Shown in pieces: positions 1 through 50,472 of a stretch of 50,472 nt of DNA. The stretch spans positions 1-50,472 of the IMG/VR virus record IMGVR_UViG_3300038406_000147; one strand, given 5' to 3'. The notes beneath the pieces were generated by a model. That model was not told the DNA's origin. It searched no databases and saw only the letters and a list, made by a program, of their open reading frames with translations. Position numbers and translations under genes: made by a program. The stretch is from a virus. Its lineage: Duplodnaviria > Caudoviricetes. Position 1 is the first letter of the stretch; the number at the start of each line of letters is the position of its first letter.

Positions 1-193
1 CGCCGCGGCACTGATACCCGTCCTGGTTGGCTTACACGATAACTGGAACTGGGAACACATACACATCGTGGTTGAGCGATTCGTGGTCGGCCTCCGCACA
101 GCCCGTAGTCGACACCAGTCCGCCGGCACCCTTACGCGGGACCAGATTGAGGAAATCAAGGTGTGGGCAACGGCTGTAGAAAAGAGCACCCTG
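1..193. repeat. Terminal overlap (copy 1), circular assembly
   Basis: 1-193 is identical to 50280-50472 except A128 vs G50407; it falls inside the RuvC-like gene. Confidence 0.95.
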
Positions 194-382
194 TCCCTAC
201 AATCGGCCGCCGAAGTGAAACCCTGGGCCACGGACGTACGACTGGCCGCAGCCGGCCTGCTAGCGCCCACCAAGGGGATGCAGCACGCCCGGGACGCCGG
301 CCGACACGCCCTGTTCGCGGCCTGCGCGCACTTCCAGCTACCCGACCCACTAAGCAAGCGAGGTCACCGTGGCCAGGCGTGA
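1..382 (+). CDS. RuvC-like Holliday junction resolvase, 3' part (starts at 50170, about 163 aa across the junction)
   Basis: Joined protein MICIIGIDPGPTPG...VVERF...HARDAGRHAL has RNase H-fold acidic motifs (GIDPG, E, HxxDA). Confidence 0.8.
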   Translation, partial: AAALIPVLVGLHDNWNWEHIHIVVERFVVGLRTARSRHQSAGTLTRDQIEEIKVWATAVEKSTLSLQSAAEVKPWATDVRLAAAGLLAPTKGMQHARDAGRHALFAACAHFQLPDPLSKRGHRGQA

Positions 383-548
383 CTACTCGGAGCTGTCCAG
401 GACAACGTTGCGTGTGGACAAGCGGAACACGGACCGGCTGGTCGTTCGAGAGCTGGCCCGCCAGGTGCTGCGCGGCCTGAACGCCGGCGACATCGCCGAG
501 ATTCTCGGCCTGTACGACCCGACCGAGGAGATTGCAGGTGAAACGTGA
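369..548 (+). CDS. hypothetical protein (59 aa, not in ORF track)
   Basis: GTG..TGA, MARRDYSELSRTTLRVDKRN...; overlaps both neighbours. Confidence 0.55.
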   Translation: MARRDYSELSRTTLRVDKRNTDRLVVRELARQVLRGLNAGDIAEILGLYDPTEEIAGET

Positions 549-751
549 GCGATCCGATCAACCACCCGCAGCACTACACCGGCCACCCGAGCGGGATCGA
601 GTGCATCCAGGTGACCGAGCACATGGGATTCAACCTGGGTAACGCCGTCAAGTACATCTGGCGAGCGGATCTGAAAGGTGACGCGATCCAGGACCTTCAC
701 AAGGCTGCCTGGTACGTCCAGCGCGAGATCAACCGGCGGGAGCAAGCATGA
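545..751 (+). CDS. DUF3310-family phage protein
   Basis: DPINHPQHYT...IECI...FNLGNAVKYIWRA motif. Confidence 0.85.
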   Translation: MSDPINHPQHYTGHPSGIECIQVTEHMGFNLGNAVKYIWRADLKGDAIQDLHKAAWYVQREINRREQA

Positions 752-3700
752 AGCCGTTCGCTGACTCCATTGTGGGCTATGTCCAGGCGGGCTGGCCCTG
801 CATCCTGCCCGTGCCGGTGGCCGAGAAGTCGCCGCCACCGTCCGGGTTCACCGGAGCCGGCGGACGCGACACCCAACCTCTCGACCTGGTGAACTGGGCT
901 AAGACCCACGGCGACTGGTCGGTGGCCCTGCGGATGCCGGACGGTGTGGTCGGCATCGACGTAGACCACTACGACAAGGGCTCCGTGAAGAAACGGGGCG
1001 GCGACACCCTGGCCGAGTACGAACAGACGTGGGGGCCACTACCGGACACCTGGAGCTCGACCGCGCGCTGGTCTGCCGGGCACGTCCTGGACACCCCGAG
1101 CCGGATCATGTTCTTCCGGGTACCGGCCGGCCGGTACGCCACCTTGCTCGGGGAGGCCATCGAGATTATCCAACGTCATCACCGGTACGCCGTGGTGGCG
1201 CCCTCGATCCACCAGAAGGTCGAACAAGCGTACATGTGGTTCGGTCCCGATGGTTGCGCAACCACCGACGTGCCGAAGCCCACCGAGTTGCCAGAGCTGC
1301 CGCAGCGGTGGGTGGAGGGACTGCGGGAGGGCGCCACGCAGGCCGGGCCGGCCGCAGCCGGGGAGAGCCAGGGACAGAGCATGCTGGCGGGCCTGAGCGC
1401 CAACCAGGCGCCGGCGTGCGCCGAGGTTGCCAACGCCCTGACCCGGGCCATGGAGCTGGTCTCGGCCTCGTCCTCGGGCACCCGGCACGACACCTGCACC
1501 GAGCGGGTCCACCACCTGGTGCAGATGGGTGCCGCCGGTCACCCCGGGGTCACTGACGCGCTCCTACGCCTGCGGGGGGTGTGGGAAGCGCTAACCGCCG
1601 GGGAGGGCCGCGAAGGCGAGTTCGACCGGATGGCGCTGACCTCGGCGCGCAAGGCGGTCACCAAGATCGGCCGAAACACCCCGGTCCCTCACCACCCGTG
1701 CTTAACCGGCGGCGAGCTGTGGAACCCGCCCGCGCCGGCTGGCCCGGACGACCCGGCCGTGACCCCGGTACCGGCCGCCGCCCCGCGGTGGTGGTCACCG
1801 CGCGAGATCATCGGCACGCACCTGTTCGACCCGCGGGCAGACCTCGATCAGGGCCTGGCGGCCGAGGTGCTCCGGCGGATGTGGCCGGTGCTGCGCTACG
1901 CCGCGGACGCCCGGACCTGGCTGCTGCGCGGCCCGGACCGGTGGGAGTCCCGCGGCGATCTGACCCGCTGGGCTGTGCACGAGCTGGCCGAGCTGATGCC
2001 CCGGGGCAACCCGGAGGCCGAGAAGGGTTCGGATGAGCTGGCCCGAGCAGTGCGGCGCAGACGGCTGATGATGACCCCTGGGCGCAACGCCGTGGGCCAG
2101 AGCATGGCCGCCGCAGTCGCCGCCGGCACGCACCCGTGCAGCCTGCGCCTGACCGACCTGGACAGCGAGCCGCACCTGCTGTGGGCCGGCGGGATGCCCT
2201 ACGACCTACGGGCCAGCGCTGACCGGCCTGTGGTGGCCGCGGTGGACCCGAACACCCCGCACCTGCACTCGGCAGCGTGCGCCCCGGCTGAGGTGCCCAC
2301 GCCACTATGGGACGCCTTCCTGGTAGCGGTCTGGCCGGACCCCGAAGTGCGGGCGTGGGCACTGCGGGTGCTCTCGATCACGTTCACCGGGATACCGGAC
2401 GCCGCGCTCCCGATCCTGCTCGGGGACCCGCGCCGGGGTAAGACTCAGGCGGTCCACCTGTTGATGTCGGTGTTGGGCTCGTACGCGCTGGCCGCCGACC
2501 CGCGGCTGCTGGGAGGCGGGGACAACTCTCACGCCTCCATCGTGTTCGCCCTGAAGGGCTGCCGGCTGGCGTTCGTGGACGAGGGACCGCGGGAGAGCCG
2601 ATGGGCGCAGGAGCGACTGAAGCAGCTCACCGGCGGCGGCCAGCTCACCGGCAACGCCATGCGCCAGGACCCGGTGACGTTCGGCCCGACCCACACGCTG
2701 GTGCTGACCGCCAACGACGAGCCCCCGCTGACCGACCCAGCGGTGCGCGCCCGGGTTCGGCTACTGCCCTGCGATGGGGAAGAGGACACGGTACGCGCAG
2801 CCCGCGCCACGATCGGAGAGCTCAGCGGGGCGCGGTGGCAGGCCGAGGCGCCGGGCGTGCTGGCTCAGATGATCCGTGAAGCCGCCCGCTGGTTGGCCGA
2901 CCGGAATTCCGCCCTGAGCGCGAACGCGCCGATAGGGCTGATGGGCCGGGCCGAGGTGATCGCCGCCGCACAAAACACTGTGCTCCAGTGGTTTGCCGAC
3001 ACCTGCGCCCCGTACGAGCCGGGAACCCGCTCGAGTCAACTACACATCAACTACGTGGAGTGGTGCCGAAACCACGGAGTTAAGCCCGCCGACCAGCTGA
3101 GCCTGCCGAAGTGGGCCAAAGAGATGGACCGCCTGGGCTACCCGGTGGACGAAAGGCGGGACGCGAACTACCGAGGCTTGCGAATCGTGCCGGGCGAGGT
3201 GACCGCGTTCCCGCAGTCACTGCCCGTCACCACACCGCCTGTGGAGGGTCCGCCCGCCTCCGGAGGAGGGTCTGTGGGGACTTTTTCGGCCGACCCTCCA
3301 CACCCCGAAATCCCAGGTCAGACGGTACTTTCTGATAGTAGTGTGGAGGGAGAGGAGAGTCTACTACGTTCTATAAACACAACAACACACACACAAGATC
3401 ATATAGCAAATGATCATGCAATATCCGAGATTTCCCGGGAAAGGGGAGTAGGTACCCTCCGCCAAGCAAAAACCGGGAAAAATGTCGGGCCTGACCTGCG
3501 GAAAGTCCCGAGGAGGGTTGGGTCTCCGCAACCCCCCACACCTCCGCAGCCCGGCCTGAAGGCCGATCCCGGCTCGGGGCGGTTCACGAAGGCCGCCGCC
3601 AAGGCCGCCGCCAAGATCGAAGCCCGGATCGAGGCCGCCGGCCCGATCTACCAGCTGCCGGCCGCCGTCGACCGCGCCGGCACCGTCGTCCCGCTGAGCC

Positions 3701-5463
3701 TGGAGCGGGCCGCCGCTGTGATCCGCGCCGCCACGGCCCGGACCGGCGCGTTGACAGTGGACGTCGAGCACACTGGGTACGCCGTTGGCCACGCCGACTA
3801 CGCGCTGCGGACCGTGCAGCTCGGCGGCGAGGACCTCACGGTGGTGCTGGACGCCGCCGACCCAGCGCACCGAGAGGTGGGGCAGGTCGCCCTGGCCGCC
3901 GCCGCCAAGCTGCACGCCCACTCGGCCACCGCCGATCTGGTGCCGCTGGTGGCCGCCGGCTGGCTCGACGAGTCGGCCTGGGACCGGATGTACGACACGG
4001 TGATCCCGGCCAAGCTGGCTGACCCGTCCTCGACCGGCAGTGACCCGGCGCTGAAGCAGCTCTCCGGCGCGGTACTGGGTGAGGTTGCCACCGCGCCGGG
4101 CGCCGACGAAGCGCGGGCCAGGCTGTTCAAGGTCAACGGCTGGCTGACCGACACCAAGATCACCACACCGGTTGAGAAGTCCGGCTGGGCGCAGGTCGAC
4201 CACACCTGCGAGACCATGATCCGCTACGACGGCAGCGACGTGCTGGATACCGCCGCCCTGGCCGTCCGGTTGCCGTGGCCGGCTGCGGACCTGCTGGAGC
4301 GCGAGCGGGCGGTGCAGCGGATCACGGCCCGGGTGACCCACCGCGGTCTGCGCATCGACCGGGACCGGGTGACCGAGCTGGAAGCCGAGCACCAGCCCGC
4401 CAAGCAGGTCGCCGCCGAGCGTGTCCAGGCGCTCGGTATCGAGAATCCCGGTAGTGATCGCCAGCTCGCCGACTGTCTCACCGCACTCAAAGTGGAGCTA
4501 CCCAGGACAAAACCGTCCAAGAAGTTCCCTGAGGGGCAGCCGAGTGTGGCGGCCGGCGTCCTGGAGGGCCTCCGTCCGCCCGCCCAGGAGGCGCAGGAGC
4601 TGATTTCAGCCGTCCTGGACTACCGGCACCACGAGACGGTCCTGTCGACGTTCCTGGAGCCGTACAGGGTGCTTTGCGAGCGCGGAGACGGCCGGGCCAG
4701 GCCCACGATCTACACCCTTGGTGCCGATACCGGACGTATGTCCTGTGTTCGCCCTAATTTCCAGAATCTGCCGCGGGAAGGCGGCGTTCGCTCGTGCATC
4801 ACCGCCGATGAGGCGTGGATGTTGGTATCGGCCGACTTCGCCGGGGTCGAGATCCGGGTCATGGCCGCGCTCAGCCAGGACCCGAACCTGATGAAGATCC
4901 TCGCCGAGGGTGCCGACCTGCATTCGATCGTGGCCGCCCAGGCGTTCGGTCCGGAGTTCACCAAGGCGGACCGGTACGCCACCAAGCGCGGCGTCTTCGG
5001 GTGGGCCTACGGCGGGTCCGTGCCGGTGCTGGCCCGCCAGGTCGGGGTCTCTGAGTCGATCATGGCTGCGATCGTGGACTCGCTGGGTCTGGTCGCACCG
5101 ACGTACGTGGCCTGGACCAACGAGATCAAGGCGCAGGTCCGTTCCGGTGCCACTCAGATGCCTACCTACGCCGGCCGGGTCATCCACCTGCATCGACAGC
5201 ACCCGCACAAGGCGCCGAACTACTCGATCCAGGGCACCGCCCGGGAGTTGCTGGTCGATGCCCTGATCAAGTGGGACACCACCGAGTACGGCCGCGGCGG
5301 AGTGGTGGTTCCGATCCATGACGAGATCCTGGCGGTCGTACCGGCCGAGGTAGCCGCCGAGGCGACCAAGGCACTGGTCGATTGTATGACCACGCAACTG
5401 TACGGAGTAGCCATCACCGCGCAGGCCAGTGAGCCCAGCTTCGCCTGGCAGGACGCGGTGTGA
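748..5463 (+). CDS. Primase-polymerase / SF3 (D5-like) helicase / family A DNA polymerase fusion
   Basis: N-terminal prim-pol (VVGIDVD, YAVVAPSIH); Walker A GDPRRGKT and Walker B FVDE; exonuclease motifs TVDVEHTG and YDGSDV; PolA motifs A ADFAGVEIRVMA, B RYATKRGVFGWAYG, C IHDEI. Confidence 0.9.
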   Translation: MKPFADSIVGYVQAGWPCILPVPVAEKSPPPSGFTGAGGRDTQPLDLVNWAKTHGDWSVALRMPDGVVGIDVDHYDKGSVKKRGGDTLAEYEQTWGPLPDTWSSTARWSAGHVLDTPSRIMFFRVPAGRYATLLGEAIEIIQRHHRYAVVAPSIHQKVEQAYMWFGPDGCATTDVPKPTELPELPQRWVEGLREGATQAGPAAAGESQGQSMLAGLSANQAPACAEVANALTRAMELVSASSSGTRHDTCTERVHHLVQMGAAGHPGVTDALLRLRGVWEALTAGEGREGEFDRMALTSARKAVTKIGRNTPVPHHPCLTGGELWNPPAPAGPDDPAVTPVPAAAPRWWSPREIIGTHLFDPRADLDQGLAAEVLRRMWPVLRYAADARTWLLRGPDRWESRGDLTRWAVHELAELMPRGNPEAEKGSDELARAVRRRRLMMTPGRNAVGQSMAAAVAAGTHPCSLRLTDLDSEPHLLWAGGMPYDLRASADRPVVAAVDPNTPHLHSAACAPAEVPTPLWDAFLVAVWPDPEVRAWALRVLSITFTGIPDAALPILLGDPRRGKTQAVHLLMSVLGSYALAADPRLLGGGDNSHASIVFALKGCRLAFVDEGPRESRWAQERLKQLTGGGQLTGNAMRQDPVTFGPTHTLVLTANDEPPLTDPAVRARVRLLPCDGEEDTVRAARATIGELSGARWQAEAPGVLAQMIREAARWLADRNSALSANAPIGLMGRAEVIAAAQNTVLQWFADTCAPYEPGTRSSQLHINYVEWCRNHGVKPADQLSLPKWAKEMDRLGYPVDERRDANYRGLRIVPGEVTAFPQSLPVTTPPVEGPPASGGGSVGTFSADPPHPEIPGQTVLSDSSVEGEESLLRSINTTTHTQDHIANDHAISEISRERGVGTLRQAKTGKNVGPDLRKVPRRVGSPQPPTPPQPGLKADPGSGRFTKAAAKAAAKIEARIEAAGPIYQLPAAVDRAGTVVPLSLERAAAVIRAATARTGALTVDVEHTGYAVGHADYALRTVQLGGEDLTVVLDAADPAHREVGQVALAAAAKLHAHSATADLVPLVAAGWLDESAWDRMYDTVIPAKLADPSSTGSDPALKQLSGAVLGEVATAPGADEARARLFKVNGWLTDTKITTPVEKSGWAQVDHTCETMIRYDGSDVLDTAALAVRLPWPAADLLERERAVQRITARVTHRGLRIDRDRVTELEAEHQPAKQVAAERVQALGIENPGSDRQLADCLTALKVELPRTKPSKKFPEGQPSVAAGVLEGLRPPAQEAQELISAVLDYRHHETVLSTFLEPYRVLCERGDGRARPTIYTLGADTGRMSCVRPNFQNLPREGGVRSCITADEAWMLVSADFAGVEIRVMAALSQDPNLMKILAEGADLHSIVAAQAFGPEFTKADRYATKRGVFGWAYGGSVPVLARQVGVSESIMAAIVDSLGLVAPTYVAWTNEIKAQVRSGATQMPTYAGRVIHLHRQHPHKAPNYSIQGTARELLVDALIKWDTTEYGRGGVVVPIHDEILAVVPAEVAAEATKALVDCMTTQLYGVAITAQASEPSFAWQDAV
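3240..3520. other. Candidate replication origin inside the helicase-polymerase linker
   Basis: AT/AC-rich tract at about 3360-3425 flanked by GGAGGG(T/A) motifs in both orientations (3243, 3265, 3293rc, 3345, 3454rc, 3512). Confidence 0.4.
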
Positions 5464-5482
5464 GGAGAAAGGACACAACAGA

Positions 5483-5569
5483 ATGGGACGTTATCGTTTT
5501 CCGATGTGGATCATCTTCCTGGGTATCGGTGTCGCGCTCGGGCTGTTCGCGAGCCGGGGTGGTCGGTGA
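5483..5569 (+). CDS. small membrane peptide (28 aa)
   Basis: MGRYRFPMWIIFLGIGVALGLFASRGGR; RBS upstream; TGATG coupling to the next gene. Confidence 0.5.
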   Translation: MGRYRFPMWIIFLGIGVALGLFASRGGR

Positions 5570-5760
5570 TGGCCGACGCTGACCGCTTCACCTGCGTAGA
5601 AGACGGTTGTGGCCGCGGTTGCTACACCGGGCACGCGCTCTACCGCGTGTCGCCCAAGGGTGAGCTGTTCCAAGGCAAGTGTGAGGAGCACTACCAGGGG
5701 CCTGTCGATCCGATCGCGCAGGCCATCGAGCGGCGGAATCTGGATGGAGGTGGTCGGTGA
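5569..5760 (+). CDS. hypothetical Cys-rich protein
   Basis: ATG coupled to the previous stop; CxxxxC/CxxH. Confidence 0.6.
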   Translation: MADADRFTCVEDGCGRGCYTGHALYRVSPKGELFQGKCEEHYQGPVDPIAQAIERRNLDGGGR

Positions 5761-5999
5761 TGCTGGAGCCGCCCCGCCAGGCGTGCGCGAACCCGCACGT
5801 CGGCCCGCACAACCGCTGCCGGCATCCGGCCCCGCCGCCGAGGGGGTACAAGGCGTGCCTGGGTGACCCCGGCTGCGCGGTCCGGGTGCCGGTCGCCTTC
5901 CGTGGCAACTTCTGCGCCTACCACGACGACGAGGTCGCGATCCGGTTGCACACTGTCCACGATAGATACCGCAAGCTGATGGTAGGGGAAGAGGTCTAG
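5757..5999 (+). CDS. hypothetical Cys/His-rich protein
   Basis: coupled ORF in the + operon. Confidence 0.6.
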   Translation: MMLEPPRQACANPHVGPHNRCRHPAPPPRGYKACLGDPGCAVRVPVAFRGNFCAYHDDEVAIRLHTVHDRYRKLMVGEEV

Positions 6000-6299
6000 A
6001 TGGACAGCCAAACACTCGATCTGGAGGCCGTGCGTGCCCGGCATACCCGCTACGACGTTCTGTGGGACGCGGTAAACGGCATTACCGGGGTGGCTGTCGT
6101 AGCTGCCGGCCGTTCCGCCGACGACGTGCCCGCGCTGCTGGCCGAGATCACCCGGCTGGGTGTCGAACAGGACGCCGCTTCGGTGCGTGGGCATTGCCCA
6201 GGTTGTGACTGCCCCGATGTCCCCTACCTCGGCCCACCACCGACGGGGCGTCTGGTGATCGAAGTGCCAAGCATCAGAGAGGAGAAAGGGCATGGCTGA
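6000..6299 (+). CDS. hypothetical protein
   Basis: coupled ORF; DVPALLAEITRL segment typical of small actinophage proteins. Confidence 0.6.
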   Translation: MDSQTLDLEAVRARHTRYDVLWDAVNGITGVAVVAAGRSADDVPALLAEITRLGVEQDAASVRGHCPGCDCPDVPYLGPPPTGRLVIEVPSIREEKGHG

Positions 6300-6576
6300 G
6301 GAGATCACGCTGCACGTTGACCTGCCCGAGGTCGTCGAAACGCCTGTCGACACCATGGTCAGTTGTGGACCTACGGCCGCCTATGTCTACGAGCACGGCA
6401 CGCAAGGCAACGACGCATGGGCAGTGTGGACGTATCGTGGTGGGAGCGTGGTTGCCGGCGGCACGAACGGTTATTCGCGCGAGCGGGCGCTTACGGACGC
6501 CTGCGCTTACGTGCGTCGCCAAGAACGGCGCAGGCTGATGTACGAACAGCTCAATCAGGTGTTGGAGGGCAGGTGA
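6292..6576 (+). CDS. hypothetical protein
   Basis: RBS, overlapping start. Confidence 0.6.
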   Translation: MAEEITLHVDLPEVVETPVDTMVSCGPTAAYVYEHGTQGNDAWAVWTYRGGSVVAGGTNGYSRERALTDACAYVRRQERRRLMYEQLNQVLEGR

Positions 6577-6652
6577 AGGCGATCGAGGTGATCGGATGGG
6601 TGCTGTTGCTCGGCCCATTCGCGTGGATCATATGGAGATATGGGGGAAGACG

Positions 6653-6853
6653 ATGATTCCAATGTGGATAAAATCAGCCATGGTGATCGCGGTCGGCGCG
6701 ACGCCGTTCCTCGCGTGGGCCACGTACCAGATGTGGGTGCAGGATGGCTGGCGGGGGGTTGTGGAATTCTGGGGGCTACTCCTGGGTCTGATCACCTGGG
6801 TCGGTGTTGTTGTCTGGGTGGGGTGGGCACTGTTCGGGGAGACGAGCGCATGA
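6653..6853 (+). CDS. two-TM membrane protein
   Basis: two hydrophobic segments; ATGA overlaps. Confidence 0.6.
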   Translation: MIPMWIKSAMVIAVGATPFLAWATYQMWVQDGWRGVVEFWGLLLGLITWVGVVVWVGWALFGETSA

Positions 6854-7380
6854 TCTTCACGCCTACCGACCGGCGGCCGGGTGAGCGGCTGACCGTGGAC
6901 CTGCTGACGCAGCTCGCCGACGACGTGCGTCAGCTGACCGAGCCCTGGAGCAGGTCAGTCTGGAAAGAGCGGGTCTACTGGACGGCCAGCCGCAACCGGC
7001 GCCGGCATCGCTGGATGGTCACCCTCTGGTACCCGCCGCTGCTGATGCAGCTGGCCGCGGCCGTGCACCCGGGCGGGCGCCCGATGCGGCCCGGCCCGGT
7101 CCCGCCCCGGGTGTTGGCCTCGCGGGTGCCGATCGCGGTCGACGCCTGTGACCGCCTGGTCGCGATCGAGCGGGGTATCGCCGGCTGGATGGTCGAGCTG
7201 GAGATGCCCTTCGCCGGCGGCCGGGCGGCCGGCCTGCGGGCGCTGGTCGGCGCCGCCGCTGCGATCGATCGTGGGCAGGGAGAGAAGCTGGTGGCCGACG
7301 TGCGCCAGTGGTTCATCTGGGCCGCGAAGCAGGCCGGCCACAACCCGCTGGAGCTGATCGACGAGAGAGGCGGATCATGA
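6850..7380 (+). CDS. conserved actinophage hypothetical protein
   Basis: ATGA overlap at 6850; PPLLMQL...SRVPIAVDA segment. Confidence 0.65.
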   Translation: MIFTPTDRRPGERLTVDLLTQLADDVRQLTEPWSRSVWKERVYWTASRNRRRHRWMVTLWYPPLLMQLAAAVHPGGRPMRPGPVPPRVLASRVPIAVDACDRLVAIERGIAGWMVELEMPFAGGRAAGLRALVGAAAAIDRGQGEKLVADVRQWFIWAAKQAGHNPLELIDERGGS

Positions 7381-7643
7381 GTATCGAAGTCGTTGAGTAC
7401 GCCTGGCGCTGCGTTTGCGGCGCATTGAACGACCTGAAGCCGGGCAAGGACCCTCAGGTCTGTGGGGGGTGCCGTTTCGACGTGCCCGCAGAGCGGTTCG
7501 AGAAGGTCTACTCGTTGTACGACCTCGCCGATTACCCGCAGAAGTGGATAGTCGGGGTGGCCGGGGACAACACACAGGAGCTGATCAACATCACGCAGCG
7601 CGCCAGATCCGCTATTCGTCGCGCGCTTGGAGGCGGATCATGA
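7377..7643 (+). CDS. hypothetical zinc-ribbon protein
   Basis: CxCG...CxxC; ATGA overlap. Confidence 0.6.
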   Translation: MSIEVVEYAWRCVCGALNDLKPGKDPQVCGGCRFDVPAERFEKVYSLYDLADYPQKWIVGVAGDNTQELINITQRARSAIRRALGGGS

Positions 7644-7906
7644 GTAAGACTGACGAACCGGTGTGGGATCAGAGCTGGCCGGCTTTTTTCGAGTGGCGCA
7701 GGTTGTTGCGCAAGCCGCTAGCAGGGCGGCTGGAGGTCGGGCGCCTGGCGTACGAGGCGTTCCTGTGCAGGTCAGAGACGTACTTGTCGCGCCCTGGTGG
7801 GTACGCATTCTGGGGCATTCCGATCGTTATCCGGGGCGGCTTCCCTCCGGAGTACTGGCGGCTGTTGGATACCGAGGACAACGTGATGAAAGAGGGGTCG
7901 GTATGA
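7640..7906 (+). CDS. hypothetical protein
   Basis: GGAGG RBS, ATGA overlap. Confidence 0.6.
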   Translation: MSKTDEPVWDQSWPAFFEWRRLLRKPLAGRLEVGRLAYEAFLCRSETYLSRPGGYAFWGIPIVIRGGFPPEYWRLLDTEDNVMKEGSV

Positions 7907-8127
7907 GTGAGTTCTACTGTTCAATGCCTATAGCCATGGGCGAGCTGCTGTGCGACCAGGCTGCGCTTTACCTGGTAGAGGGTACTGCGATGTGCCGGAA
8001 CCACGCGCGCGGGGCCAACCAGCAGCGGCGGGAGCGCGAGACGCGGTATGTAGTGACGGGGACTTTCAAGAAGCCGGTCAAGCCCACTGCACGTAGGTCG
8101 GTTTACGGGGGAGGCGGCAAGCCGTGA
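7903..8127 (+). CDS. hypothetical protein
   Basis: ATGA overlap. Confidence 0.55.
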   Translation: MSEFYCSMPIAMGELLCDQAALYLVEGTAMCRNHARGANQQRRERETRYVVTGTFKKPVKPTARRSVYGGGGKP

Positions 8128-8504
8128 GCACTGAAGCTCAGGTTGATTTCCTACGAGCGCGGTTGGACGAAGACGACGCGGTGATCCAACGCAACCGCGG
8201 TCAGCACGGTGTTAGTGACGGCGGCAGTTTCCCGGATTACCGCACCTACGACACTCCCGACGCCGCTGCCGCGGACGACTACCTGCGCCACTTCCGGCCG
8301 CCCCGACTGCTCGCCCAGGTCGAAGCCGCGCGACTGATTTTGAACTTGCACCGACCGGACGACCCGGTTGCCGGCGATCCTATCTGCACCGTGTGTCTTT
8401 ACACCCCGCCGTGTGAAACTCTACGCGCCCTGACTGCCGTGTACGCCGCCCACCCTGACTACCGGCCGGAGTGGCGAGCGGAAGGGGCAAGCCGTGACGG
8501 CTGA
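8124..8504 (+). CDS. DUF6221-like protein
   Basis: FLRARLDED...PPRLLAQVEA...PCETLRAL...YAAHPDYRPEW. Confidence 0.75.
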   Translation: MSTEAQVDFLRARLDEDDAVIQRNRGQHGVSDGGSFPDYRTYDTPDAAAADDYLRHFRPPRLLAQVEAARLILNLHRPDDPVAGDPICTVCLYTPPCETLRALTAVYAAHPDYRPEWRAEGASRDG

Positions 8505-8736
8505 AACCCAATGTGGGATGTGCTGGAGACGGGACAATCTGACCGAGGCTCAGCGTGCGGACCCGCGCAACATGATCACCGAGACCATGCCACTGTGCGA
8601 CGAGCACCAGGCGTTCCTGGAGGGCGTGTGCGATTGGGTGAAGGCGTTCAACAAGGCGTATGCACTGCCGGCTCTAGCCGAGTGGCAGCGTCGGTACCTG
8701 AAGGCTAGCTTCCGAAACATCAATGAGAGTCAATAG
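8494..8736 (+). CDS. hypothetical protein
   Basis: last ORF of the + operon; CxxC/CxxH. Confidence 0.55.
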   Translation: MTAETQCGMCWRRDNLTEAQRADPRNMITETMPLCDEHQAFLEGVCDWVKAFNKAYALPALAEWQRRYLKASFRNINESQ

Positions 8737-8754
8737 CTTGTTTCGACGTCTGTC

Positions 8755-8840
8755 TTATCAGATCTGATACTGCGTAGTGGATCTTAGGCGCTACCCGCAC
8801 CGGTCCAGAGATGTGCGCTGGCGGGGGTCACCCCCCACTT
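8755..8840 (-). other. Candidate cos/genome end region
   Basis: Non-coding; minus strand reads GGGGGGTGACCCCC...GGAC CGGTGCGGGTA GCGCCT..GATC..TACG, reminiscent of actinophage cos contexts; palindrome TATCAGATCTGATA nearby. Confidence 0.3.
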
Positions 8841-8916
8841 GAAGATAGACGTGTGTTGATGTGGTGCGAGGTGAGAGTGATGATCATAGATAGAGACGTG
8901 CATGAGCACGTGATGA

Positions 8917-9165
8917 TCATCGATGAAGTAGATGATCTACTGCGCTGGTGGAGCGGTTGATCTTGGCAGCGTAGGCAGCTATGGTCAGGCCTTGCTCGTG
9001 CACAGCTTGGCGGGCGGCATCGCTGCGTACGGCGCGTAGCGTGGACATGCAACTGGCCATGAGCTCGCACACGAGCGCGTCGCGTGCGGCTGGCTCCGTG
9101 GTCCTGGACAGGCGCGTAAGCGTGTCTCGCAGTGCTAGTACCTGACCCCGTACGTTGCTGTCCAT
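8917..9165 (-). CDS. putative HTH DNA-binding protein
   Basis: C-terminal GLTIAAYAAKINRSTSAVDHLL is helix-turn-helix-like; leaderless promoter (TAGGGT-6nt-ATG). Confidence 0.6.
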   Translation of the reverse strand: MDSNVRGQVLALRDTLTRLSRTTEPAARDALVCELMASCMSTLRAVRSDAARQAVHEQGLTIAAYAAKINRSTSAVDHLLHR

Positions 9166-9273
9166 GCTGCCACCCTAGCAAGATCAACCCTAGGGAACCA
9201 TCCTTGTGTGAGATACGTCACAAACCCATGATCATAGTGGACGCTGGCCCCTAGGGAGGGCTAGGCTTAAGGC
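9166..9273. promoter_or_regulatory. Divergent leaderless promoters with CCCTAGGG palindromes
   Basis: + strand TGGACG(9238)-N18-TAGGCT(9262)-6nt-ATG(9274); - strand TGC-TAGGGT-6nt-ATG(9165); CCCTAGGG at 9188 and 9249. Confidence 0.6.
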
Positions 9274-9435
9274 ATGACCCAGACCACAGCCCAGAAGCTC
9301 CACCGGGAAGCCGCTCAGCAGATCGCCGACCGCTACCAGGCAGCGCGCGCCACCCAGGACACGGACCGTACGGCCCGAGAGCTCGCAGCCTACGAGCGCT
9401 TCACCGCTCGCCTGGGTTACGACCCGCTGATCTGA
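9274..9435 (+). CDS. cassette gene 1, hypothetical (53 aa, not in track)
   Basis: MTQTTAQKLHREAAQQIADRY...GYDPLI. Confidence 0.65.
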   Translation: MTQTTAQKLHREAAQQIADRYQAARATQDTDRTARELAAYERFTARLGYDPLI

Positions 9436-9850
9436 CCGGCTGGGTGGAGGCCTCTCGAGGCCTTTGCCCAGTCAGCCAGAACGGCAGACTTGATCTTGAA
9501 GGGAAGTGGATCTTGATGCAAAGCCACATGCACACCTTCGAGGAAGTGAGGCTCTCCGATTGCCCCGCTGGCTGCAAGGTGGGTCGCTGCGACTGCGGAG
9601 CCGAGGCAGTAGAGCACCGTGCCATCTACGGCTGTTCCGACGGGGATTCCCTGGCCATTGAGTGGGAGCCCATGCAGGGTCCGTCGATCGCCGCCCTGCA
9701 CCGCAGGTGGCTAGACCAGGGCATGCCCTCCCACACGTGGGGAACCCTGCTGAAGTCCCTGGTTACGACCCGCTGATCTGACCGGCTGGGTGGAGGCCTC
9801 TCGAGGCCTTTGCCCAGTCAGCCAGAACGGCAGACTTGATCTTGAAGGGA
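9415..9850 (+). repeat. Repeat family A: 90-bp exact direct repeat (9415-9504, 9761-9850); RBS part GATCTTGAAGGGA recurs near 10042 and 10216
   Basis: direct comparison; contains hairpin TGGG..AGGCCT-CTCG-AGGCCT..CCCA. Confidence 0.95.
9516..9776 (+). CDS. cassette gene, hypothetical Cys-rich
   Basis: ATG after repeat-borne RBS. Confidence 0.6.
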   Translation: MQSHMHTFEEVRLSDCPAGCKVGRCDCGAEAVEHRAIYGCSDGDSLAIEWEPMQGPSIAALHRRWLDQGMPSHTWGTLLKSLVTTR

Positions 9851-9856
9851 GGAACC

Positions 9857-10039
9857 GTGAAACGACACCCGTACCTCGCGGACCAGTTTGCGGAGGAAGT
9901 GTGCGAGCACTGCGGGGTGGCGCTCTGGCCCGACCCGGAAGAAGAGTGCTACGTAGATGCTGATCATGGTATCCAGTGTCCGGCCGCCCCCATGAGCACG
10001 CTCTACGGCTCGCTGATCCCTGGTGTCCACCAAGTCTAG
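9857..10039 (+). CDS. cassette gene, hypothetical (CxxC)
   Basis: GGAGG RBS then GTG. Confidence 0.65.
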   Translation: MKRHPYLADQFAEEVCEHCGVALWPDPEEECYVDADHGIQCPAAPMSTLYGSLIPGVHQV

Positions 10040-10062
10040 TTGATCTTGAAGGGAAGTGGATC

Positions 10063-10182
10063 GTGACCACACTCCGGAACCTGCGTGTCTGGTGCACCGC
10101 CCCGGTGACCGGGTGGGCCATCCATGTCCCTGCACACGTCATGCCGGTAACGCTGTTGCTGGCAATGTTGATCTACGGATGA
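10063..10182 (+). CDS. cassette gene, small hydrophobic peptide
   Basis: GTG after repeat-type RBS. Confidence 0.5.
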   Translation: MTTLRNLRVWCTAPVTGWAIHVPAHVMPVTLLLAMLIYG

Positions 10183-10231
10183 CCCCGGGTCACCCACGCA
10201 GCACCCACACTAGTCGATCTTGAAGGGAACG

Positions 10232-10429
10232 ATGATCATGGGACGCACCATCACCGTTGTTGCTCTAGCCCTCGCTACCGGCCTAGCCGGATACGGCCTT
10301 GGACTGGCAGCCGCGCACGACCCCTACGATCAGGCCAGCTTCCCGTGCCAAGAGGATGAGGTACTCGGGTACGCCCCGACGTTCGGCCCGGACCACGTTG
10401 GCTGCATCCACCTTGACCAACTCCCCTAA
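10232..10429 (+). CDS. cassette gene, secreted/membrane peptide
   Basis: N-terminal hydrophobic segment ending AAA; two Cys. Confidence 0.6.
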   Translation: MIMGRTITVVALALATGLAGYGLGLAAAHDPYDQASFPCQEDEVLGYAPTFGPDHVGCIHLDQLP

Positions 10430-10510
10430 CCCCCACGGGTGACCTCCGGACTGCCGGACAGGGGCTCGCGACCCCAGTCACCCACTCAGCACCAACGGAA
10501 GGAATGGATC

Positions 10511-10861
10511 ATGGAGACCAGACAGCACACGTTCAGCGACAGGTCAACCCTTACCCTCATGGGTCCCGACGCGCTCCGCCCCGAGGGCAGAATCCGGTTC
10601 GCCTACGAGGTCCGGCTGGCCGACGGTCGGGTCATCGACACCGACTACATCAGCGGGGGGGTAGGCATGGACTTCCCCATCGACGAGGCTTTCGCGTCCT
10701 GGCTGTCGTTCGGCCAGGCGTACGCGGAGCGCTACCGCTACACCATGGCTCACGGTGGCACCCACCCCGACGGTGACCCGACCACGGAGCTCCATGAGTG
10801 GGCATACCAGGTTGAGGATGAGCTCCAAACCCTGGCCCTTGACCTCGAGCAGACTAACTGA
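10511..10861 (+). CDS. cassette gene, hypothetical
   Basis: RBS then ATG, bounded by B repeats. Confidence 0.75.
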   Translation: METRQHTFSDRSTLTLMGPDALRPEGRIRFAYEVRLADGRVIDTDYISGGVGMDFPIDEAFASWLSFGQAYAERYRYTMAHGGTHPDGDPTTELHEWAYQVEDELQTLALDLEQTN

Positions 10862-10945
10862 CCCCCAACGGGTGACCTCCGGACTGCCGGACAGGGACTC
10901 ACGCTCCCGTCACCCCCGAACCACCCGCCTACGGAAGGAACGATC

Positions 10946-11203
10946 ATGGTAGAACACCCCGAAGGACAGTGCCCCGGACTTAGTCAGTGCCAGGACGCCT
11001 GGCACGAAGGCGGGTGCGAGCCCTACTGGCAGTACGTTGGCGAGGGCAACGTTGACATCAGCGGTAGCCCTACAGGCGAACTAGACGCGGTAGAGCGTCT
11101 ACTCTGGCGCGGGCCGGATGGTCCTGATGACCTGTACGTCCGCCCCACCCCCCTGGACCCGTGGGTAAAGACCGTCGAGGACGGCTACCCGGTAGATCAC
11201 TGA
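10946..11203 (+). CDS. cassette gene, acidic hypothetical
   Basis: bounded by B repeats. Confidence 0.7.
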   Translation: MVEHPEGQCPGLSQCQDAWHEGGCEPYWQYVGEGNVDISGSPTGELDAVERLLWRGPDGPDDLYVRPTPLDPWVKTVEDGYPVDH

Positions 11204-11296
11204 CCCCACCCACCCCCACGGGTGACCTCCGGACTGCCGGACAGGGACTCGCGCTCCCGTCACCCCCGAACCACCGACCACGATGGAAGGATGATC

Positions 11297-11689
11297 ATGC
11301 CACTCGAGTTCAAACCCCAGACCCTGGAGGAGCGCAGGTTGGAGCGTGCCTACTTCCCGGGAGGAAAGCCGCGCCCAGCTGGCCTGGTCCGGACCCCTGA
11401 CGGGCAACTCACTGTGCTGGCCGCGGGTTGGGGTCAGTCCAGGCGAGTACGCGAGCTACACACCGACCCGTGGCGCCTACGTCCGGGTGACGTAGTGGCG
11501 GACTGGGACCTTAACAGTCTCTGCGCCTACGAGGTAGCCAACGTGGAGAAAGTCACCCGCCCTATAGCCGGCCGCGCGTGGATCGTGTGGTATGTGCAGA
11601 GCTACGCCAGCAACGGCCAGCGGCCTGTACCTGAGTCCCTGATGATCTTCCGAGGTGAGAAGGTGTACGCCTGGCGCACCATCGGCTGA
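11297..11689 (+). CDS. cassette gene, hypothetical
   Basis: bounded by B and C repeats; start could be 11291. Confidence 0.7.
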   Translation: MPLEFKPQTLEERRLERAYFPGGKPRPAGLVRTPDGQLTVLAAGWGQSRRVRELHTDPWRLRPGDVVADWDLNSLCAYEVANVEKVTRPIAGRAWIVWYVQSYASNGQRPVPESLMIFRGEKVYAWRTIG

Positions 11690-11772
11690 TCCCCTCCCCA
11701 CCCCCGCCCCGGGGGTAAGCATCAAGGCAGCTCCCCCGGGGTACGCAAGCAACCGACCATGATGGAGGAACC

Positions 11773-12114
11773 ATGGAACACAGGACGGAAACGGTCCCCC
11801 TGCCCGGGGGCGGTACCGCAGAGATCGCCACCGTGAGGATCACCGGGCGCGACTTCGCCGCCGGCGGGGCGAGTATCACCGATGACCACGCCGTTGTCTA
11901 CATCACGTCAGACGCCCCCAGGGGTCCCGTGACTACCTGGTCCGGAGACAAGCTGGGGACCTACGTGGAGACCGGTTCGTGGCGCCAGGCGGCCCGTGGA
12001 CGGCCGTACCGTATGCGCGCGGTCCGGGTGACCCTCAATGACGGTCGCGTTTACCACGGCCGGTACAACGCTGATGACACGCAGGCCGTGAAACTGCGGC
12101 GCTCCCACCCCTAG
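11773..12114 (+). CDS. cassette gene, hypothetical
   Basis: ATG at the end of a C repeat. Confidence 0.75.
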   Translation: MEHRTETVPLPGGGTAEIATVRITGRDFAAGGASITDDHAVVYITSDAPRGPVTTWSGDKLGTYVETGSWRQAARGRPYRMRAVRVTLNDGRVYHGRYNADDTQAVKLRRSHP

Positions 12115-12121
12115 CCCACCC

Positions 12122-12151
12122 TTGACAACCGACCCTAACCCATGCTAGGCT
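12122..12151 (+). promoter_or_regulatory. Housekeeping-sigma-type promoter
   Basis: TTGACA-N18-TAGGCT; shares CTAGGCTTA with the 9262 promoter. Confidence 0.8.
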
Positions 12152-12177
12152 TACCGCACACCAGGGAGGAATTGATC

Positions 12178-12498
12178 ATGAGCAAGGGTACCCTAACCTA
12201 CCGCTCGATGGACGAGGTAAGAGCTGCGCACCACGGGCACTGGTTCGACGCCAGCACGCTCCGGTTCTTCCGCTCCAGGGTCAGCGACACGATCTACGGC
12301 GGGCGGTTCTTCGTGACCAGTGAGCAGGATGGCGACCACCCCCGCCGCTACACCATCCGCGTGGCGCACCCCGAAGGTGCGATCGACACGGTTGGCGCGT
12401 TTCAGCAGTACGCCACCGGGAGCGGCGCCCACAAGGCTGCTCAGCGACTCGGGGCGGAGTGGCTGTCAACGGGCGTGTGCCCGTGCGGGAATCACTGA
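12178..12498 (+). CDS. cassette gene, conserved phage/MGE protein
   Basis: HWFDxxTLRFFxSRV...FFVTSE..RRYTIR motif; GGAGG RBS. Confidence 0.75.
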   Translation: MSKGTLTYRSMDEVRAAHHGHWFDASTLRFFRSRVSDTIYGGRFFVTSEQDGDHPRRYTIRVAHPEGAIDTVGAFQQYATGSGAHKAAQRLGAEWLSTGVCPCGNH

Positions 12499-12579
12499 TC
12501 CCCTCCCCACCCCCGCCCCGGGGGTAAGCATCAAAGTCGCTCCCCGGGGTACGCAGACACCGACCACAATGGAGGAACC

Positions 12580-13197
12580 ATGTACGTGGCCACGATCAAC
12601 ATTCCGGGGTACCTGCCCCAGGATGACGACCCCCCGACTTTCGAGGACGCCAGGTCAGCGTGGGAGTACCTCGCCAATGAGAGGGAGCGCGACGAGGATA
12701 ACTACGAGGAATGGCCGCTGATCGACCCGAGCGACCCCGAGAGCAGCGGGACCACCGAGTACACCGAAACGGTCGCCACGCTGCGCGACCTGGCTGACGA
12801 GAGCACCGACTACGCCACGGCTGAAGTGCAGAAGGACTACGGAGTGGACAGCGACGGAACCGGTTCGGTCAACGGTCCCACCCCCGGCTACGACGGCGAT
12901 CATGACCTGGGGCTGGATTACACGGTGAGCCTGGTCGAGGTCACCGACGAGATGTTTGACGCCAAGCTGATGGAGATCCTCCGTCGGTTGAACGTAGAAG
13001 ACATCCTGGCAGTGCCGTGGGTCTACGAGTTGCTGTCCGAGGAATACAACAACGCGGTGCTCTCCGAGATCGCAACGGACGGCGCAGCCTGCCCGGAGCA
13101 CACCGACCCAACTGGAGACCCGATTCACGCACAGCATCACAGTGCCGAAGACCATGTTGGCCCGAAGCCGTGTCGATGCACCGAGCGTGACGACTGA
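12580..13197 (+). CDS. cassette gene, very acidic protein
   Basis: Asp/Glu-rich, 205 aa. Confidence 0.8.
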   Translation: MYVATINIPGYLPQDDDPPTFEDARSAWEYLANERERDEDNYEEWPLIDPSDPESSGTTEYTETVATLRDLADESTDYATAEVQKDYGVDSDGTGSVNGPTPGYDGDHDLGLDYTVSLVEVTDEMFDAKLMEILRRLNVEDILAVPWVYELLSEEYNNAVLSEIATDGAACPEHTDPTGDPIHAQHHSAEDHVGPKPCRCTERDD

Positions 13198-13269
13198 TCC
13201 CCGCCCCATCCCGGGGGTAAGCATCAAAGTCGCTCCCCGGGGTACGCAGACACCGACCACGATGGAGGA

Positions 13270-13713
13270 ATGATGAACCACCGCAACCCTGAAAGCGCCA
13301 GTACCCCTATCAGTAAGGGCGGCTGGTGCTACAACCCGGACGACCCACAGGATCAGGCAGACTTCAGGCGGTACACAACCACAGACCTGGCTGCCTTGGC
13401 CCGCCTACGGCCAGATTTCGACATGACTAGGCATCCGGCCTACGTCAAACCACCCACCCCGATACGCACCCGCCGGCAGCTGACCGAGCTAGCACGTGGA
13501 CTCAAGGTCCGGCTGGACTGGCACGAACCCGATGAGCAGGATGTCACCGCGACCGTAGGGGGCAACAGCTTTGACAACGCGATGTCCCCAGGGCAGGAGT
13601 ACGCCCCGGGTCACGCAGAGATGTTCGTGACGCTACACCAGCGCGGCCAGTCCGTCGCCGTGATCAACCTCGCAATGCTGTTCGCCTGGGCGACCGGGTA
13701 CGGCGACGATTGA
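13270..13713 (+). CDS. cassette gene, hypothetical
   Basis: between C repeats. Confidence 0.75.
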   Translation: MMNHRNPESASTPISKGGWCYNPDDPQDQADFRRYTTTDLAALARLRPDFDMTRHPAYVKPPTPIRTRRQLTELARGLKVRLDWHEPDEQDVTATVGGNSFDNAMSPGQEYAPGHAEMFVTLHQRGQSVAVINLAMLFAWATGYGDD

Positions 13714-13789
13714 TCTCCCCACCCCCGCCCCGGGGGTAAGCATCGAGGCAGCTCCCCGGGGTACGTAGACCACACACCACGATGGAGGA

Positions 13790-14083
13790 ATGATGAACAG
13801 CTGGACACTCATTACGCATGGGGGACAGGCAAACCTCGCCCTGGAAGGTGAGACCCTGGGCGACGCTGTTGGAAGCGCGCTAAGCCAGGTCATGAAGGCA
13901 ATCGGCATGGAAGCCGCAGCGGGCTACCGACTGGAGACGGTCAAGCTGATCCCGCTCCCGAGTGATTCGCGTACGCGCGTAGAGATCACCGCGCGGTCGT
14001 ACCATCTCGACACGCTACAGGAGGTACGTACGTACACGGGGATCATCACGGGTCCTGGACTGGACGCACCGATTGATGTGTAG
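13790..14083 (+). CDS. cassette gene, hypothetical
   Basis: between C repeats. Confidence 0.75.
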   Translation: MMNSWTLITHGGQANLALEGETLGDAVGSALSQVMKAIGMEAAAGYRLETVKLIPLPSDSRTRVEITARSYHLDTLQEVRTYTGIITGPGLDAPIDV

Positions 14084-14162
14084 CTCCCCACCCCCGCCCC
14101 GGGGGTAAGCATCGAGGCAGCTCCCCGGGGTACGTAGACCACACACCACGATGGAGGTACCG

Positions 14163-14558
14163 ATGAACCACGATACGTACGTCTGGTACAGGCGGGACCC
14201 CTTCCTGAGCCACGACATCGATGAAGTTGGCGGGGACCACCAGGTCGGCCCGGCGCACTCGGTGAGCTGGCAGCGGATCACAGACAAGGTGCTCTCCACC
14301 TACGAGACCGTGACCGTCTACTGGATGGCGGCAGCGGACAACGACGGGCGCCCCTACCTCCTGCGGGTCATTGAGTTGATCGTGCACAGTGACCCCGACG
14401 ACCCGGGCGGTTCGGAGATCGACAGTGGATACAAGTACCAGGATGACTACGACGCGGCCCACGACAAGCTGGACGATATCGCGAGACAGCGCGCAGAGAC
14501 GGCGCAGGCACATGATCCGGCCGACTATCGCAGGCAGCTACGTCTCCCCACCCCCTGA
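14163..14558 (+). CDS. cassette gene, acidic hypothetical
   Basis: after a C repeat. Confidence 0.75.
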   Translation: MNHDTYVWYRRDPFLSHDIDEVGGDHQVGPAHSVSWQRITDKVLSTYETVTVYWMAAADNDGRPYLLRVIELIVHSDPDDPGGSEIDSGYKYQDDYDAAHDKLDDIARQRAETAQAHDPADYRRQLRLPTP

Positions 14559-14588
14559 CCCTACCGATTGACCACGATGGAGGAACCG

Positions 14589-14879
14589 ATGTTCATGACT
14601 CACCCCACCCGTAGCCGGCTCAGCTTGACCATGGCCGAGCTCGCCAGCGACACCCAGCAGATCACCCTGAGCAAGGGCGACGAGGTTCGCACGGTCGCCG
14701 GGCGCGGCCAGGAGGGCGCCTGGTACGTCGAGTCCCGCAAGGCCGGTCAGCTGGTCTGGCAGGACCTGCGTTACGACGGTAACGCCGTGGCCGCCGAGCT
14801 TATCGAGCTGGCCCGGGAAGGCTGGACGTGCCGGGACCCCGCCGGCGTGGTGTTCGAGGCCGAATGGAGCAACCGATGA
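14589..14879 (+). CDS. cassette gene, hypothetical
   Basis: GGAGG RBS. Confidence 0.7.
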   Translation: MFMTHPTRSRLSLTMAELASDTQQITLSKGDEVRTVAGRGQEGAWYVESRKAGQLVWQDLRYDGNAVAAELIELAREGWTCRDPAGVVFEAEWSNR

Positions 14880-15052
14880 CCACGAAAATGATCAAGGTGT
14901 GGGACGTAGGCACCGATCAGGTCAAAGAGGTACCCGTCAGTGAGGCTGCCGCCGGACTGGTGCGTTACGCACGGAGTCTCGGTCCCGGCACCCCGGCCGC
15001 CGGCGCATGGGAGCGGCGCGCGATCGCTCTGCTGAAGGGGGAGCCGGAGTGA
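14876..15052 (+). CDS. hypothetical protein
   Basis: ATGA overlap. Confidence 0.6.
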   Translation: MTTKMIKVWDVGTDQVKEVPVSEAAAGLVRYARSLGPGTPAAGAWERRAIALLKGEPE

Positions 15053-15387
15053 GCGCCCCACCCCCACCGGTCGACCGCCCCGGGTGGAGATCCCTGACTG
15101 ACACCGAGCTGTACGAGCACATTTTCGGCGTGATCACTATCAGACAACGGGAGACGGAATCCCTGGCCCGATCGCCAGCCCAGGTGATTGAGCGTATCGA
15201 CGCGGTGGTCGAGGGGATGTGTACCGGGCCTAACTGTGAGGCGCGCATCACTTCGACCAGCCGATCGGCCTGGTGGTGCAGTGAGGATTGCCAGGGGCGT
15301 TATCAGGCGGCATACACCGTCCCACCCCGGCGCAAGCGGATGACCAGAGAGGGAGGGAGACGAACGGGCTCAAGGTGGCACCCCTAG
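15049..15387 (+). CDS. hypothetical protein (C..C / CSxxC)
   Basis: GTGA overlap. Confidence 0.55.
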   Translation: MSAPPPPVDRPGWRSLTDTELYEHIFGVITIRQRETESLARSPAQVIERIDAVVEGMCTGPNCEARITSTSRSAWWCSEDCQGRYQAAYTVPPRRKRMTREGGRRTGSRWHP

Positions 15388-15476
15388 ACCCCGGGTGCGC
15401 CCGTGCTTTGCGCGTCACAGTGGCCGCGGGCGCACTCGGCTAACATAGCCACACCAACTAGAAAGGAAGAACAGCA

Positions 15477-15845
15477 ATGCAGAAGACCATGTGGATCGAT
15501 GACCTTGACAACGATGAGGAGGCCGTCGAGACCGTGACGTTCGCCCTGGACGGGCAGAAGTACGAGATCGACCTGGGCAAGAAGAACGTCGACCAGCTCA
15601 GGTCGTTCCTGGGCACGTTCATGGCGGGCGCACGTCGGATCGACTCGCCCGAAGCAAAATCCCCCACCCCCGCCCCGGCGGTCAAGCGCAAGGCGCGTAC
15701 CCGAAAGACCCCCACCCCTGCCATCCCTGTCGCCAACAACGACGAGATGCGGGCCTGGGCGCAGGCGAACGGGGTCAAGGTGGCCGCCCGCGGGCGCATC
15801 AGCAAGGAGGTCCAGGCGGCGTACCGCACGGCGCAGGGCACCTGA
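15477..15845 (+). CDS. lsr2: Lsr2-like nucleoid-associated protein
   Basis: DDLD..A.ETVTFALDGQKYEIDL oligomerisation domain and RAWAQANGVKVAARGRI DNA-binding domain. Confidence 0.92.
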   Translation: MQKTMWIDDLDNDEEAVETVTFALDGQKYEIDLGKKNVDQLRSFLGTFMAGARRIDSPEAKSPTPAPAVKRKARTRKTPTPAIPVANNDEMRAWAQANGVKVAARGRISKEVQAAYRTAQGT

Positions 15846-16351
15846 CACTGCCCGGTCATCACCGGTTCCGGCCGGGGGTGGCCGAGTGGCGGGACAGACC
15901 CCCACTACCCGAGAGGAAGAAGTAGATCATGAATGCGTTACCGCTGGCTGTCCTGAACACCAGCATCGTCACCGAGGACGGCACCTACCGTCTGCACACC
16001 ATCGATCTCCCCAGTGCCCGCCACCTGGTCGCCAACGCCTCCGGCGGCATCGATTCGGCGGTAGGTCACGAAGCAACCGCCGCAGTGCTGAGCGAGATGC
16101 TCGGCGTCGAGGTACCGGTCAACCGGCAGCAGTTCGCCCAGCAGCCGGGCCAGCAGGCCTTGGTATTGAAGATGGACGGCCGCCCACCGGAGGGCGTCGT
16201 CCTGGACAGGGCCGGCATGGAGCAGATCGGTTACACGCTACGGGTACTCACCCGGATGGCCTGACACTGCCCGGTCATCACCGGCCCCGGCCGGGGATGG
16301 CCGAGTGGCGGAACAGACCCCCCACCACCCAAGAGGAAGAAGTAGATCATG
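15841..16351 (+). repeat. Repeat family D: two ~90-bp elements (15841-15931, 16261-16351)
   Basis: CTGACACTGCCCGGTCATCACCGG..CGGCC..GGCCGAGTGGCG..GAGGAAGAAGTAGATCATG; two hairpins closed by CACT/AGTG. Confidence 0.9.
15929..16264 (+). CDS. acrIII-1: DUF1874 / AcrIII-1 family ring nuclease (anti-type III CRISPR)
   Basis: LN..I, SAVGHEATA (catalytic GH), VNR and GRPPEG motifs, C-terminal LTR; matches the YddF/SIRV1 gp29 pattern. Confidence 0.85.
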   Translation: MNALPLAVLNTSIVTEDGTYRLHTIDLPSARHLVANASGGIDSAVGHEATAAVLSEMLGVEVPVNRQQFAQQPGQQALVLKMDGRPPEGVVLDRAGMEQIGYTLRVLTRMA

Positions 16352-16810
16352 AGTATCGACACAACCCCCGCCCCGCCCGTTGCTCTGCGGACTTGGCTCC
16401 GGCGCCGCTGGGGGGCGCTTATCGTCGCCGCGCTGATCACCGCTGGCACTGTCATCGGGATTGTCGCCGTGGCCAACGGCGGTACCGCTGTGAACGGCCC
16501 GAGCCTCACCCGGCTCGATGCGGCCAAGGATCTGTGCGCGTCGGTCAGCGCGCACGTCACCATCGGCGACAACGGGATGACCATGACTGTCGACCGAGTT
16601 GCCGCCGAGGACAACCCCGGCGCGCACGTCGAGCAGCTCGACTGCATCCTGGCCGCGCTCGACACCCCATACGCGGTGATCTCCCACATGGACTCCACCC
16701 GAGCGCTGGACGGGATGCAGGCTGACGAGTGGGGCGGCTTCCACGCCACCTGGACCTACCATCCTGACGACGGGATCAACCTGATCATCGAGGATGCTCT
16801 TACCAGGTAG
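16349..16810 (+). CDS. membrane-anchored exported protein
   Basis: N-terminal TM; STRALDGMQ..W...ATWTYHPDDG motif. Confidence 0.75.
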   Translation: MSIDTTPAPPVALRTWLRRRWGALIVAALITAGTVIGIVAVANGGTAVNGPSLTRLDAAKDLCASVSAHVTIGDNGMTMTVDRVAAEDNPGAHVEQLDCILAALDTPYAVISHMDSTRALDGMQADEWGGFHATWTYHPDDGINLIIEDALTR

Positions 16811-16868
16811 ATCCCCTCCCCACCCCCTCCCCACCCCCCAATCCCACTACCCAATAAGGAAGGTAGAC

Positions 16869-16964
16869 ATGATCGAGAACACCCGCGCCGTGCTGGTCGA
16901 GGTCGTGAACGCCTTCGCGCGCGGCCTGCCGGTGATGCTGCTGATAGCGCTGTTGTCGGTCTGA
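16869..16964 (+). CDS. small hydrophobic peptide (31 aa)
   Basis: RBS; MIENTRAVLVEVVNAFARGLPVMLLIALLSV. Confidence 0.5.
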   Translation: MIENTRAVLVEVVNAFARGLPVMLLIALLSV

Positions 16965-17014
16965 CCCCCTGGACGCTCAGGGCTGCCGTCAACAGCTAAC
17001 CGGAGCACAGCAAG

Positions 17015-17046
17015 AGGCCCGGCCGAGGGAAACCCCGGCCGGGCCT
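17015..17046. terminator. GC hairpin between convergent units
   Basis: AGGCCCGGCCG...CGGCCGGGCCT. Confidence 0.7.
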
Positions 17047-17078
17047 GTCCCGTGTGAACAGCAGGCTACGCCAGCGTA

Positions 17079-17246
17079 CTACGGGCGGTCGCACGCCGCC
17101 GGCTTGAACGCCGGCTCCGGGTTGCCCTGCTGACCCGGGGCGCAGGCGAACGATTCGCCGGGACCGGGGTTGGCTGCGGCCGGAGCCGCCAGGGCGCCCG
17201 CGGTGAACAGGCCGATGGCCAGGGCGGCCAGGATCTTGATCTTCAT
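17079..17246 (-). CDS. small secreted peptide (55 aa, not in track)
   Basis: AGGAGG RBS; MKIKILAALAIGLFTAGALAAPAAA|NPGPGESFACAPGQQGNPEPAFKPAACDRP. Confidence 0.7.
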   Translation of the reverse strand: MKIKILAALAIGLFTAGALAAPAAANPGPGESFACAPGQQGNPEPAFKPAACDRP

Positions 17247-17298
17247 AGAGCCTCCTATGCTCAGCTCTAATCATCCCCTGCCCACCCCCGGACAGCGA

Positions 17299-17330
17299 AG
17301 AAGGCCCCGATCCGAAGATCGGGGCCTTCT
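17299..17330 (-). terminator. Late-operon terminator
   Basis: perfect 14-bp stem AGAAGGCCCCGATC with UUCG loop on the minus strand. Confidence 0.8.
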
Positions 17331-17354
17331 CAACGAGGAACCGTGCCTAGGGTA

Positions 17355-17630
17355 TCACCTGCGTCGCTCCCAGGGCCACCAGCGCAGCAGGTGCAGCGGG
17401 AACCAGAGCGCCAGCGCGATCCAGCAGGTCAGGAACACCCAGAACCGTGCGCCCGGCGCTCCGCCGGCGACCCCGAGCACGTCCCGGGTCCACTCGCTGG
17501 CCGTACCCCCCGCCCCGGGGAACCACAGGGCGAGGCCCTGGGGCACGCCGAACAACGCCGGCACCCCCACGAGCAGCAGGAGCGGCCAGTACAGCCGGAA
17601 CCAGCCGGGATCTCGCCGGGACTCGGTCAC
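17355..17630 (-). CDS. membrane protein (lysis module)
   Basis: two hydrophobic segments. Confidence 0.7.
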   Translation of the reverse strand: MTESRRDPGWFRLYWPLLLLVGVPALFGVPQGLALWFPGAGGTASEWTRDVLGVAGGAPGARFWVFLTCWIALALWFPLHLLRWWPWERRR

Positions 17631-17893
17631 TGCGCCTGCTCCGCCAGCTCCCGCTCAGCCGCCTTCACGGCCATAGCCCGCAGCTCGGCCGCGGTCAGAT
17701 GCGGCAGCCGGGTCAAGCTGACCGGCTGACCGAGGCCGTACACGGTCACGTAGGTACCGACGGTGGTGACGAGCACCCCCACCAACTCCAGTGCCGTGAC
17801 GGCCGTCTCCGGCGGTGCCAGTGCGGCACCCAGCGCGGTCAGGCCGGCGACAGCCGCGCCGCCGATCGCCTTGATCTGTTCCTTGACCTTCAC
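17627..17893 (-). CDS. putative holin
   Basis: KAIGGAAVAGLTAL..; two TMs. Confidence 0.65.
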   Translation of the reverse strand: MKVKEQIKAIGGAAVAGLTALGAALAPPETAVTALELVGVLVTTVGTYVTVYGLGQPVSLTRLPHLTAAELRAMAVKAAERELAEQAQ

Positions 17894-18171
17894 GTCTGCT
17901 TCTCCTCTCGAAGGGCGCGGTTCTGCACCCACAGCCAGCCGAACGCGATCACGTCCAGCGCGCCGAACACCACCGCGTACGCCCAGTCCGGTAGCACCCC
18001 GACAGGCAGCGCCAGCAGTGCCCCGGCCTCAACCAGCCCGACCACCGCGGTGGCCAGCAGCAGCCGACTGACCCAGGTGCGCACGCCCCGCCGGAACAGC
18101 CGGGTGGCGAAGATCAGCCAGAACACCACCAGCAGCGCCAACTCGCCCAGCACCACCTGGACCCAGCTCAT
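17890..18171 (-). CDS. putative holin/membrane protein
   Basis: three TMs; ATGA overlap. Confidence 0.65.
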   Translation of the reverse strand: MSWVQVVLGELALLVVFWLIFATRLFRRGVRTWVSRLLLATAVVGLVEAGALLALPVGVLPDWAYAVVFGALDVIAFGWLWVQNRALREEKQT

Positions 18172-18341
18172 GCCCGTCCTCCCCGCAGCGCCTGCTGCAC
18201 CATCTCCTCCAGCGCATCCCGGGTCGCCCGGACCTCCGGCCACTGCCGCTTGGCCGCCTCCAGGCGCCGCTTGGCCGCCTGAACCTCCTGCGCCGCCCGC
18301 GCACCGTTGCTCAGCTCGGAACGCCGACGCTTGCGCCACAT
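18168..18341 (-). CDS. small lysis-module protein
   Basis: MWRKRRR..helical; coupled. Confidence 0.6.
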   Translation of the reverse strand: MWRKRRRSELSNGARAAQEVQAAKRRLEAAKRQWPEVRATRDALEEMVQQALRGGRA

Positions 18342-18580
18342 CACGAGGAGGCCCCGGTCGGCACCGCGCTGATCAAGTGCGCGATCTGTCGGTTGATCTC
18401 GTCGCCCCGCTGTCGTTCCACCATCCACGCCTCCCGCCACATCTTCGCGGTTTGCTGAGCCGATTCCTTGGCCTCTCGATGAGCGGCCACCGCCGAGCGA
18501 TGCAAGACCGTGAAGGTGAAGGCGATGACGCCGGAGACCCCGCCCTGCGTGATCCAGGGGACCAGCTCGGCGAAGTCCAC
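18341..18580 (-). CDS. membrane/coiled-coil lysis-module protein
   Basis: N-terminal TM, follows the endolysin. Confidence 0.65.
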   Translation of the reverse strand: MDFAELVPWITQGGVSGVIAFTFTVLHRSAVAAHREAKESAQQTAKMWREAWMVERQRGDEINRQIAHLISAVPTGASS

Positions 18581-18581
18581 C

Positions 18582-19589
18582 TCAGTCCTGCGCAGCGACT
18601 AGCCGCAGCGTGGCCAGCCCCTCCATGACCGCGGTGCGGACCTGCTCGGCCGGCACGTCGCTCAGGTGCTCCGCGACCAGCCCCGGAAAGACCTCGGTCA
18701 GGGTGGCCAGAAGTGCCGCCCGCTCGGCCGCCCGCTCGGTGCGCTCCCGGGCCGCGGCCTTGTCCAGCTCGGTGCGCAGGGTCGCGGCCACGTCGTCGCC
18801 GGCCACCGCCGCCAGGACGGTGCCCAGCGCTGCCCGTACCTCGGTGCCGGTCGCATCCGCCCACACGTCGGCGGCGAACCGCGCCCTACTGACCGGCGCA
18901 GCGACCATGCCGGCGTAGGCGATGCGGCTCTTGAGCGACCGGTGCCAGCCCTCCGGCACGGTGTCGGTGTCGACCAGTCCACTGTGGGAGTAGTCCCGGT
19001 TGAAATACTCCTGTAGGGCGTCCAGCACGTCTGCCTTGCTCACGTCATCCTCCTCCTGTTCGATCAGCTGCGCCACGGTGGCGCGGAATGCGGTCATGTC
19101 GACCCCGAGCGGATCGGACTTGCCCGACTGGTGTTCCCGGTGCGCCACTGCTCGCCACGCCTCCCAGTCCTCATGCCGGCAGATAGCAGCCACACCCCGC
19201 CGATAGCTGTCGAGCATCGTCGCCGACCACGGCTCGCCGCGGTTGTCGTTCTGCGCCTCAACGCCCAGCAGGTAGCTGTTGCCGTAGCCCTTGTGCGGAC
19301 CTTTGTCGCCGACCAGGACGTGGTTACACCGGCCGGACGCGCCCACCGTCCACTCGCCGGAGCGGGACAGGTACATCTGCGAGATGGGCGCCGGCGCCGA
19401 GCTGCTGCCGGTCACCCACAGCACCCGGGTCTCCCCAGCGTCGGTCGAGATACGGGACCCGGCGGTAGCGTGGCAGATCACCCCGCGAAGAGGCCCCCAA
19501 GTGGCGGAACCGCGCTCACGCCAGCCGGGGTACTCATGGACGATCAAACCGGCGCCGCGGAGCACCTCGGGCAGCCACAGGGTTCGCAT
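18582..19589 (-). CDS. endolysin, N-acetylmuramoyl-L-alanine amidase
   Basis: GWRERG, GVICHATAG, GVEAQN, VAHREH..KSDP Amidase_2 motifs; GGAGG RBS. Confidence 0.9.
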   Translation of the reverse strand: MRTLWLPEVLRGAGLIVHEYPGWRERGSATWGPLRGVICHATAGSRISTDAGETRVLWVTGSSSAPAPISQMYLSRSGEWTVGASGRCNHVLVGDKGPHKGYGNSYLLGVEAQNDNRGEPWSATMLDSYRRGVAAICRHEDWEAWRAVAHREHQSGKSDPLGVDMTAFRATVAQLIEQEEDDVSKADVLDALQEYFNRDYSHSGLVDTDTVPEGWHRSLKSRIAYAGMVAAPVSRARFAADVWADATGTEVRAALGTVLAAVAGDDVAATLRTELDKAAARERTERAAERAALLATLTEVFPGLVAEHLSDVPAEQVRTAVMEGLATLRLVAAQD

Positions 19590-19735
19590 CATGGACCTCC
19601 TCGGGTTGCGATCATGGCGGGGGGAGGTGGATACTCCCGGATGTGGACAACGACTGCTGCAAGCTGGAACCCGGCGCGGTCCCACCGGACGGGCTGTGGA
19701 CACCGCCGTGCGAGCTGGAGTGTGAGTGGGGACTA

Positions 19736-20536
19736 CTAGAAGGCGATGACAGTAATCGCCGGTCTAACCACCATCACTTCGTTGCCTGCGAAGATGGATT
19801 GGTATCGGGCCTCGAACTTGTGCACACCAGGGTTTAGCGGCAGCGGGATGGTCTGACTGACGCTTGATATGGACTCCCACTGCCCTGAGGTAGACCCTCC
19901 AAGTCTGTGCGTCTTTACCAACGCCCTGTTTCCAGGGAGTAGGTCGGGATCAATCGCCGTGGCACCGCTGATTTCTGCCGACATCCTAGCGCCCATGCGC
20001 CCGGTTGGCGTGGTCGCGTGTACGTTATCAATCCACATTTCTGCGTCTAAGATCATCAAAGCAAACCCGGTGACGACGTTTACTCCGGTCAAGATCGCGT
20101 TGAACTCACCGGTGCCGCCATCCGACCAGGATGTGGAGTCCGTAACTGCGGAAGCGCCAGTTGTGTTGTGAATACGGGCGGCGAACACCTGGGCGGAAAT
20201 CTGGTCCGCCAGTGCGGTGTTCATGAATGCAACGGATTCAGCCGCAGCGTTGGTACCGGGACTGATCCACTGACCCAGGATCGCCCAGGAGCCGGCGCCC
20301 CCATCCGGCGCCCAACCGATCAGGGCCACCGTCTGGCCTTTTTGGAAGGTCGAAGCGGCCGGCCCGGCCAGCACGACCAGGTTGGTTAGCACAGTGCCTC
20401 TCCAAAGCACCTTATTCTCAAAGGTGTCCGGGTCCCACGCCAGGAGTACGCCTTGTCCATAGTGGGCACCCGATCCGGCGCCCGCACCTACGTTGGGCGG
20501 GCCGGCGCCGATCGCCACACTGCGGGACACGCTCAT
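19736..20536 (-). CDS. minor tail protein
   Basis: position; GVLLAWDP...WAILG N-terminus; lower-GC 3' half. Confidence 0.7.
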   Translation of the reverse strand: MSVSRSVAIGAGPPNVGAGAGSGAHYGQGVLLAWDPDTFENKVLWRGTVLTNLVVLAGPAASTFQKGQTVALIGWAPDGGAGSWAILGQWISPGTNAAAESVAFMNTALADQISAQVFAARIHNTTGASAVTDSTSWSDGGTGEFNAILTGVNVVTGFALMILDAEMWIDNVHATTPTGRMGARMSAEISGATAIDPDLLPGNRALVKTHRLGGSTSGQWESISSVSQTIPLPLNPGVHKFEARYQSIFAGNEVMVVRPAITVIAF

Positions 20537-21336
20537 ACATACACCTCGACGATCACGATGCCGTCCGCGCCGGGCGTCGAGCCGCGGGCGGGTTGGCTGG
20601 GGCCGTTGTTGCATCCGCCCGACCCGCCGCCGTACAGTCGGCCCGGCGAACCGATCGAATTGGACACCCCGGCCATGGAGGAGCCGGACATGTGGGAGTG
20701 CCCCCCGTAGTTGGCCTGGGTGATGTCGGCGCCAATTCGCCGCCCGTTGCCCCCATCCGACCCGTCTATCAGCAGGTCGCCGGTGCCGCCGGTGCCGCCC
20801 TCGCCACCTGCGGCAGTCTCGTTGGCACTGCCGGCCGGGTCCGACCCGTCACCATGCTGACCACCGTTGGCGACGACCAGCGTGGTCTGGAAGCTGCTGG
20901 CCAACCCGTCGTTGCCGTTGTTGTCCCCGGCCGCCGCTGCTGCCCCGCCCGCCCCGACCGTGACCGGCACGGTGCTGAGCAACTGCGAGGCCAGCAGGAA
21001 CGACTCCGCGTACTCGGCGCCACCGCCGCCGCCGGGGATCGCGCCCTCACCAGCCGCTGTCGCCGCCGCCCCGCCGCACGACCCCCCGCCACCGACACAC
21101 TTGACCCGGACGGCCTTCAGACCGGGAAAGCTGGCCTTGGTGAGCGAACTCGAGCTGGTGAAGTACAGGGTGGTCAGGTAGACGTACCCGGCGCGGATCG
21201 GCTCGATCTCGCCGTCCAGTCCGGACACCGTGCCTTCGATGTCGTCGGCCAGCGTCTTCATGTCCGGGGCGAACGCGGGTGGGGCCTCGCCCTGCGGGGT
21301 CTGCCAACCGTAGATCGGGGTGCTGGCCACGCTCAC
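20533..21336 (-). CDS. glycine-rich minor tail protein
   Basis: TPIYGW..P N-terminus; VGGGG..GGGG..YAE..VTVGAGG..GADGIVIV. Confidence 0.8.
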   Translation of the reverse strand: MSVASTPIYGWQTPQGEAPPAFAPDMKTLADDIEGTVSGLDGEIEPIRAGYVYLTTLYFTSSSSLTKASFPGLKAVRVKCVGGGGSCGGAAATAAGEGAIPGGGGGAEYAESFLLASQLLSTVPVTVGAGGAAAAAGDNNGNDGLASSFQTTLVVANGGQHGDGSDPAGSANETAAGGEGGTGGTGDLLIDGSDGGNGRRIGADITQANYGGHSHMSGSSMAGVSNSIGSPGRLYGGGSGGCNNGPSQPARGSTPGADGIVIVEVYV

Positions 21337-23708
21337 ACCTCCACTTTCAACAGGGTCTGTTCGCGGGTGGTTCCGGTCATGGGCCGGCCACGGAATGGGA
21401 TCGTAACCGCTTGCAGGATGTGCAGCTCGGCGTTCCCGTCCTGGTAGGTGACCTCACCCGGGTCGTACGGGCGGCGCGCGGGGTCGGGGACGGCGCTATA
21501 CTGGATGCTGTAGGCCAGACCGATCCGGCGGCGCAGCAGCTGGGCGGCAGCCGTGGCGGCCTGCTCGGCTTCGTGCAGCAGCGGGGTAGCAAAGCGCTCG
21601 GGCACCTTGCCGTACCGACCACCGAAGTAGGTCGGACTCAACGGGTTGGCGTCGATGGCCACCGCCCGGACCGGCACCCCGTCAGAACCTTCACCGATGG
21701 CCACGATCGCGTTGGGCCGGCCTATCCGGGTCAGCTCGCGGGAGACCTCGACCTGCGTCCCGCCCTTGCCGGCGGCCACCCGCCAGGTCGGGGCGCTGGG
21801 GTCGGGCGCGGTCTCGAACCGGAAGGCGCCCTGGTTGTCCCAGTAGATGATCTTCCCGGCGGCCGTGGCGATGTCCAGCAGCCCCTGGTAGCGGGACCGC
21901 TCCAGGACTACGGTGCGCCCCAGCGGTTGCATGCTGGTGTTGTCGTCGAAGATGATCACCGCGTCGGGGTAGATCTCAGTGATCAACTCCTCGACCACAC
22001 TGCCGATCGTCCGGGTACCGCGTAACTCGCGTGGCTCCAGGAACTCACCCTCAACGATGCCGGCCATCCGGTCCTGGCAGCTGAGTAGGCGGATCGTACC
22101 GTAGGGCGCGACGGCCTGCCGGGGGGTGGTGATCCGGAAATAGCCCATCGGCACCATCAGCGGCCCGGCGCCGCCGAAGTCCACGCCGACCTCTACGAAC
22201 AGCTCGTTGCCGTAGGGAGTAAACAAATCGACCGCGCGCCGGGGCCACAGGCTGCGCCAGGTGGTCTGCGAGAAGCCGACGACATCCACGTTGGCGGTGC
22301 CCCGGATGCGGGCGGTGCCGTCGTAGCGCACGTCGCCGTCAATGACCTCGATCGGTGTGCCGTCCGGGTCGTCGCCGGTTTGGAAGGTGGTCACGACCCG
22401 GGTTGACACCAGCAGCTGGTGGGAGCCGGTCAGCGCGCTGGCCAGCGCGCCCGACCCGAGCGCGGGCGGCGGGTCACCGGCGACAGTGAAGCGATGCTGG
22501 AAGACCGCACTGGTTCCGCGCCACGCGGTGAGGGTGACCACCAGGTGGCTACCGAGGTCCGCGACGGTGATCGTGCCGTACTGCCCGCGGCCGTCCAGGG
22601 TACCGAGGTCGTAGGTCCCACCGGAACCGCTGCCGGGCGTCGAGTCGAGCGAGCCGGCCTGTAGGACCGGGATGTTGCCGGGGGAGGTGGCGCCGGTGTC
22701 CAGGCCCAGCCCGTGGTAGTCGCCGGAAGCGATGCACATCCGGCCCAGGAAGCCGGTCTCGTCGAAGATCCCGACGACCTCGGTCTGCTCGGTCGCGAAG
22801 CTGGCCCAGGAGTCCGCGGCCGTACCCAACCACTGCTGGGGCATGAGCCAGATCAGGAACTTGACATCTAATGTAGACAGCAGAGACTGCATCCACGCCT
22901 TTTGCCCAGCGCCCAGCATGGTCTTGCTGGGACCATCCGGGTCGCCGTTTGCCGAGCCGTAGTAGCGAACATCGGCCCCCATCAGTAGGACCCGACCGAC
23001 CTGCTTGGCGGCGTAGATGGCCCCGTTCGGGTCCACTAAGGTGTAGTGGGACACCCGCTCGGCGTACGCCTGCACCGCGTTCGGGGAGGCCCCGCGCTGG
23101 TTGTTGGCCAGGAAATCGTGATCATCGTAGAGGTACCACGAGCTAAGCGACCGCCACAGTGCGGCCTGCCGGGGCTGGGCCAGGTTGTCGTCGTAGTAGG
23201 CCCGCCGATTAGCCAAAGTGTCCGTGGTGTCGTCCCCGAAGTTCGGGTAACCCCAGTCACCCTCGTTGACGAACATCAGCCAGCCTTCGGCCAGCGCCCG
23301 CTCGCGGATGGTGTCGTAGATGGGGTGGTTGCTGACCTTCCCAGGGTCCAGCTCGCCACCGGCCTCGCCGGGGAAGTCTGGATCCAGCCCGGCGCAGCTG
23401 GAGATGCCGATCGTGAACGTGGCGGGCACACCGAGCGGCGGCAGGGTCAGGAACTGCCCGGTCGGGTCGGTGTCGAGGGTGCCGTTGTCCTCGACCTGCC
23501 AGAAGTGACGGGTTGCCGGGGTCAGGCCGGTGATCAACACCTTGGCCACACCCTGGGCGTCGACCGCCGCCGAGGCTGTGAACACCGGCGCGGTCATGGC
23601 CTCGTCCAGGGCGACCGCCACCCGGACCGGACCACCGCCATCCACTTTGCACGCAAACGTGGCGCCGTCCTCGGTCGGTGCCCCGACCAGCATGCTGACG
23701 ACGCTCAC
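21333..23708 (-). CDS. PhoD-like metallophosphoesterase fused to a minor tail (DUF5047-like) protein
   Basis: SSC, GDWGY, DDHDF, DVRYY, MLGAGQKAW and SGDYH PhoD motifs; C-terminal GDVRYD..RIRGT, PYGNEL, PMGYFRI, SPTYFGGRYGKVP tail motifs. Confidence 0.85.
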   Translation of the reverse strand: MSVVSMLVGAPTEDGATFACKVDGGGPVRVAVALDEAMTAPVFTASAAVDAQGVAKVLITGLTPATRHFWQVEDNGTLDTDPTGQFLTLPPLGVPATFTIGISSCAGLDPDFPGEAGGELDPGKVSNHPIYDTIRERALAEGWLMFVNEGDWGYPNFGDDTTDTLANRRAYYDDNLAQPRQAALWRSLSSWYLYDDHDFLANNQRGASPNAVQAYAERVSHYTLVDPNGAIYAAKQVGRVLLMGADVRYYGSANGDPDGPSKTMLGAGQKAWMQSLLSTLDVKFLIWLMPQQWLGTAADSWASFATEQTEVVGIFDETGFLGRMCIASGDYHGLGLDTGATSPGNIPVLQAGSLDSTPGSGSGGTYDLGTLDGRGQYGTITVADLGSHLVVTLTAWRGTSAVFQHRFTVAGDPPPALGSGALASALTGSHQLLVSTRVVTTFQTGDDPDGTPIEVIDGDVRYDGTARIRGTANVDVVGFSQTTWRSLWPRRAVDLFTPYGNELFVEVGVDFGGAGPLMVPMGYFRITTPRQAVAPYGTIRLLSCQDRMAGIVEGEFLEPRELRGTRTIGSVVEELITEIYPDAVIIFDDNTSMQPLGRTVVLERSRYQGLLDIATAAGKIIYWDNQGAFRFETAPDPSAPTWRVAAGKGGTQVEVSRELTRIGRPNAIVAIGEGSDGVPVRAVAIDANPLSPTYFGGRYGKVPERFATPLLHEAEQAATAAAQLLRRRIGLAYSIQYSAVPDPARRPYDPGEVTYQDGNAELHILQAVTIPFRGRPMTGTTREQTLLKVEV

Positions 23709-23869
23709 GCAGCACCACCCGTAACGTGGTGGTACGCTCGTGAACGTGCCCAAGCCGGCCTCGGCCGGCCAGGCTCCGGTTCGGCGCCTCTGCCGTGAAC
23801 GCGCCAGGCCCCGGCTGTGGCAACAGTGGGACCAAGGCCCGTCGTCAACAAACGGCGGGCCGCTCTCAC
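23705..23869 (-). CDS. possible 54-aa spacer ORF
   Basis: GTGA overlaps at both ends fill the gap between two tail genes. Confidence 0.35.
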   Translation of the reverse strand: MRAARRLLTTGLGPTVATAGAWRVHGRGAEPEPGRPRPAWARSRAYHHVTGGAA

Positions 23870-24447
23870 AGCACCACCAGGTCCTCAGGTGTGGCCATGA
23901 GATTGAGCAGCGCGTTGTTGGTGGCGTTGGCGGCAGCCGCGTTGTTGTACCCGCCGTACAGGTTCAGCAGCGCGTCGTAGGTCATGGTGCCGCCTATGAT
24001 CTCGGGCGCCGGCTGCCGCATGACCTTGCAGCTCAGCTCGAAGGTACGGGTGCCGTCCTCACCCTTGCGGGGGTAGCGGTCCTCGTTGGTCTCATTGAGG
24101 ATGTCCACGTACCCGCCCGGCACCCCGCGATCGGGCGGCACGTGGACGAAGAAGATGTCGCCGGTGGCCAGGATCAGGTCGAAGTCGCGGGCCTGCTCCA
24201 GGGCCTCGACCTCCGAGTCGAATATGTCGCCGGTGATGATCGTCATGCTCCAGCCTCGCGAGCCACGCACGTCACCGCGGGAGACCGGCGCCGAGTTACC
24301 CACGGTGTCGAACACGCTCGACCGACCGGGCCGCCCGACCCCACCCCAGGTCTGCACGTGGACCGGGCGATTCAGGAACGGGTGCTGAACCGACTTCAGC
24401 CAGACCTGGCCAGCCAGTGACGGGGTGATGCTGTCCTGATTGGCCAC
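23866..24447 (-). CDS. minor tail (distal-tail-like) protein
   Basis: position after TMP; VWLKSVQHPFLN motif. Confidence 0.7.
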   Translation of the reverse strand: MANQDSITPSLAGQVWLKSVQHPFLNRPVHVQTWGGVGRPGRSSVFDTVGNSAPVSRGDVRGSRGWSMTIITGDIFDSEVEALEQARDFDLILATGDIFFVHVPPDRGVPGGYVDILNETNEDRYPRKGEDGTRTFELSCKVMRQPAPEIIGGTMTYDALLNLYGGYNNAAAANATNNALLNLMATPEDLVVL

Positions 24448-24448
24448 C

Positions 24449-25336
24449 TCACGCTCCCGGCGGCCAGAAGATGTTCTCCACGATCACAACACCGGCCGCG
24501 CCGGCTGTGGACCCCCGCGCGGTATCACTGGCGCTGTTGGCCGCGCCGGTCGACCCGCCGCCATACCTCTGCCCCACCAGGCCGGTCGACGACAACGTGG
24601 ACGAGTAGCCACCGGCACCGAGCACGGTCCCGCCACCACGTGCCGCCTTGGCCGCGCGACCATTGATCACCGACCCCGGTCCGCCGTCATCACCGTCCAC
24701 GTCGAACTTCTCGGTGGCGGTACCGCCGCCGCCGATGCCGCCGTTGCCACCCGCGGTGAACAGGTTGCCGGAAGAAGCAGCACCAGCGTTACCGGCGCTG
24801 CCAGCGTTCGTGATCAGATGGGCTCCAAACGAGGTAGCAAGCCCGTTGCTACCAGCGGCTCCAGCCGCCGCACCGGCACCCCCGGTGCCCACGGTGACCG
24901 TCTCTGTGGCACCCAGGGCCGAAGCTGGGATGATCGCCTCGGCGTACTCCCCGCCACCCCCGCCGCCACCTTCCGACGCCTCCCCGACCCCGGTAGCGGC
25001 GCAGCCGCCGCCCGACCCGCCGCCGCCGACCTGCCGCACCCGCACCGCGACCAGCCCCAGCGGCTTGGTCCACGTGCCACTGGCCTCGAAAACCTCCATC
25101 AGCGGACCCTCCAGCTCCAAGATCGTCAATCGGTAGAAGTTCTCCACATCGGAGGCGAACTCGTAATCGTCAAGGACCGCGCCGCCTGCCTCGACGACCA
25201 GCGCCTTGCCGCCGCGCACGGTCTGCCAGAACAGCTGGTTGGTGGAACGCTCCACGTGGACCAGACCATTGGGCAGGTCGGTCAGTGTGATCCGGACCCG
25301 ACTGAGGTCGCCCAGGTAGGCCAGCGCGATGGTCAT
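24449..25336 (-). CDS. minor tail protein with glycine-rich domain
   Basis: VRGG..DDYE N-terminus; Gly-rich domain paralogous to 20533-21336. Confidence 0.75.
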   Translation of the reverse strand: MTIALAYLGDLSRVRITLTDLPNGLVHVERSTNQLFWQTVRGGKALVVEAGGAVLDDYEFASDVENFYRLTILELEGPLMEVFEASGTWTKPLGLVAVRVRQVGGGGSGGGCAATGVGEASEGGGGGGGEYAEAIIPASALGATETVTVGTGGAGAAAGAAGSNGLATSFGAHLITNAGSAGNAGAASSGNLFTAGGNGGIGGGGTATEKFDVDGDDGGPGSVINGRAAKAARGGGTVLGAGGYSSTLSSTGLVGQRYGGGSTGAANSASDTARGSTAGAAGVVIVENIFWPPGA

Positions 25337-27426
25337 CGGGCGAACCCTGAGCCGGCCAGCACGTCGCGGGCCAGGTCGTCCCGGTCGTCGTCGATGACCG
25401 TGCGGACCACGCGGACCACCTCGCCTCCCACCTCGATGTGAATCTCGATCGGGCGCCGCGAGCTCCCGCCGCCGCGCGCCGAGCCGGCCGCCAGCTGCGC
25501 CATCCGCTCCAGCGGCACAACCGCGGCGTTGTGCCAGGCGGCGGCCTGCGCAGCGATGTCCAGGCTGCGCTCACGGGGCGCGTTCTTGGCGATGAACGCC
25601 TCGCCCCCGGTGTCCGGTTCCCGGAAGCCGAACAGCGTCCGGTTGCCCGGCGGGAACAGCCGGCTGGTTGACAGGAGACCCTCAGCGGCCATGTAGACGC
25701 CGCCGTACCGGTTACTGATGGTCGAAGCGTTCACCCCGAACTCGTCCACAAGGAACTGATTGACGAACCGGGTCGTGATCGTCACCGTCTTCGACTTCGG
25801 GATGCCCTCAATCTGGCGAATGTAGGCAGCAATCGGCCCGGCCTGTGCGGCCAAGTTGTTCTCGTACTGGGTGCTCCACTCCTTGGGAATCCCAAGGATC
25901 TCATCTGCCAGAGCCTTCGCATCCTCGGCGCTCAGGCCCATCGCAATCCCGACGGCGATCAGCGCCTCCCGGCCCTCCATGAGCTTGGCCGTGGCTGCGT
26001 CGGTGTCGCCGGTGAGCGCGAAGATCGCATCCGCGGAGTCCTGAGCGGACTTAGCTATGGCGTCGAGCGCGGCCTGGTTATCGCGCCCGGCCTCGGTGTT
26101 GATGTCGAGGGTCTTGCCGTGCTCCTCCAAGCTGTCGTCGGCGTCGTCGATCGCCTGCTGGAAGGCCCGCTCGGCGTCCCGGGCGGACAAGGTCCCGCCG
26201 TTGAGCAGGTCCAGAGCGGCGGACAACCCGCCGGCGGCCTCGGCAGCCTTGCCCATCTGCATACCGGCGATCCCGGTTGCGTCGGACACGTTCATCATCG
26301 ACGGCACCACACCGTCCGCGCTGTCCTCAACCTTCCTGAAGACATTCTCCACACCCTCCAGTTTGGAGCCTTTAGCGGTGAAGATGTCTATCAGATCAGG
26401 CCCCCCGAAGGGCTTGCTCAACAGGCTGAGCAGCGGGCCGCCCGCGAAGAACCGGGCAACATCGCTGTCAGTCATGAATGCCTTGATGCCCGAGAAGAAG
26501 TTGAAGATCTTGCTGCCGACCGCAATTGCATGGCCCAGGAAGATCACCAGATCTCCGATCACGTCCAGCGCTCCGCCGAACGCCTCCGCGATCTCGGGTC
26601 CATTGTCAATCAAGATGTTGACGAACCGGGCCGCGTCCTCGGCCAGTCCGGGAAGGTGCTCCCCGATCTCAATCAAGGTCGGCACCAGGTCCTCGATGTT
26701 CGGCGCGATCCCTTCGGCGAACCTACCGGCAGCGTCCAGCAGCGAGTCGGTCAACGGGCCGATCGCGGGCGCGATCGACGTGAACATCTCCTGGAGCTGC
26801 GGAGCTATCCGCTTGGCGAAAGCGCTGCTCACCTGGTCGGCAGCCCGGGTGACTGGTTCGACCAGCCCGAGCGCACTATCCTGAAAGGACTCCTTGATGA
26901 CCTGACCGGTGTTTATCCAGGCGTCTTTCGTCTGCTGGGCCGCGGCGGCTCCGAGCGCGCCCAGACCGATGATGGCGCCGCCGACCAGCGCGAGCCCGGC
27001 ACCGCCGAGGATGGCTGAGGCGAAGGCGCCCAGGAAGATGACACCCAGGGCGGCACCAGCCAGACCCACCGGCGAGGCCAGGAAGCCCGGGATGCCGGTG
27101 CGCAACGCACTAAGAATTGCGTGGTTGGGCTTGAACCCGTCCCGGCCGAACGCTACCCAGAAGCTGAAGGCGGCCCGGCGCCCGGCGTTCTCCCCTACGA
27201 AGTCGCCCATGTCCCGGACAAGGCGGGAGCGGACCCGAACCTGGCCCGGGTGGGACGCCTTCTGGAAGTGGGTCCACAGGTCGCGGCCTATCCGGTCGCC
27301 CATGGCCCGGGAGAAGTGGTCGCCGCTCTGGTCGCCGGCGCGGCGGGCAGCGCCGCGGATCTGGTTGCGGTCTACCTCGCCGTGGATCTCTACGTATCCA
27401 TCGGCGATCTTGAAGCCGTTAGCCAC
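25333..27426 (-). CDS. tape measure protein (about 697 aa)
   Basis: GFKIADGYVEI start; Ala/Gly-rich helical; LDINTEAGRDN; EPDTGGEAFI. Confidence 0.88.
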   Translation of the reverse strand: MANGFKIADGYVEIHGEVDRNQIRGAARRAGDQSGDHFSRAMGDRIGRDLWTHFQKASHPGQVRVRSRLVRDMGDFVGENAGRRAAFSFWVAFGRDGFKPNHAILSALRTGIPGFLASPVGLAGAALGVIFLGAFASAILGGAGLALVGGAIIGLGALGAAAAQQTKDAWINTGQVIKESFQDSALGLVEPVTRAADQVSSAFAKRIAPQLQEMFTSIAPAIGPLTDSLLDAAGRFAEGIAPNIEDLVPTLIEIGEHLPGLAEDAARFVNILIDNGPEIAEAFGGALDVIGDLVIFLGHAIAVGSKIFNFFSGIKAFMTDSDVARFFAGGPLLSLLSKPFGGPDLIDIFTAKGSKLEGVENVFRKVEDSADGVVPSMMNVSDATGIAGMQMGKAAEAAGGLSAALDLLNGGTLSARDAERAFQQAIDDADDSLEEHGKTLDINTEAGRDNQAALDAIAKSAQDSADAIFALTGDTDAATAKLMEGREALIAVGIAMGLSAEDAKALADEILGIPKEWSTQYENNLAAQAGPIAAYIRQIEGIPKSKTVTITTRFVNQFLVDEFGVNASTISNRYGGVYMAAEGLLSTSRLFPPGNRTLFGFREPDTGGEAFIAKNAPRERSLDIAAQAAAWHNAAVVPLERMAQLAAGSARGGGSSRRPIEIHIEVGGEVVRVVRTVIDDDRDDLARDVLAGSGFAR

Positions 27427-27679
27427 CGGCGAGGTCATCCTCAGGCACAGGCGCGGCCTCGAACTCGGACGCAGGCTCAAGACCCAGGAGCGAGTCGACG
27501 ACCTCCACACACTCAGCTGCGAGCGTGATTGTCACGCCGGGCATCTGGCCGCGGCCCTCGACATGGACATCCACACCACCGGTGGTCCCCCACGGCAGCT
27601 CCTGCCCGTCGATCCAGATCCTGATGCCCGTAGACCCGTCCCGGTAGACCTGAATCCTCTGCGCCAGATACGCCATCAC
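27419..27679 (-). CDS. small hypothetical protein between chaperone and TMP
   Basis: coupled ORF. Confidence 0.55.
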   Translation of the reverse strand: MMAYLAQRIQVYRDGSTGIRIWIDGQELPWGTTGGVDVHVEGRGQMPGVTITLAAECVEVVDSLLGLEPASEFEAAPVPEDDLAGG

Positions 27680-28403
27680 CGCTCCCTCTTGATCTGCTCG
27701 AACACCGGTGGAAAGCTCCTGCCATCGCCCTGGAAGCCCGCGTGGACCATCGCCTGCTCCAGCGGCACCGACTGCCCTGCCGAGGTGTGCGGGGTGCCCG
27801 GCAGGGCAGTCGGGCCGGTCTCTGGGGCGGCCTGCACGACCTCCTGCTGCTGCGCGCGGACCTGCATCACGCCCGGATACGCCGCGAGCCGCTCAACCTG
27901 TGCGAAGAACCGGTGCGCGGACAGGGCGTACGGGTCATCCACCCGGTGGATTGCGGACATGTCGGACTCGATGTCGTCCAGGTGATCCAGGATCCAGACG
28001 AGTTCGACGGTCCGCGCTAGGATTTTCCCTTGTCATCGGCGCCGACCCCGCCCAGCGCTATCTGGAGCACACGATCAACAATCGTGCTCATCTGATCACG
28101 ATCGATCGCGTCGTGATCACAGAGCGCGTCGAAACCCTCCTCGCCGATCGCCTCGGTCAGCAGCTCGGCGACCGCGCCGTCCAGGCCCCGACCGTCGCGA
28201 ATGTCCCGCAGGTAGCGCAGCCCCACTGCCGGCGGCAGGTGCTTCGGGACCAGGTACTCCTTGTCATCGAGGTAGAACAGGGGGACCCGCACGACGGCGG
28301 GTGCCTCCTCGCCCTCAGCCGGCGCGGTAGTGATCCGCGGTGGTACGTACTCGGTTGGCCGCCCCGCAGCCGGGCGGGGTCTCCGCCCGCGGCCCCTACT
28401 CAC
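27676..28403 (-). CDS. tail assembly chaperone pair (28017-28403 plus -1 frameshift extension to 27676)
   Basis: slippery GGGAAAA just before the stop; -1 frame reads KILARTVELVWILDHLDDIESDMSAIHR into ORF 27676-27960. Confidence 0.88.
28023..28029 (-). other. programmed -1 frameshift site GGGAAAA
   Basis: G GGA AAA TCC TAG; open -1 frame. Confidence 0.85.
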
Positions 28404-28993
28404 GTCTCGTCCAGCCAGGCGACCGGGGAGGTGGTGGCGTCGACGTAGAGCGCGCCGAAGGTGACCGGGATCAGCGTGGTCGCGTCCTTCTGGTACGCCT
28501 TGCCCACCGACTCGATCGAGTTGGTCTTGCGGATGATGGTCCGGCGCATCTTCGCGGCACCGTCGCTGGGGGCGAAGCCGTCCACGACGATGACCAGATC
28601 GGTGAGCCGCATCGCGTCCTGGCCGACCAGCAGCTCGAGCTTCTTGGCTGCCGGTGGTCCCACGATCGTGGACACCGCGGTTGCCGGGTCATGGTTCAGG
28701 GCGATGGCCAGCTTCTCCAGCGTCGCCTCAGCCATACTGGTCGCCAGGGTGACCCGGCGATTGATCAGTCGCCGCGCCACCGCGTCGACAGCCTGGTCGA
28801 CTTCGGCCTCGAAGAAAGTCTGGACGACGGTCTGGGTCAAACCGCCGGAGGTCGCGCCAGCGTCTGTGAACCCGGCGCCCGGCGGGGCTCCGATGTCCGC
28901 GTCGGCTGGCTCCAGGGGGAACAGGCCCCACCAGAGCTGGCCGGGACCGATCAGGATGTCCGTAGTGGTGATGGTTGTGCTCGGTCCAGCCAT
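28400..28993 (-). CDS. major tail protein
   Basis: ILIGPGQL, GATSGG, VDQ, MAEATLE motifs; position. Confidence 0.85.
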   Translation of the reverse strand: MAGPSTTITTTDILIGPGQLWWGLFPLEPADADIGAPPGAGFTDAGATSGGLTQTVVQTFFEAEVDQAVDAVARRLINRRVTLATSMAEATLEKLAIALNHDPATAVSTIVGPPAAKKLELLVGQDAMRLTDLVIVVDGFAPSDGAAKMRRTIIRKTNSIESVGKAYQKDATTLIPVTFGALYVDATTSPVAWLDET

Positions 28994-29002
28994 AGCTCTC
29001 TC

Positions 29003-29458
29003 CTATTCGGGGATTTCGATCCACCGGAACTCGACATCTAGCTCGAAGTGGCCGTAGTCAGCCACGTCGTTGTGATCGCGGTGCGGGTCGGTGTCCGGCC
29101 AGACCCCGCACACCCGGGCCTGCCGGTAGCCGGACACCGGCATGTCCAGGGCGTTGTTCAGGCTGTGGTTCGCGTAGCACGCCTGAATGATCAGCTCGGC
29201 CAGATCGCTGGCCGCCTGCCAGCCGGGCTGGTTGGTCCCCGGATTGGTTCCGTAGGTGTGCAGCTCCATAACCGGCGAGCGCACCGGGAGCTCGCGATGC
29301 AGCGCGCCGCCGAACTCCGGGCCGACCCGCACGAAGCCGGTGGTCGCCCAGGTTGTCTGGTCCTGTGGCAGCCGGGTACCCACCATGGCCGGCGTGATGC
29401 CGGGGATGCTCTGGAGCCAGGCCCACACCGCGAGTTCGGAGCTGACAGGTTTGGCCAT
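29003..29458 (-). CDS. tail terminator
   Basis: position and size. Confidence 0.7.
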   Translation of the reverse strand: MAKPVSSELAVWAWLQSIPGITPAMVGTRLPQDQTTWATTGFVRVGPEFGGALHRELPVRSPVMELHTYGTNPGTNQPGWQAASDLAELIIQACYANHSLNNALDMPVSGYRQARVCGVWPDTDPHRDHNDVADYGHFELDVEFRWIEIPE

Positions 29459-29877
29459 TAGAACCTCGGCAATGCGCGCTTCTTGAACAGCGCGCGCTTC
29501 AGGTGTGGCTTGGCGGTCCCGCCGGGGTGGCGGACCCGTAGGAACGGGCGGAACGCTGGCGGCCAGACCAGGACGCTGCCGGCACGCGCCTTCGTTCCGC
29601 TGACCGTGCCCGAGCGTCCGACGCTGCCCGCGGTGATGTCGTGCGCCGAGGTGCCCTTCTCGGCGAACCGCCAGTAGAACAGCGTGGACCCGACGTAGCG
29701 CACCAGCTCGCGCGGCTTGACCACGATGAAGCTGTGCTTGAGCCGCCCGGTAGCGCCGACCGGGGCGAACCGGCCGGCATCCTCGCGGACCTCCTCGGCG
29801 ACGTATTCGACCACCCGGTCATCCACGATGCCGTCGAGGCGCTGGGTCCAGAACGGGTTCTCCACGAACCGGGCCAC
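29458..29877 (-). CDS. HK97 gp10-like neck protein
   Basis: APV.TGRL..S, EKGT, VRHPG, PHLKRAL. Confidence 0.8.
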   Translation of the reverse strand: MARFVENPFWTQRLDGIVDDRVVEYVAEEVREDAGRFAPVGATGRLKHSFIVVKPRELVRYVGSTLFYWRFAEKGTSAHDITAGSVGRSGTVSGTKARAGSVLVWPPAFRPFLRVRHPGGTAKPHLKRALFKKRALPRF

Positions 29878-30080
29878 TACGCCTCCACCAGCTGGCGCGC
29901 CCAGCCACCCGGATCACCGCAGTCAACGCAGCCATGGAAGGTGGCCACCCGAGTAACACCACAGGGCAAGAGCGCCAGTGCGTCAACCTCCACTACGGAC
30001 GGCAACAGGCAGGCGTCACACCACCCGCCCAAGCGGGGTTCCCCGGTGATGAGATGCACGAGCACACTTCTCCGCGCCAT
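29877..30080 (-). CDS. small CxxC/CxxC protein
   Basis: WCDAC...CVDC. Confidence 0.55.
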   Translation of the reverse strand: MARRSVLVHLITGEPRLGGWCDACLLPSVVEVDALALLPCGVTRVATFHGCVDCGDPGGWARQLVEA

Positions 30081-30088
30081 ACCTGCTC

Positions 30089-30460
30089 CTACGGGTCCTG
30101 GGTGTCGACGGCGGTGAGCTCCACGATCAGGTCGGCATCGGGCATGGTGTTGCTGTGCGCCCTAGCCGAGTCGACCCCGAACGTGCGGCCCGTCCGGTCG
30201 TCGACGACCTTGGAGTCGCGATCGATCGGCGTGCCGAAGGGCACGCGCAGCGAGAAGACCCGCAGAATGCGCGGGGTGTCGCTACTCGGGCTTTCGACCG
30301 CGCGGCCCTGGGCGCCGGTGCGGGGCCGGGTGGCCGGCCGCTCCAGCAGGTGCGCGGCGACGCCGGCGGCCACCACGGCGTCGTCTACCCGAGCACCCGA
30401 GTACGAGTTGATCGAGGCGGCCTGCCAGATCGTGACCGTCGTGTTAGGAGTTACTTGCAC
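30089..30460 (-). CDS. head-to-tail stopper
   Basis: position and size. Confidence 0.65.
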   Translation of the reverse strand: MQVTPNTTVTIWQAASINSYSGARVDDAVVAAGVAAHLLERPATRPRTGAQGRAVESPSSDTPRILRVFSLRVPFGTPIDRDSKVVDDRTGRTFGVDSARAHSNTMPDADLIVELTAVDTQDP

Positions 30461-30596
30461 CGGTACCCGGCTTGGTGCCCGAACGCGGGGTGACCTTCTG
30501 CCACAGCTTCAGGTTCAGCCGGGCTTCCTGGTCCGAGCCGGTGGGCACGTCCACGTACCGCCCGGACACCGTGTTCTGATACCTGGTCGTCTTCAT
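30444..30596 (-). CDS. small hypothetical protein
   Basis: AGGAG RBS, 50 aa. Confidence 0.5.
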   Translation of the reverse strand: MKTTRYQNTVSGRYVDVPTGSDQEARLNLKLWQKVTPRSGTKPGTGASNS

Positions 30597-30603
30597 GATT
30601 CTC

Positions 30604-31038
30604 CTATGGGTTCGGGAAGCTGTCGGCGAGCTCGTCATCGAAGCTGGCCAGCCCCTGACGAATCGGCATCGGCAGGTCGCCCTCCATGACGATGCTGCCG
30701 ATACCGAGCAGATCGAGCTCTCGGCGGATCGCCCTGATCTCGTGCCTGTTGGCGAAGATGCCGGTCGGCTGCCCTGCCTGCCACTGGTGCCCGTCGATAG
30801 CCTGGCCGGAAAAGGCGTTCGGGTTGACCGTGACCCGCCGCATCATCGAGACCATCACGGCCACGATGCCCGGTGGCACGTCCGGCGGCTCCACGGCGTC
30901 GAGCAGCCCCCGGGCATGCTGGCGGACGATGGCGGAGGCATCGATCAGCTCGGCCTCCGCCTTGTCCGACAGCGCACCAGGGAGCGTGTACCCCAGTCGG
31001 GTCTCCAGCTCGGCCAGGGTCAACAGTGCCGCGGCCAC
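30604..31038 (-). CDS. head-to-tail adaptor
   Basis: ELETRLG..A..LIDASAIVR..RR..NP motif. Confidence 0.8.
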   Translation of the reverse strand: MAAALLTLAELETRLGYTLPGALSDKAEAELIDASAIVRQHARGLLDAVEPPDVPPGIVAVMVSMMRRVTVNPNAFSGQAIDGHQWQAGQPTGIFANRHEIRAIRRELDLLGIGSIVMEGDLPMPIRQGLASFDDELADSFPNP

Positions 31039-31041
31039 GCC

Positions 31042-31446
31042 TCAGTCCTTCGGCTCAGCGGGAATCGGCGCGCCGCCCTTGAACGGGACCATGCTGGCCA
31101 ACACATCGGCTCGATAGGCGTCGTACACCTCGCGGCGTAACGAACCCCGCACCGGCACGTCGATGCCCTTGCTGGTGGCCCACGCACGGAGCTCCCGTGC
31201 AGACGGCTCGCGCACCTCGGGCGGAGTCGCCAGGCGATCAGCCTCCGGCAGGCGGACCACGGCGACGTGACCGGTCAACGCGTGGACACGCGCTTGGTCC
31301 CGGTAGCGGGCGGCCAGCACCTTCATCTCGGCCACGTCGGTATGGCCAATCTTGCGTAGCGCCGACACGATGTGCCCCAGCGGGGTCTGGGTGGTGATGG
31401 GGATGCCGAGCTCAGGAAGCCCAGCATCCCCCCCGGGGGTGGTCAT
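31042..31446 (-). CDS. protein with C-terminal Lsr2-type DNA-binding domain
   Basis: ELRAWATSKGIDVPVRGSLRREVYDAY. Confidence 0.7.
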   Translation of the reverse strand: MTTPGGDAGLPELGIPITTQTPLGHIVSALRKIGHTDVAEMKVLAARYRDQARVHALTGHVAVVRLPEADRLATPPEVREPSARELRAWATSKGIDVPVRGSLRREVYDAYRADVLASMVPFKGGAPIPAEPKD

Positions 31447-32444
31447 CAGACGCCCGGACCGTCGATGAACTTGATTGCCCGCTCCAGCTGGGACAGCGAT
31501 GCCGGGTTGGTCGGGGTGATCGGGTCGACCACTGCGGCCGTGCCGGTCCAGGTGTTGACCAGGGACCGGTCGGTGGTGTTGGTGTAGTCGTAGTCCATCA
31601 GCCAGCGCACGGACACCCCGCCGAACGACGCGGCGGCGCCCATCTGCTGAGCCTCCGCCGACCCGAGGCCGCGGGTGGCCGCGAACGATGCTCCCTGCGG
31701 AACCCGCGGGGCGCGGGCGGCCAGCACGAACGCGGTCCGGTGATAGGCGTACGCCTCGTCGGCAGGGATGCCGTTGGACGGAACCACGGTGAAACCGGCG
31801 ATTCTACCGATCGCCGCCTCGCGCAGCGCGTTCTCCGCCGAGCTGCCGATGTTGTCGAACTTGTTGAACCGGTCGTTGAGCAGGATCTGCTCCTCGATGT
31901 TGCTGCCGATCAGCAGCCACCGGCCAGACTTGGCCACGTTGCGGTCGTTGAGCAGCTTGCGCGCCCGGACCGCCAGCTTGTACCAGTCGATGTCGGTGCC
32001 GGTGGCGAACTCGGCCAGGTTGTAGTCGAGAGTCAGCGGCGTCTGGTAGGTAGCGCCGGTGATCTGCGCCGCGATCTGGTCCTCGACGCCCTCGGCAACC
32101 GCCCGCACCTGCGGCATGAGGATCTGGCCACCGAAGCTGGTGATGTCCAGCGTCAGCTCCTCGTCGGTGATGGTAGCCGCGTTGTACACGTCGGTGTCCA
32201 GCTTCACGGGGACACTGAACTCGTTGCTCTGCTCGGCCACGATCGGCGTGCCGGCACGCAGCACCCGAGTGGTAGCGACCCGGCGCGCCGGGACCCGCAT
32301 GTCCACAGTGTCACCGAAGGCGCCCTCGAACTCGGCCGGCGCGATCGCATCGGTCCACACGGTGCGTGCGATCACCAGCTCCCGAAAGAGCAGGTCGACT
32401 GCGGTGTTGGCGATGACGGTAGGCTTGAGAAACTGATTAGGCAT
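31446..32444 (-). CDS. major capsid protein
   Basis: MPNQFLKP, GDTV, ITDEELTLDI, GRIAGF; follows the scaffold gene. Confidence 0.9.
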   Translation of the reverse strand: MPNQFLKPTVIANTAVDLLFRELVIARTVWTDAIAPAEFEGAFGDTVDMRVPARRVATTRVLRAGTPIVAEQSNEFSVPVKLDTDVYNAATITDEELTLDITSFGGQILMPQVRAVAEGVEDQIAAQITGATYQTPLTLDYNLAEFATGTDIDWYKLAVRARKLLNDRNVAKSGRWLLIGSNIEEQILLNDRFNKFDNIGSSAENALREAAIGRIAGFTVVPSNGIPADEAYAYHRTAFVLAARAPRVPQGASFAATRGLGSAEAQQMGAAASFGGVSVRWLMDYDYTNTTDRSLVNTWTGTAAVVDPITPTNPASLSQLERAIKFIDGPGV

Positions 32445-32504
32445 GGAAACTCCTCTATACGTGGACCACGATCAGCCTCCATGCCTGGAGCCGCGTGGTT
32501 GTGG

Positions 32505-33050
32505 CTACAGCCGCGGGATCGCGGCCAGGATCTTGCTACGGTCGTCTTCTACCGGGGGGCTGGTGCTGCCGGGACCGGGATCGGGTGTCAGCTTCTCCCG
32601 CTGACGGACGATCGGCGGTGTGGACGGCGTGGACGGTGTGGACGGTGTGGGCTGGTCCCCCTCGGGCTTGGGCTTCCAGTCGAAGACCGATTCGGCGTCA
32701 GTCATCAGCTCCTCGACCGTGCTGCCCCGGAGCCGCTGAACCTTCGCCATCGACAGCCCGGTCTCGGCCACTACCTCGCCGAGCAAGGCTCGCTGCTCAG
32801 CGTCGGCCGCCCGCTTCTCCATGGCGCTGATCTTCTCGATCAGCTTGTCCATATCGGACTTCTTGGCATCGTCCGCGGCCTTCAGCTTGGCAAGCTCGTC
32901 GCGAGTTGCCTTCGCATCGGCCTCCGCCTTCTTAGCGCGCTCCCGTTCTGCCTGGAGCGCACGCTTCCCGGCGTCGCCGAGACCATCATTGGTGCCGCCA
33001 CCCGTCGCGGGTGGGCTGTCGTTCTTGTTCTCGTCCTCGTCCTTGGGCAT
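32505..33050 (-). CDS. capsid scaffolding protein
   Basis: LGDAGKRALQAER coiled coil; RLRGSTVEELMTDA. Confidence 0.88.
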   Translation of the reverse strand: MPKDEDENKNDSPPATGGGTNDGLGDAGKRALQAERERAKKAEADAKATRDELAKLKAADDAKKSDMDKLIEKISAMEKRAADAEQRALLGEVVAETGLSMAKVQRLRGSTVEELMTDAESVFDWKPKPEGDQPTPSTPSTPSTPPIVRQREKLTPDPGPGSTSPPVEDDRSKILAAIPRL

Positions 33051-33087
33051 CGCGCCCCTCCTCTCAAGCCCGCCGTCGCGGCAGGCG

Positions 33088-33291
33088 CTACTTACCTACA
33101 TCGATGCCCGGAAAGCGCCGCTTGACGGCGCGCCGAACCCGACGCTTCTCCTCCGGGCTACCGTGCTGCGCGACCCGGGCCAGTGCGTTTCGCGCGTGAG
33201 CTCGGTCGTGGATCGGGTAGGCCCGACGTTCTGGGATGGCAAACGCGCTGTCCGGCAACGCCTTGCGACGGCCGGCCGTCAGCTGTGCCAT
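33088..33291 (-). CDS. small basic protein (DUF6582-like)
   Basis: RKALPDSAFAIP.RRAYPIHDRAHARNALARV. Confidence 0.75.
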   Translation of the reverse strand: MAQLTAGRRKALPDSAFAIPERRAYPIHDRAHARNALARVAQHGSPEEKRRVRRAVKRRFPGIDVGK

Positions 33292-34139
33292 CACCCATTC
33301 CCCGCGCCGGCCATGTGGCGGCGCAGCGCGTTGAGGGGGTCGTTGCTGGTGCCACGATCCAGCTCGCCGGCCGCGCGGGCTGCGCGCTGCGAGTCCCGCC
33401 AGAGCTGTTCGGCGCGCTGCGTGGTGCCCGGGAGCACCGGGGTCCGGGTGAAGACCGGCACCACCTGGCAGCCGCAATTGTCGTGATACCGGTTGATCTC
33501 GCCGCGCACCGGGTCCAGCTCGAACCCAGCGGACTGCGCGCTCTTGTAGACCGCGCCACGGCTGGCCAGCATCGCGCAGAAGGCACAGGGGTCGCCGTCG
33601 GTGACCCGCATCCAACCGCGGGCCAGCCGGTCCTGGGCGATGGTGTTCTCGACCGCCTGGCGCCCGGCGTTGAGCGCGACCCGGGCGGCGCTCTCGGCGG
33701 CAGCGGCCAGCGCGCGGGGCTCGGCCCGCCGGAACAACGCCTGTCGCGGCTCGCTGCGGGCGAGCAGGTCGATCCGACGCTGCGTGCGGAACAACGGGCC
33801 GATCGCGGTGACCAGCATCGCCCCTACCACCTGGCCGGCCTCCAGCTCAGCGACGGGGACCGTGCCGGCCACCAGCACCGCCGGCACGGCGCCGGTGTCG
33901 AGCGTGGCCTGCTGCCGGTAGTGCTCCAGGGCGAGCTGGTGGAAGACCGGCCGCCACTGCCTCACCAGCTCGATGACCAGACCCATCCAAGCGGCCCGCA
34001 GAGCCGGGTCGAGCAGCGCTTCCGGACCGGGCCACAGCGCCACGAACTCGCGGACGAAGCGGGCGCGCAGCACGACCGTACGCCGGCGGTACGCCTCGAT
34101 CAGGGTCAGCGCCTCAGCTGTTGTTGGCACCCGGACCAC
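33291..34139 (-). CDS. MuF-like minor head / capsid maturation protein
   Basis: WMRVTDGDPCAFCAMLASRG..Y, HDNCGC. Confidence 0.85.
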   Translation of the reverse strand: MVRVPTTAEALTLIEAYRRRTVVLRARFVREFVALWPGPEALLDPALRAAWMGLVIELVRQWRPVFHQLALEHYRQQATLDTGAVPAVLVAGTVPVAELEAGQVVGAMLVTAIGPLFRTQRRIDLLARSEPRQALFRRAEPRALAAAAESAARVALNAGRQAVENTIAQDRLARGWMRVTDGDPCAFCAMLASRGAVYKSAQSAGFELDPVRGEINRYHDNCGCQVVPVFTRTPVLPGTTQRAEQLWRDSQRAARAAGELDRGTSNDPLNALRRHMAGAGNG

Positions 34140-35481
34140 GGCCCTGACGGTCGATGCTGTCCACCAGGCGACTCAGTGCGTCGCCCTTCTGCGCCTCCTG
34201 ACGCAGCGTGTCCCACCGGGCAACCTCGGTCTGGCTGGCGCCTATCGCGTCGGCGAACGGGTCCCACAGCGCCCGCGACGGGATCTCCAGCATGGTGGCC
34301 GCCTTACCGAGTGCGTCAACCAGCTGGGCCAGGGTGGTGACCCGCGTATCCCGCCAGCGGGTCTCGGCAGCCTGGTCCGGGATGTTACCAATGAGCCGAC
34401 CGGCAAGACCCAACATCTGCTCGTGGTCCTCGCCCATGACCGTGCGGTACTCGGTACTGGCCCGATTGCGGCTCTCGTCAGCGGCAGCAAGAGCGTCGGC
34501 GGACAAATTGGCCAACGTCCCCAGCATCTCGGCGACAGAGGTCTGGCTGGTAATCGCCATATGCCGCACGGTCGCCTCACGGGAAGCGATGTAGCCACTC
34601 AAGTCAGTCTGCCCGAACTCACCAACCGTGATGCCGTCAGGCCCCCCGGAGTCCTCAAAGGTCATGAGACGGGAAGCGCTCATTTTCAGCCGCGCTGCCT
34701 CATCGTCGCCCAGCCAACCCAAGATGTACCGCTGCCTGAATGCGCCATAGTGCTGGGCGACCATCAGCCCGAACGTGGTCAGGTCGGTCTGATCCTGTAG
34801 GTCATACAGCGGCTCTATGATGCCGGCCGGCGGGTCGTCGAGATCTACCGTCTCGTGGTAGCAGACCACGGGGGTAACCCCCATGTTGTGCGCACGGCGG
34901 TCCACTACGTCCAGCTTCTGCGGGATGGTACCGGGATCCCCTTGCGGAACGAACTCGTAGATGTGGGTGCTGTCGTACAATCGCCACCGGGCACTGCGGG
35001 CACGCCACTCGATGGCGTACTCCGGCCAGTCTTCGTCGTCACGCCAAGCGGTAGTCAAGATGCGGGGGCTGTGGCCGCGGACCATCGGGCCGCGCTCGCC
35101 CGGAAGGACGGTGGCGTAGCTCTTACCGTAAGCCAGCGCTGCCTTGTGGATGCCGATCTGCCTGGCGTCCATCTTGTTGGCCTGCCAAGCCGCTGCCCAG
35201 GCGGGGTGGTTCTCGTCACCGGGGGGAATCCGGAAACCCTCAACGTACATCGACTGGTAAGCCGACCTAAGCACAAACGGCATCAGGTTGACCTTGCTGA
35301 TCCGGGCCAGCGCGACAACTTCCCTGGGCGTTCCAGTAACCAGGAAGTTGATCCGGCGGTTGCGATCAGGCTTGAGGTAGTGCCGTACGTCGTCTAGACG
35401 CTGCTTCTCCTGCGCGCGAATGTCGAGCAAAACCTGTGCCTGCTTAACAGCTTCCGCGTCAGTCAAGCCCTTATTTGCCAC
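34114..35481 (-). CDS. portal protein
   Basis: WQANKMDA..IH..AL.YGKSY, HNMGVTPVV, AFRQRYI, NLSADAL. Confidence 0.9.
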   Translation of the reverse strand: MANKGLTDAEAVKQAQVLLDIRAQEKQRLDDVRHYLKPDRNRRINFLVTGTPREVVALARISKVNLMPFVLRSAYQSMYVEGFRIPPGDENHPAWAAAWQANKMDARQIGIHKAALAYGKSYATVLPGERGPMVRGHSPRILTTAWRDDEDWPEYAIEWRARSARWRLYDSTHIYEFVPQGDPGTIPQKLDVVDRRAHNMGVTPVVCYHETVDLDDPPAGIIEPLYDLQDQTDLTTFGLMVAQHYGAFRQRYILGWLGDDEAARLKMSASRLMTFEDSGGPDGITVGEFGQTDLSGYIASREATVRHMAITSQTSVAEMLGTLANLSADALAAADESRNRASTEYRTVMGEDHEQMLGLAGRLIGNIPDQAAETRWRDTRVTTLAQLVDALGKAATMLEIPSRALWDPFADAIGASQTEVARWDTLRQEAQKGDALSRLVDSIDRQGRGPGANNS

Positions 35482-35496
35482 CGGTTCACCTCCCTC

Positions 35497-37200
35497 CTAT
35501 ATACACGCGGCACGACCGGTTTTACGCCGGCGCTTCTTCCACTTCGGTGATGCGAGTACCAGCCGCCGTACCATCCGGGCACCGATCACGCACACGATGC
35601 TGTCGATCTTGTCGGGCGAATCCTTGGATGCCTTACCGATCGACGTGCCGTACTTGTTGGGCCGGTTCCGCGCGTTGCCCGCGTGCCGTGTGACAGCCGC
35701 GTCGCCGTCCTGCGTAAACAGCTTGTCCTCGATCTCGGCGTGGGTCAGCTCGCACGCCCTCGTGAACTCGTAGAGGTGCCCGCTCATGTCCCAGGCGATC
35801 TTCTGCGGGTCCTTCCCACCCGGCACCGCCTCGGCCAACAGCTCGTCGCCAAACAGCTTCGGCCACTCGATCTTGGCGAAACTCTCCCACTCGCGCACGT
35901 CCGAGAAGAAGCCCACCACGTCGTAAACGTCACGCGCCCAGCGAACCTTGGCATCCACCTGAGCTACCGGGACTACCCACTTAGGGGCTTGGCCCGGCTT
36001 GCGGTTACTGCTTGCGGTGTGGTCCTGTTTAGGCGGCTCCCACACACCAAGCCGGAACACGTGCCCGTCGCTCATACAACAGCCGATCAGCGCGGTGGCG
36101 TCGCGGGACTTGGAGCCGTCGAAGAACATGACGATAGACTCGCCGTCCTCGACCTTGCGCAGCGCCCGTAGTGCCGCCCACTGCTCAGGCTCGATCCAAG
36201 CGTCCTCAGCGGTCGCCGGGCGGTTACCGTACTTCCGCTTAGAGTCACTGAGATTCGAGCGCGGAGAGAAGATCCGCTTGACTACGGCGTCCACATTTTG
36301 CCACCAAGCGTCGGCGTACAGGCGCTCCATCTCACCGCGGACCGCCTGCTCGCTGTACCAGTCGAGGTCTGGGCGGGTGATCAGCGCGTCGTAGAGGACG
36401 CGCCCGGCGGCTTCGACCACACGGCCTTCCTCCTGCGCCACCCAGGCGTCCCACGCCTTCTCAGCAACCGATTCCTGCCCGGGTACCCAGGCGTTCTCGG
36501 TCCCGAGCATCCGACTGCCGGACTTGGCCAGGTTGTCATCCAGCGTGTTGGCCAACTCCACACCGCCGTTGTTCGGCCGCCAGTGCTCGCGCTCATCGCC
36601 GATGATCAAAGAAGGCTCGGCGCCCTCAGCCGCGGTCGGAGAACTGGAGATGACCTCCAGCTTGCCTTCTGGCAACCGATAGTACTTGACCTTGCCTGGG
36701 TCCAAGTTGTACCTGGTGACGATTGGCGAGCCCTTCGGCGCGAACGCCCGGACCATGCGCATGGTGTTGCCGGTCTGAGACTCAGCGGTGGCCGCGATCT
36801 GCACCCAGGGCATAGTCATCGGCTTGCCGACTACGATGCGTCGCTTGTGGTCTATGTCGTGCACCCGGACCGGGCCACAGAACTCACACAGCCCGACAAC
36901 GGCTGCGAACGGACTCTTACCGGAACCCTTGGCGAGGCGCCGCACACCGTGCTCGAACAGCCAGACACCATCATCGTCCACGCCGTACCACCACATTAGA
37001 AATCTCAGTTGACGCGGAGTGAACTGGAACGGCTTGCCCGCCCGCGGGCCGTTGGGCTGGATCAGGGTCGACTCAGCCCAGTACACGATCTGCGGGGCGA
37101 GTGTGAGTACGGACCCGTCGACCGGGAAGGGCGGGAGGGTGTCTAGGCGATCAAGCGGTGCCGGCAGCTCAGCCGGCGGCCAGGCGAGCGCGGTAGTCAT
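35497..37200 (-). CDS. terminase large subunit
   Basis: RRLAKGSGKS Walker A, IIGDE Walker B, FFDGS..DATAL, KIDS. Confidence 0.95.
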   Translation of the reverse strand: MTTALAWPPAELPAPLDRLDTLPPFPVDGSVLTLAPQIVYWAESTLIQPNGPRAGKPFQFTPRQLRFLMWWYGVDDDGVWLFEHGVRRLAKGSGKSPFAAVVGLCEFCGPVRVHDIDHKRRIVVGKPMTMPWVQIAATAESQTGNTMRMVRAFAPKGSPIVTRYNLDPGKVKYYRLPEGKLEVISSSPTAAEGAEPSLIIGDEREHWRPNNGGVELANTLDDNLAKSGSRMLGTENAWVPGQESVAEKAWDAWVAQEEGRVVEAAGRVLYDALITRPDLDWYSEQAVRGEMERLYADAWWQNVDAVVKRIFSPRSNLSDSKRKYGNRPATAEDAWIEPEQWAALRALRKVEDGESIVMFFDGSKSRDATALIGCCMSDGHVFRLGVWEPPKQDHTASSNRKPGQAPKWVVPVAQVDAKVRWARDVYDVVGFFSDVREWESFAKIEWPKLFGDELLAEAVPGGKDPQKIAWDMSGHLYEFTRACELTHAEIEDKLFTQDGDAAVTRHAGNARNRPNKYGTSIGKASKDSPDKIDSIVCVIGARMVRRLVLASPKWKKRRRKTGRAACI

Positions 37201-37681
37201 CGAGGTTCGGGACCCCCGGCGCGTGGCTCTTGTCCCCGCCCGGCTGCCTCCGCTCCAACTCCAGGCGGAGCCGACGCCGGTCGCCCTCGATGAGCAGAAG
37301 TCCCTGGAAGGCGCGCAGATACGCGGACAGGGACGAGCCCCGCAGCGGCAGCTTGCGCGTCATCGGCCTGCCGTCGTTACCCAGAATGGCATGACCATCC
37401 TGATCGGTCACGATCATCGGACGCAGCTCACGGGAAAGGCTCTCGCAGACCACCTGGGCGACCGCCCAGTCGCTCGGCTGGAAGAACTGGGACTGCCCAG
37501 AGTCGGGGAGCGACTCGTACAGCGCCTGCACGAGCGGGTGCCAGTCCTTGTCCACCGGGGGAATCGGCACATTCTCTGCGCCGATAGCCTTCTCGACAGG
37601 CGGGCTGACCTTGTTCTGCCGGCGACGCTGGTCGCTCCTCTTTGGAGGCTTACCACTCAACTGACCGGGTACACCAGGCAT
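37169..37681 (-). CDS. terminase small subunit
   Basis: PPKRSDQRRR, WHP, SGQ..F..SDW, EGDRRRLRLE. Confidence 0.85.
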   Translation of the reverse strand: MPGVPGQLSGKPPKRSDQRRRQNKVSPPVEKAIGAENVPIPPVDKDWHPLVQALYESLPDSGQSQFFQPSDWAVAQVVCESLSRELRPMIVTDQDGHAILGNDGRPMTRKLPLRGSSLSAYLRAFQGLLLIEGDRRRLRLELERRQPGGDKSHAPGVPNLDDYRARLAAG

Positions 37682-37683
37682 GG

Positions 37684-37983
37684 CTACCTCCTAAATCCTG
37701 GGTGGGGTGGGACGGGGCGCCTGCACGCAGCCTTCGAGCGGCCGATGTTAGCGATCGCGGCGCCCTGCTGACCGGTCTTCCGGGCGTGGCAGTACGCGCA
37801 AACGCCGCGGAGGTTCTCGTCCGAATGATCATCCGGGTGACCCACGTGGTCGACCTCGGTAGCGGGGGCGCCGGTGCAACGGGTCTGGAGCCGGCACACC
37901 GGATCACGGCGCAGGATGCGCGCTCTGATGGTGAGCCAGCCCGGGGGGAGAGGAGTGCTACGGCGCGAAGACGCGCTGTTCAG
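37684..37983 (-). CDS. HNH endonuclease (packaging-associated); probable non-canonical start
   Basis: LPPGW..IRARIL.RD..C, ATEVDH..DDHS.ENL..C..CH..KT; only a CTG (37983) lies upstream of the conserved N-terminus. Confidence 0.8.
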   Translation of the reverse strand: MNSASSRRSTPLPPGWLTIRARILRRDPVCRLQTRCTGAPATEVDHVGHPDDHSDENLRGVCAYCHARKTGQQGAAIANIGRSKAACRRPVPPHPGFRR

Positions 37984-38008
37984 ACAGACAACCCCATCAT
38001 GATCACGG

Positions 38009-38037
38009 ATCGTATTCCACTAACGGACGTTTGTCAA
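38009..38037 (-). promoter_or_regulatory. Promoter of the HNH/terminase/structural operon
   Basis: TTGACA-N17-TACGAT on the minus strand. Confidence 0.75.
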
Positions 38038-38058
38038 AATCCGGGAAGGTGGTGGAGA

Positions 38059-38304
38059 TTACTCCACAGCCTTGACGGGACGCCCGGGGTCACCGCGGAC
38101 GAACATGCCGATACCCTGCTGGCTGGTCACCCACCCCTCAGCCTTCAGGACATTAACGGCCATCCGTACTGTCCCGTACGAAACGGGATAATCCAGCCCT
38201 GACTTCTCCAGGTCGGCGTACGACGGCAGCCGGTCACCCGGCTTCAACCTTCCTCCACGGATCTGCTCGCGGATCGACTCCGCCAGCGCCTCCCAGCGCG
38301 TCAT
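38059..38304 (-). CDS. GntR-family winged-HTH regulator
   Basis: IREQI..G.LKPGDRLPS..VS.GTVR.A...L..EG.V....G.GMFV. Confidence 0.9.
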   Translation of the reverse strand: MTRWEALAESIREQIRGGRLKPGDRLPSYADLEKSGLDYPVSYGTVRMAVNVLKAEGWVTSQQGIGMFVRGDPGRPVKAVE

Positions 38305-38310
38305 CAGGTG

Positions 38311-38406
38311 CTCCCTCGGTAGCACCCGAGAGCCTACCGGATAGACACCAGTGTTGACATCGGATACAGGGTTGCCATAGTGTGCGAGGGTCTCCCTCGG
38401 TAGCAC
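38311..38406. promoter_or_regulatory. Divergent promoter flanked by 15-bp direct repeats
   Basis: CTCCCTCGGTAGCAC at 38311 and 38392; + strand TTGACA(38354)-N18-TAGTGT. Confidence 0.65.
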
Positions 38407-38475
38407 GGGGGGATTCCTGGCCGTCACTTCGCCCAAGTCGGCGGCCAGGACCCACCTCAGCGGAGGGGGTGCGCC

Positions 38476-39003
38476 ATGGCGGGTGAGCTGGGGGTTCCGG
38501 CTACCCCCTTCGCTGAGGCCGCGGACGTTTGCGCCGAGCCGTGGCCAAGCCTAGAGGCAGCCCTAGAGCAGGTCGGGTACCTGCGCAAGGACGGGTGGAT
38601 CGTCCCGCTGTCCACACGCCCGAACCGGCATCGTCCACGTGCTGATGGGACGGTACTGGTGGCCACCGTCTACCGCCCCGGAGACTGGAGTTCACCCGGA
38701 GACATCACCTGGAGTGGACAAAGGACGACCGCTGTGGTACCGACTACAGATGATGTGGACACTACTGTCGGTAGCCCTGTCCGTAGTCGCCCTGAGCACC
38801 CTCGTTCTGGTGACCCGGAAGCAGCGCCGCGAGCTGGCGCACCTGCGTCACCAGGTGGAGACCGCGACCGCGATGGCCGTCGTGCTGGCCCGTGGCGACC
38901 CGGCGCCGCCGCCCACCAAGCCCCGGCACCTGCGGCTGATCCGGGGCGGACTGGTCGCCGCGCTGACCGGCAGCGCCGCGTGGTTGACCCGCCGCAAGGT
39001 TGA
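38476..39003 (+). CDS. hypothetical protein (3' part overlaps the next ORF; uncertain)
   Basis: GGAGG RBS before ATG, downstream of promoter. Confidence 0.35.
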   Translation: MAGELGVPATPFAEAADVCAEPWPSLEAALEQVGYLRKDGWIVPLSTRPNRHRPRADGTVLVATVYRPGDWSSPGDITWSGQRTTAVVPTTDDVDTTVGSPVRSRPEHPRSGDPEAAPRAGAPASPGGDRDRDGRRAGPWRPGAAAHQAPAPAADPGRTGRRADRQRRVVDPPQG

Positions 39004-39376
39004 GCTCGGAGTCGGGGCCGCGGCGGCGGCGGTCACCCTAGTCGCCGGGGTGATGCTGACGCCGGGGCCGCCAGGCCTACCGGACAGCCCTCCAGCGGTA
39101 GCGCCACCACCACCCGCCGAGACCGCCACACCGGATCCAGAACCACGCGCCGCCACCACCGCCACGCCGCCGCTGCCCGTCAAGCCACCGGCGCCCGAAC
39201 CGGCAGCCGCCCCCGGACCCAGCCCGACGCCGACGCCGACCCCCGCCGTGGCCGCGGCGGTCGAGCCGGTATGTGAGCTGGTCGCCAGATCACTGCCCCG
39301 GGTGCGACTGTGCCTGGGGGATGATCATAAGTCAATCGTGCGTCATGATCTTGGAACACCCGTTGACACCGATTGA
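38750..39376 (+). CDS. Pro-rich membrane protein
   Basis: N-terminal TM, RHLRLI motif, second TM, Pro/Ala-rich tail. Confidence 0.6.
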   Translation: MMWTLLSVALSVVALSTLVLVTRKQRRELAHLRHQVETATAMAVVLARGDPAPPPTKPRHLRLIRGGLVAALTGSAAWLTRRKVELGVGAAAAAVTLVAGVMLTPGPPGLPDSPPAVAPPPPAETATPDPEPRAATTATPPLPVKPPAPEPAAAPGPSPTPTPTPAVAAAVEPVCELVARSLPRVRLCLGDDHKSIVRHDLGTPVDTD

Positions 39377-39470
39377 CACCAGTTGACACTCGGGTGCAGG
39401 TCGGGCGGTCTGTCGGCCCCGTGAGCAGGGGCCTTCAACACCTCTCGGTGGTGTCTACCAGATCCGAGTG
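39320..39470. other. Candidate attP region
   Basis: TTGACAC at 39363, 39373 and 39383 (10-bp phasing, arm-type-like) downstream of the integrase; GATCAT..ATGATC inverted repeat. Confidence 0.55.
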
Positions 39471-39489
39471 CCCGCCCTTGCGCTGCACG

Positions 39490-40641
39490 TCAGGCCCCCT
39501 TTCTCGCCCGGTCGAGATTTACCACCTGGGCCAGGTTCGTCGCTGGTGCGTCAGCAGCCCAGACCTCGCGGATCGCCTCGTGCGCGCCCGGCGCCAGGTG
39601 GGCGTAGCGCTGGGTGGTCGCATACGACTCATGGCCCAGCAGCGCCTGGACCCGGTAGAGGTCCACGCCGGCCATCACCAGCCAGCTGGCGGCGGTGTGG
39701 CGCAGGACGTGCGGCGGGTGCCGGGGGACGCCGGCGGCAGCCACCGCGGCGTACCAGCGCCGGCGCCAGTCCGAGTGCCAGGCCCGGGACTCGAAGACCA
39801 GGGCGTCGACCGGCCGGCCCCGGACCAGCGCGGCCAGGTCCAGCATGATCCGGTCCGGGACCGGGACGGTCCGGTGCGACCGGGCGGACTTCGGAACCGG
39901 CACGATGCCAGCCCGGGTCCGGACCTGCCAGACGTTGATCTCCCGGCGCAGCCAGTTGACGTGGTTGCCCGGGAGCCCGGCGAGCTCGCCGTATCGCAAC
40001 CCGACGTGCCCGGCCAGGTCGGCCATCACCGCCCAAGGCTGGCCGCCGGCGACCGCCCGGAGCGCAGCCACGATCGCGGCGTGCTCCTCGCGGGTGTACC
40101 AGACGATCCGGCCGGGCGGCACGGTCGGCAGGGCCAGGCCGGCGAACGGGCTGTCCAGCACCAGCGGCGGGCGCTCGGCCAGGGCCGCGGCGTACAAGCT
40201 GCTCATCACGGTGACGATCTGCTCGATCGTGGCCGGCGCCAGCAACCGGTCCAGCGGCCGGCCCCACCGACCGGTCACCCGGGTCTGCTCGAGCTGGCGG
40301 ACCCATCCCTGCGCCTCCATCCGAGTCACGTCAGCCAGCCGCCAGGCCGCCCACTTCGGCTCGCAGTGCGTCCGCCAGTAGGTCTCGAGCTTGCGGCGGG
40401 TGCCGGCAGCGACCACGTGCGCGGCCGACCAGCGGGCGTACCAGTCGCCCACCGTGACCCGGCCGGCCCGGGGATCCCGGGTTTCGCCCCGGGCGAACGC
40501 GGCCTCCTGCTCGCGCGCCCACTCCGTCACCACCTTTCGCAGCGGGTGGCTCTTGGTCAGCCGGTTCCGGCCGGGCGGCAGCCGGGGGTTGCGGACGGTG
40601 GCCTGCCAGCGGCCGGAAGGCAGGCGGCGCACGTAGGGCAT
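39490..40641 (-). CDS. int: tyrosine integrase
   Basis: GLRYGEL, PK, HVLRHTAASWL, LLGH, TQRY. Confidence 0.95.
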   Translation of the reverse strand: MPYVRRLPSGRWQATVRNPRLPPGRNRLTKSHPLRKVVTEWAREQEAAFARGETRDPRAGRVTVGDWYARWSAAHVVAAGTRRKLETYWRTHCEPKWAAWRLADVTRMEAQGWVRQLEQTRVTGRWGRPLDRLLAPATIEQIVTVMSSLYAAALAERPPLVLDSPFAGLALPTVPPGRIVWYTREEHAAIVAALRAVAGGQPWAVMADLAGHVGLRYGELAGLPGNHVNWLRREINVWQVRTRAGIVPVPKSARSHRTVPVPDRIMLDLAALVRGRPVDALVFESRAWHSDWRRRWYAAVAAAGVPRHPPHVLRHTAASWLVMAGVDLYRVQALLGHESYATTQRYAHLAPGAHEAIREVWAADAPATNLAQVVNLDRARKGA

Positions 40642-41045
40642 CAGCCGGCCGCCGCCCGGTCATCGTCGCCCAGCCGCCGGTTGATCGCGCGCAAGAAGTC
40701 GCGGATCATCTCCCGGTCGCGCTCGGGGGTGGCCGGGTCGCCCAGCCGACGCTGGAGCAGCGCCACCTCCGGGTCGGGCGGCACCTGGCGCCGGGGACGG
40801 ACCGCGGCGGCGCCAGGCCGGAGTCCGGCAGCGATCAGCGCCTCGTCGAGGTCGAGCCCGAGCGCGTCGGCGATCCGGATGACGATCTCCACACGCTCGG
40901 GCCGGGCCTCGCCGGCCTCATACCTGTAGATGGTGGCCCGGCCCACGCTGGCGGTCTTGGCCAGGCCGGCCGGGGTCAGGTCGGCGGCCCGGCGCGCGGC
41001 GCGCAAATATGCGGCCCACGTCGAGCCCAACGGAGTGTCTCGCAT
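40641..41045 (-). CDS. Xre-family immunity repressor
   Basis: LRAAR..LT..LA...VGRATIYRYEAG..P..IADAL. Confidence 0.85.
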   Translation of the reverse strand: MRDTPLGSTWAAYLRAARRAADLTPAGLAKTASVGRATIYRYEAGEARPERVEIVIRIADALGLDLDEALIAAGLRPGAAAVRPRRQVPPDPEVALLQRRLGDPATPERDREMIRDFLRAINRRLGDDDRAAAG

Positions 41046-41251
41046 AAGAGACAAGGTACGCGGCCGGCCGCGCGGACGTAACCCATCGCGGCGGGCGCGT
41101 CGGCGCCGGTAGCCCATAAAACTTAGGGTGCGTTGTCCCATATCCGAGACACTACCTGTCTCGTAGACGAGACAAATCAGCCGTTCGGATGACCCGTCCC
41201 ACTTGCGGGACGGTCCACTGTCGTGACAGTCTCAATCTCGTGACTGAGACA
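41036..41251. promoter_or_regulatory. Operators TGTCTC-N6-GAGACA (41036-41053, 41134-41151, 41157-41174, 41234-41251)
   Basis: four near-perfect 18-bp palindromes between the divergent repressor and cro-like genes. Confidence 0.8.
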
Positions 41252-41548
41252 ACCCAGGTGTCCGGAGGTGAGACACGTGCGTCCCTGAACTTCGCCAAGA
41301 TCAACGAGCGGTGCGCAGCGCTGGGCGCCACCACCGTCGCCCAGCGCTGCGCCTTACTGAAGGTCAGCCGGGCGCAGCTCTACCGCTGGCTCAGCGGCGC
41401 CAACGACATCACCACACGGCGCGCGCTAGACCTCGCCACCCGCCTGGACCTATCGCTGGCGGATGTCCTCGCGCCCCCGAAGCCGAAGCCGCCCAGCCAC
41501 CCACCGCCACAGCCGCGCCCACCGGCCGGCCCGAAGGGAACCTCATGA
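41240..41548 (+). CDS. Cro-like HTH protein (start uncertain)
   Basis: VSRAQLYRWLSG...LATRLDLSLADV; divergent from the repressor. Confidence 0.8.
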   Translation: MTETTQVSGGETRASLNFAKINERCAALGATTVAQRCALLKVSRAQLYRWLSGANDITTRRALDLATRLDLSLADVLAPPKPKPPSHPPPQPRPPAGPKGTS

Positions 41549-41946
41549 GCGCCTACCACCGCGTGCAAAATCGATGGTGGCCCGCATACGAAGTGGTGTT
41601 CAAGCTGATCAGGCAGCACCCTCCAGTATCCGATGGCGACTTCAACCGATCCCAAGAGAACGCACGGCTATGGATGGCCGTGGACGCAGCCCTGTCCGCG
41701 ATGCAGACCAACACTCCCGACCTTCCCGAAGGCGTCCCCGAGGAGATGTACCTGGTCAAGACTCACTACGCCACTGTTCCCGAGCTGGCCATCTCGATGG
41801 AGCACGTCCTCGCACTGATGACGCGGCGCAATACCGAGCCTGACGACCGTTACACCATCCTGCGCGTCCGGATCGTCGAGGCCACCCCTGTCGAGCTGAA
41901 GCTGGTTCCACGGGAGGTGTCCGATGAGCAAGAAGAAGCCGGTTGA
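41545..41946 (+). CDS. hypothetical protein
   Basis: ATGA overlap. Confidence 0.65.
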   Translation: MSAYHRVQNRWWPAYEVVFKLIRQHPPVSDGDFNRSQENARLWMAVDAALSAMQTNTPDLPEGVPEEMYLVKTHYATVPELAISMEHVLALMTRRNTEPDDRYTILRVRIVEATPVELKLVPREVSDEQEEAG

Positions 41947-42106
41947 CGGACACCCCGCAGGTCACCGGGGCACCGACCCCAAGAACAAGAAGGGGGACTG
42001 GTGGCCGACCCGAGAGCATGGGGCCGACACCGAGCACCAGGGCGGCCTCCCCAACCAGCGCCGGCCACCGATCGGCGACAACCTTGACGAGGAGCCGGCC
42101 AAGTGA
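41924..42106 (+). CDS. hypothetical protein
   Basis: GGAGG RBS. Confidence 0.5.
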   Translation: MSKKKPVDGHPAGHRGTDPKNKKGDWWPTREHGADTEHQGGLPNQRRPPIGDNLDEEPAK

Positions 42107-42297
42107 CTCCCCAGCTGCACTCGGTCGCCGAGGTCGCCAACCTGCTGTCCTGCACCCGGCAGCACATCTACAACCTAATCTCTCGTGGACAACTGTCCAC
42201 AGTGCACATCGGCATGGGGCGGGCGAAGACCCGGATCTCGGAGACCGAGCTGGCCACGTACATCAAGCGCCACACCACGAAGGAACCGGCACGATGA
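42103..42297 (+). CDS. excisionase-like HTH protein
   Basis: SVAEVANLL.CTRQHIYNLI.RGQL..TRI. Confidence 0.85.
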   Translation: MTPQLHSVAEVANLLSCTRQHIYNLISRGQLSTVHIGMGRAKTRISETELATYIKRHTTKEPAR

Positions 42298-42815
42298 GCA
42301 TCTACTTTGACCTCCGACAGCTGATCCACGAGACCGCCGCCGACCAGGACGAGTGGGATCTGGACGTACTGACCAAGATGGTCCACGACAACACCCCGCA
42401 CGACCAGCTCATCGAGGCGTACCGGCAGGCTCTGAAGCACGCCGTGCGCATCGAGCTGGGACAAGCTCCCCGGTCGGGACAGACTTCCACCGGCGCCGGC
42501 CAGACGGTAAGCGATACCCATGAACGGGTCACTGGCGCCGGTGGGACCAACCTGCGCAACTCCCGGGTCGCGCTGCTGCGCCGTTCCGGGTTCCGCGAGC
42601 GGGTCCACGTCGGGGAACGGACCTGGCTGCACATCGAGGAGTGCACGGCCCCGGACCTGCGCTACGCGGCCGACGAGTGCAACCGCATGGCCAAGGCCAA
42701 CGCCGCGGCCCAGCGCCGGTACAAGAAGCTGGCCGACCTGCTCGTGAAGCACAGCGTCGAGCGGGTCCGCGACCTGCCCGTGGACACACTGAGGGCGGTG
42801 TTCGGAAATGCGTAG
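42294..42815 (+). CDS. hypothetical protein upstream of Tas, containing one guide unit
   Basis: ATGA overlap; 173 aa. Confidence 0.75.
   Translation: MSIYFDLRQLIHETAADQDEWDLDVLTKMVHDNTPHDQLIEAYRQALKHAVRIELGQAPRSGQTSTGAGQTVSDTHERVTGAGGTNLRNSRVALLRRSGFRERVHVGERTWLHIEECTAPDLRYAADECNRMAKANAAAQRRYKKLADLLVKHSVERVRDLPVDTLRAVFGNA
42485..42546 (+). ncRNA. TIGR-like stem-loop guide unit (intragenic)
   Basis: stem-CCA-GACGGTAAG-CGATACCCA-TGAACGGGT-CA-stem. Confidence 0.8.
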
Positions 42816-44205
42816 CGCCCAGACCTCCTCGGAGACCAAACACCCAACGATACCCAGGGGAAGTCCGTCTCCGGGGACCAAGCTGCCCGGCCCCGACCAG
42901 CCGGGTCTCGACACCCAGGAAGATCACGTCGGGGCCGGGCACCCGGAGACCACGGAGCGTTCAACACCCATCATGGCGCCGCCTCTGGGGACCAAGCTGC
43001 CCGGCCCCGACCAAACATGTCTCGGTACTCAAAGGACGTCCATCGGGGCCGGGCGCCCGGAGACCAGGGGCAGGTCGACACCCACCGCCTCTCCGCCTCC
43101 AGCGCCCGGCCCCGACCAAACAGCCCGCCAGGCCCAACCATCGCGCGTCGGGGCCGGGCGCCCGGAGACCAGTAGAGCCGCGACACCCATCAGGTTGCCG
43201 TCTCCGGACATCAACGTGCCCGGCCCCGACCGTCTGGATCTCGATACCCACGCACGGAGCGTCGAGGCCGGGCACCCGGAGATCATGCCGGTACCGACAC
43301 CCATGACTGAATCATCTCCGGGCACCGACGTGCCCGGCCCCGACCGCGCGCGGCACGATACCCATAACATCTCCGTCGGGGCCGGGCCGACCCTCTACGA
43401 CCCCGGCTTGTACCTGCTGGCCGAGCAGCTAAACGCGATCGAGGACCTCCGGAAGGCCACGGCGAACCGGCTCCGGCAGGCCACGCGGAACACAGAGGAC
43501 AAGGACGGTGAGGTGCGGGGCCTCGGGCTCCCCGAGGACGCGCCGACCGTGCGCGCCACCGTGAACATGCTGGCCGGGCTGGACGCGATCGAGCACCAGG
43601 TGATCCTGGAGCTTCAGCGGGCGCTGCGCCGGCATCCGCTGAGCACATGGCAGAAGCGGACGGTCGGGGTGGGGGAGAAGCAGCTGGCCCGACTACTGTC
43701 CGCGATCGGCGACCCCTACTGGAACACCTTGCACGACCGGCCGCGCATCGTCTCAGAGCTGTGGGCGTACGCCGGCCTCCACACCATCCCCGCCGGCCAT
43801 GAAGCGCACGATACCCAGCCGCTCGCCGCCAACGGGGATAAGCCCGCCGCCCGCCCCCCGGACCATCCCGGCCACGGTACCCACGGCCGTTTCGTCCGGG
43901 TGGCGGCGCGGCGTAAGCGAGGAGAACGGTCGAACTGGTCGACGGAGGCCAAGACCCGGGCGTACCTGATTGCCGAGTCGTGCATCAAGCAGGCGGCCTC
44001 GCCGTACCGGACGGTCTACGACGGCCGGCGCACGGTCACCGCCGAGCGCGTCCACGCAGCCCCCTGCGTGCGCTGCGGCCCGTCCGGTAACCCGGCGGCG
44101 ACCGGCACGCCGTGGAGCCTGGGACATCAGCACGCGGACGGCCTACGAATCGTGTCGAAGACCCTGCTCCGGGACCTGTGGCGCGCAGCCCGTGATGCCC
44201 GATGA
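42808..44205 (+). CDS. TasA-like Nop/IS110-C-terminal-domain RNA-binding protein, no nuclease domain; ORF includes the array (alternative starts 43285, 43303)
   Basis: coiled coil (LRKATANRL), HPL..W...GVGEKQLARLL..IGD, SELWAYAGL, RRKRG..NW..AKTRAY.IAE, SPYR..YD, H..GLR..K.LL.DLW. Confidence 0.8.
   Translation: MRSAQTSSETKHPTIPRGSPSPGTKLPGPDQPGLDTQEDHVGAGHPETTERSTPIMAPPLGTKLPGPDQTCLGTQRTSIGAGRPETRGRSTPTASPPPAPGPDQTARQAQPSRVGAGRPETSRAATPIRLPSPDINVPGPDRLDLDTHARSVEAGHPEIMPVPTPMTESSPGTDVPGPDRARHDTHNISVGAGPTLYDPGLYLLAEQLNAIEDLRKATANRLRQATRNTEDKDGEVRGLGLPEDAPTVRATVNMLAGLDAIEHQVILELQRALRRHPLSTWQKRTVGVGEKQLARLLSAIGDPYWNTLHDRPRIVSELWAYAGLHTIPAGHEAHDTQPLAANGDKPAARPPDHPGHGTHGRFVRVAARRKRGERSNWSTEAKTRAYLIAESCIKQAASPYRTVYDGRRTVTAERVHAAPCVRCGPSGNPAATGTPWSLGHQHADGLRIVSKTLLRDLWRAARDAR
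42827..43387 (+). ncRNA. TIGR-like stem-loop array, 10 dual-spacer units
   Basis: each unit is stem-CCA-N9-CGAYACCCA-N9-C(G/A)-stem; 20 different 9-nt spacers; two alternating stem types. Confidence 0.88.
43786..43906 (+). ncRNA. two TIGR-like guide units inside the Tas Nop domain
   Basis: CCA-TGAAGCGCA-CGATACCCA-GCCGCTCGC-CG and CCA-TCCCGGCCA-CGGTACCCA-CGGCCGTTT-CG, each closed by a stem. Confidence 0.8.
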
Positions 44206-44762
44206 GCACGGTGACCATGGAGGCGTTCGTCGGCGCCCGCTGGATGCTGGACGGCGGCTGCATCGGTGAGGACCCGGAGCTGTTCTACCCCCACAAGCTC
44301 TCGCACCACCAGATCGAGACGGCCAAGAACATATGCAACACCCGGTGCCCGGTAATGGAGAGGTGCCGCAAGTGGGCGCGTTCCGTGCCCGAGCTGCACG
44401 GGGTGTGGGGTGGCGAATCCGAGGACGAGCGCCAGGCGTGGATTCGCGGCACCACCACAACCCGCCGCAGGCGCCACGCTGGCAGGCAGGACGCGAAGAT
44501 CTGCGAATACTGCGCCCAGCTGTTCATCTTCGAGGTTCACCGCAACCGCCCGCGCCGGTTCTGTAGTCCACAGTGCTACACCAGCTACGTCCGTCTGGAT
44601 CACGGAAGCGGCTCCGGCCCGTGCGGAACGGCCCGGGGTGCCTCACACCACCGGCGGCGGGGCGAGCGACCCTGCGCCGCCTGCCACCAGCGCGAGAACG
44701 AGGCCAGCAGGGTCAGGCAGCAACGCCGAGCCGCTCGACGACAAGCAGAGAGGGCGCCGTAA
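44202..44762 (+). CDS. whiB: WhiB-family regulator with C-terminal Cys-rich extension
   Basis: C..DPELFY, AK.IC..CPV...C, GVWGG.SE.ER; extra CxxC, FCSxxC and CGT..H.R.GE.PC..C. Confidence 0.9.
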   Translation: MSTVTMEAFVGARWMLDGGCIGEDPELFYPHKLSHHQIETAKNICNTRCPVMERCRKWARSVPELHGVWGGESEDERQAWIRGTTTTRRRRHAGRQDAKICEYCAQLFIFEVHRNRPRRFCSPQCYTSYVRLDHGSGSGPCGTARGASHHRRRGERPCAACHQRENEASRVRQQRRAARRQAERAP

Positions 44763-45151
44763 TGATCTACAGCCACTGCGAGGCCCACCCCGATCACTGT
44801 AACAACGACAACCGGCCAAAGATCGTCGTCCTTTGTGGCTCAACACGGTTCTACGAGCAGTACCAACAATCCAACTACAACGAAACCATGGCCGGTCGGA
44901 TCGTCCTGTCGGTGGGCTTCTATCCACACGCCAAGGCGGAGCACGGTCACGGTGAAGGCGTCGGTCACGACTCGATCGAGAAGGTCGAGCTGGACAAGCT
45001 GCACAAACGCAAGATCGACCTTGCTGACGAGGTGCTAGTGCTGAACGTCGGTGGCTACATCGGCGACTCCACCCGCAGCGAGGTCATGTACGCAATCTAC
45101 CGAGGCAAGCCCATCCGCTGGCTAGAAGAAGCAGAAAGGACACCAGAATGA
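44762..45151 (+). CDS. nucleoside 2-deoxyribosyltransferase-like protein
   Basis: VVLCGSTRF, H.RKIDLADEVLVLNVGGYIGDST.SE. Confidence 0.65.
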   Translation: MIYSHCEAHPDHCNNDNRPKIVVLCGSTRFYEQYQQSNYNETMAGRIVLSVGFYPHAKAEHGHGEGVGHDSIEKVELDKLHKRKIDLADEVLVLNVGGYIGDSTRSEVMYAIYRGKPIRWLEEAERTPE

Positions 45152-45564
45152 TCACCAACCTCATCACCTTCAGCGTGTTCCTGGCCCTGGGCTCCCTGTG
45201 GTGGTGGTCCGGCCGGGTCAACGCCGCGCGACAAATTGAGGAAGTCCGGATCACCGCCGGCGCGGACCTGCTGGCGGCCCTGCCGGACCGGGACGAGCGC
45301 TGCCCCACCTGCACTGGCACGCGCTGCTGGGACTGGCGCCACCACGGCGCCCCCTGCCTCCCGGACACCAGCGCCGACCTGCCCGAGCTGGCCACCGCCG
45401 GCGGCCGACACGAGCCCACCCCGGCCTTCGCGTACGCGGTGCCCGGCCGGTGGAACCCGCTCCCCCTGAGGCAGCGGGTAAGGCTGGCCCCGACCGCGTG
45501 GGCAGCCCGCCTGGGCCGGCCCGTGCAGCTCGGCCTGGGCCGGGCCATCGGCGGCATCGCGTAA
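45148..45564 (+). CDS. membrane-anchored hypothetical protein
   Basis: N-terminal TM; CxxC. Confidence 0.55.
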   Translation: MITNLITFSVFLALGSLWWWSGRVNAARQIEEVRITAGADLLAALPDRDERCPTCTGTRCWDWRHHGAPCLPDTSADLPELATAGGRHEPTPAFAYAVPGRWNPLPLRQRVRLAPTAWAARLGRPVQLGLGRAIGGIA

Positions 45565-45600
45565 CCAAGCCAAGCAACCAACCATCCGAAAGGGACAGTA

Positions 45601-45951
45601 GTGAAGACCGACAGCAAGAAGCCCACCCTGATCAACGACACCATGGGCGCCATCTTGGGCATGTTGAACCGGACCCCGATGTCCGGCGGCCGGCTGTGCA
45701 CCGAGCTGGCCACCTTCCAGAACTTCTGGTCATCCACCCGCAGCCAGGTCTACCGCGAGCTGGCCTCCGCGGGGCTGAAGGGCTTGGCCAAGCCGGGTAA
45801 GCCCGGCCCCCGCAAGGTCGTGATCTACAAGATCACGGCGAAGGGCCGGACGGCGTACAAGCGCTGGCTGGCCTCGCAGGGCAAGGTCCTGCTGCGGGAC
45901 GGCGTGACCCTACGCCGCGAGCTGGCTGAGCTGGAGAGCTCGGCGGCATGA
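45601..45951 (+). CDS. PadR-like winged-HTH protein
   Basis: AILGML..PMSG, FW...SQVYREL, YKITAKGR..W. Confidence 0.8.
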   Translation: MKTDSKKPTLINDTMGAILGMLNRTPMSGGRLCTELATFQNFWSSTRSQVYRELASAGLKGLAKPGKPGPRKVVIYKITAKGRTAYKRWLASQGKVLLRDGVTLRRELAELESSAA

Positions 45952-46268
45952 CCACCACACCACCCAGTGTCCAGGTCCCGATCCCGCCGGAGAGCCGCCT
46001 GGAGCAGCTCCTGGCTATCTACGAGGACCTGAAGCCGAAAGCCGACGAGATCAACAACCGGCTGAAGATCATCACCGACTCGATCAAGGCCGAGCTAATC
46101 ACGGCAGCGCCGCTGGCCCAGCGGATCGACATCGCCGGACACCCGCTCTACATGGTCTGGATGGAGAGGTGGTCGCTAGACACCAAGCGAATGAAGATCG
46201 AGATTCCAGAGCTGTACGCGGCGTACGCCCGCAAGAGCAGCACCTGGTACCTGAAGCGGTCGTACTGA
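45948..46268 (+). CDS. hypothetical protein
   Basis: coiled coil; LDTKRMK..PELYA.Y. Confidence 0.7.
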   Translation: MTTTPPSVQVPIPPESRLEQLLAIYEDLKPKADEINNRLKIITDSIKAELITAAPLAQRIDIAGHPLYMVWMERWSLDTKRMKIEIPELYAAYARKSSTWYLKRSY

Positions 46269-47068
46269 TGGTCTCTGTCGCCGAGTTCATGACCGCCGCG
46301 CCGGCGCCGCTCAACGGCAACTCGCCCTGGGCGGCCCGGTACGCGGTCGAGCTGCGGCGGGTGATCACCGAGTACGCCAACAACCGGCCCCGCAACCTCC
46401 AGAAGCACCTGGGACCCAGCGAGCTCGGCTCACCGTGCGACCGGCAGGTGGCGGGGAAGATGGCCGGGCTGCCGGCGACCAACCACGTCGTCGACCCGTG
46501 GCCCAGCTTCGTGGGCACCGCGCTGCACGCCGAGGAAGCCAAGGCGTTCGAGTGGGACAACACGCAGACCGGGTTACTCCGTTGGGTCGCCGAGCAACGG
46601 GTCACCCCACACCCGGACCACCCGGGCACCGGTGACCTGTACGACGGCCTGGAGGAGGCCGTGGTGGACCACAAGAACCTGGGTCTCACCTCGATGGCGA
46701 AGGTCCGCTCCAGTGACGGGCCACCACTTCGCTACCAGATCCAACTTCTGTTGTACGGCAAGGGTTTCCGACTGATGGGCCTGCCCGTAAAGCGGGTTGT
46801 CCTTGCCGCCTACCCGCGAGCCGCCGCCACCCTGGACGGGATGTTCGTCTGGGAGCGGCTGGCCCGTCCCGATGACGATCTGCTGCTGGAGGAGGTGTTC
46901 AAGCTTACCGCCGCGCGCCAGGTCATGGCCAACCAAATCCTATCTGGACAACTGACACTGAACGACATTCCGAAGCGCGCGGATGACGATGAGTGCTACT
47001 TCTGCCCGTTCTACCGACCGCAGTCCGCACGAGACAACGGTCCCGGATGCCCCGGGACCACCACATAG
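46268..47068 (+). CDS. PD-(D/E)XK (Cas4-like) exonuclease
   Basis: GPSELG..CDR, GTALH, GTGD, VVDHK, QLLLYG, C.FCPF. Confidence 0.85.
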   Translation: MVSVAEFMTAAPAPLNGNSPWAARYAVELRRVITEYANNRPRNLQKHLGPSELGSPCDRQVAGKMAGLPATNHVVDPWPSFVGTALHAEEAKAFEWDNTQTGLLRWVAEQRVTPHPDHPGTGDLYDGLEEAVVDHKNLGLTSMAKVRSSDGPPLRYQIQLLLYGKGFRLMGLPVKRVVLAAYPRAAATLDGMFVWERLARPDDDLLLEEVFKLTAARQVMANQILSGQLTLNDIPKRADDDECYFCPFYRPQSARDNGPGCPGTTT

Positions 47069-47078
47069 AGGAGTTCTG

Positions 47079-47891
47079 ATGACTTACCCGCAGTACCCAC
47101 AGACACCCGTGCAATATCCACAGGCACCAGTGGCCTACCCACCGCAGCCTCAGTACCCGGTGCAGCCTCAGTACCAGCAGTACCCGGTGCAGCCTGCGGC
47201 TCCGGCCGGCCCACCAGCACCACCCGGTTCCCTGGACACGTTCTACGCACAGCCCAGCGCGGCCAACCTGGCCTGGAAGTTCAAGGACGCCCCGATCGGC
47301 ACGAGCTACGCCGGCATCGTGGCCCGAACCCTGCTCGACTCGGACGTTCGCGCGCAGACCGACTCCGGCGGCAACGTCCAGCGGTTCAAGGACGGCCGAA
47401 TCAAGTACGTCATGGTGGTCCCGATGCTGGTCCGCGGCGCGCCGGAGTTCCCGGACGGCCAGGCCAGTTGGTGGGTCAAGGGTCAGGCCCGCGACGAGCT
47501 GGCCCGCGCCATGGCGGAGGCCGGCGCACCAGCCGGTACCCCGGAGGCAGGCGCGGCCATCCGGGTGACACTGGTCAGCCGCCGGCCGGTGCCGGGCATG
47601 AACGCCGCGCACGTGTACCAGATCCAGTACCAGCGGCCTGCCGGAGCACCCCCGGCACCCGCTCAGCCCGTGCCGGTCCAGCCGGTCCAGCCGGTCCAGC
47701 AGCCGGCGAACGTAGGGCCGGTGTGGCAGCCGGGTGAACCGGTCCAGCAGCCGGTGCAGCAGCCGGTGCAGCAGCCGGTGCAGCAGCCGGTGCAGCAGCC
47801 GGTGCAGCAGCCGGCCATGGTGGCACCGAGCAACCTGAGCCCGGAACAGCAGGAGCTGCTGGCCAAGCTCACCGGCCAGACCACCGGCTGA
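47079..47891 (+). CDS. probable ssDNA-binding/recombination protein with Q/P-rich termini
   Basis: WKF..IGT.Y.G.V core; position between exonuclease and helicase. Confidence 0.6.
   Translation: MTYPQYPQTPVQYPQAPVAYPPQPQYPVQPQYQQYPVQPAAPAGPPAPPGSLDTFYAQPSAANLAWKFKDAPIGTSYAGIVARTLLDSDVRAQTDSGGNVQRFKDGRIKYVMVVPMLVRGAPEFPDGQASWWVKGQARDELARAMAEAGAPAGTPEAGAAIRVTLVSRRPVPGMNAAHVYQIQYQRPAGAPPAPAQPVPVQPVQPVQQPANVGPVWQPGEPVQQPVQQPVQQPVQQPVQQPVQQPAMVAPSNLSPEQQELLAKLTGQTTG
47745..47814 (+). repeat. 12-bp coding tandem repeat (QQPV)
   Basis: CAGCAGCCGGTG x5 plus a partial copy. Confidence 0.9.
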
Positions 47892-47903
47892 GCGGGCGAA
47901 CGT

Positions 47904-47929
47904 CCGGCCCGTGGGAACGCACGGGCCGG
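47904..47929 (+). terminator. hairpin after the SSB-like gene
   Basis: CCGGCCCGTG-GGAACG-CACGGGCCGG. Confidence 0.55.
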
Positions 47930-47970
47930 GCCTTGACTCTCTCAGCCACACCCCACTTAGGAGACAGAAC

Positions 47971-48090
47971 ATGAAGATCGAGTTGTCTCTACGGTACGCA
48001 GTGATCGGCTTCTACCTGGACCGCGACCGCAGCATCCTGCGCGTGTACCCGCTCCCGTTCGTGCGAATCTCACTCGGTCCGCGCCAGTGA
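47971..48090 (+). CDS. small protein (39 aa)
   Basis: AGGAG RBS; GTGA overlap with the helicase. Confidence 0.55.
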   Translation: MKIELSLRYAVIGFYLDRDRSILRVYPLPFVRISLGPRQ

Positions 48091-49862
48091 ACTGGGTGCC
48101 CACCGAGCAGTGGCAGCCCCCACCGGCACCCGCCATCCACGGCGAGCTGACGGCGGACGGCAAGCGGATCGTGCTGATCGCCACCGGCCAGGACCACGAG
48201 GTGGCCTACTACGCCAAGCTGCTGGCCACCCTGACCCCCCTGTTCAAGGCCAGCAAGCCCCCGGGCGCGCTGATCACCGCGGCGACGTGGGCCGGCGTGG
48301 TGCAGCTCTCGATGGCGCTGGGGCCGGTATGGCGGCCCGGCCCCCGGCTGGTCGAGTGGGTTACCGCCGAGCTGGCGCGCCGGACCGCTAACGGCCGGCA
48401 CCAGCTGACCACGCAGCCGCCGGAGGGCCGGGTACCCCGCCAGTACCAGGTTGACGGCGCGCTGATGATCGGCGCGGTCGGCCGGGCGCTGCTGTTCGAT
48501 GAGCAGGGCACCGGCAAGACGATGACCACGATCCTGGGCCTGGTCGAGCGCGCCGTAGAGCACGAGGTGCTTCCGGTGGTGTGCGTGGTACCCGCCTCGG
48601 TGGTCGACCCGTGGGTGGACGCCTGGACGGACTGGGCGCCGCAGTGGCCGGTGGTGGCCTGGCGGGGGCCGGCCAGGCAACGACCCGCTCTGGCCGGCTC
48701 GGCGCAGGTGTACGTGACCTCCTACGACACCGCCCGGCGGGACGCCGCGGACAAGGACGGCCCGCTGGTGAAGCTGAAGCCGAACAGCGTGATCGTCGAC
48801 GAAGTGCATCTGATCAAGTCGCCGTACGCGATGCGGTCGCTGGCGGCGCGCCGGCTGGCGAAGAAGACCCGCAACTTCGTGGGCCTGTCCGGGACCCCTA
48901 TCACGCACCATCCGGGCAACCTGTGGCCCACGCTGGAAGCCCTGGAGCCGCTGGCCTACCCCAGCAGCGAGCGGTTCGACAATCGGTACCTGCTGACCGT
49001 CCAGGGCGACTACAAGGCCATCACCCTGGGGCTGGATCCGGCCACCGAGCCGGAGTTCCGGGCCAACACGCTGGGGCAGCACCGCCGGGTGGCCAAGGCG
49101 GACGTGCTCGACCAGCTCCCGCCGAAGGTCTACTCACCGCGGTACGTGGAGCTACCCGAGGCGTGGCGCAAGGTCTACGACGACCTGGAGAACCAGTTCC
49201 TGGCCGAGCTACCGGACGGCCAGGAGCTGTCGATCATGTCGGTGCTGGCCCAGCTCAACCACCTGTCCCAGCTGGCCAGCGCGGCGGCCGACGCGGAGAT
49301 CACGGTGACGATGGACGAGGAGACCGGGCTAGAAAAGCAGAGCGTCCACCTGGAGCTGAAAGCCCCATCGTGGAAGGTAGATGAGCTGCTGGCGGTGCTG
49401 GAGGAGCGCCCCGGCCAGCCGGTGGTCACCTTCGCCCCGAGCAAGCAGCTGGTCCGGCTGGCTGGTGCCGCAGCCGAACAGGCGGGCCTCCAGGTCGGCT
49501 ACGTAGTGGGCGGGCAGCGGATGTCCGACCGCACCGACACGGTGGCCCGGTTCCAGGCCGGCAAGCTGGATCTGCTAGCCACCACCTTGGGCGCCGGCGG
49601 GATAGGCCTGACCCTGACCGCGGCAGGCACGGAGGTCTTCCTCCAGTCGTCCTGGTCTCTGGTCGAGCGGCTTCAGGCCGAGGACCGCTGCCACCGGATC
49701 GGCAGTGAGATCCACGACTCGATCGAGATCATCGACATCATCGCGAAGAACACAATCGACACCCGGGTCCGGGGGGTGTTGCGGGCCAAAGCCGGCCACC
49801 TGTCCGACCTGCTACAAGATCCCCGAATCGTCAAAGAACTATTAGGAGGGACCAAACGATGA
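48087..49862 (+). CDS. SNF2-like SF2 helicase
   Basis: DEQGTGKT, DEVH, LSGTP, GLTLTAA, QAEDRCHRIG. Confidence 0.92.
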   Translation: MNWVPTEQWQPPPAPAIHGELTADGKRIVLIATGQDHEVAYYAKLLATLTPLFKASKPPGALITAATWAGVVQLSMALGPVWRPGPRLVEWVTAELARRTANGRHQLTTQPPEGRVPRQYQVDGALMIGAVGRALLFDEQGTGKTMTTILGLVERAVEHEVLPVVCVVPASVVDPWVDAWTDWAPQWPVVAWRGPARQRPALAGSAQVYVTSYDTARRDAADKDGPLVKLKPNSVIVDEVHLIKSPYAMRSLAARRLAKKTRNFVGLSGTPITHHPGNLWPTLEALEPLAYPSSERFDNRYLLTVQGDYKAITLGLDPATEPEFRANTLGQHRRVAKADVLDQLPPKVYSPRYVELPEAWRKVYDDLENQFLAELPDGQELSIMSVLAQLNHLSQLASAAADAEITVTMDEETGLEKQSVHLELKAPSWKVDELLAVLEERPGQPVVTFAPSKQLVRLAGAAAEQAGLQVGYVVGGQRMSDRTDTVARFQAGKLDLLATTLGAGGIGLTLTAAGTEVFLQSSWSLVERLQAEDRCHRIGSEIHDSIEIIDIIAKNTIDTRVRGVLRAKAGHLSDLLQDPRIVKELLGGTKR

Positions 49863-50173
49863 CCCGCTACGAGGCACTGAAGGCCGCGATCATGGAGAAC
49901 AGCGCCCCCGGTGTTCGAGGGTACTGGGAAGGCGTGATCAAGCAGGTGGAGTCCGAGGTGGACGTCCCCGGCAAGCTGCGCTACGTGGCCACTGAGATCC
50001 GCAAGGACATCGGCGACACCGAGGCAGGCCCTGCGCTAGCCGACATCTTCGCCATCGCCGCCGAGCAGATCCCCCACGTGGTCAACGCCCACAAGTCGCT
50101 GCTGCTGACCGCGGTCGCACACGCCGGCGAGCTGATGTACGAAGAGCTGGCCGAAGACACGGAGAAGTCATGA
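49859..50173 (+). CDS. hypothetical protein
   Basis: ATGA overlaps. Confidence 0.7.
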   Translation: MTRYEALKAAIMENSAPGVRGYWEGVIKQVESEVDVPGKLRYVATEIRKDIGDTEAGPALADIFAIAAEQIPHVVNAHKSLLLTAVAHAGELMYEELAEDTEKS

Positions 50174-50472
50174 TCTGCATCATCGGCATAGACCCGGGAC
50201 CGACCCCGGGTGTGGTGGGCCTTCAGTTGGCGGGTACCTGGCCACCAGCGATCGCCTACATCAACACTATACAGTGCAACGCCGCGGCACTGATACCCGT
50301 CCTGGTTGGCTTACACGATAACTGGAACTGGGAACACATACACATCGTGGTTGAGCGATTCGTGGTCGGCCTCCGCACAGCCCGTAGTCGACACCAGTCC
50401 GCCGGCGCCCTTACGCGGGACCAGATTGAGGAAATCAAGGTGTGGGCAACGGCTGTAGAAAAGAGCACCCTG
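50170..50472 (+). CDS. RuvC-like resolvase, 5' part
   Basis: MICIIGIDPG; continues through the terminal overlap. Confidence 0.8.
   Translation, partial: MICIIGIDPGPTPGVVGLQLAGTWPPAIAYINTIQCNAAALIPVLVGLHDNWNWEHIHIVVERFVVGLRTARSRHQSAGALTRDQIEEIKVWATAVEKSTL
50280..50472. repeat. Terminal overlap (copy 2)
   Basis: matches 1-193. Confidence 0.95.

Follow-up and report, generated by a model that had tools for sequence, protein, structure and literature searches.

The ten-unit stem-loop TIGR array that we found in the window (the whole stretch of virus DNA analysed, 50,472 nt, IMG/VR record IMGVR_UViG_3300038406_000147) lies in frame with tasA. Ribosomes that likely re-initiate where ATG 42808 overlaps the stop codon of a conserved upstream partner gene probably translate the array into a disordered tail of TasA. 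Sequence comparison established an open frame, the anatomy of the guide units, the orthology of the start codon, selection on the reading frame, the exclusion of one unit phase and a spacer bias that is linked to the frame. Taken by itself, the window gives weak evidence for a selected frame; the comparison with relatives lifts that evidence far beyond chance. The features are listed in Table 1.

Table 1. Features of the tasA locus in the window
Feature	Position	Strand	Evidence or remark
Partner gene, 173 aa, helical, PHROG 4604, uncharacterised	42294..42815	+	homolog in 109/117 representative tas loci
Single stem-loop TIGR unit (42501) in central linker of partner gene	42485..42546	+	phase 0 of partner gene
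Shine-Dalgarno-like stretch, modest, 7 nt 5' of ATG 42808	42793..42800	+	-6.6 kcal/mol
Predicted tasA start codon ATG	42808..42810	+	aligns with start of array-free relatives
Ten-unit stem-loop TIGR array	42826..43387	+	repeat geometry, fold z = -5.2
TasA core: coiled coil and Nop-type domain, without RuvC or HNH	43390..44205	+	phmmer, Foldseek, model
TIGR unit (43798) in disordered internal TasA loop, imperfect stem	43788..43838	+	phase 0
Second TIGR unit (43864) in the same internal TasA loop	43851..43906	+	phase 0

The virus record is linear and 65% complete, and the phage originates from sediment. It contains terminase, portal, capsid, tail and endolysin genes together with an integrase, repressor, HTH and WhiB region. 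It is probably a temperate actinobacterial phage, judging by the GC content of about 67%, the WhiB gene and the Streptomyces, Kitasatospora and Gordonia phages in which homologs occur. As the original prediction had it, the array is free of stops from ATG 42808 into the Nop domain: the plus-strand ORF 42808-44205 reads through the array and then the Nop-fold TasA as 465 aa with zero stops. The five remaining frames contain 1-4 stops each, the +1 frame only a single one. A contig from the likely source run spans 42257-44266 with 0 differences from the record. When random non-coding spacers were placed in the window scaffold, the frame was open in 27% of 20,000 trials, and the public gene call for the TasA protein is 336 aa.

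Each guide unit consists of a box C, a 9-nt spacer, a 9-nt loop and a second 9-nt spacer with a flanking stem. The box C CA/CG is located at 42837, 42898, 42951, 43012 and 43065 in units 1-5 and at 43117, 43170, 43231, 43284 and 43345 in units 6-10, with unit spacings of 61, 53, 61, 53, 52, 53, 61, 53 and 61 nt; two stem types alternate, one in phase 2 and the other in phase 0. Distances between copies of the larger repeat are 114, 105, 114 and 114 nt, exactly as predicted, and PGPD was indeed counted five times in the ORF translation. The window holds 13 TIGR units with 26 distinct spacers: ten units in the array, one in the partner gene and two in the TasA core. A palindromic stem of 5-15 bp with at most one mismatch is present in 12 of the 13 units, including all 10 of the array, and the stem of the unit at 43798 is interrupted. 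By the definition of Xu et al. (2026, bioRxiv 10.64898/2026.09.09.750476) several units have imperfect C or D boxes: all four boxes are present in 6 of the 13, one is variant in 5 and two are variant in 2. The automatic unit detector found nine of the ten array units and missed the one at 43117. [quoted passage not shown] The Rfam search gave zero matches at E 0.1. A sigma-70-type promoter was not found in 40900-44800, with a model that is uninformative for an actinobacterial-type host group. On the minus strand, two weak pattern hits (7104 and 2250) had 4 loop mismatches and were discarded. For possible targets, no site with spacer A plus reverse-complement B at up to 2 mismatches was present within the phage's own record, where one 2-mismatch spacer match has the opposite order. 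For 914 distinct units against 1.1 Mb DNA, best matches with 1/2 mismatches numbered 5/34 compared with 2-5/28-37 for shuffled pairs, which is the chance level.

The protein encoded 3' of the array belongs to the Tas family. The phmmer search with the core matched TasR 9MTY (E=3.6e-10) and TasH (E=0.0027), and the top ten Foldseek matches of the core model are all TasH/TasR (E 8e-7 to 5e-6); a Pfam search of the 465-aa ORF gave zero domain matches. The model (pLDDT 79.6) contains only coiled-coil and Nop elements and, since no nuclease domain is fused to the Nop core, the protein is a TasA. It shares the coiled-coil plus Nop fold with the TasR/TasH nucleases (PDB 9MTY, 9W02-9W04) and IS110 recombinases but is without RuvC, HNH or DEDD and would carry the translated array at its N-terminus instead. 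Databases label relatives 'transposase'. This TasA is encoded in 90 phage records with annotation, 83 of them from Mycobacterium and 5 from Gordonia phages; its labels among the 60 records listed are hypothetical, transposase and DNA-binding protein. Both internal units are hosted by a loop of the core model, residues 133-171, where pLDDT is <50; relatives have up to five units in this loop, nearly all in phase 0. The translated array would add a 194-aa N-terminal extension from the start to the core, rich in Pro/Thr/Gly/Ser and with no aromatic residue.

Eight in-frame start candidates were compared for Shine-Dalgarno pairing, and ATG 42808 was the best (-6.6 kcal/mol), with ATG 42973 close to it (-6.3). 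The ATGs at 43285 and 43303 in unit 9 are in frame as predicted, although the candidate list was incomplete: ATG 42973, TTG 43195, GTG 43216, GTG 43330 and TTG 43408 are also in frame. We agree that no strong RBS/start follows the array, as the sole start there, TTG 43408, has no SD pairing and would remove the conserved LYDP. ATG 42808 overlaps the partner stop by 8 nt, and the first unit begins 29 nt further 3' (23-39 nt in relatives). The nearest relatives (L001, L100, L002, L019 and L026) have an equal -8 start that leads straight into the core, and their codons align with those of the window; the window clade is supported at 99 SH-aLRT, and the three closest relatives in the tree have a tasA N-terminus without an array. 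Homologs fuse 0, 1 or several in-frame units to a common LYDP junction. The window has an overlap of -8 where -4 is common and the N-terminus MRSAQ where most relatives have MT/MS. By local folding, the tasA start region costs 17.7 kcal/mol to open, compared with 6.8-18.3 for eight neighbouring genes.

For the comparative test of the reading frame we used 184 loci (183 fetched plus the window), of which 182 with an N-terminal core gave 117 representatives at 80% identity; the rows left out were L025 (the window itself) and L091 and L117, which have no N-terminal core match. Partner-based counts leave out 8 representatives without a partner match, and the tree leaves out one short core. The unit detector was blind to frame and found 1129 units on the sense strand; shuffled sequences gave 6 and the reverse strand 10. 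Arrays were defined by distance alone, and 85 of the 117 representatives have at least 2 units adjoining the core. The tas frame is open in 68 of these 85 arrays, the other forward frames in 26 and 13 and the reverse frames in 31, 23 and 20; for arrays with at least 5 units the tas frame is open in 37 of 44 versus 8, 3, 12, 8 and 7. An in-frame start that overlaps the upstream stop by 4 or 1 nt is present in 59 of the 68 open arrays versus 3 and 7 in control frames. Where ATGA or GTGA is found at the partner stop together with at least 2 units (n=65), the reading runs in frame and without a stop as far as the core in 58 cases, is out of frame in 6 and is closed in 1; 27 loci are without an ATGA/GTGA overlap at the partner stop. 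The open frames, the overlaps and the aligned start in relatives thus strongly support the predicted translation through the array from ATG 42808.

In clusters of close relatives with open arrays (5 clusters, 19 loci) the distance from partner stop to core varies from 188 to 581 nt and is always 2 mod 3, and in clusters with stop-containing arrays (2 clusters, 16 loci, one with KyMonks1A) the distances fall in different classes mod 3. The expectation that array indels would always be 3n held for the net frame in open-array clusters and not for the unit spacings. Units lie between partner and core in 96 loci, and 31 of the 96 are without a coupled start open to the core. Stops or non-3n indels in related arrays, which had been named as evidence against translation, occur in this minority. 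Stop-containing arrays typically have their own start 3' of the last unit, which makes them a second architecture, not a refutation. Starts 3' of the array whose SD pairing reaches at least -6 kcal/mol in strength were seen in 8 of 31 uncoupled loci compared with 2 of 65 coupled loci. Judged from the sequences, two architectures exist, one with the array translated in tasA and one with an untranslated array and the tas start 3' of it. Since a coupled open array is missing from 31 of the 96 loci, the system in general does not need read-through translation. Cultured phages carry both: the array is within an annotated CDS in Gordonia phages BENtherdunthat, LonelyBoi and Spooky and outside a CDS in Mycobacterium phage KyMonks1A, so that tests are feasible in laboratory hosts. 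In a quick tree of 108 cores both architectures are interspersed, and the branches with strong support require 13 changes or more, so that the coupled architecture was probably not inherited from one origin.

A second sediment sample (run X2) contains a near-identical strain with different spacers in the region of window 42782-43374. Three short contigs of this run each show a net change of -114 nt in array length, at a depth of 2.4-3.6 and across repeats. The two replaced spacer pairs listed are free of in-frame stops and, among the listed differences, each of the 4 substitutions in the core falls on a third codon position; 57 further differences are spread over a 3-kb stretch. These arrays may be a snapshot of spacer turnover.

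A unit can be read in three phases, and in phase 1 both spacers are whole codons. The phases 0/1/2 were counted at 174/0/165 in the 65 coupled arrays and 62/49/40 in the 31 uncoupled ones, so that spacers are in codon register in 0 of 339 coupled units and 49 of 151 uncoupled units; the loci are related and units are duplicated, and these counts, like the spacer counts below, are not fully independent. After dereplication at 70% the phases were 100/0/101 (coupled) and 57/44/35 (uncoupled). Units inside the core or C-terminus follow 162/0/9. All 152 phase changes between neighbours in coupled arrays are between 0 and 2, and all ten units of the window array obey the rule. Because two of three phases are used, neighbour spacings inside ORFs are not all 3n (122/65/83 over 0/1/2 mod 3), and 3n spacing fails as a unit-by-unit rule. 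In the window, duplication of the 61+53 pair and a single 9-nt deletion, so about two independent events, account for it, and it carries little weight there, although it had been taken for the stronger evidence. Stops occur in 13%, 28% and 13% of non-coding units by phase (32, 69 and 31 of 243). Stop avoidance was rejected as the sole cause of the phase rule: it predicts that about 29% of units are in phase 1 and that about 14 of 65 loci lack such units, and we observed 0% and 65 of 65. The phase-1 reading contains 26% Arg and has a net charge of +24 per 100 residues versus -1.5 and +6.6 in the other two.

The spacer codons themselves are biased. In their own phase 0 of 1356 are stops, compared with 58 when the identical spacers are read in the other allowed phase; the corresponding values are 9.8% and 16.7% for Arg, 5.9% and 1.9% for Asp, and 13.8% and 18.7% for bulky hydrophobics. 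The gap is smaller against non-coding spacers from other genomes (Arg 9.8% vs 12.4%, hydrophobics 13.8% vs 18.0%). In a per-locus sign test Arg was lower in 42 loci and higher in 14, and hydrophobics were lower in 44 and higher in 16. Spacer codons are depleted of Arg and hydrophobics and enriched in Asp, Ala and Gly. The absence of stops and the lower Arg bear out the suggestion that the reading frame constrains spacer choice. Most probably the tail is a by-product that is tolerated, and selection keeps it harmless, with no stops, little Arg and few bulky hydrophobics; such selection would also explain the unused Arg-rich phase. Arg might be avoided on account of non-specific nucleic-acid binding or ribosome stalling. 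It is unlikely that the translated tail has a function of its own, for example as an acidic or His-rich disordered TasA regulator or a partner-binding tail. A spacer amino-acid bias beyond stops would fit such a function, as would the long disordered N-termini that Xu et al. describe for many stem-loop TasA clades, but the bias is accounted for by purging of harmful residues without any positive function, close homologs have tails of anything up to about 190 aa or none at all, the nearest relatives are without one, and the residues encoded by spacers are not conserved.

We consider it distinctly improbable that the array is an untranslated leader with an open frame that arose as a GC-rich accident and a TasA start at 43285, 43303, 43330 or 43408. 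The 27% chance of an open frame in the window, the single stop in the +1 frame, the public gene call of 336 aa and the uncoupled third of the loci (31/96) are all compatible with it. Against it, SD pairing at the internal starts is weak or wrongly placed and hairpins enclose or adjoin these starts, post-array starts of the above strength are scarce in coupled loci, ATG 42808 is the orthologous start, and the ten units follow without exception a phase rule seen only in coupled arrays. That PGPD...GAG is a protein repeat whose DNA merely resembles guide units is hardly conceivable in spite of the five in-frame PGPD copies, since what is conserved are palindromic stems, C/D boxes and the fixed 9+9+9 geometry in two reading phases, the 13 units contain so many distinct spacers, like units found far above the shuffled and reverse-strand background also lie outside ORFs in relatives, and the adjoining protein has a Tas fold.

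Under the preferred reading, translation of the array as a TasA tail, partner and tasA would form one coupled operon in which ribosomes re-initiate at 42808 and make the disordered tail and then the core. An mRNA would be either translated to TasA or cut into tigRNAs; the copies that are cut would supply the tigRNAs loaded onto TasA. If it resembles the TasA proteins in the literature, TasA loaded with a tigRNA likely acts as a transcriptional repressor that binds DNA targets of 18 bp. Because no strong start lies 3' of the array, tasA would depend on upstream coupling, and therefore a spacer change or the gain or loss of a unit would have to keep the frame.

The overlap of the partner stop with the tasA start is usual among relatives. 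The central linker of the partner protein has a pLDDT of 57-58, and units are found inside the partner gene in 16 of 109 representatives (phases 18/0/2), the carriers including L001, L002, L019, L026 and L029. Guides thus also nest in the linker of a non-tas gene. Among 89 partner sequences there was no ParB Pfam match, nor any other Pfam match for the partner. At E 0.001 neither PDB sequences nor Foldseek yielded a match, and the ESM Atlas gave nothing usable; the best fold match was VIA (Z 4.6, generic helices), and a new fold does not follow from the absent matches. A single-protein scan of viral contigs returned no partner without tas. A stricter first look at 401 genomes gave 3 matches, two of them weak, partial and with no tas within about 1.5 kb. 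The partner is a candidate tigRNA processing or adaptation factor. It is possible, although we regard it as doubtful, that the stem-loop TIGR of actinobacterial phages is a two-gene system in which this uncharacterised partner coupled to tasA is the missing tigRNA-processing or spacer-renewal factor. In such a system the flexible linkers of the two proteins would house the guides, and a new spacer would always have to get through a filter at the protein level, with stops and the codon-register phase excluded and arginine kept low, so that the filter would be a record of how spacers are renewed.

In-frame intragenic tigRNAs, including 5'-end arrays in tas CDS, have been described by Xu et al., and processed intragenic tigRNAs, for Bifidobacterium longum TasA, and transcription repression by TasA were reported in orthologs other than the window's (10.64898/2026.09.09.750476). 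The same paper proposed a link between tigRNA maturation and translation. The window locus is another example of this arrangement, with units 5' and internal in the tas CDS, an intact frame and disordered regions; its two units in the internal loop resemble those of B. longum TasA, and its long disordered N-terminus is also like that of TasA proteins in their report. What we add to the arrangement in print is a phase rule for units, a codon bias in the spacers and a partner gene coupled to tasA: in the main text of Xu et al. we found no test of frame selection, no phase rule or spacer codon bias, no coupled upstream partner and no unit in a non-tas gene. Stem-loop TIGR-TasA and PlTasA were defined by Faure et al. 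(2025, PMC12045711), where the PlTasA array is described as subarrays split by intergenic sequence, in contrast to the window array inside the tasA frame; the operon partner described there is ParB-like and goes with dual-repeat arrays, whereas the window partner has no Pfam match. The PlTasA N-terminal loop is given as unresolved by Guan et al. (10.64898/2026.08.11.744272). A literature search, with subscription journals mostly outside its scope, gave no further paper on frame selection, phase or partner. Spacer gain and stem-loop tigRNA processing are open questions in the texts of Xu et al. and Faure et al. The comparative data indicate selection on the frame and a filtering of guide sequences through their reading as protein; the phase rule and spacer codon bias narrow the possible mechanisms of spacer gain, and the near-universal partner gene is a concrete candidate factor for processing or spacer gain. 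For engineering, the start codon of an array-bearing tasA is easily mis-called.

Some minor observations were made in the neighbourhood and in relatives. At window 748-5463 there is a 1571-aa ORF with a primase/helicase-like N-terminal half and a DNA polymerase C-terminal half (PHROGs 1156 and 17). An exonuclease gene (PHROG 1674) is located at 46268-47068, 2 kb 3' of tasA, and annotated Cas4-family exonucleases are found near tas in KyMonks1A and BENtherdunthat, which may be the usual early-gene neighbourhood only. Unit periods of about 42 nt were seen in L014 and L022 and of 45 nt in L045, and in L141 eight units with an exact, dual-repeat-like period of 36 nt lie 464 to 212 nt 5' of the TasA core.

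Follow-up and report, generated by a model that had tools for sequence, protein, structure and literature searches.

Two guide-RNA units in frame within the wedge loop of a phage TasA

The systems closest to the locus studied here are the stem-loop TIGR arrays of TasA proteins, small DNA binders guided by RNA. In the main text of their September 2026 preprint, Xu et al. (bioRxiv 10.64898/2026.09.09.750476) describe such arrays inside the tas gene, at its 5′ end, at its 3′ end or internally, and report that the intragenic arrays are in frame and in disordered regions. For BlTasA of Bifidobacterium longum, tigRNAs embedded in the coding sequence were found by pull-down small-RNA sequencing, and according to a figure legend the BlTasA wedge loop overlaps two tigRNA regions. 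The wedge is defined in that study as G210-K230 of TaTasR, and it contacts tigRNA in the solved structures. The authors report repression by TasA and propose that tigRNA maturation and translation are coupled, but they point out that, above all for the internal array, processing and independent transcription cannot be told apart from their data. A CUU at the stem base is frequent in their units without being universal, and autoregulation is not mentioned in their main text. The placement of tigRNAs in the wedge loop is thus already known from this preprint on a related TasA. A second relative, PlTasA (Faure et al., 2025, PMC12045711; Guan et al., 10.64898/2026.08.11.744272), is described as a solo Nop-domain protein whose units hold two spacers of about 9 nt between box C/D motifs and are closed by a stem. 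Processed unit RNAs bound to Tas are known for both BlTasA (10.64898/2026.09.09.750476) and PlTasA (PMC12045711).

A temperate-phage locus with a nuclease-less TasA

The stretch analysed, here called the window, is a virus record of 50,472 bases. It carries genes for a tyrosine integrase (39490-40641, minus strand), an HTH_31 repressor-like protein (40641-41141, minus strand) and an HTH_17 excisionase-like protein (42103-42297, plus strand), which is a temperate-phage context, and a WhiB-family gene (44202..44762, plus strand) that overlaps the Tas stop and suggests an actinobacterial host. As the named relatives are almost all Actinomycetota, we infer from these together that the window belongs to a temperate, probably actinobacterial phage. 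The TasA reading frame (42808..44205, plus strand) encodes 465 aa when counted from an ATG that overlaps the upstream stop, its putative start, and the genes around it overlap in operon fashion. The main array, in which two stem types alternate over 10 stem-loop units, occupies the 5′ part of this frame (42824..43387, plus strand) with no stop codon, vs one and three in the other frames, and the Nop domain begins at about 43387. Two further units lie in the wedge loop, and one more unit, closed by a stem of 15 perfect bp (42485..42546, plus strand, CCA at 42500), is in frame within the upstream reading frame 42294-42815, for which no Pfam match was found. Thus, 12 of the 13 TIGR units at the locus are inside the Tas frame, the thirteenth is inside the upstream gene, and all 13 are coding sequence. 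Further downstream, a 12-nt tandem repeat (47727-47822) encodes the Q/P/V tail of the reading frame 46983-47891 and is followed by a 28-nt inverted repeat (47886-47947).

No Pfam family was matched by the 465-aa product at E 0.1, and PF02371 was reached only at E 0.01-0.06 in three homologues with empty loops. A profile built from 30 sequences, on the other hand, matches TaTasR (9MTY, E 2.3e-19) and TasH (E 1.4e-10). The first ~190 aa of the product are array sequence read as protein, and the structural model of the remainder, with a mean pLDDT of 78.5 and low confidence at residues 132-183 and in a short segment at 113-118, matches TasH best (Z 15.8, rmsd 3.5, 199 aligned), then TasR (Z 15.3) and then IS621 (Z 11.9), aligning only to the coiled coil and CTD of Tas. 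Profile and fold matches agree on a Nop-domain Tas fold with coiled coil, and since no nuclease domain was detected we class the protein as a TasA. It also contains an H-x3-C-x2-C motif followed by a later histidine (window 44040-44120; H223, C227, C230 and H247, invariant in the 30 sequences), which is possibly a zinc site that TaTasR lacks.

Anatomy of the wedge-loop units

Our analysis confirms that two guide-RNA hairpins lie in frame within a predicted disordered loop of this TasA. The loop between the WAYAGL and NWS motifs (43780..43932, plus strand; 51 aa) is the equivalent of the TaTasR wedge: the profile alignment places the insert between TaTasR residues 213 and 219, and pLDDT is below 50 at residues 132-183 of the modelled protein P0001, a value that predicts disorder, while the fold around the loop is preserved. 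Both units, which lie within 43786-43903, follow the TIGR plan of CCA, a 9-nt spacer, CGRTACCCA, a second 9-nt spacer and CG, closed by a stem, so that each has two variable spacers in the 8-12 nt range between box C/D motifs. Unit 1 (43786..43839, plus strand) has its stem at 43786-43796 / 43829-43839, box C CCA at 43797, spacer A at 43800-43808, the loop at 43809-43817, spacer B at 43818-43826 and CG at 43827-43828; 9 of its 11 stem positions pair, with a 2x2 internal loop. Unit 2 (43854..43903, plus strand) has CCA at 43863, spacer A at 43866-43874, the loop at 43875-43883, spacer B at 43884-43892 and CG at 43893-43894, and is closed by six perfect pairs (43857-43862 / 43895-43900) that can be extended to 43854-43903; 5 bp can form between its two spacers.

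Both units had been reported by the sequence-only reading, and both are present as it quoted them, with the frame open. It had placed them at 43786..43906, of which the start holds and the end overshoots its own second unit by a few bases, and had described a translated loop of ~40 aa. As unit-free homologues have 12-25 aa between WAYAGL and NWS, that figure is right for the insert (about 35-40 aa) and too small for the whole loop.

The units are not explained by chance. When the core pattern was searched with at most one mismatch, 12 matches were found in the window vs 0.18 ± 0.54 in 100 shuffles; ten of these fall within 42500-43894 and the other two are isolated matches on the minus strand, and both wedge cores agree with the array motif at every position. 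Each wedge unit folds as a separate hairpin of modest stability (z −2.2 and −2.5), vs −4.9 and −2.6 for two units of the main array. As had been remarked before, the stems are unlike those of the main array, with which they have 8-11 and 7-12 of 18 letters in common, vs 13-18 within one array stem type.

The window shares with BlTasA a nuclease-less TasA, a stem-loop array, two tigRNA regions in the wedge loop, an intact frame, a disordered region and a proposed link of maturation to translation, as far as the main text and legends of Xu et al. describe them. It differs in its CCA and CG boxes, in the absence of CUU at the wedge stem bases and in having all 13 units within coding sequence. In PlTasA, by contrast, the array consists of three subarrays that are processed to single units, and the published accounts in their main parts describe no wedge-loop units (PMC12045711; 10.64898/2026.08.11.744272).

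A more distant comparison is with IS110 enzymes, in which the corresponding loop, as the earlier interpretation stated, carries the catalytic SG serine. IS621 has a related Tnp/Nop fold (Z 11.9, rmsd 3.4, 165 aligned), and its S241-G242 is located in a loop of the Tnp domain (PMC11208158) that aligns with the wedge loop. In a MAFFT alignment the IS110 SG falls in the wedge-loop position; of eight IS110 loci seven could be parsed, and five of these proteins have SG and two SA. The remark was therefore right about the position. It does not extend to the serine, as SG is absent from the window loop and occurs, among 51 empty Tas loops, in only 4, at varying positions. We accordingly reject a catalytic serine here. 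The window TasA also lacks the N-terminal DEDD/RuvC domain of IS110, its N-terminus being array-derived and without Pfam match, and it has an array of single units in place of a bridge RNA. The IS110 likeness is without functional consequence for this protein.

Whole-unit variation and RNA-level constraint among homologues

Aligning homologues had been proposed as a check on whether the loop varies by whole units, and it does. In a protein survey of the best 120 of 1407 matches together with the query, 118 proteins could be anchored, with loops of 12-16 aa (3 proteins), 32-38 aa (12), 47-53 aa (93) and 68-72 aa (8) and two that were mis-anchored, so that 116 of the 118 follow a whole-unit ladder. 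The DNA survey covered 197 loci and the window (198 in all), of which 189 were anchored, with 146 distinct loops, and three of the remaining nine were re-anchored afterwards; the 146 loops include near-copies, and the loci were chosen for an open frame. Across the 146 loops the length is 16.6 aa plus 18.1 aa per unit (r = 0.97), from none to five units: 54 loops have none (51 count as empty), 19 have one, 49 two, 18 three, 3 four and 3 five. They contain 198 units, compared with 7.1 (maximum 16) in codon shuffles, which again rejects a chance origin, and 194 of the 198 are in one common codon phase.

A FastTree of the protein core, labelled by loop length, retained 134 rows after 12 of the 146 were dropped because their cores were short or identical or, in nine cases, because they were near-copies. 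Unit presence changes 24 times on this tree, and 12 of the changes are forced by well-supported branches, gain and loss being indistinguishable. In the clade of the window all seven rows have units, and the window insert is therefore inherited and not recent. The two units might also be inherited but decaying relics, tolerated and no longer loaded, and the imperfect stem of unit 1, the self-pairing spacers of unit 2 and the missing CUU motif point that way. Against this, both cores are perfect to consensus, the units are kept throughout the clade, and relatives replace spacers at these same positions (see below). We consider it very unlikely that the two units are such relics.

The constraint on the loop is exerted on the RNA and not on the peptide. 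For this, 196 units were picked again by codon positions 1 and 2 only. The four box cytosines that fall at four-fold degenerate sites are C in 90, 93, 98 and 92% of these units, vs 52% in the protein core, and the third positions of the spacers are near uniform, with the host codon bias lost. His and Gln swap freely (91/89 and 83/113), and 195 of the 196 spacer pairs are distinct. Stem positions are paired in 178-188 of the 196 units, vs 89-166 when shuffled, with several types of pair per position, although the shuffle ignores relatedness. Between loci with 80-90% identity of the core DNA (43 unit pairs), spacer identity is 0.31-0.35 and stem identity 0.78, and in three pairs at 90-91% core identity every spacer has changed. 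As the spacers diverge while core and stems are kept, they have been rewritten in place within coding DNA. One pair of loci, L078 and L092, has core DNA that is 98.9% identical, and in a wedge unit spacer A is identical while spacer B agrees at 4 of 9 positions, a candidate for a recent replacement of a single spacer. Fixed box letters at synonymous sites, pairing stems and replaced spacers together place the constraint on the RNA, and it is likely that the same DNA serves as protein code and as guide. Part of what would have refuted the sequence-only reading was a loop conserved in its amino acids in place of boxes and stems; it is the boxes and stems that are conserved.

These data also bear on whether the insert is kept for its peptide, as a functional loop like the serine loop of IS110, or is spliced out before translation. 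In favor of a functional peptide, the wedge loop takes the position of the IS110 SG loop, and solved structures show the wedge in contact with tigRNA. Yet SG is missing, disorder is predicted for the loop, and the conservation is at synonymous sites, which excludes an amino-acid-level explanation of the loop. A single codon phase in 194 of 198 units is expected of read-through and argues against splicing. Both forms of this explanation are largely refuted, and we give them hardly any credence.

Arrays open in the Tas frame, proposed guide production and possible feedback

Signs of translation through units are not confined to the wedge. In 69 of 82 loci the Tas frame runs open through the 5′ array, vs 14 and 12 for the other two frames. 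In-frame units avoid one codon phase (14 of 509 units in the 5′ part and 0 of 202 wedge units), whereas the three phases are equally frequent among non-coding units; the risk of a stop codon alone (18.5% vs 12-13%) is insufficient to explain this. Of 250 units placed so that the rare codon ATA would be read in frame, 9 contain it, vs 63 of 276 non-coding units. Wedge units are present in 57 of the 69 loci with an in-frame 5′ array vs 6 of the 13 without one (uncorrected for kinship), and only 7 of the 82 loci have neither. The suggestion that units spread into permissive protein loops is supported as well, by units in a second internal loop in two loci, in C-terminal tails and in the upstream gene.

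Some individual loci are worth recording. In L139 and L191 the second internal loop is in the Nop domain, about 27 aa past NWS, and the C-terminal tail of L174 looks like a duplicate of the entire wedge cassette, flanking peptide motifs included. A Tas homologue of Nocardia suismassiliense (L117:2501-4372; NZ_LT985366.1) is interrupted at the cysteine of WAYCG, immediately ahead of the wedge loop, by an intein of ~350 aa that includes a LAGLIDADG-like domain (Pfam Intein_splicing, 3e-11; Hint; LAGLIDADG_3), and the peptide pattern suggests that this wedge loop holds two units.

We favor the reading, to which we give a probability of about 80%, that the wedge units are stem-loop TIGR modules of a nuclease-less TasA that yield guides for binding of 18 bp of DNA and transcriptional silencing. 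By analogy with BlTasA, PlTasA and MbTasA, a transcript of the early operon would be both message and guide precursor. Copies that remain uncut would be translated into TasA, and others would be cut back at the bases of their stems to guides of ~55 nt, the probable enzyme being a host RNase, and so be lost as messages. A TasA dimer with a single-hairpin guide would then occupy an 18-bp stretch of DNA and prevent transcription, as the main accounts of Xu, Faure, Guan et al. indicate for relatives. In a compact genome the wedge loop would be one permissive site among several at which guides can be accommodated, and the peptide encoded there would be a by-product.

Targets of these guides did not stand out in our searches. 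The 13 units of the window had no match in the window with fewer than 3 mismatches in the expected order, and 1004 units of homologues gave no excess of targets in the window over control orders. Of 989 distinct spacer pairs searched against 1.89 Mb (100 related-phage stretches and the window), none matched exactly and 7 matched with one mismatch, vs 3, 5 and 11 in the controls.

The loss of messages assumes that guides are cut from the Tas transcript. They could instead be transcribed from an internal promoter, in which case the Tas message would not be consumed, and the caveat of Xu et al. about independent transcription applies here too. The genes overlap in operon fashion, however, and no sigma-70-like site was found in 41000-45200, in a scan that is weak for actinobacterial promoters; we regard an internal promoter as quite unlikely. 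As to processing signals, the CUU motif of Xu et al., absent at both wedge stems of the window, was found near only 40 of 202 homologous wedge units. The missing motif, the lack of a target signal and the imperfect hairpins weigh against the reading that we favor.

As every unit is in coding sequence, excision from the mRNA would cost a message, and barring internal promoters the outputs of guide and protein are likely coupled. This could be taken further, namely that negative autoregulation is what selection has favored: free TasA would bind the wedge units on nascent mRNA, and cutting or occlusion would stop synthesis and match protein to guides. It would accord with the coding position of all 13 units, each excision of which would destroy a message, with the frequency of open 5′ arrays and the scarcity of loci that have neither kind of in-frame unit, and with the coupling raised by Xu et al. 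Yet 51 of 146 loops are empty, unit presence changes 24 times on the tree with 12 changes forced, and wedge units co-occur with in-frame 5′ arrays and do not substitute for them (kinship again uncorrected). Moreover, wedge spacers turn over as targeting guides do, although turnover would be superfluous in an element that served feedback alone, and the window's units have no self-target in the phage DNA. We therefore find selection for autoregulation unlikely, and under the guide-module reading any feedback on the level of TasA would likely be a side effect.

A bolder proposal, doubtful but worth stating, is that tas is a self-titrating RNA, in which TasA recognises units on its own message, among them the ones in its guide-gripping loop, and maturation destroys that message, combined with an acquisition process that rewrites single 9-nt spacers inside the gene and is filtered for an open frame. 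If this were true, near-identical pairs such as L078 and L092 would be a direct handle on TIGR spacer acquisition.

What is new here is comparative, namely the ladder of 0-5 units, the conservation at synonymous sites, the avoided codon phase and the in-place exchange of spacers. The ladder, the phase bias and the turnover of spacers within the gene do not appear in the main text of Xu et al.; their figures or supplements may contain them. For those who build tools it is relevant that, as natural loops of 12-16 aa indicate, TasA can probably do without the wedge insert and the array-derived N-terminus, which would leave a core of ~235 aa. Dual coding is clear in a guide that is stored within the code of its own effector and whose spacers are rewritten with the frame kept open. 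Such a case bears on two questions about TIGR systems, guide maturation in stem-loop arrays and spacer acquisition.
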